Position numbers and translations under genes: made by a program. Below are positions 1 to 64,000 of a stretch of 64,000 nt of DNA, one piece after another. Numbering within the stretch: position 1 is the first letter of the stretch; every line of letters begins with the position of its first letter. Source of the DNA: Rebecca billardiae RCC1528 (lineage: Eukaryota > Protista > Haptophyta); assembly GCA_965240325.2 (NCBI GenBank), contig OZ251240.1:62001-126000 (forward strand), read 5' to 3'. Below the pieces are notes generated by a model. That model made no database searches and was not told the DNA's origin. It saw nothing but the letters and a program-made list of their open reading frames with translations.

Positions 1-3000
1 ACACCGCAGCGCGCGTGGCCCGCGTTCGAGGGGAAGACGCCGAGGGCGTGCAAGGAGCGGCTGCTGCGGCTGAGGGAGGTCGTGGACAGGCTCGAGCCGC
101 GGCTGCTCGCGACGCTCTTCCCCGCCGACGCAGACGACGAGCTGCGCGAGCTCGTCCGACGCTGCGCCGATCCTGCCGAGCGCGCGCGCCTGTGTGAGGC
201 CGAGACGGGCGAGCTGCCGAGCGCGACTGCCGCACTGCGCGCGGCCACGGCCGGGATGCCCGAGGCGCACCGGGCGGAGGCGCTGCGGCTGCTGCGCGTC
301 GAGTTCGACACGGCGCAGCCCCCCGAGGCCGTCGATCGCGTCGACTACTCGCGCCCGCGCACGCGCCTCCTGCACGGCGTGTGGACGCCGCTCGAGCCAG
401 GCGCGCACTACGCGCCAGGCGCGCGCATAGATCGTCGCCGGCAGCGCGCGACCATTCCGCACGAGTTTTCGTTCACCGTGGTCCAGGAGCAGCTCATCCT
501 GTCGGCGTGCACGGCCGACACGATCGGTGACTGCACGTGCTGCGCGCGCCGGTGCCTTTTGCGCCTCGGCCCCGCCGTGAGCGCGAGCGCGACCGGCGCG
601 GCCGCGGGCAGCGGCGGAGACGGCGACGACGACTCGGGTGACGGGTCTGCGATGGGCGTTGGGGGCGCGGCGCGCCGCGACGCGGCGGCGGCCGGCGGCG
701 CGGGCGCGGCCGCGGGCGGCGGCGGAGGCGGCGGGGACTCGAGCGACGGCTCCGAGCCGCGCAGCTGCGGCGCGGAGGGCCGCGGCGCAGGGGCGGCCGG
801 CGGCGCTAGCGACGCGGGGCCGGGCCCGGCAGCAGGCAGCGGCGGAGACGGCGGTGACGCGAGCGACCGCACTGAGACGGGCGACTGCGGCGCGCCGGCA
901 ATCGGCGGCGACGGCGGCGCGAGGTGTGATGGCGCGGGTGGCGCGCACGGGCGCGGCGAGAACGCGTCGTGCTCCACGGCCGCGCTCGAGGTGTGCTCGG
1001 CGTGCGAGGCGTGCGTCCACGCCGATCAGTTCCTCGCGCCGCCCGCGCCGCGCGAGGCGATCACGGTCGCGGACGTGACGGCGGACACTACCATCGGCGC
1101 GATCGTGGCGGAGCTCTCGGCGGCGGTCGCGGCGGCGGGAGAGGGCGACGCGGCCAACGCGAGCGCGGTGCCTCCGCTGCGTCTCGTCCACGTCTCGCAC
1201 GACGGCGCCGGACGGACGACGATGCGCGAGCTGCCACCCGACAGCACGGCCGCCGACGCGGACCTGTTCAACCTCGCGCCCGAGGTGATCGTGACGACGT
1301 ACGCGATCGGCGACCAGTCGCTCTACGCGGTGCGGCGCCGCTCGGCGCACGCGGCGTACTACGCGGCGGTGGGGTCGGGCCTCGAGCACCTCTCCACCGT
1401 GCGCGCGCTCGCCGCCGAGCGCGAGCAGCTCGGCGGGAGCATGCAGCTCGACCTCGACGAGAAGCAGTGGGGGGCGCTCGCGGAGACGCTCGCGATGTAC
1501 GACGATCGGCCGTGCCGCGTGTGCTTCAGCTGCGGCACGATGATGTACGCGAAGGAGGCCAGGCGCGTCACCGTCGTCGGCGCCACCTCGCTCGAGTCGC
1601 TGCGCGCGTACCGCGTGTACCAGCCGTTCATCCGCGAGCTCGAGCGCGAGCACACCATGGTCGCCGCCGACCTCTTCAACTTTGCGCCGGACGAGGAGGC
1701 GGAGGGCAAGGAGCGCGCGTACGCGGCGCGCATGCTTCTGCAGAACAGCTACGACACGCGCCGTTCGCGGCGGCAGTACCACACCGCGTGGTCGTGCACG
1801 CCGTGCGCGCAGGCCACCAAGCTGCCGACCGAGCCGTTTGCGGTGCACACGACGTCGACGTCGCGCCTCGACCTGTGCGACGGCTTCACCTCGATGGAGG
1901 GCGAGCTCAAGCCCACCGGCCTGGGCGTGCCGCTGCCGCCCGCCCTCGCTGCGCTCACCGTCGAGGAGCGGCTCGCGCTGTCCGTGCTGAAGATGGAGTC
2001 CGCGCTCTTTCGAGGCTATGCGGGCAGGATGGGCAACGGCTACGACTCGATGGGCGGCGGCGGGTTGCTGCTGCCCGCTGACTTTGCGGGCTGGTCGGAC
2101 GTCATCCTGGCCTCTCGTCGCGAGGGCATGCCGTGCACCGATCGAGATCGCCGGCTGCGCGCCGCGCTGGACGAGCTGAAGCGCACGCACCCGCTCGTGC
2201 GCGACATGCTCGTGTGCCTCGAGCGCGAGCTGCTGCGCAACCTACGAGACCCGTTCCCGCCGGCCGAGGGCGCGCTCGGCGACCAGCTCGCCGCAAGCGG
2301 CCTGCCGATCGCCGACTATGAGGACGCGACGCTCGCCGATGCGGAGGCGGAGGCGGTCGACCCGGCGGCGCCGCCACCGCCGCGACCTAGCGGCGACGGC
2401 GTACCCTTCGCGTTCGAGGGCGTGCTCGAGTCGGGCGTCGAGCCCGACCCGCAGGCGCTGCTCGCGCACAACGCGCTTCGCCACCAGACGCTCGGCACGG
2501 TGGTCTCGCGCGCCGAGGCGGCGGCGGCCGAGGCGCAGCGCCGCCCGCCGCGCCCGGCGCCCTTCAGCGCGGTGGGCGAGCCGGCGACGGGCGCGTACGA
2601 CGGCACAGCGGATACGGCCGTGCTCACCGCGTGGTACCGGTACGGCCTCGGCGGTTGGCGCGAGCCCGACGTGCGCGAGCCCGAGCGCGGCGCCGAGGGC
2701 GCAGCCGACGATGACGACGCGGCGCTGCTGTGGGCGGCGTCGGCCGGAGGGCGCGCCGACGACGAGGCTTCGGACGGGGATCCGGACGACGCGCCGCCGC
2801 CGCCCGGCTGCCTCGGCAGCGACCGATATGGCGCGCGCAAGCGCCGTCACGTCTCCTTCGGCCACTACAAGCGCATTCGCCTCACGTCGCCCAACGTGCA
2901 GCTCGCGCGCGCGCCCGAGGTGCTCATGTATCTGCATCAGCGGACGAACAAGCGCGCGATGCACGCGGGCGGCGTGACGCTCGCGCAGGGCGACGTGGCG

Positions 3001-6000
3001 GCGAAGCTGACGCCCGAGCAGCTGGCGAAGCTCGATGGCGAGGTGCGCGAGCGCGCGCAGGCGCTCGACGGCGCCGCGCCCGGCGCTGCGCAGCACATCG
3101 CCACGGAGGAGACGTTTGGGCGGCGCGTCGGCAGCGCCGTCGTGGGGAGTTTGCGCTACTGGCGCGAGCGCTACCACCAGCTGATGGCGATGGCGGTGCA
3201 GTACCGCACACCGCAATACTTTGTGACGCTCACCGCGAACGAGTCGGGCTGGTGCGACCTCGCGAACGCCTGCTGGGGCCACCACCACGAAAAGGCGTAC
3301 GTCGAGGCGACGCGGCACTACCACCACCGGCTCGACCTGTTTCTCAAGCGCTACCTGAGTCGAGGCGTGCTCTCGCCGCTCGGCAAGATCACGCACACGT
3401 TTCTGCGCCACGAGGACCAGGCGCGCGGCTCGCTGCACGTGCACATGGCGGTGTGGGTCGAAGAACCGACTGCCGACCGCGCCGACGGCGCTGACGACGC
3501 GGCCGGCGACGCCGAGATGGGCGAGGCCGAGGGGGCGCCGCCGCGGTTGCGCGCCGATGACGAGCCGCCGCCGGGCATCGCCGCCATCACGCACTGTCTG
3601 CCGCGCGAGCCGCGCACGGCGGCGCAGCACGCTTGGCGCGAGTGCGTGCGCAGGTGGCAGACGCACGAGTGCGTGCCCAAGTGCACCCGCGGCAAGAAGG
3701 GCGCGACGCTGCGGCGTTGCAAGAGCGCGTACCCGTTCCCGCTCACGGTCGGCGCAGCCGGCTTGCGGCCGAACTCTCTCAACGCGCAAACCGGCCGCTT
3801 CGTGTACACCTGCGAGCGCGAGGAGGATCGGCGCATCTCGCCGTACGTCCCGCTCTGGCTCGCCGCATGGGGCGCGGCAATCAACGTGCAGGCCGTGCGC
3901 GGCGTCGTCTTCCTCAAGTACATCGCCAAGTACATCGCCAAGCCGGAGGGCACGGGCGCGACGCGCGAGACGAGCGGCATGCGCAGGCGCGCCGGACGCT
4001 CGGCGCTCAGCCGGCAGCTGCGCTTCACCAACCGCGTGGTCGCCGCGCCCGAGATGGTGACGCGCACGCTCGGGCTGGCGATCGCTCGCGGCGAGGGCGC
4101 GATGCGGCTGCCGACCGCGCTGCCCGAGCGCCGCATGCGCGGCCTCAAACGTGGCGGCGCCGTCGACGCCGGCGACACGCGATGGAGCGATGGGCCGATC
4201 GAGGCTTACCAGCGCCGACCGCGCGTGCTGCAGAGCTTCACGTACCCGGCGTTCCACGCGCGGTACCAGGTCAAGCCGTACGCGCAGCTCAGCGACGCGC
4301 AGCGCGCCGACGCGTTGCCCTGCCTGCTGCGCGCGGACGAGTACGCGCGCCGACGGCAGGACGTCACCCCCGCCGAGCGCGTCGTCCCTCCGTTGGGCGC
4401 AGAGGCGGCCACGCGCGCGCGGCAGCAGCTCGAGCGCGAGAACGCGCTCGCGATCGAGGCGGGCGCCGCGGCGGACGAGGAGATCCTGCCGTACCGCGAG
4501 CCGACCTCGCGCACGCCGCCCACGCCCGGCTCGCTCTTCGTCGTCGCGCGCGCGAAGGAGATTGGCATCATCACCGACTTCCGCCTGCCGACCACGCACG
4601 GCGATGGGTACTTCTATCAGACTCTGCTGCTCAACGTGCCGTTCCGCGACAGCTCGCCCAGCGCGTTCATCAGCTCGCGGCCGCGCGCGGCCGGCACGGT
4701 GAACGAGAGCGGCTCGCTCGACGAGGAGTGCGTGCTCCGCGGGCTGCTGCCAGGCGGCCGCTGCGCCGACGCCGTCGAGGCCGACGCCGCGGCGCGGCTG
4801 CAGACAGACGACGAGCGCGATCGGCATTTGCAGGAGGCGCGGGACTACGATATGCTGCGCGAGCTCGTGCCAAGCTTCGGGGCCGCGACGCACGGCGCCC
4901 GCGGCGCGCGCGCAGGCGACGCGGGCGCGCAGACGGCGGCGCCGACTGACGAGGCGTTGCGGCTCGAAGCTTTGCGCGCGGCCGCCGCGCACGCCAACGC
5001 GGCACGGCCGACGCCCGCGCAGCTCGCAGCCGATCCGGACGGCGCGGACGGCGTGCGCGCCGCGCCGGGCGGCCACTTCTGGGACGAGCATCGCCGCCAT
5101 GCCATGTCCTGCACATGGCGGCTCACCTCCGACCAGTACGACGCGTACGCGCTGCTGCGCGATGCGGGTACGCGGCAAATTAACGCGTTCCTCTCCGGCG
5201 AGGGCGGCACGGGCAAGACGCTGCTGCTCCGGCTGCTTGTGAGCTGCTGGAGGCGGCGCGGCCACCGCGTGATCGTGACGGCGTCGAGCGCGAAGGCGGC
5301 GCGGCTGATCGACGGCGAGACCGTGCACTCGGCGCTCGGCATCACCACCTCCGGCCGCTTCAACCCGCGCTGCGTCAAGCCCGCGTCAAAGCGCGCGCTC
5401 GAGCTCGCGCGCGCCGACATCGTCGTCATCGACGAAGTCTCGATGCTGAACGCGTCCACGCTCACGGCGGTCAGCAGCGCGCTCACGTACGCGATGACGC
5501 AGGGCACGAGCCGGTTCTGCGCGCACGCGTTTGGCGGCAAGTCGATCGTCGTCGCCGGCGATCTGCACCAGCTCCCCGCGGTCGAGAACCCGAGGCTAGC
5601 CGATCAGGTGATCGATTCGCCGCTGTGGCCGCGCTTCCGGCTCGTCGAGCTGCGCGAGATGTGTCGCACGGACAACGCGGCCTGGGCGGCCACCCTCTCG
5701 CGGGTGCGGCTCGGCCACCAGCACCTGACCGCGGCCGACCGCGCGCTGCTCGAGCAGCGCGTGTGCGCCGCGCACTGCGCGTGCGCGGGGCTGCACGCCT
5801 TCGAGGATCGTGTGGTGGTCCGCGCGGACGAGCTCGCCGCGCGCAAGGCGGGCGCTCCCGCGCCTGAGGCGCATGCGTACGAGCGCAGCCACTGCCCAGT
5901 GACGCACGACGCGATCATCCTCGCGGCGCTGCGTCGCAAGGTGGACGAGCTCGCCGACGTGTACGGCTCCGCCCCCGTCGACGCCATCGACCGCGGCGTC

Positions 6001-7110
6001 TCGCTCGCCCTCGCCCGCGACCGCACCGAATCCGGGGGCGAGGTGCCCGCGCTCGCGGCTGACGACGTCGACCGCAAGTTTCGAACGCTCCCACGCCGGC
6101 TCGAGCCGTACGTGGGCGCGCAGGTCGTGCTCACGCACAACCGCAAGCGCGTCGTGGGCGGGCAGCACATTAACGGCGAGCTCGGCACCATCGTCAACAT
6201 GCGCTTCACCTCGGGCGGCCAGCAGCTCGGCCCGAGCGAGCTCATCTTCCGCCCCGACGGCGCCCCCGAGGATGGCTCCTTGGATGTCATCGTGAATCGA
6301 CTCACGCTCACGCGCTCGGTGCGGCAAGTGGGGCGCGTGCGGCGCACGCAATTCCCGGTGCAGCCGGCGCGGGCCGTGACGGTGCACCGCGTGCAGGGCG
6401 CGACGCTCGCGTGCCCGACGCACGTGCTGCTCAACGCCGAGTTCTTCGCGCCGGGCATGGCCTACGTCGCGCTCTCGCGCGTGCGCGACCCGTCGCTGCT
6501 TCATCTCTGGGCACTCGACTACGACACCATCATCGCCGACCCGCGCGTGATCGCGCAGTACGAGCAGCTGCGCGCGCGCCCGCTCACGCGCGCGCTGGTC
6601 GATGGCGCGCGCGATCGCTCGGGCGACGTGCACGGCGGCGGCGCGGCTGTCGGCATGCTCCGCTTTGGCCTGCAGCTGCAGGCCGATCGCGACGAGGCCG
6701 CGCTCCGGCGCGCGCTGCGCGCTGGGACGGCGCCGCACGGCGCGACACCGGCGCGGCTGATCCGCAGCCTTCCCGCCACCGGCGACGCGGCGGTGCAGAT
6801 GCGTGCGCCGCCGATCGTGCCGCCATCTGGCTGGGCGTCGGACGTGTCGAGCGACGACGACGACGACGGCACGTCACTCGGCGGCTTCATCGATTGGGAC
6901 GACTACTCATCCGACGGCGCGAGCGACGACGCGTCTGCCTCCGAATCGGGCGGCGAGTCGGCTTCGTCGGACGACGACGTGGAGCCGGATGACGGCGTGC
7001 GCGTCCGGTGTCTGCCGCACGAGCGCCGTGCGCGGGCCGCACGCGAGCTCGCGCTCAACCACCGCGCGCGCACGGCCGCAGCCCGCCGTGCTCGGCGCGC
7101 AGACGCCTGA
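1..7110 (+). CDS. Helentron/Helitron2-type Rep-helicase (HUH Y2 endonuclease + PIF1-like SF1B helicase), 5'-partial
   Basis: Frame is open from base 1. Rep motifs QYFVTLTAN, EDQARGSLHVH (HUH, RGS form) and KYIAKYIAK. Helicase motifs GEGGTGKT, IDEVSML, FGGKSIVVAGDLHQLPAV, RTQFPVQPARAVTVHRVQG and GMAYVALSRV. N-terminal Cys clusters and a PPALAALTVEERLALS segment. Confidence 0.95.
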   Translation, partial: TPQRAWPAFEGKTPRACKERLLRLREVVDRLEPRLLATLFPADADDELRELVRRCADPAERARLCEAETGELPSATAALRAATAGMPEAHRAEALRLLRVEFDTAQPPEAVDRVDYSRPRTRLLHGVWTPLEPGAHYAPGARIDRRRQRATIPHEFSFTVVQEQLILSACTADTIGDCTCCARRCLLRLGPAVSASATGAAAGSGGDGDDDSGDGSAMGVGGAARRDAAAAGGAGAAAGGGGGGGDSSDGSEPRSCGAEGRGAGAAGGASDAGPGPAAGSGGDGGDASDRTETGDCGAPAIGGDGGARCDGAGGAHGRGENASCSTAALEVCSACEACVHADQFLAPPAPREAITVADVTADTTIGAIVAELSAAVAAAGEGDAANASAVPPLRLVHVSHDGAGRTTMRELPPDSTAADADLFNLAPEVIVTTYAIGDQSLYAVRRRSAHAAYYAAVGSGLEHLSTVRALAAEREQLGGSMQLDLDEKQWGALAETLAMYDDRPCRVCFSCGTMMYAKEARRVTVVGATSLESLRAYRVYQPFIRELEREHTMVAADLFNFAPDEEAEGKERAYAARMLLQNSYDTRRSRRQYHTAWSCTPCAQATKLPTEPFAVHTTSTSRLDLCDGFTSMEGELKPTGLGVPLPPALAALTVEERLALSVLKMESALFRGYAGRMGNGYDSMGGGGLLLPADFAGWSDVILASRREGMPCTDRDRRLRAALDELKRTHPLVRDMLVCLERELLRNLRDPFPPAEGALGDQLAASGLPIADYEDATLADAEAEAVDPAAPPPPRPSGDGVPFAFEGVLESGVEPDPQALLAHNALRHQTLGTVVSRAEAAAAEAQRRPPRPAPFSAVGEPATGAYDGTADTAVLTAWYRYGLGGWREPDVREPERGAEGAADDDDAALLWAASAGGRADDEASDGDPDDAPPPPGCLGSDRYGARKRRHVSFGHYKRIRLTSPNVQLARAPEVLMYLHQRTNKRAMHAGGVTLAQGDVAAKLTPEQLAKLDGEVRERAQALDGAAPGAAQHIATEETFGRRVGSAVVGSLRYWRERYHQLMAMAVQYRTPQYFVTLTANESGWCDLANACWGHHHEKAYVEATRHYHHRLDLFLKRYLSRGVLSPLGKITHTFLRHEDQARGSLHVHMAVWVEEPTADRADGADDAAGDAEMGEAEGAPPRLRADDEPPPGIAAITHCLPREPRTAAQHAWRECVRRWQTHECVPKCTRGKKGATLRRCKSAYPFPLTVGAAGLRPNSLNAQTGRFVYTCEREEDRRISPYVPLWLAAWGAAINVQAVRGVVFLKYIAKYIAKPEGTGATRETSGMRRRAGRSALSRQLRFTNRVVAAPEMVTRTLGLAIARGEGAMRLPTALPERRMRGLKRGGAVDAGDTRWSDGPIEAYQRRPRVLQSFTYPAFHARYQVKPYAQLSDAQRADALPCLLRADEYARRRQDVTPAERVVPPLGAEAATRARQQLERENALAIEAGAAADEEILPYREPTSRTPPTPGSLFVVARAKEIGIITDFRLPTTHGDGYFYQTLLLNVPFRDSSPSAFISSRPRAAGTVNESGSLDEECVLRGLLPGGRCADAVEADAAARLQTDDERDRHLQEARDYDMLRELVPSFGAATHGARGARAGDAGAQTAAPTDEALRLEALRAAAAHANAARPTPAQLAADPDGADGVRAAPGGHFWDEHRRHAMSCTWRLTSDQYDAYALLRDAGTRQINAFLSGEGGTGKTLLLRLLVSCWRRRGHRVIVTASSAKAARLIDGETVHSALGITTSGRFNPRCVKPASKRALELARADIVVIDEVSMLNASTLTAVSSALTYAMTQGTSRFCAHAFGGKSIVVAGDLHQLPAVENPRLADQVIDSPLWPRFRLVELREMCRTDNAAWAATLSRVRLGHQHLTAADRALLEQRVCAAHCACAGLHAFEDRVVVRADELAARKAGAPAPEAHAYERSHCPVTHDAIILAALRRKVDELADVYGSAPVDAIDRGVSLALARDRTESGGEVPALAADDVDRKFRTLPRRLEPYVGAQVVLTHNRKRVVGGQHINGELGTIVNMRFTSGGQQLGPSELIFRPDGAPEDGSLDVIVNRLTLTRSVRQVGRVRRTQFPVQPARAVTVHRVQGATLACPTHVLLNAEFFAPGMAYVALSRVRDPSLLHLWALDYDTIIADPRVIAQYEQLRARPLTRALVDGARDRSGDVHGGGAAVGMLRFGLQLQADRDEAALRRALRAGTAPHGATPARLIRSLPATGDAAVQMRAPPIVPPSGWASDVSSDDDDDGTSLGGFIDWDDYSSDGASDDASASESGGESASSDDDVEPDDGVRVRCLPHERRARAARELALNHRARTAAARRARRADA

Positions 7111-7857
7111 GGGGCACAGGCCGCGACACGGGCGCTTTGCGGGGCCGGCGACGGCCGACGGTGTGGTGCTCTCGTTAGCCAAGTGCTGGCGCGAGTGCAT
7201 CGCGCCGACAGTCACGCGCCAAGCTGTGTGGCTGCTCGCGTGCGACTGAGCTGGTGACATGTCACTCCGGACCGGACGGGCGCACGATCAGTCACCCGTT
7301 AGCGAAGTGCTCGCGCGGGGGCATCGGGCCGAACGTCTCAGGTGGCGTCTAATGAGCGGCGTGTAGGCCCTACGTCGGCGCCACGAAGGGTGCGTCGGTC
7401 CGACCGCACCGTACGCACGCGCAACTCGCGGGGGGCGGCTGTCCAGTCCGCCGCCATCGTGTACACTAAGTACGGTCCTGCCGCTGCCTCAACGTGCTGC
7501 CGTCGGACCAGTCGGACCGGACCAAACCGACGAAATAATATGAGCAGCGCACCTTGTCCGGTAAGCTACGGAATCGCCGTTTGCTCACGGGAGTGCGTTC
7601 GCTCGTCCGTCTTCATGCAAAGGCAACCGCGCCATCAGCAGCGCCGCCCACGAATCAGCGGCCGGCCGCACAATCGCGCGCCCAGCTCGGCGAATCAGGT
7701 CGCGCATCCATCCAGTCTGATGCGCATCGAGTTTCGGCAAAGCAGCGTGCGTCGCTTGGCTCGCTTCGTGTTCCTTCGCCGATTGCACACCCACACCTGC
7801 AGAAGTGCTGCTGCTCCTCTCAACCTGTTCCGACCCCCTTTGTGCGGCGACGGCACC

Positions 7858-9776
7858 ATGTCCAAGGCGCCCGCCGACGGCGACGGCTCATCGTCGCGTC
7901 CCGAGAATGACTACACCAACCGCCCGCCTCAGCTCCGCCCGGCGCTCGCCCAGCTCGGCGCTGCCGTCAACCCGCCACCTGCTGCGACGCCCACGCCGTC
8001 CGTCGCGGCGACGCAGCGGCCGCCGCGTTCGCGCCTCATCGACGCCCTGCTCATCGTGCTCGCCGCCGCGGCCACGTCGGCGGCCGTGACGGGCATCATG
8101 ACGGGTCCGACGCCGACGACCACGCCGCCCGCGCCCGCGACCATTGTCGGCGCGGCCGTCCCCCCCGCTCCTCCGCCCGCGGCCAACGTGATCCCTCCTG
8201 CCGGCTTGGCCAGTCCGGCCGCGCCCCCCCCAGGCGCCAACCTCGACTCGGTCGTCGGTTCGGGGGCGTCCAACCTCAACTCGGTCGTCGGCACGGCAGC
8301 CCACCCCGTCCATCCCCCGCCGCCCACCCGCCTCCGCCGTCGCATCGAGGCGACCTCATCCGACAAGGAGAATGACGACGCACCCGTCGCTGTCGTGGAC
8401 ACGCCCGATGCTGCTGCTACTGCCGGCGACGCCGCAGTTGCCAGCGAGCAGCAGGGCCTGATCCCGGACGAGGGCGCGTACGACGCGGCGCTCGCCACTC
8501 CAACTGCTCAGCCGCAGCAGGCGCCGACCGCCGGCGCGCAGCGCAAGCGTCCGATTGGCTCCGCGTCCAACGCGCAGCGCAAGCAGCCCGCGCGTGCGCC
8601 AACCACCGACGCGCAGCCAGTGCCGGCCCAGGCCATGCCGCAGGGCTTCGTCGCGTTCGGCACCCCCGTGCGCGGCGCGCCCACCGCCGGCGGTGCGGGG
8701 CCGAGCGCGCAGCCGGCGCCAACCACGACCGCGCCGTCCACGGCCGCCGCGATGATGGCGCCACGCCACGCCAACGGCGCCGGACCGAGCGCGCTGCCCG
8801 CCGCTGCGACCGCCGCACCATTCAACAACATGGCGGCCGCTACCCCGCCGCCCTTGGCGACCGGTACCATGGCGCGTATGTTCGCCATGGCCCAGGAGCA
8901 GCCGCTCACGATCGCAGTGCAGCCCGGCGCGCCGCGCAACACCGGCAACTTCATCCTCACGACCGAGCTGCTGAACGTCACGCGCAGCAAGCGCATCACA
9001 CTTTTTGCGGACGACGCTGAGCAGCATCCGTCGGAGGTGAGGGCACCGTGCCGCGCCGGCGCGCCGCGCACGCGTCACCCGCTCGGCGCCAATCTGAGAC
9101 ACGCGCGCCCCGCCTGGCCCCACCGCGCGCACGCATTCGCGCGCAGGCGATGCTTTTTGTCGCCCGCTTCAACGAGCCGGGTCAGGATTCCTGGGAGCTT
9201 CGTCGCTTTGTGCAGCGCCAGTGCCTATCCTGGGCGGTCCGCATGTACGAGTATATCTGCCCGATCACGGACGCGGACGCGAAGAACTCCAAAAATCCGT
9301 TTTGGTTCGGTTCGTCGTTTCGGTGCCAATCGGTGGAGAAGCCCGGCTTCGGCTGCGCCTACTTCGGGTTCCAGCCGCGCTCCATCCTCGCGATTCACGA
9401 GTTCGAGAACATCCTCGACCGTCTCTACCCGGGCCAAGTCCTGCACCTCCCGTACGGGACGGACACGCTGCTGCGCGCGGTGCAGCCCAACCAGCACGCG
9501 CTGAACGCGCGCTCGGTGCAGAACGAGGGCGGCGTCTTCGTGCACCTCGAGGGCGTCGAGGTGCTGCGCTGGTACCGCGCGCGCGTCATCACCCGCATCG
9601 CGGCCGCCGACTCCGGCGTGCAGCTCTTCACGATGCCGGGCGCCAGCTCTGACGAGCTGCACTTTGTCGCCGAGGACGTGAACAGCGCGCAGGCCATCGT
9701 GATGTACATCATCAACGAGCTCGGCGTCAACGTGCGCGTCGCGGGCGTCATCAGCGGCGACGTGGTCGAGCCGTGA
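7858..9776 (+). CDS. Hypothetical protein, 2 exons (7858-9036, 9147-9776); low-complexity N-terminus with a hydrophobic segment, globular C-terminus
   Basis: ATG at 7858. A phase-0 GT-AG intron (9037-9146) joins QHPSE to AMLFVARFNEPG. Coding-like GC3 bias. Confidence 0.75.
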
Positions 9777-9903
9777 GCGCTATACGCCGCGCTGAGCGCG
9801 CGCCACGCCGCCTCCTTCTCCTCCTCGCCGTCGCGCTTGCTCACGACGATCCGCGGTGCCGTCTGGCCGCGCAGCCGCAGCGACGCGAGCATGCGCGCGC
9901 TCA

Positions 9904-10027
9904 GCACGGACGCGCGGCGGGCGACGGGGGCGAAGGCGGCGCCGTCGGCGGTCGAGCAGGCGAGGGCACGGACGCGCGGCGGGCGACGGGGGCGAAGGCG
10001 GCGCCGTCGGCGGTCGAGCAGGCGAGG
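9904..10027 (+). repeat. Tandem duplication, 2 x 62 bp
   Basis: gcacggacgcgcggcgggcgacggggg...gagcaggcgagg occurs at 9904 and 9966. Confidence 0.9.
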
Positions 10028-10429
10028 GCCGTGCCGCGATGCTCGGCGCCGAGCGCGGCCGAAGGCGGCGCATTCTCCGCGGCGCCGCCGTCACCCCAGC
10101 CCTCGTCGCCGCCCTCGTCGCCGCGCGGGCCGGCGAGGGCCTCGGCGGCGCGCGCGCCCGCGGCGGCCGCGGCCAGCTCGCCGAGATGCGCGTCGGCGGC
10201 GGCCCAGCCGAGAAAGCGTCGGTCCTGGAGCGCACGCACCGCACCGGTGATGCCCCAGTTGCCGATGTGCGTCGTCGCCAGCCGCAGCTGCGCCGGGCCG
10301 AGCTGCTCGCACGCCGAGAGCTTGGACAGCAGACCCCGTAGCGCGACGCGCGCGCCCTTGTGGGCGCCCGCCGCCGACGCGCCTGACGGCCCGTATTACT
10401 GATCAGTCATTAATCATCGGCTTTCCTTC

Positions 10430-10632
10430 TCGGGAAAAGTACCGTTGGTGGCACGTCTTCGCCGAAAAATTGGTACCGTTGGTGGCGGGTACCGTTGGTG
10501 GCACTCCAGCCAAAATTTGGGCCCTTTGGTGGCAGGGCGGCCGCGTGCCGAAACTTTTGTGCCCGGCCGCGGGCGTTAAAGTTTCGCCATCGACAGCGCG
10601 AAGTCGGGAAAGTGGCCATGATGGGAACCACT
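10430..10632. repeat. Short repeat cluster (GTACCGTTGGTGGC x3) with hairpins; putative transposon terminus
   Basis: Motif at about 10439, 10473 and 10489. tcgggaaa(a)gt at 10430 and 10604. Bulged hairpin aagtgg-cca-tga-tgg-gaa-ccactt at about 10610-10633. Confidence 0.6.
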
Positions 10633-10796
10633 TATTCCTTACTTTACGACTGTACAGTACAAGTAGTACAACGACGAGAACGCCGAACGCCAACGCCGAA
10701 AAATTAAACCTGCCCGTGCGTGATGCGTCCGCCCCAACCACGTCACGTCCCACGATGCATGGCGGCCTCCCGGCAGCAGTCTGGAGGGTCGATGCC

Positions 10797-11858
10797 ATGG
10801 CGTGCCTCGTGGTGCTCGCGACTACGGTCCCGTCGATTACGTCGCCGCCGTCAGCCGCAGCTATGGCGCGCCGTCCCGATGACGAGGGAATCCATGTGGT
10901 GTACACATTTGCCGGCGCCACACACACTCGACGTGTCGTGCGCTCGATGGCGTCGGCGCTGCGCTTCGCGTCGCCCCGCACCGCGAGACGGCTGCGCTTC
11001 CACCTCTTCACAGACAACGCGTCGGTCTCAGAGCGCGCTCGCGAACGCCTCGTCGCCTTCTTCGGAGCGAGCCGTGTACTCCTGCACGCGGACTCTCTTG
11101 GGGATGTCACGCGTGCACGGCGTGTGCGGATACGGGACCAGAGCAACCGTGCGACATTCAGCCATGCCTCCAATTACATGCGCTTCTACGTGCCGGCCAT
11201 CTTCGAGCGGCTGGGGCTACGGCGCTTCCTCTACCTCGACTCGGACACCCTCGTCATCAACGATCTAGGACCGCTCTACGACGGCGCGCTCACCCGCACG
11301 CCCCACGCAGTGGCGAGCGCCCAGCAGCACGGCGACCACTGCTGGCTCGAGAAGGTCATCAACATGAGCGCGCCCAAGATGCAGGCCGTGCTGCGTGAGG
11401 CGCCGCAGCAGCCGTGCCTCGACGCAGGCGTGCTGCTGGTGGACGTGCGGCGCTGGCTGGCTGCGAACCTTTCTGCTCAGGTCGAGTATTGGCTGGAGCA
11501 GAACACACACGAGCCGCTCTGGGCACTTGGCTCTTTCCCGCCGCTCGTCGTTGCACTGCGCAACCGCGACTGGGAGCAGATGCCCCAGGCGCAGGCATTT
11601 GGCGTAGAGCGACTGGTCGCCGATCGCGTACGTCGTCACGATCACCTCGGGCGCGAGGTTGACGAGATGAGACAGCCTCACACCTTGAAAACTTATGCCA
11701 GCTTCTTGTTTTCTATATGTGTACGAAGTGTATACAGGAGAGCTGCGCCCTCGTGCCTAGCCCGCGTGATCACACTTGCGGCTCTTCACGTCGACCATGC
11801 CGGCCAGCATTGCATTATCATAGGGAGCAAGGGTGGTCGTGGGAGTTCTTCACTCTGA
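10797..11858 (+). pseudogene. GT8-family (GAUT/GATL-like) glycosyltransferase, C-terminally disrupted
   Basis: NYMRFYVP, RFLYLDSDTLV (DxD), DAGVLLVDVRRW and LGSFPPL motifs. Homology stops at about 11600, where a Helitron fragment is inserted. The usual HxxGxxKPW end is absent. Confidence 0.75.
11602..11662 (-). repeat. Exact 61-bp inverted copy of Helitron CDS 1268-1328
   Basis: Reverse complement matches base for base. Both copies translate NLAPEVIVTTYAIGDQSLYA. Confidence 0.95.
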
Positions 11859-11958
11859 ACTCGCCAGACTGGCGGCGACTGCGCATCACTGAATTCGAGA
11901 TCTAGGCGGGCGGGCGGCTCGGGAGTCGGGCGGGCAATACAGTAAGTAAGCTTTTGGA

Positions 11959-12702
11959 ATGGCGTCGGTCCTCACGCAGGCTGTGGTGCAACCTGGCCGC
12001 TCCAGTCGGCGGTGGAGCGGCGAGTCGGCCGCGCGGCCGGGCCCCGCGGCGCCCGCGGAGGCGCCGCTGTACGTGCCGCCCGCCGCGCGGCAGTACGCGC
12101 GCGTGCGGCTGCCGCCGGGCAGCTGGGCGTACCAGATCTGCGACTGCTGGTCGATGTGCCCGGCGGTGCCGCTCTTCAGCTCGGTGCTCTTCTGCTACGG
12201 CTACGCGCGCACGCTCTCGCGCGCCGGGCTGTTCCCGTACCGCGACGTGCTCCTCATCACCTTCGCCTACTTCGTCATCCAGTTCAGCGCGACGCAGATC
12301 CTCTCGCCGTACTCGGCGCTGCGGCGCGAGGCGGAGGCGGAGGGGTCCGAGTTTGGCGAGGAGCGCGAGGGCGAGGGCGCGCACAGCCGCCACCCGTACG
12401 AGCTCTTCGACAGCGAGGGCGTCGCCGCGCCCGGCTGGGTCTTCCCGCTCAAGTTCATCGTCGACGTGCTCGGCGTGATCTTCTGGGGCCTGACGGTGTA
12501 CGCGCGCATCAAGCTGGTGGACAAGTACCGCATCTCCGAGCACCGCTGCCTCTCGTGCATGTGCGTCACCTTCTGCCCGCCGTGCGCGCTGGCGCAGGAG
12601 ATGATGCACGTGGACGTGGTCGAGCACGGCAGCGTGCAGCAGGACTGCAGGCTCACCGCGCAGCACCCGCTCGCCGCCGAGCACGCGCACGAGCTGCAGT
12701 GA
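11959..12702 (+). CDS. PLAC8/Cys-rich membrane protein
   Basis: ICDCW near the N-terminus, two hydrophobic helices, RIKLVDKYRI and CVTFCPPCALAQE. Confidence 0.85.
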   Translation: MASVLTQAVVQPGRSSRRWSGESAARPGPAAPAEAPLYVPPAARQYARVRLPPGSWAYQICDCWSMCPAVPLFSSVLFCYGYARTLSRAGLFPYRDVLLITFAYFVIQFSATQILSPYSALRREAEAEGSEFGEEREGEGAHSRHPYELFDSEGVAAPGWVFPLKFIVDVLGVIFWGLTVYARIKLVDKYRISEHRCLSCMCVTFCPPCALAQEMMHVDVVEHGSVQQDCRLTAQHPLAAEHAHELQ

Positions 12703-13339
12703 CGCGCGCGGCCGCCCGGCGATGGCGCCGGCGCTGCTCGGCTGGCGAGCGCGCCCTGGGCCTGGCCCCAATGCGAGCCCTGCGCGGCGACGACGCGACG
12801 GCGCGCGGCGTGCTGGCCCCGCCTGACGATGGCGGTGCCGTCGCCATCGTCACGACGCTGCTCCGGGAGTGCGCTGCCGCCCGTGCCGAGCATTATTCAG
12901 GCTGCTTTCTAAGCGCGCCGATATTTATATATATAATTTAACGCAGCGCCGAGCGCGCGGCAGCAGGATCTTACGGCGGCGATAGCCCAGCAGCGCACTC
13001 CAGCGTCGTCTGTCGTGACGACTTCAGCAACTACACCGCGCCAGATGCCAGCAGAGGCACGGCCCGCCTGATGCGGGCTGCGGCTGCCAGGACGCGACGA
13101 TATATATATATATATATATTTAACGACGTGGCAGCATCGGACAAGCGTCAGGCTCAGAGTGCAACAGACACATATAGAATAATGCGTCCGCGCCTTCCGT
13201 CCAGGTCAGACAGTGCGCCACCCGCAGCCCTGCCCCCCTACGGGAGCGGGGCCGGGATGGAGCACCGCCTCGGCCTGGGGCACGCGGTGGCGACGGCAGA
13301 TGCCGCCGCGGCCGAGCGCCTTCCGGAGCACTTGGAGTT

Positions 13340-14254
<915 letters not shown>

Positions 14255-14325
<71 letters not shown>

Positions 14326-14550
14326 ATGATATGATATGATATGATATGATATGATATGATATGATATGATATGATATGATATGATATGATATGATATGAT
14401 ATGATATGATATGATATGATATGATATGATATGATATGATATGATATGATATGATATGATATGATATGATATGATATGATATGATATGATATGATATGAT
14501 ATGATATGATATGATATGATATGATATGATATGATATGATATGATATGAT
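14255..14550. repeat. (TA)n followed by (ATATG)n satellite
   Basis: TA run to about 14320, then about 46 ATATG units. Confidence 0.97.
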
Positions 14551-14801
14551 GATGATCACGGCGCCGCACGCAACGACGACGACGACTGCTGTCCGACGCG
14601 CGCTGCACTACTCATACTGCATGATGCGGACCGAATGGCGGCAATAATAATATGCATGGCTTATTTAATCGACTACGACTCTGCGTAGTGTATAGACCAT
14701 CGGCATCAGCATCGCGTAGTAGTCGCTCAATATATAAGGATCTGCTGGTGACGGCGGCACGGAGTCGGACTGGCGGTGTCGCGTGCCCACGAGGCGGCCC
14801 C

Positions 14802-15250
14802 TAGTGGGGTCAGAGCTCCGACCGTTACACTCTCGGGTGCCACAATATCTCCCGAAATCTCTTAGCATGAACTATCACACGGGTATTTACTTGGACGAAC
14901 TAGTTAGTAGGCGTTAAGGCTTAATTCCAGGGTGTAGAATCCGCCTGTGCCAATTTCAGACTGCCAAACTGTGATCTAGACGGTGCGATTCTGGTGCAAA
15001 TAGCGAGATCACCTTGGAGATTGTGTATATCTCCCCTACTAATGTTGATGCCGAGATCGCGTCGAGATTGATGAGGTCGTATATCTCCAGTATGTGATGA
15101 CATTTTAGTCCGGCAGAACTTGTCAGCGTGACCCGCCCAGCTCATTTCAGGCGAATATTGACATCCCGAACTGTTTGAGAGCCTCATCTCAAGACGACAG
15201 GAAGTTGGATTTTGGGCCACGCACCCCCCAGTGGGGCTCTGACCCCTCTA
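14802..15250. mobile_element. MITE (family M1) with 15-bp TIRs and 9-bp TSD (Mutator-like TSD length)
   Basis: TIRs tagtggggtcagagc / gctctgacccctcta (1 mismatch). Both flanks read ggcggcccc (14793-14801 and 15251-15259). A related copy lies at 60016-61904. Confidence 0.85.
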
Positions 15251-15494
15251 GGCGGCCCCGACTCGTCTCTGGCTCACTTCACAGCGGGCCACAGCCGGGG
15301 CACAGGGCGCCGGTCGTATTGTACACGCAGCGAGTACGACGGGGGGCCCTCCGCTGCCACCGCGCCCGCCCGCCGGCCAGCTGCCAGGCTGCCGATCCGG
15401 GCGCGACTGCCGCCTCGCGCTGCGAGCACGGCCGAGCCCAGCCAGGCACGCGCGCCCCGGCGCCCCCCCGCCGGTCCGCGCGTGCGCATGCGCG

Positions 15495-18009
15495 TCATGC
15501 GTAGCCCCAGATGCGCATGCGCTCCGCCTTGCGCGCCTCCTCGCCCTCGCGGTTGGCAATGGCCAGCGCAGCGTTCAGGTCCTGCACGCACGCACACGCA
15601 CACGCACGGGCAGTGCACGGGGCACACACGCACCGAGCAGGGTTGAGCGCGGGCGCGCCGCCCTGTGCCGCCCTGTGCCGCCCTGTGCCGCCCTGTGCCG
15701 CGCGTGCGCGGCCGTGCGCGCGTGCACACCTGGTGGTGCGCGTACAGCAGCGAGATGTGCTCGGCGATCAGGCTCTCGAGCAGCTCGACGGTGAGGGGCA
15801 GCCCCTTGAGCGCGAGGGCGTGGCCCCCGTTGAAGTCCCGCTGCACCGCCTCGAGCACGGCCACGGCCAAGATCTGCGCGGCGCACGCAGGGCCGGGCGC
15901 ACGCGCACGGCAAAGGGCGCGGGGCGGCAGGGCTGAGCCGCGGCCCGCGCGCGCGCGCACGGAGCCCGCCTCCGCCGCGCGCCGCGTGCCGCGCGCGCGT
16001 GCAGCGTGCCTTGACGTGTCGCGTCTGCGCCATGGCCGAGATGGGCTGCCGCCCCACCCCTGGCACGTGCGGCCCAAAGGTGAGCAGCGCGTTCATCTTG
16101 TGGATGGCGTGGCGCATGAAGACCCCGAGCACAAACTCCGTGGGGACGGGGAAGGGGGCCCCGGAGGAGGGGGCGGGGGCGGGCGAGGCGGGGGCGGCCG
16201 AGGCGCCCGCCGACGTCGCCGCGCCGCCCGCGTCGCTCGCGCGCCACGAGGTGCGCGGGCTGCCGCCCCCGCGCGCGCTGCCGCCCGCGTCTGAGCGCGC
16301 GGCCTCTGAGCGCGCGGCCGCCCCGGGGCCCCCCTGCTGCGCCTGCGCCTGCGCCTGCGCCTGCGCCTGCGCCCACGCGAGCGCCAGCCGCTGCGGCAGC
16401 GAGCCCTGCTGCTCGAGCGCGCGCAGCTGCGCACCGGCGGCCGCGCGGCGCGCGCGCGGCGCCACGGCGCGTCAGCGTGCGCCCCCTGCGCCGTGCACGC
16501 ACGCACGCGTGTGCCACGCGCCCACCTCGTGCGGAGAGAGCGGCGCCTTCTCGCCGTCCATGTGCGGGTCGAGGTACTGCGCGAGGTACGTGCAGAGGAA
16601 CGCGCCCACGCCCGCCGGCTGCGGCGGCAGCACGTCGAGCACGTCCTCCATCCGCACGACCACGCGGTGCAGCCACTCTGCGCGCGCAGCGCGCAAGCGC
16701 GCGCACACACGCACGCGCACGCCGGCTGAGCGCGCGCCGCTCGCGCGCGCGCGCGCGCGCTCGGCGGCGGGCGCGCACCGTGCGGGTCGTCCTCGAGCTG
16801 CTGCAGCGCGTCCACCCACATGCTCCCGACCGGCAGCCCCGCCGCCGCCTTGGGCGCCAGCCGGTCCTCGTGCTCGTACGGCTGGTGCAGCGCGTGCGGC
16901 GCGCGCCCGCCGCCGTCCGCGCCCGCGCGCGCCGCGTCGCCGTCGGCGCCGCCCGAGCCGGCCGAGCCGAACATGGAGCTGATGATGCCGCCCGCGTACG
17001 ACGCGCCCATGCCGAGGAGGCCGTTCGGCCCGCCCGCGCCCCCGCCGCCCGCGCCCCCGCCCGCCGGCCCCACCAGCTGCGCGATCCGCCCGATCAGCAC
17101 GGACAGCCGCCACGGCGCCTCGATGGCGCGCCGCCGCACCTCGACCGCGCCGCCCACGAGCAGCGCGGCGTACGCGGGCTCGGGGAGGCGGGCGGAGAGC
17201 GCCTCGGAGCAGACGTCGGAGACGCCGCCGACGAACTGCTGCTGCACGTCGTCCAGCGCCACCGTCATCACGTGGTGGATCGACGTCGCCTTCGCGTGGA
17301 TCGCCGCGTCCAGCGCCGCGCCCGACGGCGGCGCGCCGCCGCCGCCGCCGGCCGCGTCCGCCGCGTCCGTCGCCGCCGCCTGCTCCGCGCGCAGCGCCTC
17401 GGCGGCGGCGGCGAGCTGCTCGTCGGCGATGGAGTGCAGGTGGTCGGCGAGCACGCGCAGGTTCGGCTCGATCACCTCCGCCATCGCCGTGAGCAGCAGC
17501 CGCTCGCACTCCGCCGCGAGCTCGGCGACGGCCGCGGAGGCGGGCGCGTCCGCCTTGAGCGCGCGCACCGCGCCCGCCCAGCGCGCAGCGTCGCGCGCGG
17601 AGGTGGCGGCGGCGGGCTTGAGCGACGGGTCGGTCTCGGAGACGCGGCGCTCGACCGCCGAGCGCACGTCCGAGCCCTGCTCCGCCGCGCACGGCACGTC
17701 CCACCGCCGCTTGAGCGACCACTCCACCGCGGCGCGCACCGCCTCCGACTCGACGACCGCGCGCGCGCGCGCGTGCGCCTCGCGCCACTCGGGCGGGACG
17801 GGCGGCTCGGACTCGGCGCCGGGCGCGGCCGCGCCGCCGCCCGCGCGCGACGGCTGCTCGCCCGCGGGCCGGTCCTCCAGCCGCACGTCGTGCAGCGACG
17901 TGGCGAGCCCGTCCGCGCCCGCGCCGTTCGGAGCGCCCGGCTTGAGGCCGCCGCCGCCGCTGCCGCCGCCGTCGGCGCCGGGCGGCACGTTGGGCGCGTA
18001 CTCGTCCAT
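15495..18009 (-). CDS. Hypothetical helical protein, 5 exons (introns 16678-16778, 16427-16525, 15874-16009 [GC-AG], 15582-15729)
   Basis: ATG at 18009 (MDEYAPN). Splice junctions join the ORF pieces in phase and end ...ERMRIWGYA*. Confidence 0.7.
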
Positions 18010-20012
18010 CCTGCGCGGCGCGAGCGCGGGCGCCGCGCGAGCGCGGGCGCGTCGGCGCCGCGCCCTCGTCGCGCCGCGCGCCGCCGCGCGCGGCGCACGC
18101 GCGCCAACGCGCGCGCGCACCGATTCTTCGGCCGGGCGCGCCGGCGGAAGGGGGCACAGCCGCAGCTGCCTTGGGTCTCCGGGTCCCCTTCACTCATGTG
18201 GTGCCCCCCCGCGCGCCGCCGGGGAGGCGCGGTGCCGCGGCTTGCGCGCCCGTGGGCAAGGCAGGCGTCGCGCCCGCCCGCCTGCTGCTCTCCTTTGGCT
18301 CGGCCGCAACGCGGTGGCTGGCCGGGCCGCGCTCGCCCCTTGCTACACAGCTCGGTTCATCAGCCAGCATCTATCAAGCGGCGGAACTGTGCAGGTGCTT
18401 TGACTTTACCCGGCTGGTTGGCTTATGACGACAAGGCCGCTCGATACATATCGCCCGCGCCAAATACGCGCCCAAAACCTACCCACTTCATTCCGTGCAG
18501 CAGGGGCAGCCATTTGGCTGTTACCCACACAACCACCCGGCCGCGGGCCCGGCATGATGGCGGGCGGGACACGGCCGCCGCGCAAAAGGGGGAGCCTTGG
18601 GGGGGGGCGAGGCTCGAGACGTGCCCGGTAGGGCAGGGGAGCCCCGGCGACGCACCCGACGGCACTCGCAGCATCGCGCTGCGCCCGCCCCCGCGCGCCG
18701 GGCTGCAGGCAGTCGCGCCGGTGCGGCGCTGTAACCACTGCAGCGGTCGCCCGCGAGGCCGCAGGCGCGCGGCTCGCAGCACTGGCGGGGCGCGCCGCAC
18801 GCTGTCGATCGAGCGCGACGCCCAGCGCCGGGCGCCGTCGTCGCGGCTGCGCGGCATCAAGCAGGAGCGCCTCGCCGCTGCGCACCCGCACGCCTCGCGC
18901 GCGCCATGGCTCGGCGCCGTCCGACCCGCCCACCGTACCGCGTGGCCCCCGCGCCCCTAGAAGCCTGCGCGCGCACTGCTGTCACTGTAACCAGCGAGCG
19001 GCCCGGCGAGCGGTGCCGCGGCTGGCTCGGCATCCGCCCGGAGCGTCGCGGCGCCGACGGCCGGGCGCGCGGTGTGGCGCGGCGCGTGGAAGCGCGCCCT
19101 TGCCTCGGCAAAATGATGATATGACAGTCAGACACTGGACAGCAGGCCACACAGCCACCTGCTGGCTCTGCCAAGACACTGGCAGCCCCCAGGCGCAGGC
19201 TGCCTCCTCCTAGTCAAGCTCAGCAAGACAGCCCCCCGCCCAAACGACACTGCCCACCCCACCAGGCAAATGTGCCTATCCTAACACCAACTGGCAGGCA
19301 GGCTCAGCCTGCGCAACGAAGTATGCAACCCCCTGCAAAGAGCAGCAGAAAGAGGCGCGCAAACGACACCTCCCCAGGCGTATTAGCCATCGCCACCACT
19401 CTGCTTGCGTCCTACAGCGGCCCACGCCCTGACTTGATGCCCGATATCGCACACATGTCTGACATGACACCATCTGCCTCCATAGCAGCACGAGTGAAAT
19501 ACAGGCGCCTCACTGCCAGGACCAGTGGCCCAGACCCCGGCCCAGCTACTGGGCTCGCTGACAGCCCCCTCCGTCCCCTCCCCCGCGCAGGGATCGGCTA
19601 GTGGCTGGCCCTCTGCCCACACTGGGGCGCCCTAGGGGGTGCCCAGTCTGCCGACTCGGCTCAAACTCGATGATCTCGAATTGCAAGGCAGTGCACTGCT
19701 GGTACCTGGGACCACCCCACAGTGTTGGGCTTGTATGCTGTCGGCAATGGCATACCCCCGCCCCCTCTGGAGGCGGGCTGTCCACAGCGGAGTGGTGTCA
19801 AGGCACTCGGTGTATCGGTCAGTGGTTTGAGGTTGGGTGAGGGTGGTGGTTGGTTGGGGGCTGGCCAGGGTAGGGCTGGAGGCTTCGGCCGCCAGTCTGA
19901 TCACCCGGAGCCCGTTATAAAGGGGAATTTAAAAAAAACTCCATGGAAGGAGTCCGGCGGCGGTTGGCCACTCCGGGTTGGGCCCCGCGCCCCGCAGGAA
20001 CACTGCCCAGCG

Positions 20013-21911
20013 ATGCCGCCGGTGATGATGTCGGGCCGCGCGCGGCCGCTGGCGCTGCTGGCGGCGGCGGCGGCGGCGCTGGGCTGCGCGCGCGCGGCGG
20101 ACGCGCCGCGGCGGTGCGCGCCGGGCCGCGCGTTCGCGTACACCGGCCCGTCGCTCGTCGACGCGCCGGGCGCGCTCGACGCGCTGCTGGCCGCGCGCGC
20201 GCCCGACGGCGAGCTCATCATGCTGACCGCGACCGACACCAAGGACCTGCGGCGCGCGGAGAAGGACGCGCTGCTCGCGCGCCGCGCGACGGGGCTGACG
20301 ATGAACCTGGTGCACAACCTCGCCGCGCTCGGCCTGCGCAACTACGCCATCTTCTCCACCCGGCTGCTCTGCCCCGCGCTGGGCGCGCTCGGCGCGCACG
20401 GCTGCGTGCACTCCGACCGGCTCGCGACGGACAGCAACCTGCAGCTGCGCGCGTGGAAGGTCGAGGCGGGGGACATGCCGCTGCTGTGGGCGCAGTCGTG
20501 GTACTACCTCACCCTCGCCGTGATGCGCGGCGTCTCCGTCCTCAAGCTCGACGCGGACGTGCGGCTCGCCTCCTCGCCCTACCCGGTGCTGCACGGGCCG
20601 CTGCTCGAGCGCGTGGCGCTGCTCGTGCAGCGCGACGGGAGGGCGCCGCCGTGCGCGGAGGCGGCGCCGGCGGGGAGCGGCGCGCCGGCGCAGGGGCCCG
20701 GCGCGGTCGGCTCCACGCTGCACGGCCTGCCCCTCTGCGGCGTCGCGCAGCAGAGCCCGCCCCCGATCAACACGGGCCTCACGTACGCCAACGCGCGCGC
20801 CGCACACGCGCGCGGCGGCGGCGCGGTGCGGCTGCTCAACTGCACGTGGGGCATGTTCGAGGAGAAGCTGCGCCGCCCGCCGCCCAAGCCGACGGCGGCG
20901 CACGACCTCGTCGACCAGACGCACATGCGCATGTGCTCCCGCCGCGTGCGCGCGCCCCCGCTCAAGAACAACTTCTTCTACCTGCTCGACGCGGCGCGGC
21001 TGCGCACCGAGCCGGCGGAGGGCGCGCCGCGGATCAGCATGGCGGCGCTGGCCGCGCGGCGGGAGGACGTGCTGTACGCGCAGCCGCTCGCGGGCAGGCC
21101 GCCGCGCGCCGGCGAGCCCGCGCCGCCGGTCGAGTGGCTCGCCGTCGCGCCCGCCTGGCTCTTTGGCCGCGCGTGCGCCGTGCGGCTGCGCGGCGCGGGT
21201 CCGCTGATGCTGAGCGAGCGCGGCCGCGCGCGCGAGCGGCCGCTGCGCCCAAAGGCGGCGGGCGGCGCGTGCCCGAGCGACGCGCAGCGCGCGCTCGCGG
21301 GCGCGCTGCTCGCCGCGCCGCCGCCGCCGCTCCCGCCGCCGCCGCCCGCCGCCGCCCCGCTCGCGTGCGACGTGGGCGCGGCCGCCAACGGCAGCTGGGC
21401 CAACGGCAGCGCGCACGCGGCCGCCCTCGGCGCCGTGCTCGCGCGCGCCGACCCGTTCGACGGCCTGGCGGTGGCCGTGCACTTTGTGTTCGCCAAGGCG
21501 GAGAAGCGGCAGCTCGCGATGCAGGCGCTGGGGTGGTGGGCGCTCGGCGACGCGGAGCAGCGCGCCGCGCGCTGGTCCGCGCTCGGCGGGCGCAGCGCGT
21601 GCCCCGCGCGCGAGGGCGGCTCGCACGTGGCCATCGGGCTGAACGCGCTGCTGCTGCCCGGCGGCGGCGGCGGCAGCCTGCTGTGCGCGGACGCGCGCGC
21701 GGACGAGGCGTGGGGCTGCGACTGCTGCGCGCGCGTGCGGCCCTTCGACGAGCTCTCGCCCGACGAGCGCCTCGCGCTCGGCGCCGGCATCACGCGCCTC
21801 ACGTCGCACGGCAGGGCAGCGCCGCGCAAGATCAACGCGACGAAGCAGTTTGAGCTCCTCCACGGCTGCCAGTCGTACCAGGACTTTTGGGACAGGCGCG
21901 CGCGCAGCTGA
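20013..21911 (+). CDS. Nucleotide-diphospho-sugar transferase-like (GT77-like) protein with signal/anchor
   Basis: N-terminal hydrophobic stretch, VSVLKLDADV (DxD), INTGLTY, LVDQ and AVHF motifs. Confidence 0.7.
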   Translation: MPPVMMSGRARPLALLAAAAAALGCARAADAPRRCAPGRAFAYTGPSLVDAPGALDALLAARAPDGELIMLTATDTKDLRRAEKDALLARRATGLTMNLVHNLAALGLRNYAIFSTRLLCPALGALGAHGCVHSDRLATDSNLQLRAWKVEAGDMPLLWAQSWYYLTLAVMRGVSVLKLDADVRLASSPYPVLHGPLLERVALLVQRDGRAPPCAEAAPAGSGAPAQGPGAVGSTLHGLPLCGVAQQSPPPINTGLTYANARAAHARGGGAVRLLNCTWGMFEEKLRRPPPKPTAAHDLVDQTHMRMCSRRVRAPPLKNNFFYLLDAARLRTEPAEGAPRISMAALAARREDVLYAQPLAGRPPRAGEPAPPVEWLAVAPAWLFGRACAVRLRGAGPLMLSERGRARERPLRPKAAGGACPSDAQRALAGALLAAPPPPLPPPPPAAAPLACDVGAAANGSWANGSAHAAALGAVLARADPFDGLAVAVHFVFAKAEKRQLAMQALGWWALGDAEQRAARWSALGGRSACPAREGGSHVAIGLNALLLPGGGGGSLLCADARADEAWGCDCCARVRPFDELSPDERLALGAGITRLTSHGRAAPRKINATKQFELLHGCQSYQDFWDRRARS

Positions 21912-22549
21912 GGCCCGCCCAGCCAGCCGGCCGCTGGGGTTGGCGATGGCCGGCGCGCTCCTCGACGCCGCAGGACGAGTCGTCGTCACCATCGCCAACG
22001 CGTCGCAGAATATCACACTTCGTCGTCGCCCCGCGCATATCGTCGGCGCGAATCCGCCGTGAATCGGGCACCGACTGCACGGTGCGACTGCCTGCCCATC
22101 CGATAGTATTTATTGTATATTGACGACGACGACTACGATTGCTGGATGCGCGCGCGCGGATCGAGCAACGCTACCCGGTCGTCTGCTCGATCCGGGATCC
22201 TCGCGCTCGGCCAGCATCAATCGGCTATCGGAACTGGCTCAGGCTGGTGGGGCCGTGATGGGGGTCTGCAGCTAGGCCGCGTGTCGTCGCCGCCCGCGTT
22301 TCGTCCGAGGCCGCCGCCGCGGGGCGCGGGCCGTGACTCGTCTTGTTACCCGGACGGGCGGGTTGACCCCAGCGACGGCGCCGGAGGGCTAGTCACCGGT
22401 TGGGTCGCTGCATGCTGCCCTTCGCGCCTGGCGCGCCTCAGACAGCCCCGCCTTCGCTGTGAGGTGCGCGTGTGCGTGGGGGAGCGGTGCACCATCAGCG
22501 CGCACCGCACAGACAGCCACTCAGTGAGTCAGTGGCCACTCAGCGGCCG

Positions 22550-24512
22550 TCAGTACGGGTCAAAGCACCAGCCCACGTACCCGGCAGAGCCGGGCGCGGC
22601 CGCCATCACGCTCGAGTAGGTGTCGGCGATCGCGGTGACGCCCCACAGGATCTTGGAGAGGGGCGGCGCGCTCCACTCGATCGCCTGCACCGACGTGCCG
22701 CCGCCGTGCAGCCAGAAGTCCACGTACTGCTGCCACTCCGACGGCATGCCGCCGTCCGCGCCGTCTGTGCGCGCGCGCGCGCCGTGTCCGGGCGGCGCCG
22801 CGCGTGAGGGGTGCAGTGGCAGGGGGAGGGCGCGGGGGCGGGCGGGGCCGGCTGCGCGGGCGGGCCGCGCGCGCGCGCGCACAGAGCTGCGGCACGAAGT
22901 AGTCGACCAGCCCCCAGTCGAAGGACGTGTAGTCGAGCGTGGGCGTGCCCGCCGCCGAGTGCGCGGGCCCCTCTGCGAGTGAGGTGAGGTACACCTGCAG
23001 CCCCGCCGCAGAGGCGTTGGCCAGCAGCGCGTGCAGCCCCTCGAGGGTGGCGCCGCCGCCCGACATGTCGAGGTACTCCCAGTCGAAGCAGACGCCGTCC
23101 CAGCCCAGCGCCTTGACGGCGCCCATCTGCGCCCCCAGCGCCTCGTACATCGCGTCCGACCACTGCGTGCCCCCGCCGCCCAGCGTGAGCACATACGGCC
23201 CGTAGCCGCCGCTGCTGGGCACCTGCGGCGGCGCCTTGGCCAGCACGTCCTCCACCGGGTCGACGCCGCCCGGGAAGGAGAACATGTACGGGAAGGAGGC
23301 GGAGGCGGGGGGCGCGCCAGGCTGGCACGACGACGCCGCGCCGTAGAAGAAGCCTGCCGGCGGCGAGGGGGCGGCGGGGGCGGCGGGCGGTGGGCGGCAG
23401 CGCGAGTGTGAAGTGCGTAGTGCGTGTGCTGCGGCACGGCGGCGGCGCCCGGCACACACCCTGGATCAGAGCGGAGGACTGCACCGCGGCACCAGCGCCG
23501 GCACCGCCGTCGGCGCCGGCGTCGGGTACGGCGTCAGCGTCCACCTCGCCCACCTCGAGCACCTCGAGCACCTCCACCGCCTCCACCGCCCCCACCGCCT
23601 CCACGGCGGCGGCGGAGGGCGCAGGGGCGGCGGCCTCGGCGGAGGGCGGGCACGCGCAGCTCGACGTGGGCGGGTCCGGGCCGAGGCCGCCCGAGCACTG
23701 CCCGCCGCCCCACGCGAACGCCCCCGCCCTGCTCCCGGCGAACTTGTTCACGTGGCAGAAGTCGCCGATGGCGTTGGGGTTGGCCGCGGAGATGTAGCCA
23801 GCCGGCACAAAGGAGGGGGCGCCGCCGCAGAGGTACGGGATGGAGTACGGGCCGTCGTTGTACAGGTTGGCGGCGGACTGCTCCGGGCTCATCTGCGTGT
23901 TGTCCCCGTTCTGCCAGATCCCGTTCAGCACGGTCGCGATGCACGCGGGCGCGTGCGCGCAGCCCGCGTACGGCCCAGGCGGGCAGCTGCCGCCCCACGA
24001 GCCGCCGCTCGACCACTGGCACTCGCCCGCGGCGATGATCACGGCGCCGGCGCACGAGTCGGCGTGCGTCGGGTTGACCTGGAGGAACACGCCCGCGATC
24101 TGCGCCACGCTGATCGTCTCGCCCCCGCCGTACGCCTCCGGGCTGTCGCACGCGCGCTGCGCCAAGGCTGCGCGATGCCGAGCGCGGTGCTCTCCATCAG
24201 CGCCGGCTCGTCGGTGAGGAGGGAGACGTCGCTCATCCAGATCATCTTGTCGTAGTAGTAGTACGGGAACGCATACTGCTGCTCGCACTTGGGGAACTGC
24301 CCCACCGCGGGGCACTGGATCTTGCTGTTCGCGTTGACGTGGCAGTTGCCGTGGGCGAGGTCGCCAAACACGTTCGGCGCACCGCTCGGCTGCAGCTGCT
24401 TCTCGAGGCGGGCGGACTCGGCGGCGCCGGGCGGGCGCAGGGCGACGGGGGCGACGAGCGCGATGGCCGCCAGGCACACTCGACCGACGACGGGGACGGA
24501 CGGCCGGGGCAA
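22550..24512 (-). pseudogene. Secreted-type protein: Cys-rich N-terminus + possible lysozyme/transglycosylase-like domain + GH18 chitinase-like barrel; frameshifted
   Basis: LTLGG, WDGVCFDWE, DYFVPQLY, SKILWGV and GYVGW motifs. Introns at about 23353-23459 and 22765-22882. An 11-bp insertion at 24157-24167 shifts the frame. No ATG precedes the signal-like segment. Confidence 0.65.
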
Positions 24513-24754
24513 TTATTCGCGTCGGGTTCGGGGCCGCGACTCGCGAGCGCGCGGCGAGCGAGCTGCCCGCCACAAACAAATCCCACAATTCGCGGCGGGA
24601 TCATCAAGCCGGCCCTTAGCCGGGTGGGCGTCTCCGACGCCGCCGCCGCGCGCGTTGCCGGACTTTGCCAGTTGGGCCACCACTGATCCGCGCGCCACCG
24701 GCGGCCGGCATCGCAACCCGACGCCGCTTTGCCATCCGCGTCCCCGCGCCGACG

Positions 24755-25168
24755 ATGAGCGTCGTCATCGGAGCGTACCCGGGGTACGATGGCGAGTTCG
24801 TCCCGAGCGGCACGCTGCACCTGAACGAGATGAAGAAGGGGAGGAAGGGCGGCGGCACGCTGCACATCGCGGGGCACCTCTCGGGCCTCGAGCCGAGCGT
24901 GAGCGGCGCGGGCATCCACGTGCACAGCGGCACGAGCTGCGACGACGCGGACGGCGTGGGCGGCCACCTCATGCTGGACAAGGACGGCCCCGACCCGTGG
25001 GCGGACGTGACGTACTCCACCAACCCGAAGGGCATCACCAAGGGCCTCTCGCTCAAGATCCCGGGCTTCTCCCTCGGCGAGGGCGCTGAGGGCGGCGTGC
25101 TGGGCCACGCGCTGGTCGTCCACCTCGACGACAACACGCGCGCGGGCTGCGGGCTCATCGTGGGCTGA
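24755..25168 (+). CDS. Cu/Zn superoxide dismutase-fold protein, probably Cu-only type
   Basis: GIHVH, C...GGH, ALVVH and RAGCG motifs. Zn-loop histidines and the electrostatic loop appear missing. Confidence 0.8.
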   Translation: MSVVIGAYPGYDGEFVPSGTLHLNEMKKGRKGGGTLHIAGHLSGLEPSVSGAGIHVHSGTSCDDADGVGGHLMLDKDGPDPWADVTYSTNPKGITKGLSLKIPGFSLGEGAEGGVLGHALVVHLDDNTRAGCGLIVG

Positions 25169-25619
25169 GGCGGCACGGCCTGGGGCGCTGCGCTGGGGTC
25201 GTCGCGCGGGTGCGGCGCGGGCCGCCCTCACTTTGACCGTTGCGGGCTGTCGAACAACCGCCCGAGCCCATGCACTGCCACCGGGGCGGGTCAGCGGCCT
25301 CAGCGGGCGGCGGCGTTCACGTTGGGATGACACTGCACGTCGTGACCCGTGCTCAGCTCGTCGGCGTGTGCTGTCGTCATCGTATGCTACGGTTGATCGT
25401 CGCCATATATCACTCATCGGTTCGTCCAGATCGATGATATATATACACGCGGCTCAGCGCGCATTGGTGACGAGTGCTGTGCCCTGTCACACACTGGCTG
25501 CACTGGCTGCACTGGGCGCACGGCGCGCCGCCGCCGGCAGCGCGCACCACCGCATCAGCAGGCGCCGCCACCGTCGCCAGGCGCGCGCCAGGCCCAGCGC
25601 CGCCGCCGCCCGCCGCCGA

Positions 25620-27060
25620 TCACGCGGCCGCTGGGCCGGGCGGCGGCGGCGGGCTCTGCGCGGGCGCTGGCTCCGCGAGCAGCGCGGCCGTGATCGTGAG
25701 GTTGGAGCGCAGCGTCGACGGCAGCGCCGCCATCGCGGCGGCGAGAGCCGAGGCGGCGGCGGAGGAGGAGGGCGGCGGCGCGCGCACCCAGCTGAGCGCG
25801 CCCGCCGCCCAGCCGCCGAGCTCGGCGCCGAGCTCGGCGGCGGAGGGCAGCGCGCGCAGCCGCGCGGCCGCCCACGCCGCCCAGCCCAGCGCGGCGCGCC
25901 CGCCGTCCGCGGCCTCGGCCGCGCCGCCGTCCGGCGCGTCGGCCGCGCCGCCGCGCTCGGCGTGCGCGCCGCGCGCGCCGCCGAGCGCGGCCGCGGCGGC
26001 GCGCAGCGCGCGCGCGCACGCCGCGCGCGCGGGCCGCAGCGCGCGCGCCGCCGCGTCGGCCAGGCCCGCCGGGGCGAGCGCGCGGTCGAGCGCGCGCGCC
26101 GCGGCGCGCACCGCGGCGCGCCCGGCCGCGCGGCCGACGGCGCCCTCCGCCAGCTGCGCGCGCGCACACAGTGCGAGCGCCGCGCAGCCCGCGGCGCACA
26201 GCGCGGCACAACCCGCGCCCAGCCGCGCGCGCCGCGCGCGCGCGCCGCGGCGCGCGCGCGCGCGCGCGAGCGCGCGCACGGCCGCGGCGTGCGCCGCGTG
26301 CGCGCCGCCCTCGCACGCGGCGGCGGCGACCACGTGCCTGAGCGCGCGCCCGTTCGCCGCGAGCGCCGCCGCGCCGCCGCCGCCGCCGCCGCCGCCGCCG
26401 AGCGCGCGCACCGCCGCCGCGACCGCGTGCCCGCGCGCGCCGCCGCCGCCGCCGGCGGCGGGTCCGACGAGGAGCGGCAGCGGCGGCGGCAGCGCGGCCG
26501 CCGCGCAGTACGCGGCGAGCGGGCACGCGTCGTCGGCGGGCGCGGCGGGCGGCGCGGCGCGCGCGCCCTCCCTGCCGCCGCCGCGCGCGCCGCGCGCGCC
26601 GCCGGGCGCGTGCGTTGCGCAGAGCAGCAGCAGCGCGGGCGGAGGCGGCGCGCCCGCGCGGCCCGCGAGCGCGCACTGCGCGCCGAGCAGCGCCGCGTGC
26701 GCGCGCGCGGCGGCGGCGCGCTGCGCCGCGCGCGCGGCGTCGCCATCGGGCTCGTCCGGCCCCGCCTCCTCCCCGCCGCCCCCGCCGTCGTCGAAGACCA
26801 GCGCCACCGCGTCCGCGCGCGCGGCCGCGGCCGCCAGCTGCCGCAGCGGCAGCGGCCGCGGCCGCGCGCCCGCGCCGCGCGGCTCGGCGGCCGGCGCGGC
26901 GGCCGCGGGCGGCGGGCGCCAGAGCGGCGCGCCCGCGTCGTCGGCGGCCGCGCGCTCCGGGTGCGCGCAGCAGCAGAGCGTGCCCGCGCTCTGCAGCACG
27001 AGCAGCGCCCCCGCGCCGCCGCCGCCGCCGCCGCCGCTCTCGGGCGCCGCCGCGGCGGGC

Positions 27061-27094
<34 letters not shown>

Positions 27095-28451
27095 GGTGCG
27101 GTGGGGGCGGTGCGGCGGCGGAGGCGGCGGCGGTGGCGCCCGGCGGCTCGTGCGCGGCGGCGCGCACGCGGCGCGCGCTCAGCCGCCCCGCCTCGGCGTC
27201 CGCCCCGCCCGGCAGCGCCGGCAGCGCCGCCAGCAGCGCGCGCGGCTGCGCAGGCGGCAGCTCGCCCAGCGCGCCGTGCACGGCCTCGCACGCGCGCCCC
27301 GCGCGGCCGCACTCGCAGCCGCACCCCGGCGCGCGGCCGCGGCGGCGCGCGCACACGCCGACGAGGAGGCAGAGCAGCGGGCGCGGCTCGGAGGCGGCCG
27401 CGGCGGGCGCGGGCGGCGCCGCCGGCGGCACGCGGCGCGCGGCGGCCGCGCCGCCCCACGGGTGCCGCGCCGCGCCCGCGCGACCGCCGCCGACGGCGCG
27501 CGGCCGCGCGGCCGCGGCCGCGCCGGCGGCGCGCGCGGCCGCGGCGGTGGGCGCGGGCTCGAGCGCGCGCGGCGGCATGCCGAGCCCGGCGAGCAGCGCC
27601 GCGGCGCACAGCGGCCGGGCGAGCGCGAGCGCGCTGAGCGCGTCGCACCAGAGCTCGGTCGGCAGCCCGGGGCCAGGCAGCGCAGCGCCTGGGCCTGGCG
27701 CAGCGCCCGCGCACACCGCGCCCGCCTCGGCCGCGGCCGCGAGCGCGTCGGCGCGCGGCTGCGCCTCGGGCGGGAGCGAGGCGTACACGAGGCGCAGCTC
27801 GTCCACGCCGAGCACGAGCTCGCGCGCATCCGCCGCGGCGCCCTCCTCGCCGCCGCCGCCGCCGCCCGGCTCGGCGGCGGCGGCGGGCGGCGGGCGGCGC
27901 TGCGGCCGCTGCGCCTGCCGGCGCGCGCGCGACACGTCCGCCGCGGCGTTGGCGGCGAGGGCGCGCAGCCGCGCGCGCGCGCGCGCGGAGAGCCGCGCGC
28001 GCAGCCCGTGCCCCGCCTCCTCCGGCTGCGCCGCCAGCGCCGGGTGCAGCAGCGCGCGCACGGCCGAGGGCGCCAGCTGCAGCGAGCGGCCGCTGTGCCC
28101 GAACGCGTGCATCGCGCGCGCGGCGCGCTCGGGCGCGGCGTGCGCGCAGAGCGCGATGAGGTAGATGAACCCGCCCACGCGCAGCGCGCCCCCCGCGCCC
28201 ACGCCATCCGGCAGCCGCTCGCGCACCGCCGCGCACAGCGCGCGCGCCTCGTCGGCGGCGAGCTTGCAGCCGTACGCGCGGCCGTGGAAGGCGGAGAGCT
28301 CGGCGGCGGAGAGCAGCCCGTCGCCGTCCTCGTCGCAGACGCGGAAGATGCGCACGAGCGCGGACACCGCCGCGGGGCGCAGCTCGCCCGTCCGCTCGTC
28401 GACGAGCAGCGGCGGCGGCCGCGGCGACGACGGCGGCGGGGGCGTCGCCAT
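25620..28451 (-). CDS. Divergent Miro (mitochondrial Rho GTPase)-like protein lacking the N-terminal GTPase
   Basis: ELRPAAVSALVRIFRVCDEDGDGLLSAAELSAF...DGV...GFIYL...AFGH matches the Miro EF-hand1/EF_assoc pattern. Later LCLLVG and ADAVALVFD resemble remnants of the second GTPase. Confidence 0.65.
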
Positions 28452-28509
28452 CCTTTGCCGGCCTGCCGCTCCGCGCTACGGCGCGGCTCGCCGCTCGCCG
28501 TTCGGTGCG

Positions 28510-29376
28510 ATGGCGGCCGGCCACGCGGTCGCGGCGCTCGTCGCGTCGCTGCTCGCGGCGACGGGCGCGCCGGCCGCGCGCCCGCCGGCGGCGGCGTCGT
28601 CCGCGGTGCCGCGGCACGTGGCGTTCATCCCCGACGGCAACGGCCGCTGGGCCACCGCGCGCGGCCTGCCCCGCTCCGCGGGGCACACGCGCGGCGCGCA
28701 GGTGGCGCTGGCGACCGCGCGCGCGTGCTTTGAGCGCGGCGTCGAGGCGGTGACGTTCTTCGGGCTCTCGACGGAGAACTGCGCGGGGCGCGCGCCGCCC
28801 GAGGTGCGCCACGTCCTCTCCACCGTGTGCGCCACGCTGCGCGCCAACGCCGCGCTGCTCGCGCGCGAGTCGATCGGCGTGCGCGTGCTCGGCGACGCGG
28901 GCGCGCTGCCGGCCGAGCTCGCGCAGACGCTGGCGCAGATGCGCGCGCTGAGGGAAGCGGAGGGCGGGCGCGGCGCGTGCGAGCGCACCGTGTGCATCGC
29001 GCTCGCGTACGGCGGCAAGGCCGACCTCGTCCGCGCCGCGCGCGCGCTCGCGCAGCTCGCCGCCGACGGCCAGCTCGCGCCCGGTGAGATTGACGAGGCG
29101 GCGCTGGCGGCGCGGCTGGGCAGCGGCCGCGCCGCGACGGCGACGGGCGTGCTGAGCTCGGATGCGCGGGACGCGGCGGCGCTGCCGGACATCGACCTCG
29201 TCGTGCGCACCTCGGGCGAGCGCCGCCTCTCCAACTTCATGCTGTGGCAGTGCGCGTACGCCGAGCTCCAGTTCGAGGCCGCGCACTGGCCCGAGTGGAG
29301 CGACGCGCACACCGAGGCCGCGCTGCAGCGGTACGCGGCCACCACGCGCAGGTTTGGCAGGGCGGGGCCGAGCTGA
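28510..29376 (+). CDS. cis-prenyltransferase (undecaprenyl/dehydrodolichyl diphosphate synthase family)
   Basis: PRHVAFIPDGNGRWA, STEN, YGGK and RTSGERRLSNFMLWQCAYAE motifs. Confidence 0.93.
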   Translation: MAAGHAVAALVASLLAATGAPAARPPAAASSAVPRHVAFIPDGNGRWATARGLPRSAGHTRGAQVALATARACFERGVEAVTFFGLSTENCAGRAPPEVRHVLSTVCATLRANAALLARESIGVRVLGDAGALPAELAQTLAQMRALREAEGGRGACERTVCIALAYGGKADLVRAARALAQLAADGQLAPGEIDEAALAARLGSGRAATATGVLSSDARDAAALPDIDLVVRTSGERRLSNFMLWQCAYAELQFEAAHWPEWSDAHTEAALQRYAATTRRFGRAGPS

Positions 29377-29514
29377 GGCGCGGGGGGCGCAGCAGGGCGG
29401 CGACGGCGGCACGCGCGGCAGCTGCCGACGCCGCGCTCAAGCTGACGTGCTGTCGCCAATAACGACTCGTCGTGCTGTGCCGGCGACGATGACGCACTAC
29501 TACTACATCGATCA

Positions 29515-31326
29515 TGGCCCGCGGTGCAGGGCGGAGCGCGCAGCGTGGAGCCCGCACCAGCGGGCCCGAACCACGTTTCAAAAAGATCTTTGATCAAAGA
29601 AAAAAGGGACGGGGGACGATTTTCAGGGCTGGAGGAGACCGAGTTTCGAATTTTGAGACTCCCTTACAGGTGCATCCTCGTCGAAAAAGGGCGCGTCCGC
29701 CGTCTTGAATAGTGAACAGAGGAATCAACGAAACCCACGCCCAAGTGTGCCAGGCAGGGTAATTGTGGGTAGACTCTCCTTAATGTAGTGTGACCATAGT
29801 AAAATAATATGGCCTCGCCGCTGCAAGATGCCAAGAACGACCGTTGACATTGAATCGTCCAACCAACTCCAATAGTGCGAGAGATTGAAAATACCCGCCG
29901 CAGCTATCCGTATAGTCGGAGCCGGAGGGGGCGCGGCGCGCGGCGTGTGCGGCCCGCCCCTTTCGAGGCTATTTTCGTCTTCGTTACGAGCGCGATTTAA
30001 AGCAGTATGAGATTGCCGCCAACCGCCAACCGATAAAAACGGCATTCAAGGAGCGACGACGTTTGATGATCGATCAAATGTTGATCGCGCAACCACAACG
30101 CAATCTTCATACTATCTCGTCCCTTGATGAATACTGGATACGGCCTTCTGAGCTCTGGAGTCGTCGCCTCGCCGCCTCGGCCACTGCCAGCACAGCCGAA
30201 CGAATAAAGCGAACGGAGGCCGAGCGGCGGCCCGCTGCGGCAGCGCACGATCGTTCAATCCGACGGACTCAGCGCAGGTGCGCGCTGCTGCGGCGGGTAT
30301 CCCGACGGTCGTCAGCGTCGCTTTCGTGCCCGCTCACCCCGCGCGCCCCGCCCTGCCGATCCCTCTTCGGCCCAGTCAGTGCGGTTTCCAACCGAGCACC
30401 GGACCGCGGACACGAATCGATGTCGACGCTCGCGCGCGGAGAGCAGTCGGCGACGGTACGAGGAGGAGACCGCGGGGCATCCTAACGCGTGAATCCATGC
30501 GCGCGCCCGCGCGCGCCACGCCGCACGCCGCGCAGCTGAACTCTCGGCATGTTCAAGCGCGGGCGGTCGCGAGGACGTCGCGGTTCAGCCGCGTCTCGCC
30601 GAGCCTGATCTGCAGTGCGGAGCCTTCGCCTGATCCAGTCGGCGTGGTGCGAGCGGGTAGTCTTGGACGTTTTGTCGGGATGTGGAGCAGCCACCACGGC
30701 CATCTCGCTCGCCCAAGCCCTCGCTCGCGCCGTCCATGGCCGAGCTGTGATGGCTCATCCGCGTGCGGCGTGCTGACTGACCGGGTGGAGCCTCTGGCTG
30801 CACATGATGCAGCGGCGCGGCAAGCAGCGCGCGCAGATCTGCGGGCGACGAGACTGGGCGAGTCCGAGTCGCAGCACGAGTTGGACCACGCGCACATCCT
30901 TTTTGCTCTCGTCCGCCGCATCCGAGCTGTCTCGAGTCTCGACGGCTTGACTGGCGCATGGGCGGGCGTTTCGCGCGCGAGCTCGGAGCTCGGACTGCGC
31001 CGCTGACCGTGAGCGGCGGCTCTCACTCACTCAGTGACTGAGAGCCAGCTCTGGCGCTGATGGGCACGGCGGATGCCTGACTGCCTGACACGAGAGCCAC
31101 AGGCTGATCTGCGAGCGGCGAGTCCGCGCGACGATGGCGAGGTTAGTGGCCGATATGCGACTCCGGGGCCGGACGCCGCGGCTGTGTCAGTGTGAGTGTC
31201 CGTGGTGGTCGGACGGAGCGGGTGGCACACCGCACAGACTGTCAGACGGCCGGCACAGACAGACTCTGCACCGCGGGCCCCCAACTACGTTGGTTCTGAC
31301 GGAAGAGGACCGCGGAACGCGGTCAT
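29515..31326 (+). mobile_element. Non-autonomous family A element (Helitron2/HINE-like)
   Basis: 5' ggcccgcggtgcag (29516-29529) with a perfect inverted subterminal copy at 31266-31279. 3' hairpin gaccgcg-gaa-cgcggtc (31308-31324). Ends shared with 45194-46809. Confidence 0.8.
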
Positions 31327-31511
31327 ATATATATATATATCGCGATCGGCGGCCTCGCCGCCGTTTGTCACGCCTACGAGGCGGGCGCGCGAGTGACGCG
31401 TGCGGGCGCCGGGCAGCGGCGACCCGCGCCCGACGATCGGCCGACGGCCGCGCGGCGGCGCATCCGATCGACTGCTGACATCGATGATGCTGATGATCGA
31501 TATATATATAT

Positions 31512-32311
31512 CCCCTCTTAGACCACAGTGTCTAACGAGAACTTTAGTCGGGCCAACCGTCGGCGGCCCTTGGCAACATGGCCATTGACGGCCGGTAGAG
31601 GCCGGCAGTAAGGCAGGATCCAGGCGGAGGCTCTCACCAGAGTTGGCGGCGCCGCGCGCGCCGCGCGCGCGCGCAAGGAGAGACACCATTCGGATCGTAG
31701 CTGGCAGCCAAGGGCCCAGTAGGCAGCCGAACGCGTGAGGCCTCGGAGAGAGGTAGCTGGCAAATGGAACATCCAGGACGTACAAACGTACACGGATGCA
31801 GCCGTACGGGCAATACGTATGATGCAGAGGTACACTGTCGCGCGACAGGAAGAGTGTGAAGTACGATCAGTCATCGCCGCCGCGCGCGCGCGCGCGCGCC
31901 AGTGCAGAAGGGAGAGGACAGGCGGAGCCGGGACCAAACGCGGAGCCCACGAAGGCAGAGGCTCGTGCGACACACGAGGATCACACGCCGCACGAGGACC
32001 GTGGCCGGGTGCGGCCCCCGAGCAGCGGGCAGAGGCGACCTACCGACGGTCGCCACACCGAGTGGCAGCCATTTCGTCCTGCGGCGAAGTCTTGCGGCCG
32101 GGCGCGCCTCCTGCGCCGCGCCCCTGGCGCGGAGCGTGGACGGGCGCAGGTTTGCGCCTCGCGCCGGCGCATCTTGGGCTCAAGCCCGTCGAAGAGCACG
32201 TGTTTGCGTCGCGCTTCGAAGGAGGGGGTTGGCAGCTCTTGTGGAGGAGGGCTCGGCGCGAGACGCAGTCGAGCAAGGGTCGCCTCCTTCCACAGGAATC
32301 AAAGCTCTTTC
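31512..32311 (+). repeat. Split direct repeat A1
   Basis: Matches 38983-39782; translations are identical in several frames. Confidence 0.95.
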
Positions 32312-33356
32312 TGTTGGTTTGGTTAAGATTGACATTGTATAGAGGGCGACATACATTGTATCCTCCGGGTCGAGAGTCTCGACAGCTGCGTTGAACAATC
32401 GTGTTGAGTGACGATGCTGTGTCTGCGGTAGCTCGCGAGCTCCGCCCAGCGCGCCTAACTACACTGGACCTTGCGGCGGACGCGCTCATCAGTGGAACCA
32501 CATACGATGAGTGTACGCACGCACAGAGCAAGCCCAGAGGTGGGTAGGAAGCCACTCAAGTACGGGTTTGGCAGGCTTAGAAGCTTTCCTTGGAGTTGAC
32601 GATGTTAAATCCCACGTTACAGTGACGATCGAGGTAGTTGGGCCTCCTGCATCAGGCTGTGGAGGTTGAGTGACGACACTGTGCTTGCGGAACTGCTCGC
32701 GAGCGCCGCCCAGTTGATTTACTCAGCTGATCAACAATCGATGCATAGGGTATACAGTATGGGGAACGATCTGCTCGGGGTAGAGAGTCTTGAAAGCCTG
32801 TAGTGGGCCCAAAGTCTTTCCCTCTGGAGTTGGGCAAGTACCGCTGATACAACCGACTACCGAGCCAAAACATCACGAACTGAGCTGAGAGGGCTGCGTT
32901 GGACATTCAATAAACTAACGTGAAAGAGTAGGCTGTTGACATTCAATCAAAAGCCACTCCAGTAGCGGTTCACTGTTCAGCCTCTGTGCTGGTGACTCGC
33001 GGGGTGTAGGGGGGCGGTACCGCCGCTTGCCCAACCCCCACGACTCACTTAGACCCACCCCCCGGTAGGGACGCCGACTGACGATTCAGATGCGACCCGT
33101 CTTTATCTTCTGTCTGTGTCCCTGCCGGGGGAACAATTCCCGCCGGGTGCAAGCCGTGGAGCACCCCTCAGTGGCAGTCGGCCGATACTGGGTTAGGGGG
33201 GCGGGTAATAAATCCCCTGAATACGTCGCCGTGGAGCAGAGAGAGTGGCGAACTCGCTGTCACGTTGAAAAAAAGAACAGCCCTCTTACTGTCAGCGGCA
33301 GCAGTAGGAGCAAACGGACCGCACTATCCCCGACTGGGGTCCTGCGTAAGGCAAAT

Positions 33357-34872
33357 ATGACTAAAGCTTCTGTTTCCAAAACTACGCGTAACCAAGGGGG
33401 CCGGGCCGCGCCTAAACAGGCGGCGCGCCGCGAGCCATCAACAAGGAAGAAGGTACCGATCCGAGAGGAGAACGATTCGGATCACCGGGGGGAAAACGAT
33501 TCGGAGGTGGATGATCAGGATGACGATGACCAGGAAGAGACTACTTTCCAGGAGGGTCGGGTGATCAGAACGATTGAACCACCTCTCCAGGTGGAAGACA
33601 TCGTCCCCCAAACGAGGAACGACGTTGACTATGAAGTAGATCCCAACGCAAGGAGAGGGCGGAAAGGATCACAGGCGGGGCAAGCAGGAGCTGCCGCCCG
33701 CCCGCGCGCCACCAGGGCCGAGACTCGGGGTGGTTCTCGCGGGGAAAACAATGCCCGTCGTGCAAAGGCCGCACAGTCAACCCCGCCGGTTGCAAACCGT
33801 GCAGCCGGCGCTGACAAGAAACGGAAAGGCCAGGCAGATGAAGGTCGGCAACTCAGGCAGGGGCCCCTGTCGAATAAACGACAGCGGGCGGCCACGCCAG
33901 AGCCCGACAAAAATGGTGACTCAGGCAGTGATTCCGAATTAGGCGAAGATACGGACGATGACATTCCGAGGGGGGGAGTATGAAGACGACGAGTTCCTTT
34001 CTGGTCGGGAAACCGAAGTCACTCCGGTCACAAAAAAGAGACGGCGCAGGCCCAAGCATCGAGGCGGCAAGAGTCGCAGAGGGACACTAGCCGGCAGCGA
34101 GGGCGAGTCACAATCTGGCTCTCGGGCGGGCGAGGATAGCCTCCGGGGAGCCGGGCTACTACAGTCGATACCACCACAGCTAGGGGGCATGGGAGGACCC
34201 TTGGCTGGCCCGGGGCCATTGTCGAATTTAGCCATCCAAAACTCGCTGCAGCAAGCACTGACAGGGCAAGCGATCGCCCCGATTGTGGCCCTGCAGGCTT
34301 ATCTGCCCCAGACAGCAAACATGCTGGACGATGCACAAATCACACACGGGGCTGATGGATCAGTGCAAACGAAGTTTAGCGTGCGAGCGGCACGGCGCAT
34401 TCGCACACTCGAAGATTTTGTCATAGCATACTCTCGGTTTCTTCGCAACCAACACCAGGCGGACATGGGCTCCATCCTCAAGGCAGCCCTCGAGCACCTT
34501 GAGCGAGTGGCGTCTATGTCTCGGAATCACAACCCACAAACAGCCGTGGCGTACGACGAATTAGTGCGGATGCACGCGGGGGAGACCGGCTTAATGGGCG
34601 AACTGCAGTATGCTTTCAACTCTGAGGCAATGACTACGGCCATCACGAAGCATAATTTCCGCGGCCCGCACGAGTCAGGGGGCGGTGGAGACGGCGGGCC
34701 GATCTGCCGCCTATTCAACAAACCGGGAGGCTGCTCATACAGTAAATGCAAATTCGCACACAAATGCACACGTTGTCAGGGGAAATTCAGCAGGGATGTC
34801 AAATATTGTCCGAGGTGCGGCAGCGACAAGCCGGGCAGGGATCCGAAGGGGAGAGCCAAAACGGACGGCTAG
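33357..34872 (+). CDS. Gag-like ORF1 with C-terminal CCCH + Cys zinc finger; split by a 1-nt shift in a G7 run (33970-33976)
   Basis: PICRLFNKPGGCSYSKCKFAHKCTRC. Removing one G fuses DDDIPRG to EYEDDEF. Confidence 0.8.
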
Positions 34873-34880
34873 TCCACTAG

Positions 34881-36815
34881 CCCGATCATTCGACCGTAAC
34901 CTCACCAGCAAGTAATCATCCCGCCCGGCAAGATAGTTGCAACATCCCCTCAGCAATATCCGACGACCCCCTGCTCAACCCCCCTGAGCCAATTCCACAA
35001 TGTCCAGTGTGTAGTCTAGCATGTTACGACTGTGCGTGCCAGCACAGTCAATTTTACGATAAAATCTACCGAGGCTGCCCGCTCTTCGACGCACGGGCGA
35101 GTTCGCGGCAGCTCCTCCCGCCAGGCGACAGCACCGACGAGGCAGCACATGTTACAAGATACGTGGTGGCATGTGTGTACAGCGGTTTTAGCTGCTTCCC
35201 GGGACTGGCGTCGGCGGGAGGCGACGATCCAACATACTCGTTAGCGCAGAGCAGCCTCGCCCATTGTGATCAGTACAATTATGATTCAGTGCACAAACAT
35301 CGAGACAAGGCAGCAGACCAGGTCGAGGACTGGCTCAAAAACGGATGGGCGGTGCAAGCTGAACCAGATCGCTCTGTTTTTACGCCCCTCCCCGACGGCT
35401 CAGTCAGGCACGACCGGCTCTGTGTCACACCTCTCGGGGTGGTCCCGAAACACGGCTCGTACGATGAAATCCGCATGATATTTGACTGTCGGCGCTCCGG
35501 GTTGAACGAAACTATACCCGATATTCCGTTTCGCTACCGCGAAGTGAATCACGCGTGTAAGGCTCTGCAGCCAGGTTATTGGATGGCGAAGGTGGACATT
35601 AAAAGTGCGTTCCCACACATTCATCTCCGTCCAGACGACTGGCGACACTTGGGCTTTGCCTGGCAGGATGGGTTCTGCCACATGACTCGCATGCCTTTCG
35701 GGGCAAAGAGTGCGCCGTATGTATTTTCACTGGTCGGAGATGCAGTTCGCCGGGCCTTCATGGCAATCGCTCCCGACGGGGTAGTGGCACTAGTCAACTA
35801 CCTCGACGATTTTCTACTGATCTGCAGAGACAAAGCCTCGTGTGAGGCGGCACTGGAGGCTTTTCACGCGCTCCTGGCCAAACTCGGCCTGGTCGTGAGG
35901 GAGGATAAGACAGTGCCGCCGACCCGTCGTTGTGAGTTTTTAGGAGTCGTCCTCGACTCGGTGAAGTGCGAGCTGACAGTCACCAGGGAGCGGCTTACCA
36001 ACGTAAAAATCGAAATCGACAGTATTTTGCGGCGGCGGACGGCGGCGTCAGTGGCTCAGCTTGAGTCCCTGTGCGGCCGACTAGGCTGGCTCGCGCGAGC
36101 CAACCCTCGGTGCCGTCCGTACCTACGCCGCTTGCTCGTGCTCGTGCACGCGCGCGCGCGCGGGACGCAGCGCGCGCGCGCGCGCGCGCGCGCGCGCGAC
36201 GCGAGTCAGCAGACGACGACGAAAATAGCGAAGCGGCGCGACGGCGCGGCGAGGAGGGGGACCAAAAACCTGCCCGTGCGCTTGTCCGCAACAACAAAAG
36301 ACGATCTGCGCTGGTGGGCGCGCGCGGTGCGCCACTGGCAGCCGCGCACATTGTTTTTAGAAGAACGACCTAAGCCTTGCGTAGCCGTTTTCTCGGACGC
36401 CTCGGACAATGGCTGGGGCGCCACTGCACACGGCGAAGATACATTTGGCACTGGGTTCGCACAACATTCCTTTTCACACATCTACCCAAAAGAATTATAC
36501 GCGGTAGTCCGCGCCGCACAACGCTGGGGGCCGAAGTGGAAGGCCCAAAGGGTGCTTGCCTTTGTGGATAATAAAGCCGTCGTGGACTCAATAAACAAAC
36601 ACTCGACCCGGTGCGCCGAGACTCTGCCACTCTTGCGACAACTGAATCTTCTGGAAGTACGTCATGGATTCCTTCTCCGTGCTACACACATTAGCGGCGT
36701 AGACAACGACTACGCAGATGCCCTGTCCAGAAAGGACAAGTGGCATCTCATTAAAAACATCCGCAAGCCGCCGCGGCGCGTGCGTCGCCCGGCGGGACTG
36801 TGGAACAAATTCTGA
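34881..36815 (+). CDS. Reverse transcriptase-RNase H (DIRS/Ngaro type)
   Basis: PLGVVPK, KVDIKSAF, MPFGAKSAP, YLDDF and EFLG motifs. RNase H motifs SDAS, KELYAV, VDNKAV and NDYADALSR. Frame is open from 34881 with no early ATG. Confidence 0.95.
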   Translation, partial: PDHSTVTSPASNHPARQDSCNIPSAISDDPLLNPPEPIPQCPVCSLACYDCACQHSQFYDKIYRGCPLFDARASSRQLLPPGDSTDEAAHVTRYVVACVYSGFSCFPGLASAGGDDPTYSLAQSSLAHCDQYNYDSVHKHRDKAADQVEDWLKNGWAVQAEPDRSVFTPLPDGSVRHDRLCVTPLGVVPKHGSYDEIRMIFDCRRSGLNETIPDIPFRYREVNHACKALQPGYWMAKVDIKSAFPHIHLRPDDWRHLGFAWQDGFCHMTRMPFGAKSAPYVFSLVGDAVRRAFMAIAPDGVVALVNYLDDFLLICRDKASCEAALEAFHALLAKLGLVVREDKTVPPTRRCEFLGVVLDSVKCELTVTRERLTNVKIEIDSILRRRTAASVAQLESLCGRLGWLARANPRCRPYLRRLLVLVHARARGTQRARARARARDASQQTTTKIAKRRDGAARRGTKNLPVRLSATTKDDLRWWARAVRHWQPRTLFLEERPKPCVAVFSDASDNGWGATAHGEDTFGTGFAQHSFSHIYPKELYAVVRAAQRWGPKWKAQRVLAFVDNKAVVDSINKHSTRCAETLPLLRQLNLLEVRHGFLLRATHISGVDNDYADALSRKDKWHLIKNIRKPPRRVRRPAGLWNKF

Positions 36816-36820
36816 GCTTA

Positions 36821-37849
36821 ATGGGCAGGCCACCGGCAGGCCCAACGAGGAAGGTATCTACGTTGAAACAATTAGATTCAGTGGTCGCGACCGTGGTTCA
36901 GGCGGGAGTGGAGGCAAATACAACTCGGTCGTACAATACGGCAGTCAAGGCGTGGCTGCGATTCTGCGGCCAATACCATCTACGGCCGGATGGGTTTCAC
37001 ATTAACAAGCAATTTGAACGGTTTGCTGGGTTCCTGCTGGCCGCTGGGAATTTGGCAAATACGGTAAAGACGTACACAGGGGCGGTCCGAGCTTGGGCAC
37101 GAGCGAGAGGTTATACCGTCTGCAAACGTAGCTTCGTTGAAAAACGGATCGTACAGTTTATAGAAGCGCAACACGGAAAGACCCCCCTAAGGAAGCGGGG
37201 ACTGACGGCGGCTCAACTTTCGCCAGTTTGTGCTCGGCTGAAGTTGTCCCGAGCGCACCAAGATAAGATGTGGCTTGCATTAGTCACTGTGGCGACATTC
37301 GGGCTACTGCGGTCTGAACATTTCTCTGCAGGGGGACACTCTGCTGTGGGGCAGGGTACCAGAATCATACACTGGGACGACGTGCTTTGGGACACAACGG
37401 GAAAAGGGATATTTATCATTCTACACCGTGGCAAACGACAGCGCGAGCCAGTGGGCGTCTGGCTACCTAAGCTCACCAACACTTCAGGGGTGTGCTGCCC
37501 GGTGCGGGCACTGCGAGATTGGTGGCAGTACAGTCGCGCACGCCTCCGACGAGGTGAGGTACCGTCGGGGCCAGTCTTTAGTTCAGCCAAGTCAAGAGGC
37601 TGCCCCCTACCATATGAGGAGGCGCTAGGGTGGGCACACGCCCTCGGAGTCTCCCTGGGGTTGGGGGGTACGGCCCTCGGGACACATACATGGCGGCGTA
37701 CAGGGTTATGGCTGGCAGAGTCGGCCAAATTGACGGAGGACGACTGCAAGCTTATTGGCAGGTGGCATTCGGGCGTGTGGCGATCCTACTCGTCTCAGGC
37801 TTTGCGGCGAGGCCAATTATGTGCTCGAATGGCAAAAGCACTCGGCTAA
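36821..37849 (+). CDS. Tyrosine recombinase
   Basis: GLLRSEH (R), RGK (K), THTWRR (HxxR) and IGRWHSGVWRSY (W, Y). Confidence 0.93.
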   Translation: MGRPPAGPTRKVSTLKQLDSVVATVVQAGVEANTTRSYNTAVKAWLRFCGQYHLRPDGFHINKQFERFAGFLLAAGNLANTVKTYTGAVRAWARARGYTVCKRSFVEKRIVQFIEAQHGKTPLRKRGLTAAQLSPVCARLKLSRAHQDKMWLALVTVATFGLLRSEHFSAGGHSAVGQGTRIIHWDDVLWDTTGKGIFIILHRGKRQREPVGVWLPKLTNTSGVCCPVRALRDWWQYSRARLRRGEVPSGPVFSSAKSRGCPLPYEEALGWAHALGVSLGLGGTALGTHTWRRTGLWLAESAKLTEDDCKLIGRWHSGVWRSYSSQALRRGQLCARMAKALG

Positions 37850-38447
37850 GGCTAGGCACTGGTCAGACATTGCGATTGATGCAACCGACCACGCCAAGGC
37901 TGGAAGCAAGCCCACTTGTCGAGTTATACACACGATCATAGATATATATATATTTAATTATTTAATGCATCTATTCACATATGACTCATTGACCGTTCCT
38001 GACAGTGCGTCGAGTGGCGGGACAGCAGTGGTCGCTAGCGTTAAACAGTAGTTGTGTTGTGCATTTTGTCAAACGATGACAGTCATTCGTGCTGACGGAG
38101 AATGTGCATCCCCCCCCCCCCCCCCCCTTGCCCTGCTCGCACAGGTACTTTGTACTACCGGATGCACAAATCGCATGCCAGTAGACATACAATCTATATT
38201 GTTATTGTTTGGGAGAGTGATCGAACCAGGAGCCCAACTCAGGCGGGAACTAGCAGTGTGCAGCCGAATATTGTGAGTAGTTTTTCCATCGATGACCACC
38301 ATCGGTCCGTCCGCTCTACATGTGGGGGATAAACTGGACAGTGCGGTCAGAAGCCCTGGCTAGCGATAGTTGTTGCTGGTCCGATATGGAAGAACCGACC
38401 GACACAGTGATACTTATCAGTGTGTCGCTCCGGTCCATCCGGTTTGG

Positions 38448-38968
38448 GGGAATCGTTGTCTGTTGCCCAAGGTATCCACAGTCAGTGGGTCCCTGGCAAA
38501 AGACAATGACGAACAAGCATATACTATCGCTTACTTCAGCGGTGACCATGGAGTCCGACTCTGCCCCAAAGAAAGCGGACGAATCATCGGATGGAACATT
38601 GCTGGTTCGGCATCAACATCAATATCAAGACTAGACCGCCCACAAGTTCAGAGACACTGTAACTTGCTTGAACAAACATTGGGCTCACCAATCGACCACT
38701 CCCGCGAAGCCGAGGTCAAATGTACAAACGTTGATGAACCTCGTCTCGCGGTGAGCCTCTGCTTTCTGCTTGCTCGCGTAAGGAGATGGCGGAGGCAAAG
38801 CCACTAACAATAACAAGGGCGCTCGGGCTGAAAGGCCCGGGCGTCCGCCCCCACACTCGTTCCGGTCGGGGGCCGCACATTAAAGCAAGGACGCAGTGGG
38901 GGGAGCGGGAACTTAGGCGCGCGCGCGCGCGCGCGCGGTAGTTTGCCAGCTGAGGACTAGCAGTGTTA
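38448..38968 (+). repeat. Split direct repeat B1
   Basis: Matches 39955-40475. Confidence 0.95.
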
Positions 38969-38982
38969 TTCTATCCGACTAA

Positions 38983-39782
38983 CCCCTCTTAGACCACAGT
39001 GTCTAACGAGAACTTTAGTCGGGCCAACCGTCGGCGGCCCTTGGCAACATGGCCATTGACGGCCGGTAGAGGCCGGCAGTAAGGCAGGATCCAGGCGGAG
39101 GCTCTCACCAGAGTTGGCGGCGCCGCGCGCGCCGCGCGCGCGCGCAAGGAGAGACACCATTCGGATCGTAGCTGGCAGCCAAGGGCCCAGTAGGCAGCCG
39201 AACGCGTGAGGCCTCGGAGAGAGGTAGCTGGCAAATGGAACATCCAGGACGTACAAACGTACACGGATGCAGCCGTACGGGCAATACGTATGATGCAGAG
39301 GTACACTGTCGCGCGACAGGAAGAGTGTGAAGTACGATCAGTCATCGCCGCCGCGCGCGCGCGCGCGCGCCAGTGCAGAAGGGAGAGGACAGGCGGAGCC
39401 GGGACCAAACGCGGAGCCCACGAAGGCAGAGGCTCGTGCGACACACGAGGATCACACGCCGCACGAGGACCGTGGCCGGGTGCGGCCCCCGAGCAGCGGG
39501 CAGAGGCGACCTACCGACGGTCGCCACACCGAGTGGCAGCCATTTCGTCCTGCGGCGAAGTCTTGCGGCCGGGCGCGCCTCCTGCGCCGCGCCCCTGGCG
39601 CGGAGCGTGGACGGGCGCAGGTTTGCGCCTCGCGCCGGCGCATCTTGGGCTCAAGCCCGTCGAAGAGCACGTGTTTGCGTCGCGCTTCGAAGGAGGGGGT
39701 TGGCAGCTCTTGTGGAGGAGGGCTCGGCGCGAGACGCAGTCGAGCAAGGGTCGCCTCCTTCCACAGGAATCAAAGCTCTTTC
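38983..39782 (+). repeat. Split direct repeat A2
   Basis: Matches 31512-32311. Confidence 0.95.
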
Positions 39783-39954
39783 CCGCCCACCCGCCCGCAC
39801 GCATTTATTTTCGTTGTTACGGGATTCCATCAACCCGAATAAACAGGGCAGCGGTGCTTCTTTTCCGGCGAGCAAGCCGAGCCTGTTGAAGCCAATGAAA
39901 ACGGCTTCAACAACCATCCTTGTTAACCAACGGACCGACGACAATTGGGGAATC

Positions 39955-40475
39955 GGGAATCGTTGTCTGTTGCCCAAGGTATCCACAGTCAGTGGGTCCC
40001 TGGCAAAAGACAATGACGAACAAGCATATACTATCGCTTACTTCAGCGGTGACCATGGAGTCCGACTCTGCCCCAAAGAAAGCGGACGAATCATCGGATG
40101 GAACATTGCTGGTTCGGCATCAACATCAATATCAAGACTAGACCGCCCACAAGTTCAGAGACACTGTAACTTGCTTGAACAAACATTGGGCTCACCAATC
40201 GACCACTCCCGCGAAGCCGAGGTCAAATGTACAAACGTTGATGAACCTCGTCTCGCGGTGAGCCTCTGCTTTCTGCTTGCTCGCGTAAGGAGATGGCGGA
40301 GGCAAAGCCACTAACAATAACAAGGGCGCTCGGGCTGAAAGGCCCGGGCGTCCGCCCCCACACTCGTTCCGGTCGGGGGCCGCACATTAAAGCAAGGACG
40401 CAGTGGGGGGAGCGGGAACTTAGGCGCGCGCGCGCGCGCGCGCGGTAGTTTGCCAGCTGAGGACTAGCAGTGTTA
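39955..40475 (+). repeat. Split direct repeat B2
   Basis: Matches 38448-38968. Confidence 0.95.
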
Positions 40476-40478
40476 GGG

Positions 40479-41303
40479 TTCTAGCCGCCACTCCGCCATG
40501 CCCGGCTCGTACAAGGCGTCGGTCGTACGACTTGACTCTGGAGCTGGATGGTCGCGGCGCGCGGCGTTGTGGATGAGTAGACGGCCACGCCGATGATATC
40601 ATGGAATAACGATCAGGTTATAGCTATGTTGGGCGGATTTGAGCAACGAACGACAGCGGGCGCTGGCAGCGGCGTGGCGGTTGAGCTGCTGCCCGAGGTC
40701 GAGAGGGCGCCCACGAGTCGTCAGTCACTGAGCAAGGTCGATTAAGGCGGATGGCTCGCTGACACTGCAGTGCACGTACGCGTATGGAACCCATTCCATA
40801 TCCGCCAGAGGCCGAGGGTGGGCGGGCGGTCAAACGATGAAGCGTCGGCGGGTTGACGCGACAGCGGCGAGAGCAAGAGGCCATTGCATGAGGGGCGACG
40901 CGGCGAGGACAGATGACGTCGTCGTGCCGCCGACGATCGGGCGGGGAGCCGGGCCACACAGACAGCCAGCGACCTTACCGAGCAGAGGGGCTGCGGCGAC
41001 TGCGGTGCACCTCCTGCAGCGGAGAGTGCACCCGGCAGTGCCCGTGATGCAGGCGATCCCCCTGCCCAGCTCGGCGCCTTCGTCGTGGGCAGCCCGATGT
41101 CGCCCGAAGAGCGAGACCTGATGGCCACGATGGGCGGTAATCAACCGAGTCCTGCGGGTGCGCCGCTGTGTGCCGGATTGGCAGCGCACCAGGACAGTCC
41201 TGCGCGCGGCGGTGCGCGCGGGACCGCAACGCAGGAATGCCATGCTAGCCGGATTCTTGGCGTCGCTCATAGACACTCAGTTATAGGTTCCCTATAACGC
41301 CAC
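40479..41303 (+). mobile_element. Family B element, near full length
   Basis: Starts ttctagccgccactccgccatgcc (compare tgtctaaccactccgccatgcc in the 13.4-kb copy). 3' hairpin gttatagg-ttc-cctataac (41280-41298), then gccac+ATAT. Confidence 0.8.
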
Positions 41304-41413
41304 ATATATCATCATCATTAGGACCGGATGTTTAATAATGACCGCCATGACTGAATAACTGAATTGACGATGACGTGACGATTCGTATACTTATGTGACG
41401 ATATGCCGCTGGC

Positions 41414-41554
41414 CGTCGCCCGACGCGTGATCTCCGAGCTGCGGCACCGGCTGCGCTCGATCGCGTTTGCGGACGTGGCCGTGCCGCTCTCGGCGCTCGG
41501 GCGGCGCGCGTCCACGCTGATGACGGCCAAGCCGTAGCAGGCATCGGCGAGAGC
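41414..41554 (+). repeat. Inverted duplicate of the 3' end of the TIR-like gene (47762-47897)
   Basis: 136-bp match with two small insertions (+2 and +3). Confidence 0.9.
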
Positions 41555-41820
41555 GCGCGGCGCTGCTACCGTGCCGCGCGGGCGATGTCATCTATGGGCA
41601 TGCGGCGGCCCGATGGCCCCGAATGCCTTAGGCGTTCCGGACCGGCCGACCGCCATCAGCCGGTCTCGTAGTCGAGTCGTACTACTACGATTATAAGTAG
41701 CGCAGCGCCTCGTCAGCATCATCAGACGTACGTACGGATATCATCATGCGCGCATGCTGTAGTGCTTTTCAATTTTAACGACGCGCGATGCCGCGCCGCT
41801 GAGTACCCCGCCTGCGCTCA

Positions 41821-43035
41821 TCACCGCTGCTGTCGCCTGCCGAGGCTGCTGCCGTGCGCTTGCTGCTCCCGCGCGTCCGCCTGCAGCAGCGGCCGCAGCT
41901 CCGCCTCGACGAGGGCGCGCGCGCCCGCGCACTTGTCCCACTTGTGCAGCACGAGGAGCGTGCCCGCCGTGCGGTTGCGCCTCTGCCTCAGCTCTTTCTC
42001 AAACACCTCGCACAGCCGCGGCGTGCGCAGCGAGAGCGCGGGCCCGCTGAACACGTCGTGCACCTGCACGCGCCCCAGCGCGGAGGGGCCGCCCGCCGGG
42101 AGCAGGCCGGCGCGCAGCGCGCCCGCGGGCGGCTGCGGGATGGGCGGCGCGCTCGCGCGCGGGACGAGGCCGAACTGCGCCCAGCCGTCCGGCGCGCGCG
42201 TGCGCGGCACGCCCGCCTCCTCCGAGCCCTCGGCGCCGCCGCCGTCCGCGTCCGCGTACACGCCTGCCGTGCGGATGCCGTGCGCGTGCATCAGGAAGTT
42301 GAGCAGGGGCTGGTCGTTGTGGTGGCACACGGCCTCGTGCGGGTGCGCGGCCCACATCTGGTGCTCGAGCGCGGCCATCGCGACGCACAGCCGGCGCACG
42401 CCCTCCGCGCTGCCCACGACCGTGCCCGCGCACAGGTTGAAGCGCAGCGCGCGCGTCATGTTCTTGGCCGCGCGCGCGGAGACGCACTTGGTCAGCCGGC
42501 TCTGCACCCACACGGTGATCTGCGGCATCTCGGAGAAGAGGGAGAGCGGCGGCAACGAGGGCGGCAGCGCGAACGGGTGGCGCAGGAACACCACGTCGCG
42601 CACGTCGAGCAGCCACACGCGCTCGTACCGCGAGGGCGGCGCGCCCAGCCAGCGCAGGTAGTGCAGGTACCGCCTCGTGTTGAGCGCGCCCAGCCAGAGG
42701 GAGGACGGCGCGCCGCCCGCGCCGCCGCGCCTGTCGAAGGGGATGCGCTCGCACGGCGCGGTGTCGGTGGTCACGCCGAAGCGCGCGAGGTACCGCGCCG
42801 TCTCCCCGTCCAGCCCCGGCTCGACCCCAAAGTGCGTGGCGCCGCGGTACCCGCTCGCTCGGAGCGAGAGCAGGAAGTGGCGCACGTGCCGCGCGGAGTA
42901 GGCGCACGCCATCGCGAAGATGGCGTGCGCGCCGTCGCCGGGCACGCTGCTCGGCACGATCGCCCCGCCCGCGCCGCGCGCCAGCGCCCAAGCCGCGATG
43001 GCGAGCAGCACGCCGCGCGCCGTGAGCGGCGCCAT
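41821..43035 (-). CDS. Secretory-pathway glycosyltransferase-like protein of unknown family
   Basis: Signal peptide; RVWLLDVRDVVF, NLCAGTVVG, NDQPLLN and VLHKWDK motifs. Confidence 0.7.
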   Translation of the reverse strand: MAPLTARGVLLAIAAWALARGAGGAIVPSSVPGDGAHAIFAMACAYSARHVRHFLLSLRASGYRGATHFGVEPGLDGETARYLARFGVTTDTAPCERIPFDRRGGAGGAPSSLWLGALNTRRYLHYLRWLGAPPSRYERVWLLDVRDVVFLRHPFALPPSLPPLSLFSEMPQITVWVQSRLTKCVSARAAKNMTRALRFNLCAGTVVGSAEGVRRLCVAMAALEHQMWAAHPHEAVCHHNDQPLLNFLMHAHGIRTAGVYADADGGGAEGSEEAGVPRTRAPDGWAQFGLVPRASAPPIPQPPAGALRAGLLPAGGPSALGRVQVHDVFSGPALSLRTPRLCEVFEKELRQRRNRTAGTLLVLHKWDKCAGARALVEAELRPLLQADAREQQAHGSSLGRRQQR

Positions 43036-43188
43036 CGCTCTTCTTCGTCAGCTTGCTGCTGGCGAATACTGTAATCTCGCCTGCCTGAGCTGTGTGCGTC
43101 TCTTATTCTTAGTAAACTGTACTCACATTCACAGGCCGCATACTGGGCTGCCTTCTTGCGCCAACCGTCGTTCGCTCGGGCCACCCCG

Positions 43189-44596
43189 ATGGCATCGACA
43201 GCTAGGCACGCGTGCCGAGGCGCGGCTCACCGACCTGCCGCCCGAGCTCGTCGCGCGCATCTTCGCCCATCTCGATGGCACGCGCGACCTCGCCGCCGCC
43301 AATGCAGCCGCGCGCCTCTTCCGCGGCGCGCCGCTCGAGCACGCGCTGCGCGAGCGCGCGCGTACACGCGGGCACGAGGTCGCGCTGCCGGCGACCCTGC
43401 CCGTTGGCGTGTCCACGTGGACGGAGGAGCTGCTCGCGTGCGAGCGCATTCTCGCGCTCGCACACGCGCACTCGCACAGTGTAGCCTCCGGTGGACTGTA
43501 TCCCGACCTGTTCAGCGCGTTTGTCGACGCGGACGGCGGCGTGCACACTTGCGGCGCACCGCTGGGCCATCCCGAGCTCAGCTGGGAGACGGCCGTGCTC
43601 GTGCCGACGCGCGTGGGCTCGTTCGAGGCGGTGCGCGTGGGTGCGGTGGCTGCCGGCCGCACGCACCTGCTCGCGCTGAGCGAGGCAGGCGCCGTGTACG
43701 CGTGCGGCAGCAACGAGTACGGCCAGCTGGGCGTGGGCGACAAGGCCGAGCGACGGGCGTTCGTGCAGGTGGCGGCGCTGGGTGCGGACCTCGTCGTGGG
43801 CATCGGCGCAGGCTATGCGCACAGCCTCGCGCTCACGACAGCTGGCGTGGCGTACAGCTGGGGTGACAACTGCTGTGGCCAGCTCGGCCACGGCGACGTA
43901 GAGGACCGGCTGGAGCCGACGCGCATCGAGGCGCTGGACGGCGTGCGCATGGGCGGCGTGGCCGCGAGCTGGGGGCACACGCTGCTGCTTTCGGTGGATG
44001 GCGCCGTGCACTCATTCGGCCTCGGTGGTCATGGCGGCCTTGGCCACGGTGACGAGCAGTCGCAGCACACGCCGCGGCGCATCGAGGCGCTCGCAGGCGT
44101 GCGCGCCGTGCACGTGAGCGCGGGCTGGTACCACAGCCTGGTGGTGGACGCAGCGGGCGGCGTGCACTCCTTCGGAGACGGTGCTTTTGGCGCGCTCGGC
44201 CACGGTGACACGGCGCGTCGTTTGGTCCCCACGCGCATCGAAGCACTGGGCGGCATGCGTGCCGTGCGCGCCAGCGCGGGCTGGCACAACAGCGCGGTGG
44301 TGTGCGCGGACGGCAGCGTGCCCACGTTTGGACGCAACCGCAACGGCCAGATGGAGCTGGGGCTGGGGCTGGGGGATCGCCTGGTGCCCGAGCGGGTGGA
44401 GGGCCTCGCGCATGCGCACGTGCTCGACTGCTCGCTCAGTCACTGCCACGCCTTCTACGTGACGGTGGACGGTGGCGTGCACGCGTGCGGCGCCCATTCA
44501 GTCGCGCTCGGCCTGGGCGTGCGCATCCACGGCAGACTGCAGCGGATGCCGCAGCGCGTGGTGCAGCTGCCGCCCCTGCGCTGTGGGCCGCGCTGA
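43189..44596 (+). CDS. F-box + RCC1-repeat protein (start uncertain; nearest ATG at 43189 is out of frame)
   Basis: LTDLPPELVARIFAHL F-box. Repeated AGxxHS/T...VxSxGxxxxGxLGHG RCC1 units. Confidence 0.8.
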
Positions 44597-45193
44597 GCGC
44601 ACGGTACCGGCTGCGCAGGCTTGTGAGTGCGCGGTGTGCGAGTGCTCGCCGCCGCCTTCCTCACGCCGAATGGGCTGCCCCATCGTCCCTCGCTGTGCTG
44701 AGTGTGCAGTGCATGTGCCGCGCACCGCAGCCCGAGCGGACCGAGGCTGAGGCTCGTGTTCAGTCGGGTGCAGCACGGCGGAGTGCCGGAGCAGCCCACC
44801 CAGCAGCCGCCCGAGCTCGCGCTGCTCGTGGCGCGGTGCGCCGGCGGGTGGCGAGGGCGATGGCGATGCGTTCGAGCTGCGTCACGTGTGGGTGCCATGC
44901 ATATCGCTGCCCGCCGGCTCGAGCCTGCGCCGCTGCTGTGCAGTGTGCACGCACTGGCACCCGACACAGCGCGCGCAATCCGCCCTGCATACGCGCGACG
45001 ACCGACGGCGACGACGAAGTATATACTTCCAAGTCGATCACTCCGGGATGACTGCCCGCGTTACTTAGCCGGAGCCTTCGATCATCAAGGTGCTGGCAGC
45101 AGCAGCCGATGATCAAGTGCGGCAGCATCATCATATCATCATCATAATTTATTATTATTAAATAATAATATAATATATATACTAATATAATAA

Positions 45194-46809
45194 TGGCCCG
45201 CGGTGCAGGGCGGAACGCGCAGCGTGGAGCCCGCTCCGTGGGCCCTAACCACGTTTCAAAAAGATCTTTGATCAAGAAAAAAGGGACGGGGGGCGATTTT
45301 TAGGGCTGGCGGTGACCGAGTTTCGATTTTTGAGACCCTCTCTACACATGCCAAGTGACATGCATTACGGAGAAATAACCGCGTCCACGACATTCCCCTA
45401 TTCAATCGATGGACGGGACGTGAGCGGCCGTGACTTTAACGTAACGGTTCGTTACGAGCGATTTAGTTTGATAGTGAGATTGCCGCGAACCGATGTGACA
45501 ATGTACGTCCCTTGAATCAGTTGATCAACTATATTCAATCGCGCCCTATCTGTATCAGGAGCCGACAAGGCAAGGGTCAGTAGCAGAGGGCCCAAGCTCG
45601 GCGTATATCTCAATACTATCTGACGCGAACGGACTTGGTTGGGCGCGCGCGGCCGCGCGCGGCCCCGGGCGGCGGCCCACCAGAGGCGGCCCGCGTTTGG
45701 AGGCGAGCCACGGGCACGAGGCTCACAACCGACGGGTGAGGACGGCGATGGGCAGGTGCGCGCGGCGAATGGCGCCTGGAGCGCGCGGCTGCGGCGGGTC
45801 CCGACTGCCGTCGACATCGCGTTCGTCGTGCCCCCGCTCACTCCGCGCGCCCCCGCCGCCCCTGCCGCCCTGTCGATGCCTCGGCGCGGCCTTGCGCGGC
45901 CCCGGCGCGTCCGCGAGCCGCGGCGCCGCAGCCGCCGCCCTGTGTTCGGGCTCTCGCAAGCTCGGGGGCAGCGGCGCCTGATGCCGGACTGATCGATCTC
46001 TGAGCCTTCGACTTCACCACGCGCCGCCCTTGCCATGCCTTTCCGGGGTCTCCCAGAACTCTTCTTGATTGAGAGAGAGCAGGCGCGCCGACGATCCGAG
46101 TCCATCGTCGGTCGACTCTGAGCGAGGGCTACGCCTCGGAACTGAACGGTACTCTACGAGGAGGACGAGCTGCGCGGGCGACGGTGGTGCGTGACGTCCC
46201 CAGAGCTGGCCGTGCCTCTGCAACGCGTGCCGAGCCTGATCGAGGTGTGTCAGCTGCCCGTGCACGCGCGGCGAGTGCGCGAACCGGATCACCGGTGCCC
46301 TCGCACCTCGGCACCGTGCTCCCTCGGGCTGTCAGCTCCGCGTGGCCTGGCGTGCACGTAGAGTTGCGCTCATGCGTCGATCACGCCTCGCGCCCGCCTG
46401 TCGGCCGTCGCGCAGGCGCTGGTCGAACCCTACTCGGACCAGTGCATCATCCCGGGCGCTGCCGGCGCGGGGGGTGACCCCGGGGACAGCGGTCAGCAGC
46501 AGCGGCCCGAACGAATCCGCGGCCCCGCACCGTGCTCCCTGGCTGTCAGCTCCGCGTGGCCTGGTGTGCACGTGGAGTCGCGCTCATGCGTCGATCACGC
46601 CTCGTCGCATCCGCCTGTACACAATCGGCGCCGCGCCGGCGGCTGCAATGGGCCCGCCCGGCGCGGCGGGCGGCGGCGCGCCGCTGGAGTCTAGTTGTAC
46701 GGGCATATGCAACTGGTCTGTCAATAGACGACTGCGACGGAGGGTGCACCGCCACCGCGGGCCCTGAACTACGTTCGTTCTACGGAAAAGGACCGCGGAA
46801 CGCGGTCAT
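45194..46809 (+). mobile_element. Family A element, second copy
   Basis: First ~140 bp closely match 29515 onward. Subterminal caccgcgggcc at 46753-46763 and the same hairpin at 46791-46807. Internal ~78-bp direct repeat at 46312 and 46528. Confidence 0.8.
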
Positions 46810-46919
46810 ATGTACTATTATTGCGCCAGCGGCATCATATATATTCATCCTGCTATGCTGGCATCACCAACGACGAAACCGCGCGCATCCAGCATATATG
46901 CTGATTAATATATATATAT

Positions 46920-47759
<840 letters not shown>

Positions 47760-47778
47760 TAGCTCTCGCCGATGCCTG

Positions 47779-50608
47779 CTACGGCTTGGCCGTCAGCGTG
47801 GACGCGCGCCGCCCGAGCGCCGAGAGCGGCACGGCCACGTCCGCAAACGCGATCGAGCGCAGCCGGTGCCGCAGCTCGGAGATCACGTCGGGCGACGAGC
47901 CGCCGGACGCGCGCGAGAGCCTGCGCGCGCCCAGCGTGCCGCCGCCCGGCTGGCTGCACGAGCTGACGGTGGAGGCGGCGGAGGACGAGCTCGAGCCGTC
48001 TGACACGGTCGACTCGGACGAGGGCTCGGTCGAGAGGTACGGCGCCCACACCGATGGGCCAGACACCGATGGCGCGGACACCTGCTTGTGCAGCAGCTGC
48101 CGCGGCGGCGGCGGCGGCGGCGGCTGTTGCTGCTGCGGCTGTTGCTGCTGCTGCGGCTGTTGCTGCGGCTGTTGCTGCTGCGGCTGTTGCTGCTGCGGCT
48201 GCGGCTGTTGCTGCTGCGGCTGTTGCTGCTGCGGCTGCGGCTGTTGCTGCTGCGGCTGCTGCGGCTGCGGCTGCTGCGGCTCGGCAGCGCGCGCCGTCCA
48301 CGACGACCACATCGGCGGGCCGCGCGTCTGCGGCACGGCCACGGTGCGGCGGGCGGCGGTCGGTGCGTCCGGGCGCAGCGGCAGCGGCGCGCGCTCGGCC
48401 GGCTGCGCGGCGGCGGGCGCATCGGCCGGCGCGGCGTCGCTCGGCGTCGCGGCGCCGCTCGCCGCGTCGACGGGCGTCTCGGGGCCGCTGGTCGGGGCGG
48501 GCCCGCTCGCCGCGCGCGAGCGCGAGAGGCGCAGCGGCGCCGGGCTGATCCGCGGCTCTGGCGACGAGGGCGAGTCCGCAGGGCTGGCGCTGCCGCCGAA
48601 CGAGAGGCGGGGCAGCCGCATCGCGCGGTGCATGAGCGAGGGCGAGTCGGGCGTGTCGTGCGCCGCGGCCGCGGCGTCGAGCTTGCTCAGCAGCACCCGG
48701 CGCACCTTGCCGCTGAACTTGGCCAGGTCGCCCGCGCCCGCCTCGACGAGCGTGAGCAGCCGCTCTCGGTCCGAGCGCAGCGAGCACGTGGCGCGCACGA
48801 CCTCAAAGACGCGCGCAGCCTCGCGCAGGTCGGCGGTGACGGCGCGGACCGCGGCGCGGGAGGGCTCGGCGCCGGCGCCGCCCAGCGCGCCCTCCGCGGC
48901 GCGCGCGACGGGGAGCACCTCGATGTCCTCCGCCCCGTGCCCCATCTGCAGGAAGGTCCACAGCTCCGCCACGCACCACAGCCGGTGCATCCACGTCTCG
49001 TCGAGCAGCAGCACGAGCCGGTCGCACGAGGCGAGGTACGCGGGCAGACACGCGACCTCGTCCGCGATGCGAGTCTGGTCGACGCACGCCTTGTCGAACC
49101 AGACGACGGGCGCGCGGCCGTGCCGCGCGGCAAACGCCCGGCCCCAGCGCTGCAGCGCCGCCCACTTGGCCACCGGGTCGCCCGCCCACGAGTGCGAGAT
49201 GAACTGCGGGGCGGCAGCGGGGAGGCGGCAGCGCGCAGCACAGAGCGCACACACGGGGGCGTGTGTGTGAGTGTGTGCGTGAGTGTGTGTGTGAGTGTGT
49301 GTGTGAGTGTGTGTGTGAGTGTGTGTGTGTGAGTGTGTGTGAGTGTGTGTGTGTGAGTGTGTGTGAGTGTGTGTGTGTGAGTGTGAACGGAGGGCGGCGC
49401 GCGCTCGGGGGCGGGCGCGCGCGCCGCGCGCGGCCGGCCGGCCGGCTCGCTCGCTCGCTCGCTCGGCGCGCGCGCGCGCGCACCGCGTCGATCTCGCCGA
49501 GCTGCACGCCCGCGGCGGCCGTGCGCAGCTCCGCGTCCGGCGTGGGGCTCGCGAACGCGTCGAAGGTGAGGCGGTCGAGGGGCAGCGCGCGCAGGCTGTG
49601 CGCGGCCATGCGCTGGATCTCGGCGGCGGAGCGGCCGCCGAGGAGCGCGGCGATGCCCGCCGCCTCGGCCACCGCGCCGCCGCGCGACGCGAGCCACTGC
49701 TGCGCCACCCGCCGGCAGCTGGTGTGCGCCGCGCCCGCGCCGAGCAGCACGAGCTCGAGCGCGAGCGCGGCCTGCGCGCGCCAGAGCGCGCCCACAAACG
49801 CGCGCTGCGAGGCGGCGGAGATGCACATGGCGAGGACGAGCGCGCCGAGCGCGAAGCACTGCTGGCCGCCCACCCGCCACAGCGTGTCGAGCAGCACGCG
49901 CGGCGGCGCGCGCAGCGCGCACAGCTGGCGCACGCCCGCGGCCGCGCTCGCCGCGCCAAACAGCAGCCGCGCGACAGAGTCGGCGCGCGCGACCGCGCAC
50001 GGGATCGGCCCAAACTCGGCGTCGGCGGTGACGAGGCCGGAGCACGCGCGCGCCTCGGCGCAGAGCGCGCGCGCGAGCGAGACCTGCGTCCACGCGCCGC
50101 TGAGGTTGCCCAGCGCGCCCGCGAGCGCCGCGCCCGTGATCAGCCGCCGGTCGGTCGGCAGCAGCGCGAGCAGCCACGCAAACGAGGCGAGGTAGAGCAC
50201 GCCCGCGCCGAGCCGCGCGTACGCGTCGACGCCGGTGACGAGCGCGACGCCGAGTGCGAAGAGCGCCACGCCGCTGCTCACCGCGGGCAGCTGCACGCGC
50301 TGCCGGAAGATGGTGCTCGCGCTGTGCGTCGCCTCGAGGTGCGTGCGGATGCGATCGACCGCGCCGCCGCGGCGGATGCGGTCCATCGAGGCGTCGGGCG
50401 GCACGGCGGGCGGGCGCGCGGCCGACGCCGCGCTGCGCATCGCCGCGCTGTGCGCCAGCCGCTCCTCGACGCCCGGCTCGCCCGCGCCGTCGGCGCGCGG
50501 CACTGTCATGAGGGTGTACGCGGCAAGGCCCAGCGTCCACACTCGTGTGCGTCGCGTGCGTTTGTGCCCGACTTGCGCATCTTCGCGACAGCCGGGCGGC
50601 CACCGCAT
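47779..50608 (-). CDS. Multi-TM protein with TIR-like domain and polyQ/P tail; intron 49204-49483; start uncertain
   Basis: Spliced IDA|FISHSW...WFDKACVDQ...[14 protein letters not shown]...RLWCVAEL. Several hydrophobic helices upstream. Q/P codon repeat at 48121-48280. Confidence 0.8.
49261..49386. repeat. Intronic (GT)n/GTGA microsatellite
   Basis: gtgtgtgtga units inside the intron. Confidence 0.95.
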
Positions 50609-51985
50609 GTTCGGCCTTGCCGGAGCACTGGCCGTGACGAGACGCAATTGATCGTCAGCCAAAGATTCCCGGTTACGACTACCCTTGCTCGGTTTTACTT
50701 GCTCATTAACCCGGGGCCGCTTACCGCCGAGTTACTGACCCTGCCCAAGGGTAGTAAAAAGCCTTTGATCAAGTTCAGAGTGCCGACGTCTCTATGTATG
50801 TATCCTAGATACAAGCCGTACAGTACTCTACAGCTGTTGTCCCAACGGGAAAAGGCAGTGTCCAGGTATGATACAGTTACTGAGATACTGAGAAGATACC
50901 TCTGCATGCACTCTGCATCAAACACGGAGAGCTGTGGGGGTCAGTACGTAGAACCTTGATTGATGTTGGTTGATTGTTCTAATTGTTGCCTGATGAGCCC
51001 ATCAGTGTATTTAACATCGGCGGAAGATTCGGGAGTTGAATCAAGGGGGTGTTGAACAAATGCCCTGAGGAACCGGACCGCCCGCTGCCGCGCCCCACGG
51101 TCGGAGACGTGCACGCGGCGATGGCGCACGCGATCGGGCAGAGGCATAGGGCCTTTCTGCGCCGCCCTGCGCCAGGCAACTCGCGTCTGACCATCTTCTC
51201 CGCGCCTTGAGCCCGCACGGACGTGTGCGCCGCCTCTCGCTAGTCGCTTCAGCCGTGCTGTCCGGTCCCCGCCAAAGTATGCGCGCGCTGAGCGCAACCC
51301 CGGAGGCGCGCATCCCAGGACGGCGTGAGCCATGTGACAGTACGGTCGTGGTGCCCAGCGGCTTTACGTGCGTGCCTCTTCGCTGCCTCGGCAGGCAAGG
51401 CGCGGCATGTCTCTGGCTGAATGTGGCGGCGGCGCACGCTCGCGCTCGCGCGGGCCTGCAGCTGACCGTCGAGGTGCGAGGGCGCGAAGCGTTGCGCCAC
51501 GCGCAAGCTACAGTAGTTCACCGCTTTGCTACCGCCCCGCTGCGTCCCATCAGAAGATTTACTGGACTTTGCGCGGCCTCGCCCTGGCGGCGGTAGGCGA
51601 GAGCGAGGTGGCGGCGGCGGCGGCGTACAGCTGAGTCCGGGAGCGCCCGCCCTGGCAGCGCGCGCCATGAACCGGAAAGCTGTGGCATCGTCCGTCGCCG
51701 CCCGGGGCGTGCAGATTGATTTGAATAATCCCGAGGTCTGGCCCGGTTTAGATATATATACATAAGGCGCTTACTTGTTTCGCAGTACGACGTATCATCA
51801 TCTATATAGCGGATGGAGTGGTGCTCGCTGCGCTGGCCCGAGGCTGTCCGCGCGGCGACGCGCACCGCGCACGACCTCATCATCGTCATCGGACCGGCGC
51901 CCGCTCGCCCGCCTCGCCGGGGCCAATCAGCCCGTGCGGCAGCTGGGTCCGTGCCGCACCGAGCCGCCGCACGGGCCGCCGGCGC

Positions 51986-54334
51986 TCAGCCACGTGCGGA
52001 CGGCGCGGAGAAGAGCTCCTGGAAGAGCAGCTGGTCGACGATGAAGCACTCGGCGAGCCGCTCGCGCCCCACGATCGCCGTGAGCGCCACCTTGACGTCC
52101 GACGGGTGCGGCGCGGCCCCGCGCGCCTCCGCGTCGTGGTGCGCGCGGATGGCCGCGTACACGGCCTCAAAATCGCGCCCCAGCACCGCGCGGCAGCGCT
52201 CGCGCAGCGCGCGCGTGCGGTCGGCGGCCGAGTGCATCGGCTCGAAGCTGTTCGCCGGCGGCGGCTCCGCCCCGTCCGCCCCGTCCGCGCATCCGCCGCC
52301 GCCGCCGCCGCCGCCACCGCCGGGCGCGGCGGCCGCGGCCGCGCCGGCCGCGCCGGCTCCCGCCGCCGAGCTGCCGCCGCCGCCGCCGCCACCGTCCGCG
52401 CCGCCGTCGCCGTCGCCCGCGGCCTCTGCGCAGATGCGCAGCAGCCTGCTGTGGTCTTGGTCGACGCGCTCGCTCAGCCTGCGCGCCTCCGCACGCACGG
52501 GCGCGCTGCCGTCCCGGCCTTGGCCCAGGCCGCCGCCGCCCGGCGGCTCGGCGGCGCCGGCGCCGTCGGCGCCGCCCGCGCCGGCGCCGGCGCCTCTGGG
52601 CTCGGGCGCGGCGTGCGCGGCGTGCGCGGGTTGCGCGCCGCCGGCGCCCGGCTCGCGCGGCGAGGCGTTCCCGCTGCGCGCGCCCCGCGGCTGCGCGCCG
52701 CCCGCGCGGTGCGGCGCGGCGGGCGCAGAGCGCGCGCTGCCAGCGCTGCCGCCGCGCGAGCCCGCGCCCCCCGCCAGCAGCCCCGCGCCCGGCGCGGCGG
52801 CGCACGCGGTGGCGGCGTGCAGCTCGGGCGCGCTGAGCTGCCCCCCGGGCACCGTGCGCGGCGAGCCTCGAGCACCGCCGCCGCCGCCGCCGCCGCCGCT
52901 CCCGCCCGCCGCCGCGCCGCCGCCGCCGCCCGCGGCGCGGCCGAGCTCGACGGAGGAGCGCTCGAACATGAGCCGGCCTCGGCGCTGCGCCTCGTCCGTG
53001 CTGCGCCGATTGGAGAGCGCGGCGGCGGCGAGCTCCTGCGCGGCCTCGTCGGCGGCGGCCATCTTGCGCCGGCGCATCTTCTCCTTGGGCGTCAGCTCGG
53101 CCGCGCGATCGTCGCGCTCGGCGAGCGAGGGCTGCTGCGCTGCACGCGCCGACTGCTGCGGCGGCTGCGGCTGCGGCTGCTGCGAGTGCGCGCCGCAGCC
53201 GGCGCCTTGCCTGCTGGGCGCGTGCGCGGCCGCGCCGCGCGGCGTGGATCCCGCGCTGCACGAGCCGCTGCTGCCCGAGCCGGGCACGCCGCCAACGCCG
53301 CCGCCGCCGCCGCCGCCGCCGGGCCCAGCGGCCGCGCCCGCGCCCGCGCCCGCGCCCCTCGCCGGCGCCGCGGGCGAGCCGCCGCCGGCGCCGAGCGGGC
53401 GGCGCACGCGCGCCGCGGCGAGCGCGGGCGGGGCGGGCGAGCCGGCCGCGCCCTCGGGCGCGTGGTGCGGCGGCGCGTCGAGCGCGCCCTCCGCCGCGTC
53501 GGGCGCCGCCTCGGCCGCGAGGTCGGCCTCGGCGATCGCGCTGACCGCGCGCCGCAGCAGCGGCTGCCTGAGGATCTGCCCGACCGACGGCCTGCGCGCC
53601 GGGTCCTTGGCGAGCATCGAGGCGAGGAGCGCGCGGAGCTCGTCGGAGTAGAAGGGCGGCGGCGGCTCGTACGTCTCCTGCACGATCTTGTACACGAGGC
53701 CGAGCAGGTTGGAGCCGTCCCACGCCTGCCGCAGCGCGAGCATCTCGTACAGCACGCAGCCGAGCGCCCACACGTCCGACTTGTACGAGTACGGCCGGTT
53801 CTGGCACACCTCGGGGGACATGTAGTACGGCGTGCCGATCACGGTCTGCGCGACCGACTGCGACCCGTCGAGCACGCGCGCGATCCCAAAGTCGCCCAGC
53901 TTGATCAGCCGGCCGCGCGTGAGGAACACATTCTGCGTCTTGAGGTCGCGGTGCAGGATGCGGCGCTCGTGCGTGTGCGCGAGCGCGAGCGCGAGCTGCG
54001 CGAGCCACTCGAGGACGGTGGGCTCGGGGAGGTACTCGCCGCGCGCCTTCTGCCGCTTGAGCACGCTCGCGAGGTCGCCGCCCTCGCAGTACGTCATGAT
54101 CAGGCAGAGGTCCTCGCCGTCCAGAAAGTGCTCGCGGTACTGCACGATGCACGGGTGGTCGAGCGAGCGGAGGAGGTTGACCTCCTGCGCGGCGGACTCG
54201 CGCTCGGAGGGGGAGTGGTCGTCGAGGCCGATCTTCTTCAGGCAGTACAGCTTGCCGTCGCGCACGTCGCGCACCACGAACACCGTCCCATAGTGGCCGC
54301 GGCCGATGCGCTGGATCACCTCGTACGCATCCAT
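51986..54334 (-). CDS. NEK: NIMA-related (NEK) Ser/Thr kinase
   Basis: IGRGHYG, YCLKKI, HRDLKTQNVFL, KLGDFG, GTPYYMSPE and KSDVWALGC motifs. C-terminal helical domain. Confidence 0.95.
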   Translation of the reverse strand: MDAYEVIQRIGRGHYGTVFVVRDVRDGKLYCLKKIGLDDHSPSERESAAQEVNLLRSLDHPCIVQYREHFLDGEDLCLIMTYCEGGDLASVLKRQKARGEYLPEPTVLEWLAQLALALAHTHERRILHRDLKTQNVFLTRGRLIKLGDFGIARVLDGSQSVAQTVIGTPYYMSPEVCQNRPYSYKSDVWALGCVLYEMLALRQAWDGSNLLGLVYKIVQETYEPPPPFYSDELRALLASMLAKDPARRPSVGQILRQPLLRRAVSAIAEADLAAEAAPDAAEGALDAPPHHAPEGAAGSPAPPALAAARVRRPLGAGGGSPAAPARGAGAGAGAAAGPGGGGGGGGVGGVPGSGSSGSCSAGSTPRGAAAHAPSRQGAGCGAHSQQPQPQPPQQSARAAQQPSLAERDDRAAELTPKEKMRRRKMAAADEAAQELAAAALSNRRSTDEAQRRGRLMFERSSVELGRAAGGGGGAAAGGSGGGGGGGGARGSPRTVPGGQLSAPELHAATACAAAPGAGLLAGGAGSRGGSAGSARSAPAAPHRAGGAQPRGARSGNASPREPGAGGAQPAHAAHAAPEPRGAGAGAGGADGAGAAEPPGGGGLGQGRDGSAPVRAEARRLSERVDQDHSRLLRICAEAAGDGDGGADGGGGGGGSSAAGAGAAGAAAAAAPGGGGGGGGGGCADGADGAEPPPANSFEPMHSAADRTRALRERCRAVLGRDFEAVYAAIRAHHDAEARGAAPHPSDVKVALTAIVGRERLAECFIVDQLLFQELFSAPSARG

Positions 54335-54705
54335 GCGGAGGCGGCGGAGCGGCGCGGAGCGCGCGCGGCGCCGCGGCGCGCGGGCCCTCGAGCGCGCTCG
54401 CGCCCGGCGCGCGCGCCGAGCTCTTCCCGCCCGCCGCGAGCGGGGCCCGGAGCGGCGGAGTGAGGCCCCGCGCCTGGGCTCGGTCTGTTTGAGATCAGAG
54501 GGGGCACTTGAGCAAGCAATGCGCACTACTACCAACCAGTACTTCCTTCAGACTGATGCTGAGTTGACTTGTTGACTCGTCCTCGGCAGCCATCGTGCGA
54601 GAGCTCATGAACAGCCGCCCTGCTCCTGCTGCCGAGCGCCTTGCCCGTCGCCTGCGCGCTGCTGGCCCACGTCGCGTGGCGTCGGTCCCGCCGCTGGTCG
54701 GACGG

Positions 54706-55274
54706 ATGGACGAGGAGGGCGGCGGGTACGACGGTGACGGCTACGACGGCGGCGACGGCGGAGCAGATGTGCGCGCTCGCCACCCGCGCCCGCCGCAGCG
54801 CTGCCACGATGCGCCGCGCGCGCGCGCCCACGCGTGACGCCGCGCGCGCTCGCGCGCGACTCGGCGCTGCCCCGGCGGCGACAGGACGCGTACGAGGGCG
54901 ACGGCGCGGAGGGATTCGGCGAGGAGGGTGCCGACGGGGACCAGTTCGACGTCGGCGGGCCGGACGACTTCATCGACGGCGCGGACGCCGGCCCCGAGAG
55001 CGCGGGCCCCGTCGCGCAGCGCATCACCACGCCGTACATGACCAAGTACGAGCGCGCGCGCATCCTCGGCACGCGCGCGCTGCAGATCTCGATGAACGCG
55101 CCGGTGATGGTGGACATCGAGCACGAGACGGATCCGCTGCAGATCGCGCTCAAGGAGCTGCAGGAGCGCAAGATCCCCATCACCATCCGCCGCTACCTGC
55201 CCGACGGCTCGTACGAGGACTGGGCGGTGAACGAGCTCGCCGTGCCGGACGAGCAGTACCTGCTGCCCTCGTGA
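54706..55274 (+). CDS. RPB6: RNA polymerases I/II/III shared subunit RPB6 (intron 54769-54884)
   Basis: [28 protein letters not shown]...[12 protein letters not shown]. Acidic N-terminal exon. Confidence 0.97.
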
Positions 55275-55799
55275 GCACGCGGGCGGCCTGCTGCCCGCGT
55301 GCGCCAGCGCCGAGGGCTGGCGCGCCGGCGGACGCCCGCGAGGAACGCCGGCGTCGGCCCGGGTGGCTGGTCGGCGGGAGGCGCGCGCCGGGCGGGCGGT
55401 AGGCCGCAGCCAGCCGGTGAGCGACGGCAGCACTCCCTCGGCAGCAGTCAGCTCCGCTTATTCGAAAATAATGCTGATGAAAAGTATCTGACCGGCCCGA
55501 TTCGTCGAATGCCGCGCAGCGCAGGTGGATCGCGCTTCAGCAGCTCAAGGCCGCGCTCAAGCTTTACGATCGCGGTGCAGGCTATGCTCTGCCACCAACG
55601 CCGACTTCGTGTCGACGATCGGGCACTGCCGCCGACGAATCAGGAGACCCGCGTCGTCCTACCTGTGTCGTTAAATCATAGAATGAGTATAGCGCGAATA
55701 ATGGATTGCGCGCCGCCGCCGGCCGCCCGCGGAAGGCGGGAAGTGCCGTGCGCTCCCTCCACGCGTCGGCTTGCGCTCGCGTGGCCCGCCCCCCGCGCG

Positions 55800-56816
55800 A
55801 TGCACAACCGCAAGAAGGGCTCGATCAGCGCCGCGAAGCAGGCGGCGCTGCAGGAGCGCGGCGCGCAGTACGCCGCCCTCTCGCGCGCCGCCATGTCGCT
55901 GCGCGCCGCGCGGCAGTACGACGGCGCCGCGCTCGAGGCGAGCGCGCGCGTGCTCGGCCTCAACCCGGAGCACTACTCGCTGTGGGGGTACCGGCGCGAG
56001 ATCCTGCGCGCGCTGCACCCGCGCGCGGAGGACGAGGGCGCGCTGGCCGCCGAGCTCGAGCTCACGCAGGCCGGGCTCAGCGCCAACCCCAAGTCGTACT
56101 GCGTGTGGCACCACCGGCGGTGGGTGGTGACGCAGTGGGCGCAGCCGACGCCCGAGCGGCTCGCGCGCGAGCTCAAGCTGTGCGCGAAGCTGCTCGAGCT
56201 CGACGCGCGCAACTTCCACTGCTGGGGCTACCGCCGCCACCTCGCCGCGCTCGCCGCCTCGCCCCCCTCCGCCGAGCTCCGCTTCACGGACGGCAAGATC
56301 GGGTCGGACTTCTCCAACTACTCGGCGTGGCACGCGCGCGCGACGCTGCGGCCGAGCCTGGGGGAGGGCGACGGGCGGGGCGGCGCGGCGGCGGCGGCGG
56401 CGGAGGCGGGCGGCGGCGCGCCGCTGCCCACCGGCGTGCCCGCCCTCCGCGCCGAGCTCGAGCTCGTGCGCAACGCGCTGTACACGGCGCCTGAGGACTC
56501 GTCCGCTTGGTTCTACCACGCGTGGCTGCTGCAGCGCGCGGCGCACATCGCGGCGGCCGGCGCGGAGGAGGCGGCCGCGGCGCGCGAGGCGCTGGAGGGC
56601 GAGGTGGGCGTGGCGGACGAGCTGCTCGGCCTCGAGCCCAACCTCAAGTGGCCGATGCTCGCGGGCGCGCGCGCCAGCCTCCTCCTCGCGCGCGCGGGCG
56701 GCGGCGGGCGCGCGGTGGCCAAGGCGCGCGGCTGGCTGCTCACGCTGCAGCAGGCGGACGCGCAGCGGCAGGGCTACTACGCGCACCTGCTCGCGCAGCT
56801 GCCGCCGGAGGCGTGA
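55800..56816 (+). CDS. RABGGTA: Rab geranylgeranyltransferase (type II) alpha subunit
   Basis: MHNRKK start. PPTA repeats NPEHYSLWGYRR, NPKSYCVWHHRRW, RNFHCWGYRR, FSNYSAWH and PEDSSAWFYH. Confidence 0.93.
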   Translation: MHNRKKGSISAAKQAALQERGAQYAALSRAAMSLRAARQYDGAALEASARVLGLNPEHYSLWGYRREILRALHPRAEDEGALAAELELTQAGLSANPKSYCVWHHRRWVVTQWAQPTPERLARELKLCAKLLELDARNFHCWGYRRHLAALAASPPSAELRFTDGKIGSDFSNYSAWHARATLRPSLGEGDGRGGAAAAAAEAGGGAPLPTGVPALRAELELVRNALYTAPEDSSAWFYHAWLLQRAAHIAAAGAEEAAAAREALEGEVGVADELLGLEPNLKWPMLAGARASLLLARAGGGGRAVAKARGWLLTLQQADAQRQGYYAHLLAQLPPEA

Positions 56817-57049
56817 GCCGCCCGCGTGCGCCGCCATGCCGCGGCGAGGAGTGCGCGCATGCGCCGCTATGGCTGCTGATCATCGGCGCGATGCCACCGC
56901 GCCCGCGCAGTACCTATACTACCTTGTTAACCCTAACCCTACACGAATCAGGCGCCGTCCTACCTGTGTCGAGAAATCAGCATCATAGAATGAGTAGATG
57001 ATACGTATTGTCGAAACGGTTCCGCGACTTACCCGCCACCCCGTCGGCA

Positions 57050-58825
57050 ATGGCGGCGTCAATGCTCGCTGCTGCGCTTCTCGTCGGCGCGCACAGCAAC
57101 ACCTCGAACACGACTGCTGTGCTCGCGTCAAACGCCGGCACGGGCGCACCTGGTTGCCCGGCGTGCATGACCAACGCGTCCACAAGCACCCTGGACGTGC
57201 CACTGCGCATCTGTGAGCCTGGCAATGCTCTGAGCTCGCGGGTGATCCTGCGCGCTCGCGCGTCGGACGGGTCCGCAACGGGCGCCGGCGGCGACGTCAT
57301 CACAGCGTGGCTCGACGATCGTGGCAGCGATCCCGAGCCAATCGCTGCCGGCGGCGCGGACTGGGTACACACACCGGCCTTCCAGTGGGCACTTGAGGTG
57401 CGCGACCGGTGCAACGGCGAGTACGTGATCGAGCTGCCGTGTGCTGACCTGCGCCATGAGCAGCTCCGGCGCGCAGCCTCGCCTCTGGACCCGCCGCGCT
57501 TCCGCTTGAGCGTTTACCTCAACCACGCCCTCAAGCGCCATGCCCGTCCAGCGCGCGAGTGGTGGTGCCCAGAGCGCGCGAGCAACTTCACGGGCTGGGA
57601 CAATGTCTCGGCGGGGGAGCTCCACCACTTTCTCTACAAGTGCCAGCCCCGCGCACTCCCGGCGGCGGGCACGCCGGTGGCGCTTCACCTGGACAAGGTT
57701 CGGCGGCCAGCGCCGAAGCCACGACACGCACGCTCAACGTGCGCAGTGCCACGCACGCTCAAGCGTGCGGACCAGCAGCCAGCGCTGCTCGAGCCGTGGC
57801 TGTGGCCGTGTGCAGGCGAGGGCAGACGAAGCTCCGACCAAGTGCTGGCGACGAACCTGATGCGCTTCGGCGGCCACTTCGCACACTGCGTCCACCCGGC
57901 AGGTCTACCCGAGTGCCCACCTTTCCGCTACGCGACAGAGCCGCCCGCCTGTCTCGCCGGGCAGCGCATCACTCTCATGGGCGACAGCGTGACGGACGGC
58001 ACGTTTGCAGATCTGGCTCACCTCTGGGCGCGGTGGAACACTCTGCCCGATGGGCGGCGTGTCAGCCGTGACATGCGGGATGATGCGCGGCTCTGCCACT
58101 ACGATGGCAAGAAGCACGTGCAGTTCACGCCGACGTACCGCATGCCCAAGGCGCTTCTCGTCAACCTGAGCTCGCCGTCCGGGCAGCAGCTCGAGCCCGT
58201 GCGCTTCGAGCGACTCGATGCTATGAATCCGATGTTCGTGGGGCTGGGAGCGTTCCTCGTCTATCACATTCACAAACTTGATGCGGCGCTGCGGAGCAGT
58301 GATGTGGTCATCATCGAGTCGATCAGGCACGACATGTCCGCGAACAAGCCATGGCGAATGGGCCGACCGGCTATCGGCGAATACAGACAGAAGCTGAAGC
58401 TGCTCGTCGAGCACCTCACAGCAGCGCGCGACACGCTGCGCCGCGACCTCGGGCGCGCGCCGCGTGTGCTCTGGCGGACTGCGATGGCACCGCCAGACCT
58501 GCCCGGCTGCGACTGCCAGTACCCTGGCAACTTGGAGCCATACACGACGCTCCTCAACACCATCGCGACGGAGGCCTTCTTGGCGGCAGGGATGGAGGTG
58601 CTCCCAGGGCACACATTGCGCAGGGCCTCGTCCCGCTGGGGCTGGTGGCCGATCGTGCGCAACGCTGACGACGGTCGTGTGCAGCGTCACCGCTCAATCG
58701 ACGTTCACACGCACGAGGGCTTTTGCCCCAAGTTCGTCGGTGAGGACCCAGCGAGGGTAGAAGGCTGGATCAGCAAGGTGAACACGCAGCTCCAATTTGC
58801 TGCGCTCTGCGCCGAAGCTGCGTGA
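57050..58825 (+). CDS. SGNH/PC-esterase-like (NXPE/TBL-like) secreted protein
   Basis: N-terminal hydrophobic segment, GGD...DRCNGEY Ig-like segment, CLAGQRITLMGDS, VLWRT and DVH motifs. Confidence 0.7.
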   Translation: MAASMLAAALLVGAHSNTSNTTAVLASNAGTGAPGCPACMTNASTSTLDVPLRICEPGNALSSRVILRARASDGSATGAGGDVITAWLDDRGSDPEPIAAGGADWVHTPAFQWALEVRDRCNGEYVIELPCADLRHEQLRRAASPLDPPRFRLSVYLNHALKRHARPAREWWCPERASNFTGWDNVSAGELHHFLYKCQPRALPAAGTPVALHLDKVRRPAPKPRHARSTCAVPRTLKRADQQPALLEPWLWPCAGEGRRSSDQVLATNLMRFGGHFAHCVHPAGLPECPPFRYATEPPACLAGQRITLMGDSVTDGTFADLAHLWARWNTLPDGRRVSRDMRDDARLCHYDGKKHVQFTPTYRMPKALLVNLSSPSGQQLEPVRFERLDAMNPMFVGLGAFLVYHIHKLDAALRSSDVVIIESIRHDMSANKPWRMGRPAIGEYRQKLKLLVEHLTAARDTLRRDLGRAPRVLWRTAMAPPDLPGCDCQYPGNLEPYTTLLNTIATEAFLAAGMEVLPGHTLRRASSRWGWWPIVRNADDGRVQRHRSIDVHTHEGFCPKFVGEDPARVEGWISKVNTQLQFAALCAEAA

Positions 58826-58980
58826 CGAGCCGCGGGCGTGGAGCTGCCAATGTCAGTCGTGAGTAGTAGCTCGATCCGTGCGGACTGTGGGCGCTCTGCG
58901 GTGCGGCGCGGACTCTTCGTCTACGCGATTCAGCAGCATGATGTCAGCAGCAGTTGTGACAGCAGGCGATGGCGCGGTCG

Positions 58981-58984
<4 letters not shown>

Positions 58985-59058
<74 letters not shown>

Positions 59059-59060
59059 AT
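58985..59060. repeat. (TA)n microsatellite
   Basis: TA run. Confidence 0.97.
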
Positions 59061-60021
59061 CGTCATGCATCTGATATATATAATATATATATTATATACA
59101 TATTATATTAGTCACTGCTCCGCCGTCCGCGCACTCGCACGGCGTACCTGCGGCCTACCACCCTAACCGAGTCCCGCACGCTCCGCTCGGCAACGCTGGG
59201 CGGTGCGCAGGCTCTCTTCCAGCTGATGCTCGGGTCAGCTCATTCCGAGTCTGCGCGCATATGCGACGAGAAGGCCCTCGGCCGCGCAAGTTGTTGCCTC
59301 TTTGATGTCGCCCAGACGCATGACGAGTGCACGCAGCAGCTCACCGAGCCATCTCGAACCAGTTCATTTCACCAGCATGCGCGCGCGCGCTCGGGCCGTC
59401 GCTGCACTGCTTCGGCTGTCTCAAAAGGGCTGCCTGAGCTGCGCAGAGCGGCGGCTGGCGCGCAGCCCCTGGTGGCGTTGTCCGCCCTGACCGACTAGTC
59501 GGCGCACGCGTGCTGCCGAATAACTATACTACTCGAACCCAACCAACGGCAAACGCGCGGCACAAATGAGGCGCGCCTGCAGGTCTGGATCGGCGTCACT
59601 GACTGACACTGATGGGGCCATTTGCGGAAGGCCGGCCGGTTTGGCAGTAGTGCCCGGCGCTCGCGCACGACCCCGAATAACGGAGGCCCGCGGGCCCCCG
59701 CCAAATCAGGGTCCGACGCACGGTTGATTGGGGGGCAGGGACCTCCGGGGGGCAGGGACCTGCGGCTCAGCAGCCTTCGAGTCCGCCGACTCGATCGAGC
59801 AGCTGGCTCCGCGAGCCTGCCCGAGCAGTAGCTAGCTGCTATATAGCAGTCAGCGAGCAGCAGTAGTAGTGATGAATATAATAATCTGATGGCAGCAGAC
59901 TACACTCTAGCAGTGACGTCCGACGCGTACTACGTAGTACGTACCATATATTCGCCGCCATATTAGGCTGATGCGCCTGACGTAGTTACTTATTTGCCGG
60001 CAGCCATCCAATATGTAGTTA

Positions 60022-60842
60022 CCTGGTGGATTTTCAGCCACCGGGATTCGGACATTTCGACTTAAGGCGAGACGGCGAGCACCGAACCGTTTCCCTTAAG
60101 AAGAGCTGTACCCACCTGGTCGCATTGCACTATTCACGCGGCGCCTTCTGGGGCTTCGGGTCATTTTTGAGACTAGGACTTCTGAGCGGCTGTGAATACT
60201 TTCGTAGGCCGCAAACGGCGCGGCTGGTATGGGTTTCCGACGGAATCTTACCTGTGAAGCGTGTTTCCAATAGTGTCCGCCACGCCGCCGCCGTGAAGAA
60301 GGTAAGGAGAACGGCGCGGCTCGTATTGGGTTTCCGACGGAATCTTACCTGTAAAGAGTGTTTCCAATCGTGTCCGCCACGCCGCCAATAGTGTCCGCCA
60401 CGCCGCCGCCGTGAAGAAGGTAAGCTCCTTACCTTCTTAACGGCGGCGGCGTGGCGGACACGGCGGACACTATTGGCGGCGTGGCGGACACGATTGGAAA
60501 CACTCTTTACAGGTAAGATTCCGTCGGAAACCCAATACGAGCCACGCCGTTCAGCTTATACCTTCTTCACTGCGGCGGCGTGGCGGACACTATTGGAAAC
60601 ACGCTTCACAGGTAAGATTCCGTCGGAAACCCATACCAGCCGCGCCGTTTGCGGCCTACGAAAGTATTCACAGCCGCTCAGAAGTCCTAGTCTCAAAAAT
60701 GACCCGAAGCCCCAGAAGGCGCCGCGTGAATTAGTGCAATGCGACCAGGTGGGTACAGCTCTTCTTAAGGGAAACGGTTCGGTGCTCGCCGTCTCGCCTT
60801 AAGTCGAAATGTCCGAATCCAGGTGGCTGAAAATCCACCAGG
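60022..60842. mobile_element. Foldback/palindromic element (~820 bp) with TA target duplication
   Basis: ta|cctggtggattttcagcca ... tggctgaaaatccaccagg|ta. Arms pair to a centre at about 60426. Internal tandem subrepeats. Confidence 0.88.
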
Positions 60843-60899
60843 TAGGGTCAGCAGAGCTCCGACGACCGTTACACTCGTCCCGAGTGATATGACACAATA

Positions 60900-61365
60900 G
60901 GCTCTGGCTCCGGTTGACCCCTGCCAGTCCGGTCATAGAAACCGGGCGTACCGAAAATGATCTTCGCATTCCTGCGGCCGAATGAACGCCCGAAGTGTCC
61001 CACAGGGCCCCAAGTAGGGTTGCTATGGATGGCCAATAAGTGCCCAGGGTGTGAAACCCAGTTTGTGACTACTTCAGACTCTATTTTTCATAGCTATTTA
61101 CCCAGTCCGGTGACACATTTCCAATAGCTACGGGTGCATCCGGATCACTCCCGGATCGTGTTCTGACCAGAGTCTGAAATGGGTAAATACATAGTAAAAA
61201 TAGAGTCTGAACTATAGAGGAAGTGCTTGTTGGCGCCCAATATCGCTCTGAAGTCATCATCTAGGCATCCATTGGATTGAGGTCCTCCTGTGCAGTTTTC
61301 ACGAGTGACTTCATGAAGGAGCTCACAGTGCCCGTCTCTGGCAGGGGTCAACCGAAGCCAGAGCC
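60900..61365. mobile_element. MITE with 28-bp TIRs and 4-bp TSD AATA
   Basis: ggctctggctccggttgacccctgccag / ctggcaggggtcaaccgaagccagagcc, with aata on both sides. The empty site is seen in the 14.8-kb copy (cacaata-tctccc). Confidence 0.88.
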
Positions 61366-61814
61366 AATAGTCTCCCGATAATTCGAAATCTCGCGAATAA
61401 TTAAATATGAAATATCTACTCCTCGTCGGTTTATAATAATAACTGTAGTTTATTGATGACGAGTCCGTTTATTATGCGACGATGCCGAGATCGCGTCGAG
61501 ATTGCGCATGTCCGATTGAGCAGCGCGCGGAGGTCATTTGCGTATATATATATATATGATATCTGCTCCATAGTACGACGTAGTATACGTATGTGACTCG
61601 CGCACGCGCGCGCATTTTTTCGCGTATAGTCGCAAAACGTGTATATATATGTATACCATCATTGCTTATTGTCAGCGTGACCCCAGTAGGGCATTATTTA
61701 TTCGTAGTTCAGGCGATATAAATAATATTATTGACGTACAGCATCCCGAAGTCTGAGAGCCTCATCTCAGGCTCTCAGCAAGACTGCTACGATATATATA
61801 CAGAATATTAAGTT

Positions 61815-61860
<46 letters not shown>

Positions 61861-61904
61861 TTGGCGCGGGCCACACACCCCACAGTGGGGCTCTGACCCC
61901 TCTA

Positions 61905-62693
61905 CAGGGGTCTCAACAATTAGCTGCGTATCTCTGTTTGTGCCACTGGACAGGCATGTGAGCACTTGATTGCCTGGCTAGATGTGGTCTAGCACACCCC
62001 ACTCCCTGGCCATTCTGACGAGTGGGTGGCTGCTTGGCCAGCTCTCCATGCTGGGCTGTGGTGCCATCCAGAGTGCGCATGTGCAGCAGCCCAGGTGGGT
62101 GCAGCGAGGGGTGCGGCAGGCAGCAGTGGGTGGTCAGCTTGAAAATCCATGCAGGCCAGCCACCAGCAGCTAGGCTGCAGAGCTCTTGGCTGCACCAGCC
62201 CCACTCCAGCCCCCTCAAGTCGGGTGGCTGGCCACCCTCGGGGTGTGTCAGCGGGTGCTGCTGCTGGCCTCCCAGTGCAGGGGAGCTGACCCAACTGGTC
62301 CTTGCGCAGGTGGGGGCGCGGGATTGGGCACTGTGCCACAGCAGCTGCATCCCATGAGCTCCCCCCCAGGTGGCATGCAGCCCTCCCTAGGGGGTACCAG
62401 ATCCACTGCCAAGCACAATTTAGGCCTGATCTGTGCGGGCACACGGCCCGCGACCAGTGACGACAAGCCTGCGGCAGGATCTGGCCCGAGCTGCGACAGG
62501 CTGTACGCCTGCAGCCGCGTGACCTGCTGGTGTGCCCAACTCCAGCCCACGCGCGCTGGCGGCTGGGGCTGACGCGCTGGGTCGAAACCGTCGTGCACGG
62601 GCAGTGGGGGCCGCCTGGATCAGCCCAGGGGGACAGGGTGAGCAGTGGCGTGCAGCTCAGTCAGAATGTGACGTTTAATTGTTGAGACCCCTG
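61905..62693. mobile_element. Tc1/mariner-type MITE with 18-bp perfect TIRs and TA TSD
   Basis: ta|caggggtctcaacaatta ... taattgttgagacccctg|ta. Confidence 0.9.
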
Positions 62694-62841
62694 TATTGCC
62701 CGATCCAAGTAGTACTGTACACGACTCGTCTCGGTCCGTCAGTCGTGGGGCCGCGCCCGGCGTGCGTAGTATACCGCCCGCGCGAGTCGAGACACGATGA
62801 TGAGTGCCAGTGGTATGCACAGCGCGCACGCGTTCCACCAG

Positions 62842-64000
62842 TCAGCGGTGACTCGTCTTGATCTGGCTGGCAGACGGTCCGAGCGCGGAGGCGGACGAGA
62901 GAGACGCGCCCGCCATCGCGCCGGACGAGCGCGTGGAGGCCAGGTGCCCGTGGAAGCGGTCCTGCTGCTCCACCTCTACGCCCCGCACGCGCGTCGCGTC
63001 GCGTGTGAGGACCCGTCGCGCGACGGTCGGCGTGCGGGGCGCAGCGCGGAGGCGGTGGCATCCGGAGGGCGTTACACTTGGCGCGCGTCAGCGGCGCAGG
63101 CGGCAGCAGCCGGGCGCGCGCACACGCACACGCGCGCTGGTCGTGCGGCGGGCGCCCGCGAGCGCGCACCGTCGGCCATCTCGTTGGCCACGTTGCGCAG
63201 CCGCAGCGCCAGCTCGCGGTTCGGGCTGAGGCGGCCGCTGGGGTCGGTCGTCATGCCTGCGCATCCGCGGCGCGCGGGCAGCACCGCACGCGCCGTCAGT
63301 CGGTGGTGGCGCGCATGCGCCGGGGCGGGCGCGCGCGGCGGCTGCGGCCGTGGCGCGTACCCGCGCGCTGCTGGTGCGCTGCCACGCGCGACGCCGCCCC
63401 CGGCGAGGCCGGCGGCGGGCGCAGCGACGAGTGCACCGAGGGCGCGGCCGACGTACGCGGCGGCGACAGGTGCCGCGAGCGCGCGTCGGCCACGCCCACG
63501 GTGCCCAGGCCGTGCCGCCGCGCGCCCGCGCTGCCGCCGCGCGCGCGCGCGCGGCGCTGGATCGCGCGCGCCGCGTCGTCGCGCGCGAGCCCCGGCGCGT
63601 GCTCCGCGCCCCTCTGCTGCGCGCGCTGCTGCTCGAGGTGCAGCTCGACGTACTCGGCCCAGCTGATCCGCCCGCTGCCGTCGCGGTCGGCGCGCGCGAA
63701 CGCGGCGTCGACCGCGCTCTGCGGCACGGCGGCGCCCGAAGCGCGCAGGCACGCGCCCAGCTCCTGCTTGGAGATGGCGCCCGAGCAGTTGGTGTCGTAC
63801 GCCTCAAACGTGCCGCGCAGCTCGCGCAGCCTGTGCGCGGGCAGGCCCGGCTGCGCGCGCGCGCGCGGCACCGCCGGCGGCGCGCCGTACCGCCTCGGCG
63901 CGCCGCCGCGCGGCGTGCCCGCGGGCGTGGCGCGCGCCGAGGCGGAGCTGCGCGGCGTGGGCGGCGCGCTCGGCCCGCGGCTGCGCTTGGCGCGCACGCG
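62842..64000 (-). CDS. EF-hand (2) + IQ-motif protein, 5'-partial; introns about 63257-63360 and 62976-63169
   Basis: YDTNCSGAISKQEL, ADRDGSGRISWAEY and AARAIQRRARAR. In-phase GT-AG junctions. Confidence 0.75.

Follow-up and report, generated by a model that had tools for sequence, protein, structure and literature searches.

A Ngaro-like retrotransposon of the DIRS order occupies positions 31512-40475 of the 64,000-nucleotide stretch of Rebecca billardiae RCC1528 DNA analysed here (the window), and its family nearly always inserts against a short TA-repeat tract. This rule is family-wide. The window copy abuts an element of a second family (family B) on its right, and this adjacency arises from the use of TA tracts by both elements and is no sign of targeting. 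The element has the layout A1 - gag, RT/RNase H, tyrosine recombinase - B1 A2 B2, with split direct repeats (Table 1). In the window copy, A1 and A2 are identical at 800/800 positions and B1 and B2 at 521/521 positions; divergence between the paired repeats is zero over 1,321 nt and the copy is young. The first letters of repeat A are CCCCTCTTAGACCACAGTGTCTAACGAG; in A1, CCCCTC is followed by the hairpin-forming CTCTTAGAC-CACAGT-GTCTAA-C-GAG, where the hairpin near the repeat start is predicted with a z-score of only -1.9. Other genomic copies have the same A1-[ORFs]-B1A2B2 layout, an intact recombinase ORF was found at six further places, and solo A-B units are present as well. The internal (TA)n tract differs in length among six copies (about 10 to 21 nt); TA runs of this element family change length quickly.

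Table 1 Features of the retrotransposon and of the family-B elements in the window (positions of the window)
Feature	Position	Strand	Remarks
(AT)6 tract	31500..31511	.	G at 31499; adjoins left end; read as target half-site
Repeat A1, 800 nt	31512..32311	+	identity to A2
gag-like ORF	33090..34872	+	CCCH-type zinc knuckle and zinc ribbon, C-terminal; from the ORF list
RT/RNase H ORF	35007..36815	+	YLDD motif; Pfam RVT_1, E 8e-17, over curated cut-off
Tyrosine recombinase ORF, Cre-like	36800..37849	+	N-terminal SAM-like core-binding domain and catalytic domain
Internal (TA)n tract	37941..37955	.	just 3' of the recombinase stop codon
Repeat B1, 535 nt	38448..38982	+	true 3' terminus TTCTATCCGACTAA at 38969-38982 included
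Repeat A2	38983..39782	+	identity to A1
Repeat B2, truncated	39955..40475	+	ends at CAGTGTTA, without the last 14 nt
GGG filler, aberrant right junction	40476..40478	.	foreign to canonical B ends and to canonical family-B 5' ends
Family-B element, single unit	40479..41293	+	5' T-TCTAGCC-GCC-ACTCCGCC vs canonical GTCTAGCC-ACTCCGCC
Second family-B copy	13438..14256	-	uninterrupted (TA)n/TGTCTAACC 5' junction (slash, junction)

The placement rests on repeat layout and gene order. From the DIRS order, the element has a reverse transcriptase, a tyrosine recombinase in place of a DDE integrase or endonuclease and no target-site duplication; from Ngaro elements, it has the split direct repeats and the order gag, RT/RNase H, tyrosine recombinase, and no methyltransferase was detected. 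Pfam scans of the element revealed no rve or endonuclease domain and no methyltransferase family, the latter absence depending on the sensitivity of Pfam. The RT_RNaseH match (E 0.004) was under the curated cut-off, and the gag-like ORF gave weak zinc-ribbon matches only. The window copy carries this ORF in two frames, 33090-33983 and 33958-34872, and the break coincides with a G7 run near 33970; GGGGAG stands there in two other copies, one base shorter than the GGGGGGG of the window. The recombinase as a single sequence matched neither Pfam nor PDB, and its identification was settled by a deeper alignment. Homologues numbered 316, and PF00589 was found in 29 of the 60 tested. The residues R171, K212, R299, W322 and Y330 are invariant and H296 nearly so, and the family profile matched Cre over its full length (E 2.5e-25). 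The AlphaFold2 model reached a pLDDT of 87.8, compared with 42 for a model from three sequences, and the best Foldseek matches were to Cre, with TM-scores of 0.68-0.75. The protein thus has a predicted Cre-like fold with the R-K-H-R-W-Y catalytic set. Indeed, the identity of the paired repeats, the RVT_1 match and the Cre-like recombinase bear out the preliminary description of the element as a tyrosine-recombinase retrotransposon with split direct repeats. Five distant recombinase paralogues are present in the genome; a metagenome scan for relatives of the element was blank.

At the left end of the window copy, (AT)6 at 31500-31511 lies directly 5' of the CCCCTC at 31512. Genome-wide, 15 of 17 left ends read ...ATATAT/CCCCTC and the other two AAAATAA/CCCCTC, giving the consensus A-W-A-T-A-W/CCCCTC in 17/17. 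The background frequency of ATATAT is 0.49%, and its enrichment at the left ends has a P of about 3e-33; the enrichment of (TA)n to the left of other copies that had been anticipated was therefore found. Several copies adjoin tracts of more than 70 nt. Copies of one flank type do not cluster in the tree of the A repeats but are dispersed in it; since the left-flank type does not follow this tree, it was ruled out that the left tract is inherited along with the element. Of 13 short tracts, 8 have a G before them, compared with an 18% background; exactly GATATAT stands in five copies and G(AT)4-6 in three more. This enrichment and the shared GATATAT may reflect a longer specific motif or added sequence.

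Repeat B normally has the 14-nt sequence TTCTATCCGACTAA as its 3' end, and seven other, close copies retain it at the outer end of B2 (one of these seven complete ends reads ...CCGACTAT). The flanks 3' of these ends (ATCGTCG, ATAACTG, CTAGCAT, GCTGCTG, GAGCAGC, ATAGCGC and TGAGCAC) are mutually unrelated, and no family-B match was found beside the eight other right ends, one of them divergent. A right end adjoins family B in the window copy only, 1/9 in a sample of only nine characterised right ends. Targeting of family-B ends and an enrichment of family-B 5' ends to the right of B2, as had been proposed, were consequently not seen; the other copies have unrelated flanks, the very outcome that the proposal had named as speaking against it. 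The TA tract continues on the right flank in 0/8 cases, where 84% would be expected for random positions within a tract (P about 5e-7). Over six paired flanks no consistent target-site duplication was found, the sole repeats being ATCG in one copy and TGCTG at a TGC-rich locus. Left ends and paired flanks together agree with the earlier view of a site-selective element that inserts without target duplication.

The right boundary of the window copy (40468-40502) reads ...CAGTGTTA-GGG-TTCTAGCCGCC-ACTCCGCCATGCC, while the internal B1/A2 junction (38961-38988) reads CAGTGTTA-TTCTATCCGACTAA-CCCCTC. Both strings were present as given in the preliminary description, but the 14 nt taken there for a junction insert are the terminus of repeat B. 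This terminus is missing in the window copy alone, where GGG joins B2 to the canonical family-B 5' end (G)TCTAGCC. The att-like similarity that had been proposed depends on the mis-set right boundary; the pattern ttcta.ccg.c was not seen at other insertion sites and is a likeness of the lost element terminus to the family-B terminus. All that the insertion sites have in common is TA(W) with A/T bases on the left side. Point mutation was rejected as the cause of the altered B2 terminus: it would need three substitutions and an insertion within 14 nt, and the repeats show zero differences over 1,321 nt.

Family B has at least 173 candidate copies in the genome, in which TA runs occur at about 0.5 per kb. 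The canonical 5' junction of the family is (TA)nT/GTCTAGCC, and at least 20 further copies read (TA)nT/GTCTAGCCACTCCGCC. Three features quoted earlier were all present: the (TA)n left flank of the retrotransposon, the family-B 5' end on its right and, at 14222-14262 (minus strand), the 'empty' arrangement (TA)n+TGTCTAACCACTCCGCCATGCC. Family B carries the words GTCTA at its 5' end and TAGAC subterminally, and a 3' hairpin; the 3' end of the copy at 40479..41293 consists of CTCATAGACACTCAGT, the hairpin and CGCCAC, followed by ATATAT. At its 5' end this copy has a 3-nt GCC micro-insertion where another family-B copy has ATC. It is 91-93% identical to other copies, and family B is therefore older than the retrotransposon. 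Insertion of family B into the retrotransposon end was rejected on this age and because the missing 14 nt are absent beyond the family-B 3' end. An asymmetric terminal inverted repeat with a 3' hairpin would suit a Helitron2/Helentron-like rolling-circle element, but 12/20 fully seen family-B arrays are exact dimers, and this fits a miniature split-direct-repeat element better.

We consider it probable that the Ngaro-like element recombines into A/T-tract edges and that the left junction of family B was an ordinary target for the window copy. Following the published model, the RNA would be copied into DNA and its joined ends would recreate the B/A junction ...CCGACTAA/CCCCTC. Recombination between this junction and a genomic site would then be carried out by the Cre-like recombinase and leave no target duplication. 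The genomic partner would be an A/T-tract edge that in every case presents A-W-A-T-A-W to the left of the crossover. These six bases mostly belong to a tract of (AT)3 or more, read AAATAA in two copies, and end in TAT or TAA, in agreement with the TAA of the junction; the circular intermediate and the position of the crossover are taken from the literature model. Since family-B copies always carry (TA)nT against their 5' end, that junction is itself such a target. The aberrant right end may stem from imperfect integration of an incomplete intermediate or from a later small deletion at the microhomology TCTA.

The ATATAT or GATATAT beside A1 could instead have been added to, or carried by, the 5' end of the integrating DNA, with only a loose A/T bias of the target. 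The GATATAT of five independent copies and the G(AT)4-6 of three more, the G enriched at the tract start, the fast expansion and contraction of TA runs in this element family and the missing TA tract on the right flanks would all fit such an origin. However, ATATAT is absent from the internal B1/A2 junction, on which the joined ends are templated according to the accepted model, AAAATAA occurs in two copies of different clades and flank types are dispersed in the tree, several copies stand beside tracts of more than 70 nt, and the window tract sits where every family-B copy has one anyway. A true empty site (allele or exact paralogue) was not recovered, which leaves some room for ATATAT having arrived with the element; we regard this as unlikely. 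Two candidates for an empty site were discarded, the second A+B pair at 46700-47570 as its family B is 5'-truncated and the pair therefore no exact paralogue, and the flanks of the C1 copy as the family-B match spans only 65 nt and lies 40 nt from the insertion. It is very improbable that a canonical insertion took place elsewhere and that an unrelated deletion or rearrangement later brought the element beside family B, in which case the adjacency would carry no information on integration. The right end is non-canonical, with 14 nt gone and a GGG filler, and micro-insertions are common in non-coding copies of this genome (GCC or ATC at family-B 5' ends), but the break falls within one base of the first nucleotide of family B, the left flank is the TA tract that all family-B copies carry, and zero repeat divergence over 1,321 nt leaves little time for large rearrangements. 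A canonical (TA)nT/G insertion with a later loss of about 14 nt, a far smaller event, explains all of this.

It was also considered whether the left junction of family B, the TA tract with GTCTA(G/A), is a preferred pseudo-att site at which the element is enriched. GTCTA(G/A) resembles both the TTAGAC/GTCTAA words of repeat A and the TTCTAT of the B end, the motif CTCTTAGAC..AGT is common to the A start and the subterminal part of family B, and TCTA.CC.AC is common to the termini of repeat B and family B. Furthermore, one of nine characterised insertions lies exactly at a family-B 5' end, and such ends, judged by the number of candidate family-B copies and the density of TA runs, probably make up less than 1% of TA-tract edges. 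That single match carries little weight, since this case was chosen for the adjacency, and the right flanks of the other eight insertions show no relation to family B. In addition, the window join lies to the left of TCTA with a GGG filler, outside any tyrosine-recombinase crossover spacer, and the reciprocal product that a crossover at TCTA should leave is missing at the left junction. The TTAGAC/GTCTAA words common to the start of repeat A and family B, pointed out earlier, are real, but local alignment against shuffles gave a p of only about 0.04 with one family-B copy and no significance with the other; they are statistically weak and speak neither for nor against recombination sites common to both elements. 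Altogether, we judge a pseudo-att site very unlikely. Also quite unlikely is that family B, found mostly as exact head-to-tail dimers in TA tracts, and the retrotransposon form one guild of tyrosine-recombinase retroelements which share TTAGAC/GTCTAA near their joined ends, so that the family-B left junction is a favoured landing site and family B is perhaps mobilised by enzymes of the coding element or a close relative.

Insertion at tract edges can be compared with known systems. The Ngaro elements of Cafeteria burkhardae (PMC8547959) share the A1-[ORFs]-B1A2B2 layout, the order gag-like, RT-RNase H, tyrosine recombinase, the absence of a methyltransferase and the solo A-B units; they, too, live in a GC-rich host and occupy non-random sites, including sites in or beside other mobile elements. 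The Cafeteria elements prefer integrated virophages, a choice ascribed to ORF1 and for which no sequence motif was reported (PMC8547959), whereas the Rebecca element targets a short motif, the A/T-tract edge (A-W-A-T-A-W/), instead of any one host element. In the trinucleotide model of Poulter and Goodwin (outlined in PMC3266345 and PMC7192593), a 3-bp sequence at the joined ends recombines with a matching genomic sequence without target duplication; the trinucleotides reported for DIRS1 are mostly NTT. The TA-tract edge fits this model in an extended form (element TAA; target TAT or TAA), with the 3-bp match at the joined ends and the absence of target duplication in common. Unlike DIRS1, which has inverted terminal repeats and an internal complementary region, the Rebecca element has split direct repeats; six or more bases are constrained to one side of its crossover, and its left and right trinucleotides often differ (TAT vs TAA). 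Integrases of the Tn916 type accept overlap sequences that are not identical and favour A/T-rich targets, and such a tolerance would fit the TAT/TAA mismatch. With Cre, other simple tyrosine recombinases and Tn916/Tn1549-type integrases, the enzyme shares the two-domain Cre-like fold and the R-K-H-R-(W)-Y catalytic set, but no sign of a lox-like symmetric core was seen at the crossover, and a reverse-transcribed intermediate is the presumed substrate. Like the present element in its compact, GC-rich genome, microsatellite-specific non-LTR retrotransposons use simple-repeat tracts as safe landing sites, but by target-primed reverse transcription via an endonuclease and not by a tyrosine recombinase.

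Target choice and cutting by tyrosine-recombinase retrotransposons have hardly been tested experimentally, and the specificity of the DIRS-1 recombinase was described as uninvestigated (PMC7192593). In the Rebecca element, the short donor site CCGACTAA/CCCCTC and the short target rule A-W-A-T-A-W/N are both well-defined, and a young family, several intact recombinase genes and defined sites together make oligonucleotide biochemistry feasible. Furthermore, the TA-tract rule explains TA microsatellites as nests of unrelated-looking elements in this GC-rich haptophyte genome, and such nests should not be taken for parasitism of one element on another.

The window element lacks a methyltransferase and shares its layout with the Ngaro elements described in PMC8547959 and PMC7192593; by this layout it is Ngaro-like. 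The assembly has a size of 72 Mb in 41 contigs with ~72% GC, and the window corresponds to G000:C23:62001-126000. The frame of the gag-like ORF of the window copy is broken at a G7 run (33966-33976), which is one G longer than in two other copies, reading GGGGAG. The window copy is a young, gag-frameshifted member of the Ngaro-like family whose right junction is aberrant. As a single query, the 349-aa ORF gave no match in Pfam or PDB. Exhaustive searching with HMMER gave 316 homologues, and in a 60-sequence alignment R171, K212, R299, W322 and Y330 were invariant and H296 nearly so. PF00589 was present in 29 of the 60 aligned homologues and a SAM-like N-terminal domain in many. The family profile matched Cre recombinase over its full length (E 2.5e-25), and Cre structures were closest to the AlphaFold2 model (pLDDT 87.8; E 1.5e-9, TM-score 0.68-0.75). 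Homologue alignment, PF00589, Cre profile match and predicted fold identify the ORF as a tyrosine recombinase.

Features of the retrotransposon and of the sequences compared with it (plain coordinates, window; C, contigs of assembly G000; L, loci with copies read from the genome)
Feature	Location	Remarks
Element with split direct repeats	31512-40475	A1-[gag, RT/RH, YR]-B1A2B2
Repeat A1	31512-32311	identical to A2 at 800/800 positions
gag-like ORF	33090-34872	zinc knuckle and zinc ribbon; between A1 and B1
RT/RNase H ORF	35007-36815	Pfam RVT_1 E 8e-17; RT_RNaseH match weak
Tyrosine recombinase ORF	36800-37849	349 aa
Internal (TA)n tract	37941-37955	equivalent place in L003, L007, L010, L013, L016
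Repeat A2	38983-39782	identical to A1 at 800/800 positions
Repeat B2	39955-40475	identical to B1 at 521/521 positions, up to CAGTGTTA
Right flanks after complete B2	C19, C11, C16, C39, C1, C7, C25	ATCGTCG (C19), ATAACTG (C11), CTAGCAT (C16), GCTGCTG (C39), GAGCAGC (C1), ATAGCGC (C7), TGAGCAC (C25)
Family-B places	40479-41293; 13438-14256; 46920-47570; L051-L079	
Family-B regions compared with repeat A start	41262-41293; 13438-13480 (minus strand)	
Family A	29515-31322; 45400-46810	
Distant recombinase paralogues	G000:C5:423295, C20:1653845, C17:970856, C37:595943, C1:42450	
Array with extra A-B units	G000:C25:925700-942348	L009-L011, L016, L039-L041, L049
Interrupted A repeats	L026:1460-1510 (G000:C16:274050); L022/L029 (G000:C32:37374-40311); L024/L025 (G000:C7:152497-164933)	

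In the whole assembly, the start of repeat A was matched 29 times and the end of repeat B 20 times. Recombinase matches with 97-100% identity were found at seven places including the window; at six of them the match is full length and the ORF intact, and at the seventh it is partial. A metagenome scan for relatives gave none. A relative, P0002, was 53% identical, and five distant paralogues (26-31% identity) probably mark other tyrosine-recombinase elements. The copies in the genome were full-length, solo A-B units, A-B tandem extensions, or truncated or interrupted. On contig C25, extra A-B units lie ~1,520 bp apart in a complex array whose internal junctions all read CCGACTAA/CCCCTC (a slash before CCCCTC marks the start of repeat A), as expected for multimeric intermediates or unequal crossing-over. 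Three A repeats were broken by other insertions; one of these insertions, at position 34 of A, is an element like family B, the separate hairpin-ended mobile element that adjoins the window copy, and nesting between the families thus runs in both directions.

Among 17 left ends, ...ATATAT/CCCCTC was the sequence of 15: five had exactly GATATAT, three G(AT)4-6, three T(AT)4 and four a longer run, in two cases exceeding 70 nt. The remaining two read AAAATAA/CCCCTC and the internal junction GACTAA/CCCCTC; in all 17 left ends the six bases before CCCCTC were A-W-A-T-A-W. As background, 0.49% of the positions in the window have ATATAT before them, which gives P ~3e-33 for 15 of 17. The TA tract never continued on the right: no right flank started with ATAT, versus 84% expected for random positions within tracts (P ~5e-7), and TAA was followed there by two to four more A/T bases at most. 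Run lengths at the insertions resembled the number-weighted and not the length-weighted run distribution. Since the tract is on the left only and the run lengths are so distributed, the element sits at the tract edge with A1 facing the tract. A consistent target duplication was not found. The retrotransposon family has a clear TA-tract-edge insertion rule; a limited search of the open-access literature brought up no report that tyrosine-recombinase retrotransposons target TA microsatellites.

In the published model, 3 bp at the element's joined ends recombine with genomic DNA of matching sequence; the target is not duplicated, and the same trinucleotide is left on both sides of the element (PMC3266345; PMC7192593, citing Poulter and Goodwin). 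The joined ends here have a single TAA, and integrated copies have TAA (once TAT) on the right and TAT (15) or TAA (2) on the left; therefore, the family obeys the known rule with TA(W). Beyond the trinucleotide, it also needs, on the left, at least three more A/T bases. In copies with both ends known, left TAT was paired with right TAA four times and with TAT once, left TAA with TAA once and with TAT never, which hints at a directional resolution of the mismatched overlap, five or six cases being too few for a claim. Integration would involve a circular intermediate, which, like the crossover position, we infer.

The tract at the left end may be target DNA or may have been brought in by the element, and the former reading is favoured. 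The internal junction, which would be the template, has no TA tract, some left tracts are far too long for the element to carry, and the window tract lies where every family-B copy has one. Moreover, the flank types GATATAT, T(AT)4, AAAATAA and long are dispersed in the tree of A repeats, where the two copies with AAAATAA fall in different clades. A tract carried in by the element is improbable; it would agree with the G that stands before 8 of 13 short runs (18% background), with a search for a true empty site that found none, and with the quick length change of TA runs in this family. The internal tract directly after the recombinase stop codon measures ~10 to 21 nt among copies 94-100% identical, which shows fast microsatellite length change in the retrotransposon family. 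This tract is also a possible self-target.

All other copies with the outer B2 end present have a B repeat 14 nt longer than that of the window copy, ending in ...CAGTGTTA-TTCTATCCGACTAA and once in ...CCGACTAT; one divergent B end is followed by TATAATGGGCAGC. Therefore, the 14 nt at the internal B1/A2 junction, regarded as an insert in the preliminary description, are the normal 3' terminus of B, and the window B2, which lacks them, is the sole exception. Candidate copies of family B number at least 173. The canonical 5' junction of the family is (TA)nT/GTCTAGCC-ACTCCGCC, one copy having ATC between GCC and ACT. The window right junction is CAGTGTTA-GGG-T-TCTAGCC-GCC-ACTCCGCC. 'TTCTAGCCGCC' is thus the terminus of family B itself, carrying a GCC micro-insertion, and a short filler joins this terminus to a retrotransposon end without its last 14 nt. 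Slow decay of the right end is ruled out because the repeats have no substitution in 1,321 nt; the aberrant end is one event, which two origins fit. Either an incomplete intermediate would have integrated imperfectly, or a canonical insertion at (TA)nT/G would have been followed by a small deletion between TCTA of TTCTATCC and TCTA of GTCTAGCC. A recombinase crossover in the shared TCTA word was rejected since the reciprocal product expected at the left junction is absent there, and insertion of family B into the retrotransposon was rejected because the missing 14 nt were not found beyond family B. Family B copies are 91-93% identical, and family B is therefore older than the retrotransposon.

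Repeat A starts with CCC-CTCTTAGAC-CACAGT-GTCTAA-C-GAG (31512-31541), which can fold into a hairpin of 9 bp with a single bulge (z-score -1.9). In family B, the 5' end carries GTCTA(G/A), and CTC(T/A)TAGAC-ACTCAGT directly precedes the 3' hairpin; another family-B-like element has CCTCTTAGACAATCAGT (L026:1460-1500). The subterminal and terminal words of the family-B type, CTCTTAGACACTCAGT...hairpin...CGCCAC/GTCTAAC, show a borderline resemblance to the first bases of repeat A. When the junction regions were aligned locally, one family-B copy reached p 0.04 and the other was not significant, and BLAST found no extended similarity between the retrotransposon and family B; the shared words are insufficient to claim shared recombination sites, which are nevertheless possible. 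Family B was first read as Helitron2/Helentron-like; however, 20 arrays seen end to end comprised 12 exact head-to-tail dimers, with the junction CGCCAC/GTCTAGCC, and eight monomers. With dimers as modal form, a miniature split-direct-repeat retroelement (A1B1A2B2) fits better than a rolling-circle element, and family B may be such a retroelement. Family A has another hairpin at its end, GACCGCG-GAA-CGCGGTC, with a TA tract directly after it. The 3' end of family A is likewise near other retrotransposon copies (L019, L048), at a distance of a few hundred bases; TA tracts here thus gather several element families.

The preliminary description had proposed that the retrotransposon is a parasite of family B which targets its 5' ends. 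Its observation was confirmed in part, the parasite interpretation was not supported. The right ends refute family-B targeting: the other right flanks are unrelated, and none of the other characterised right ends has family B next to it. TA runs occur at ~0.5 per kb in the window and family-B ends number a few hundred; the chance of at least one family-B adjacency among the characterised insertions is estimated at 3-7%, for a case picked because of its adjacency. Other copies likewise have fragments of families A and B at a distance of a few hundred bases, in keeping with TA-rich transposon nests. There is nothing special about the adjacency to family B. A TA tract, (TA)nT, always stands against the 5' end of family B, and in 27 of 28 cases ATATA stands against the 3' end; since the family-B boundaries carry TA tracts, an element that seeks tract edges sometimes lands there.
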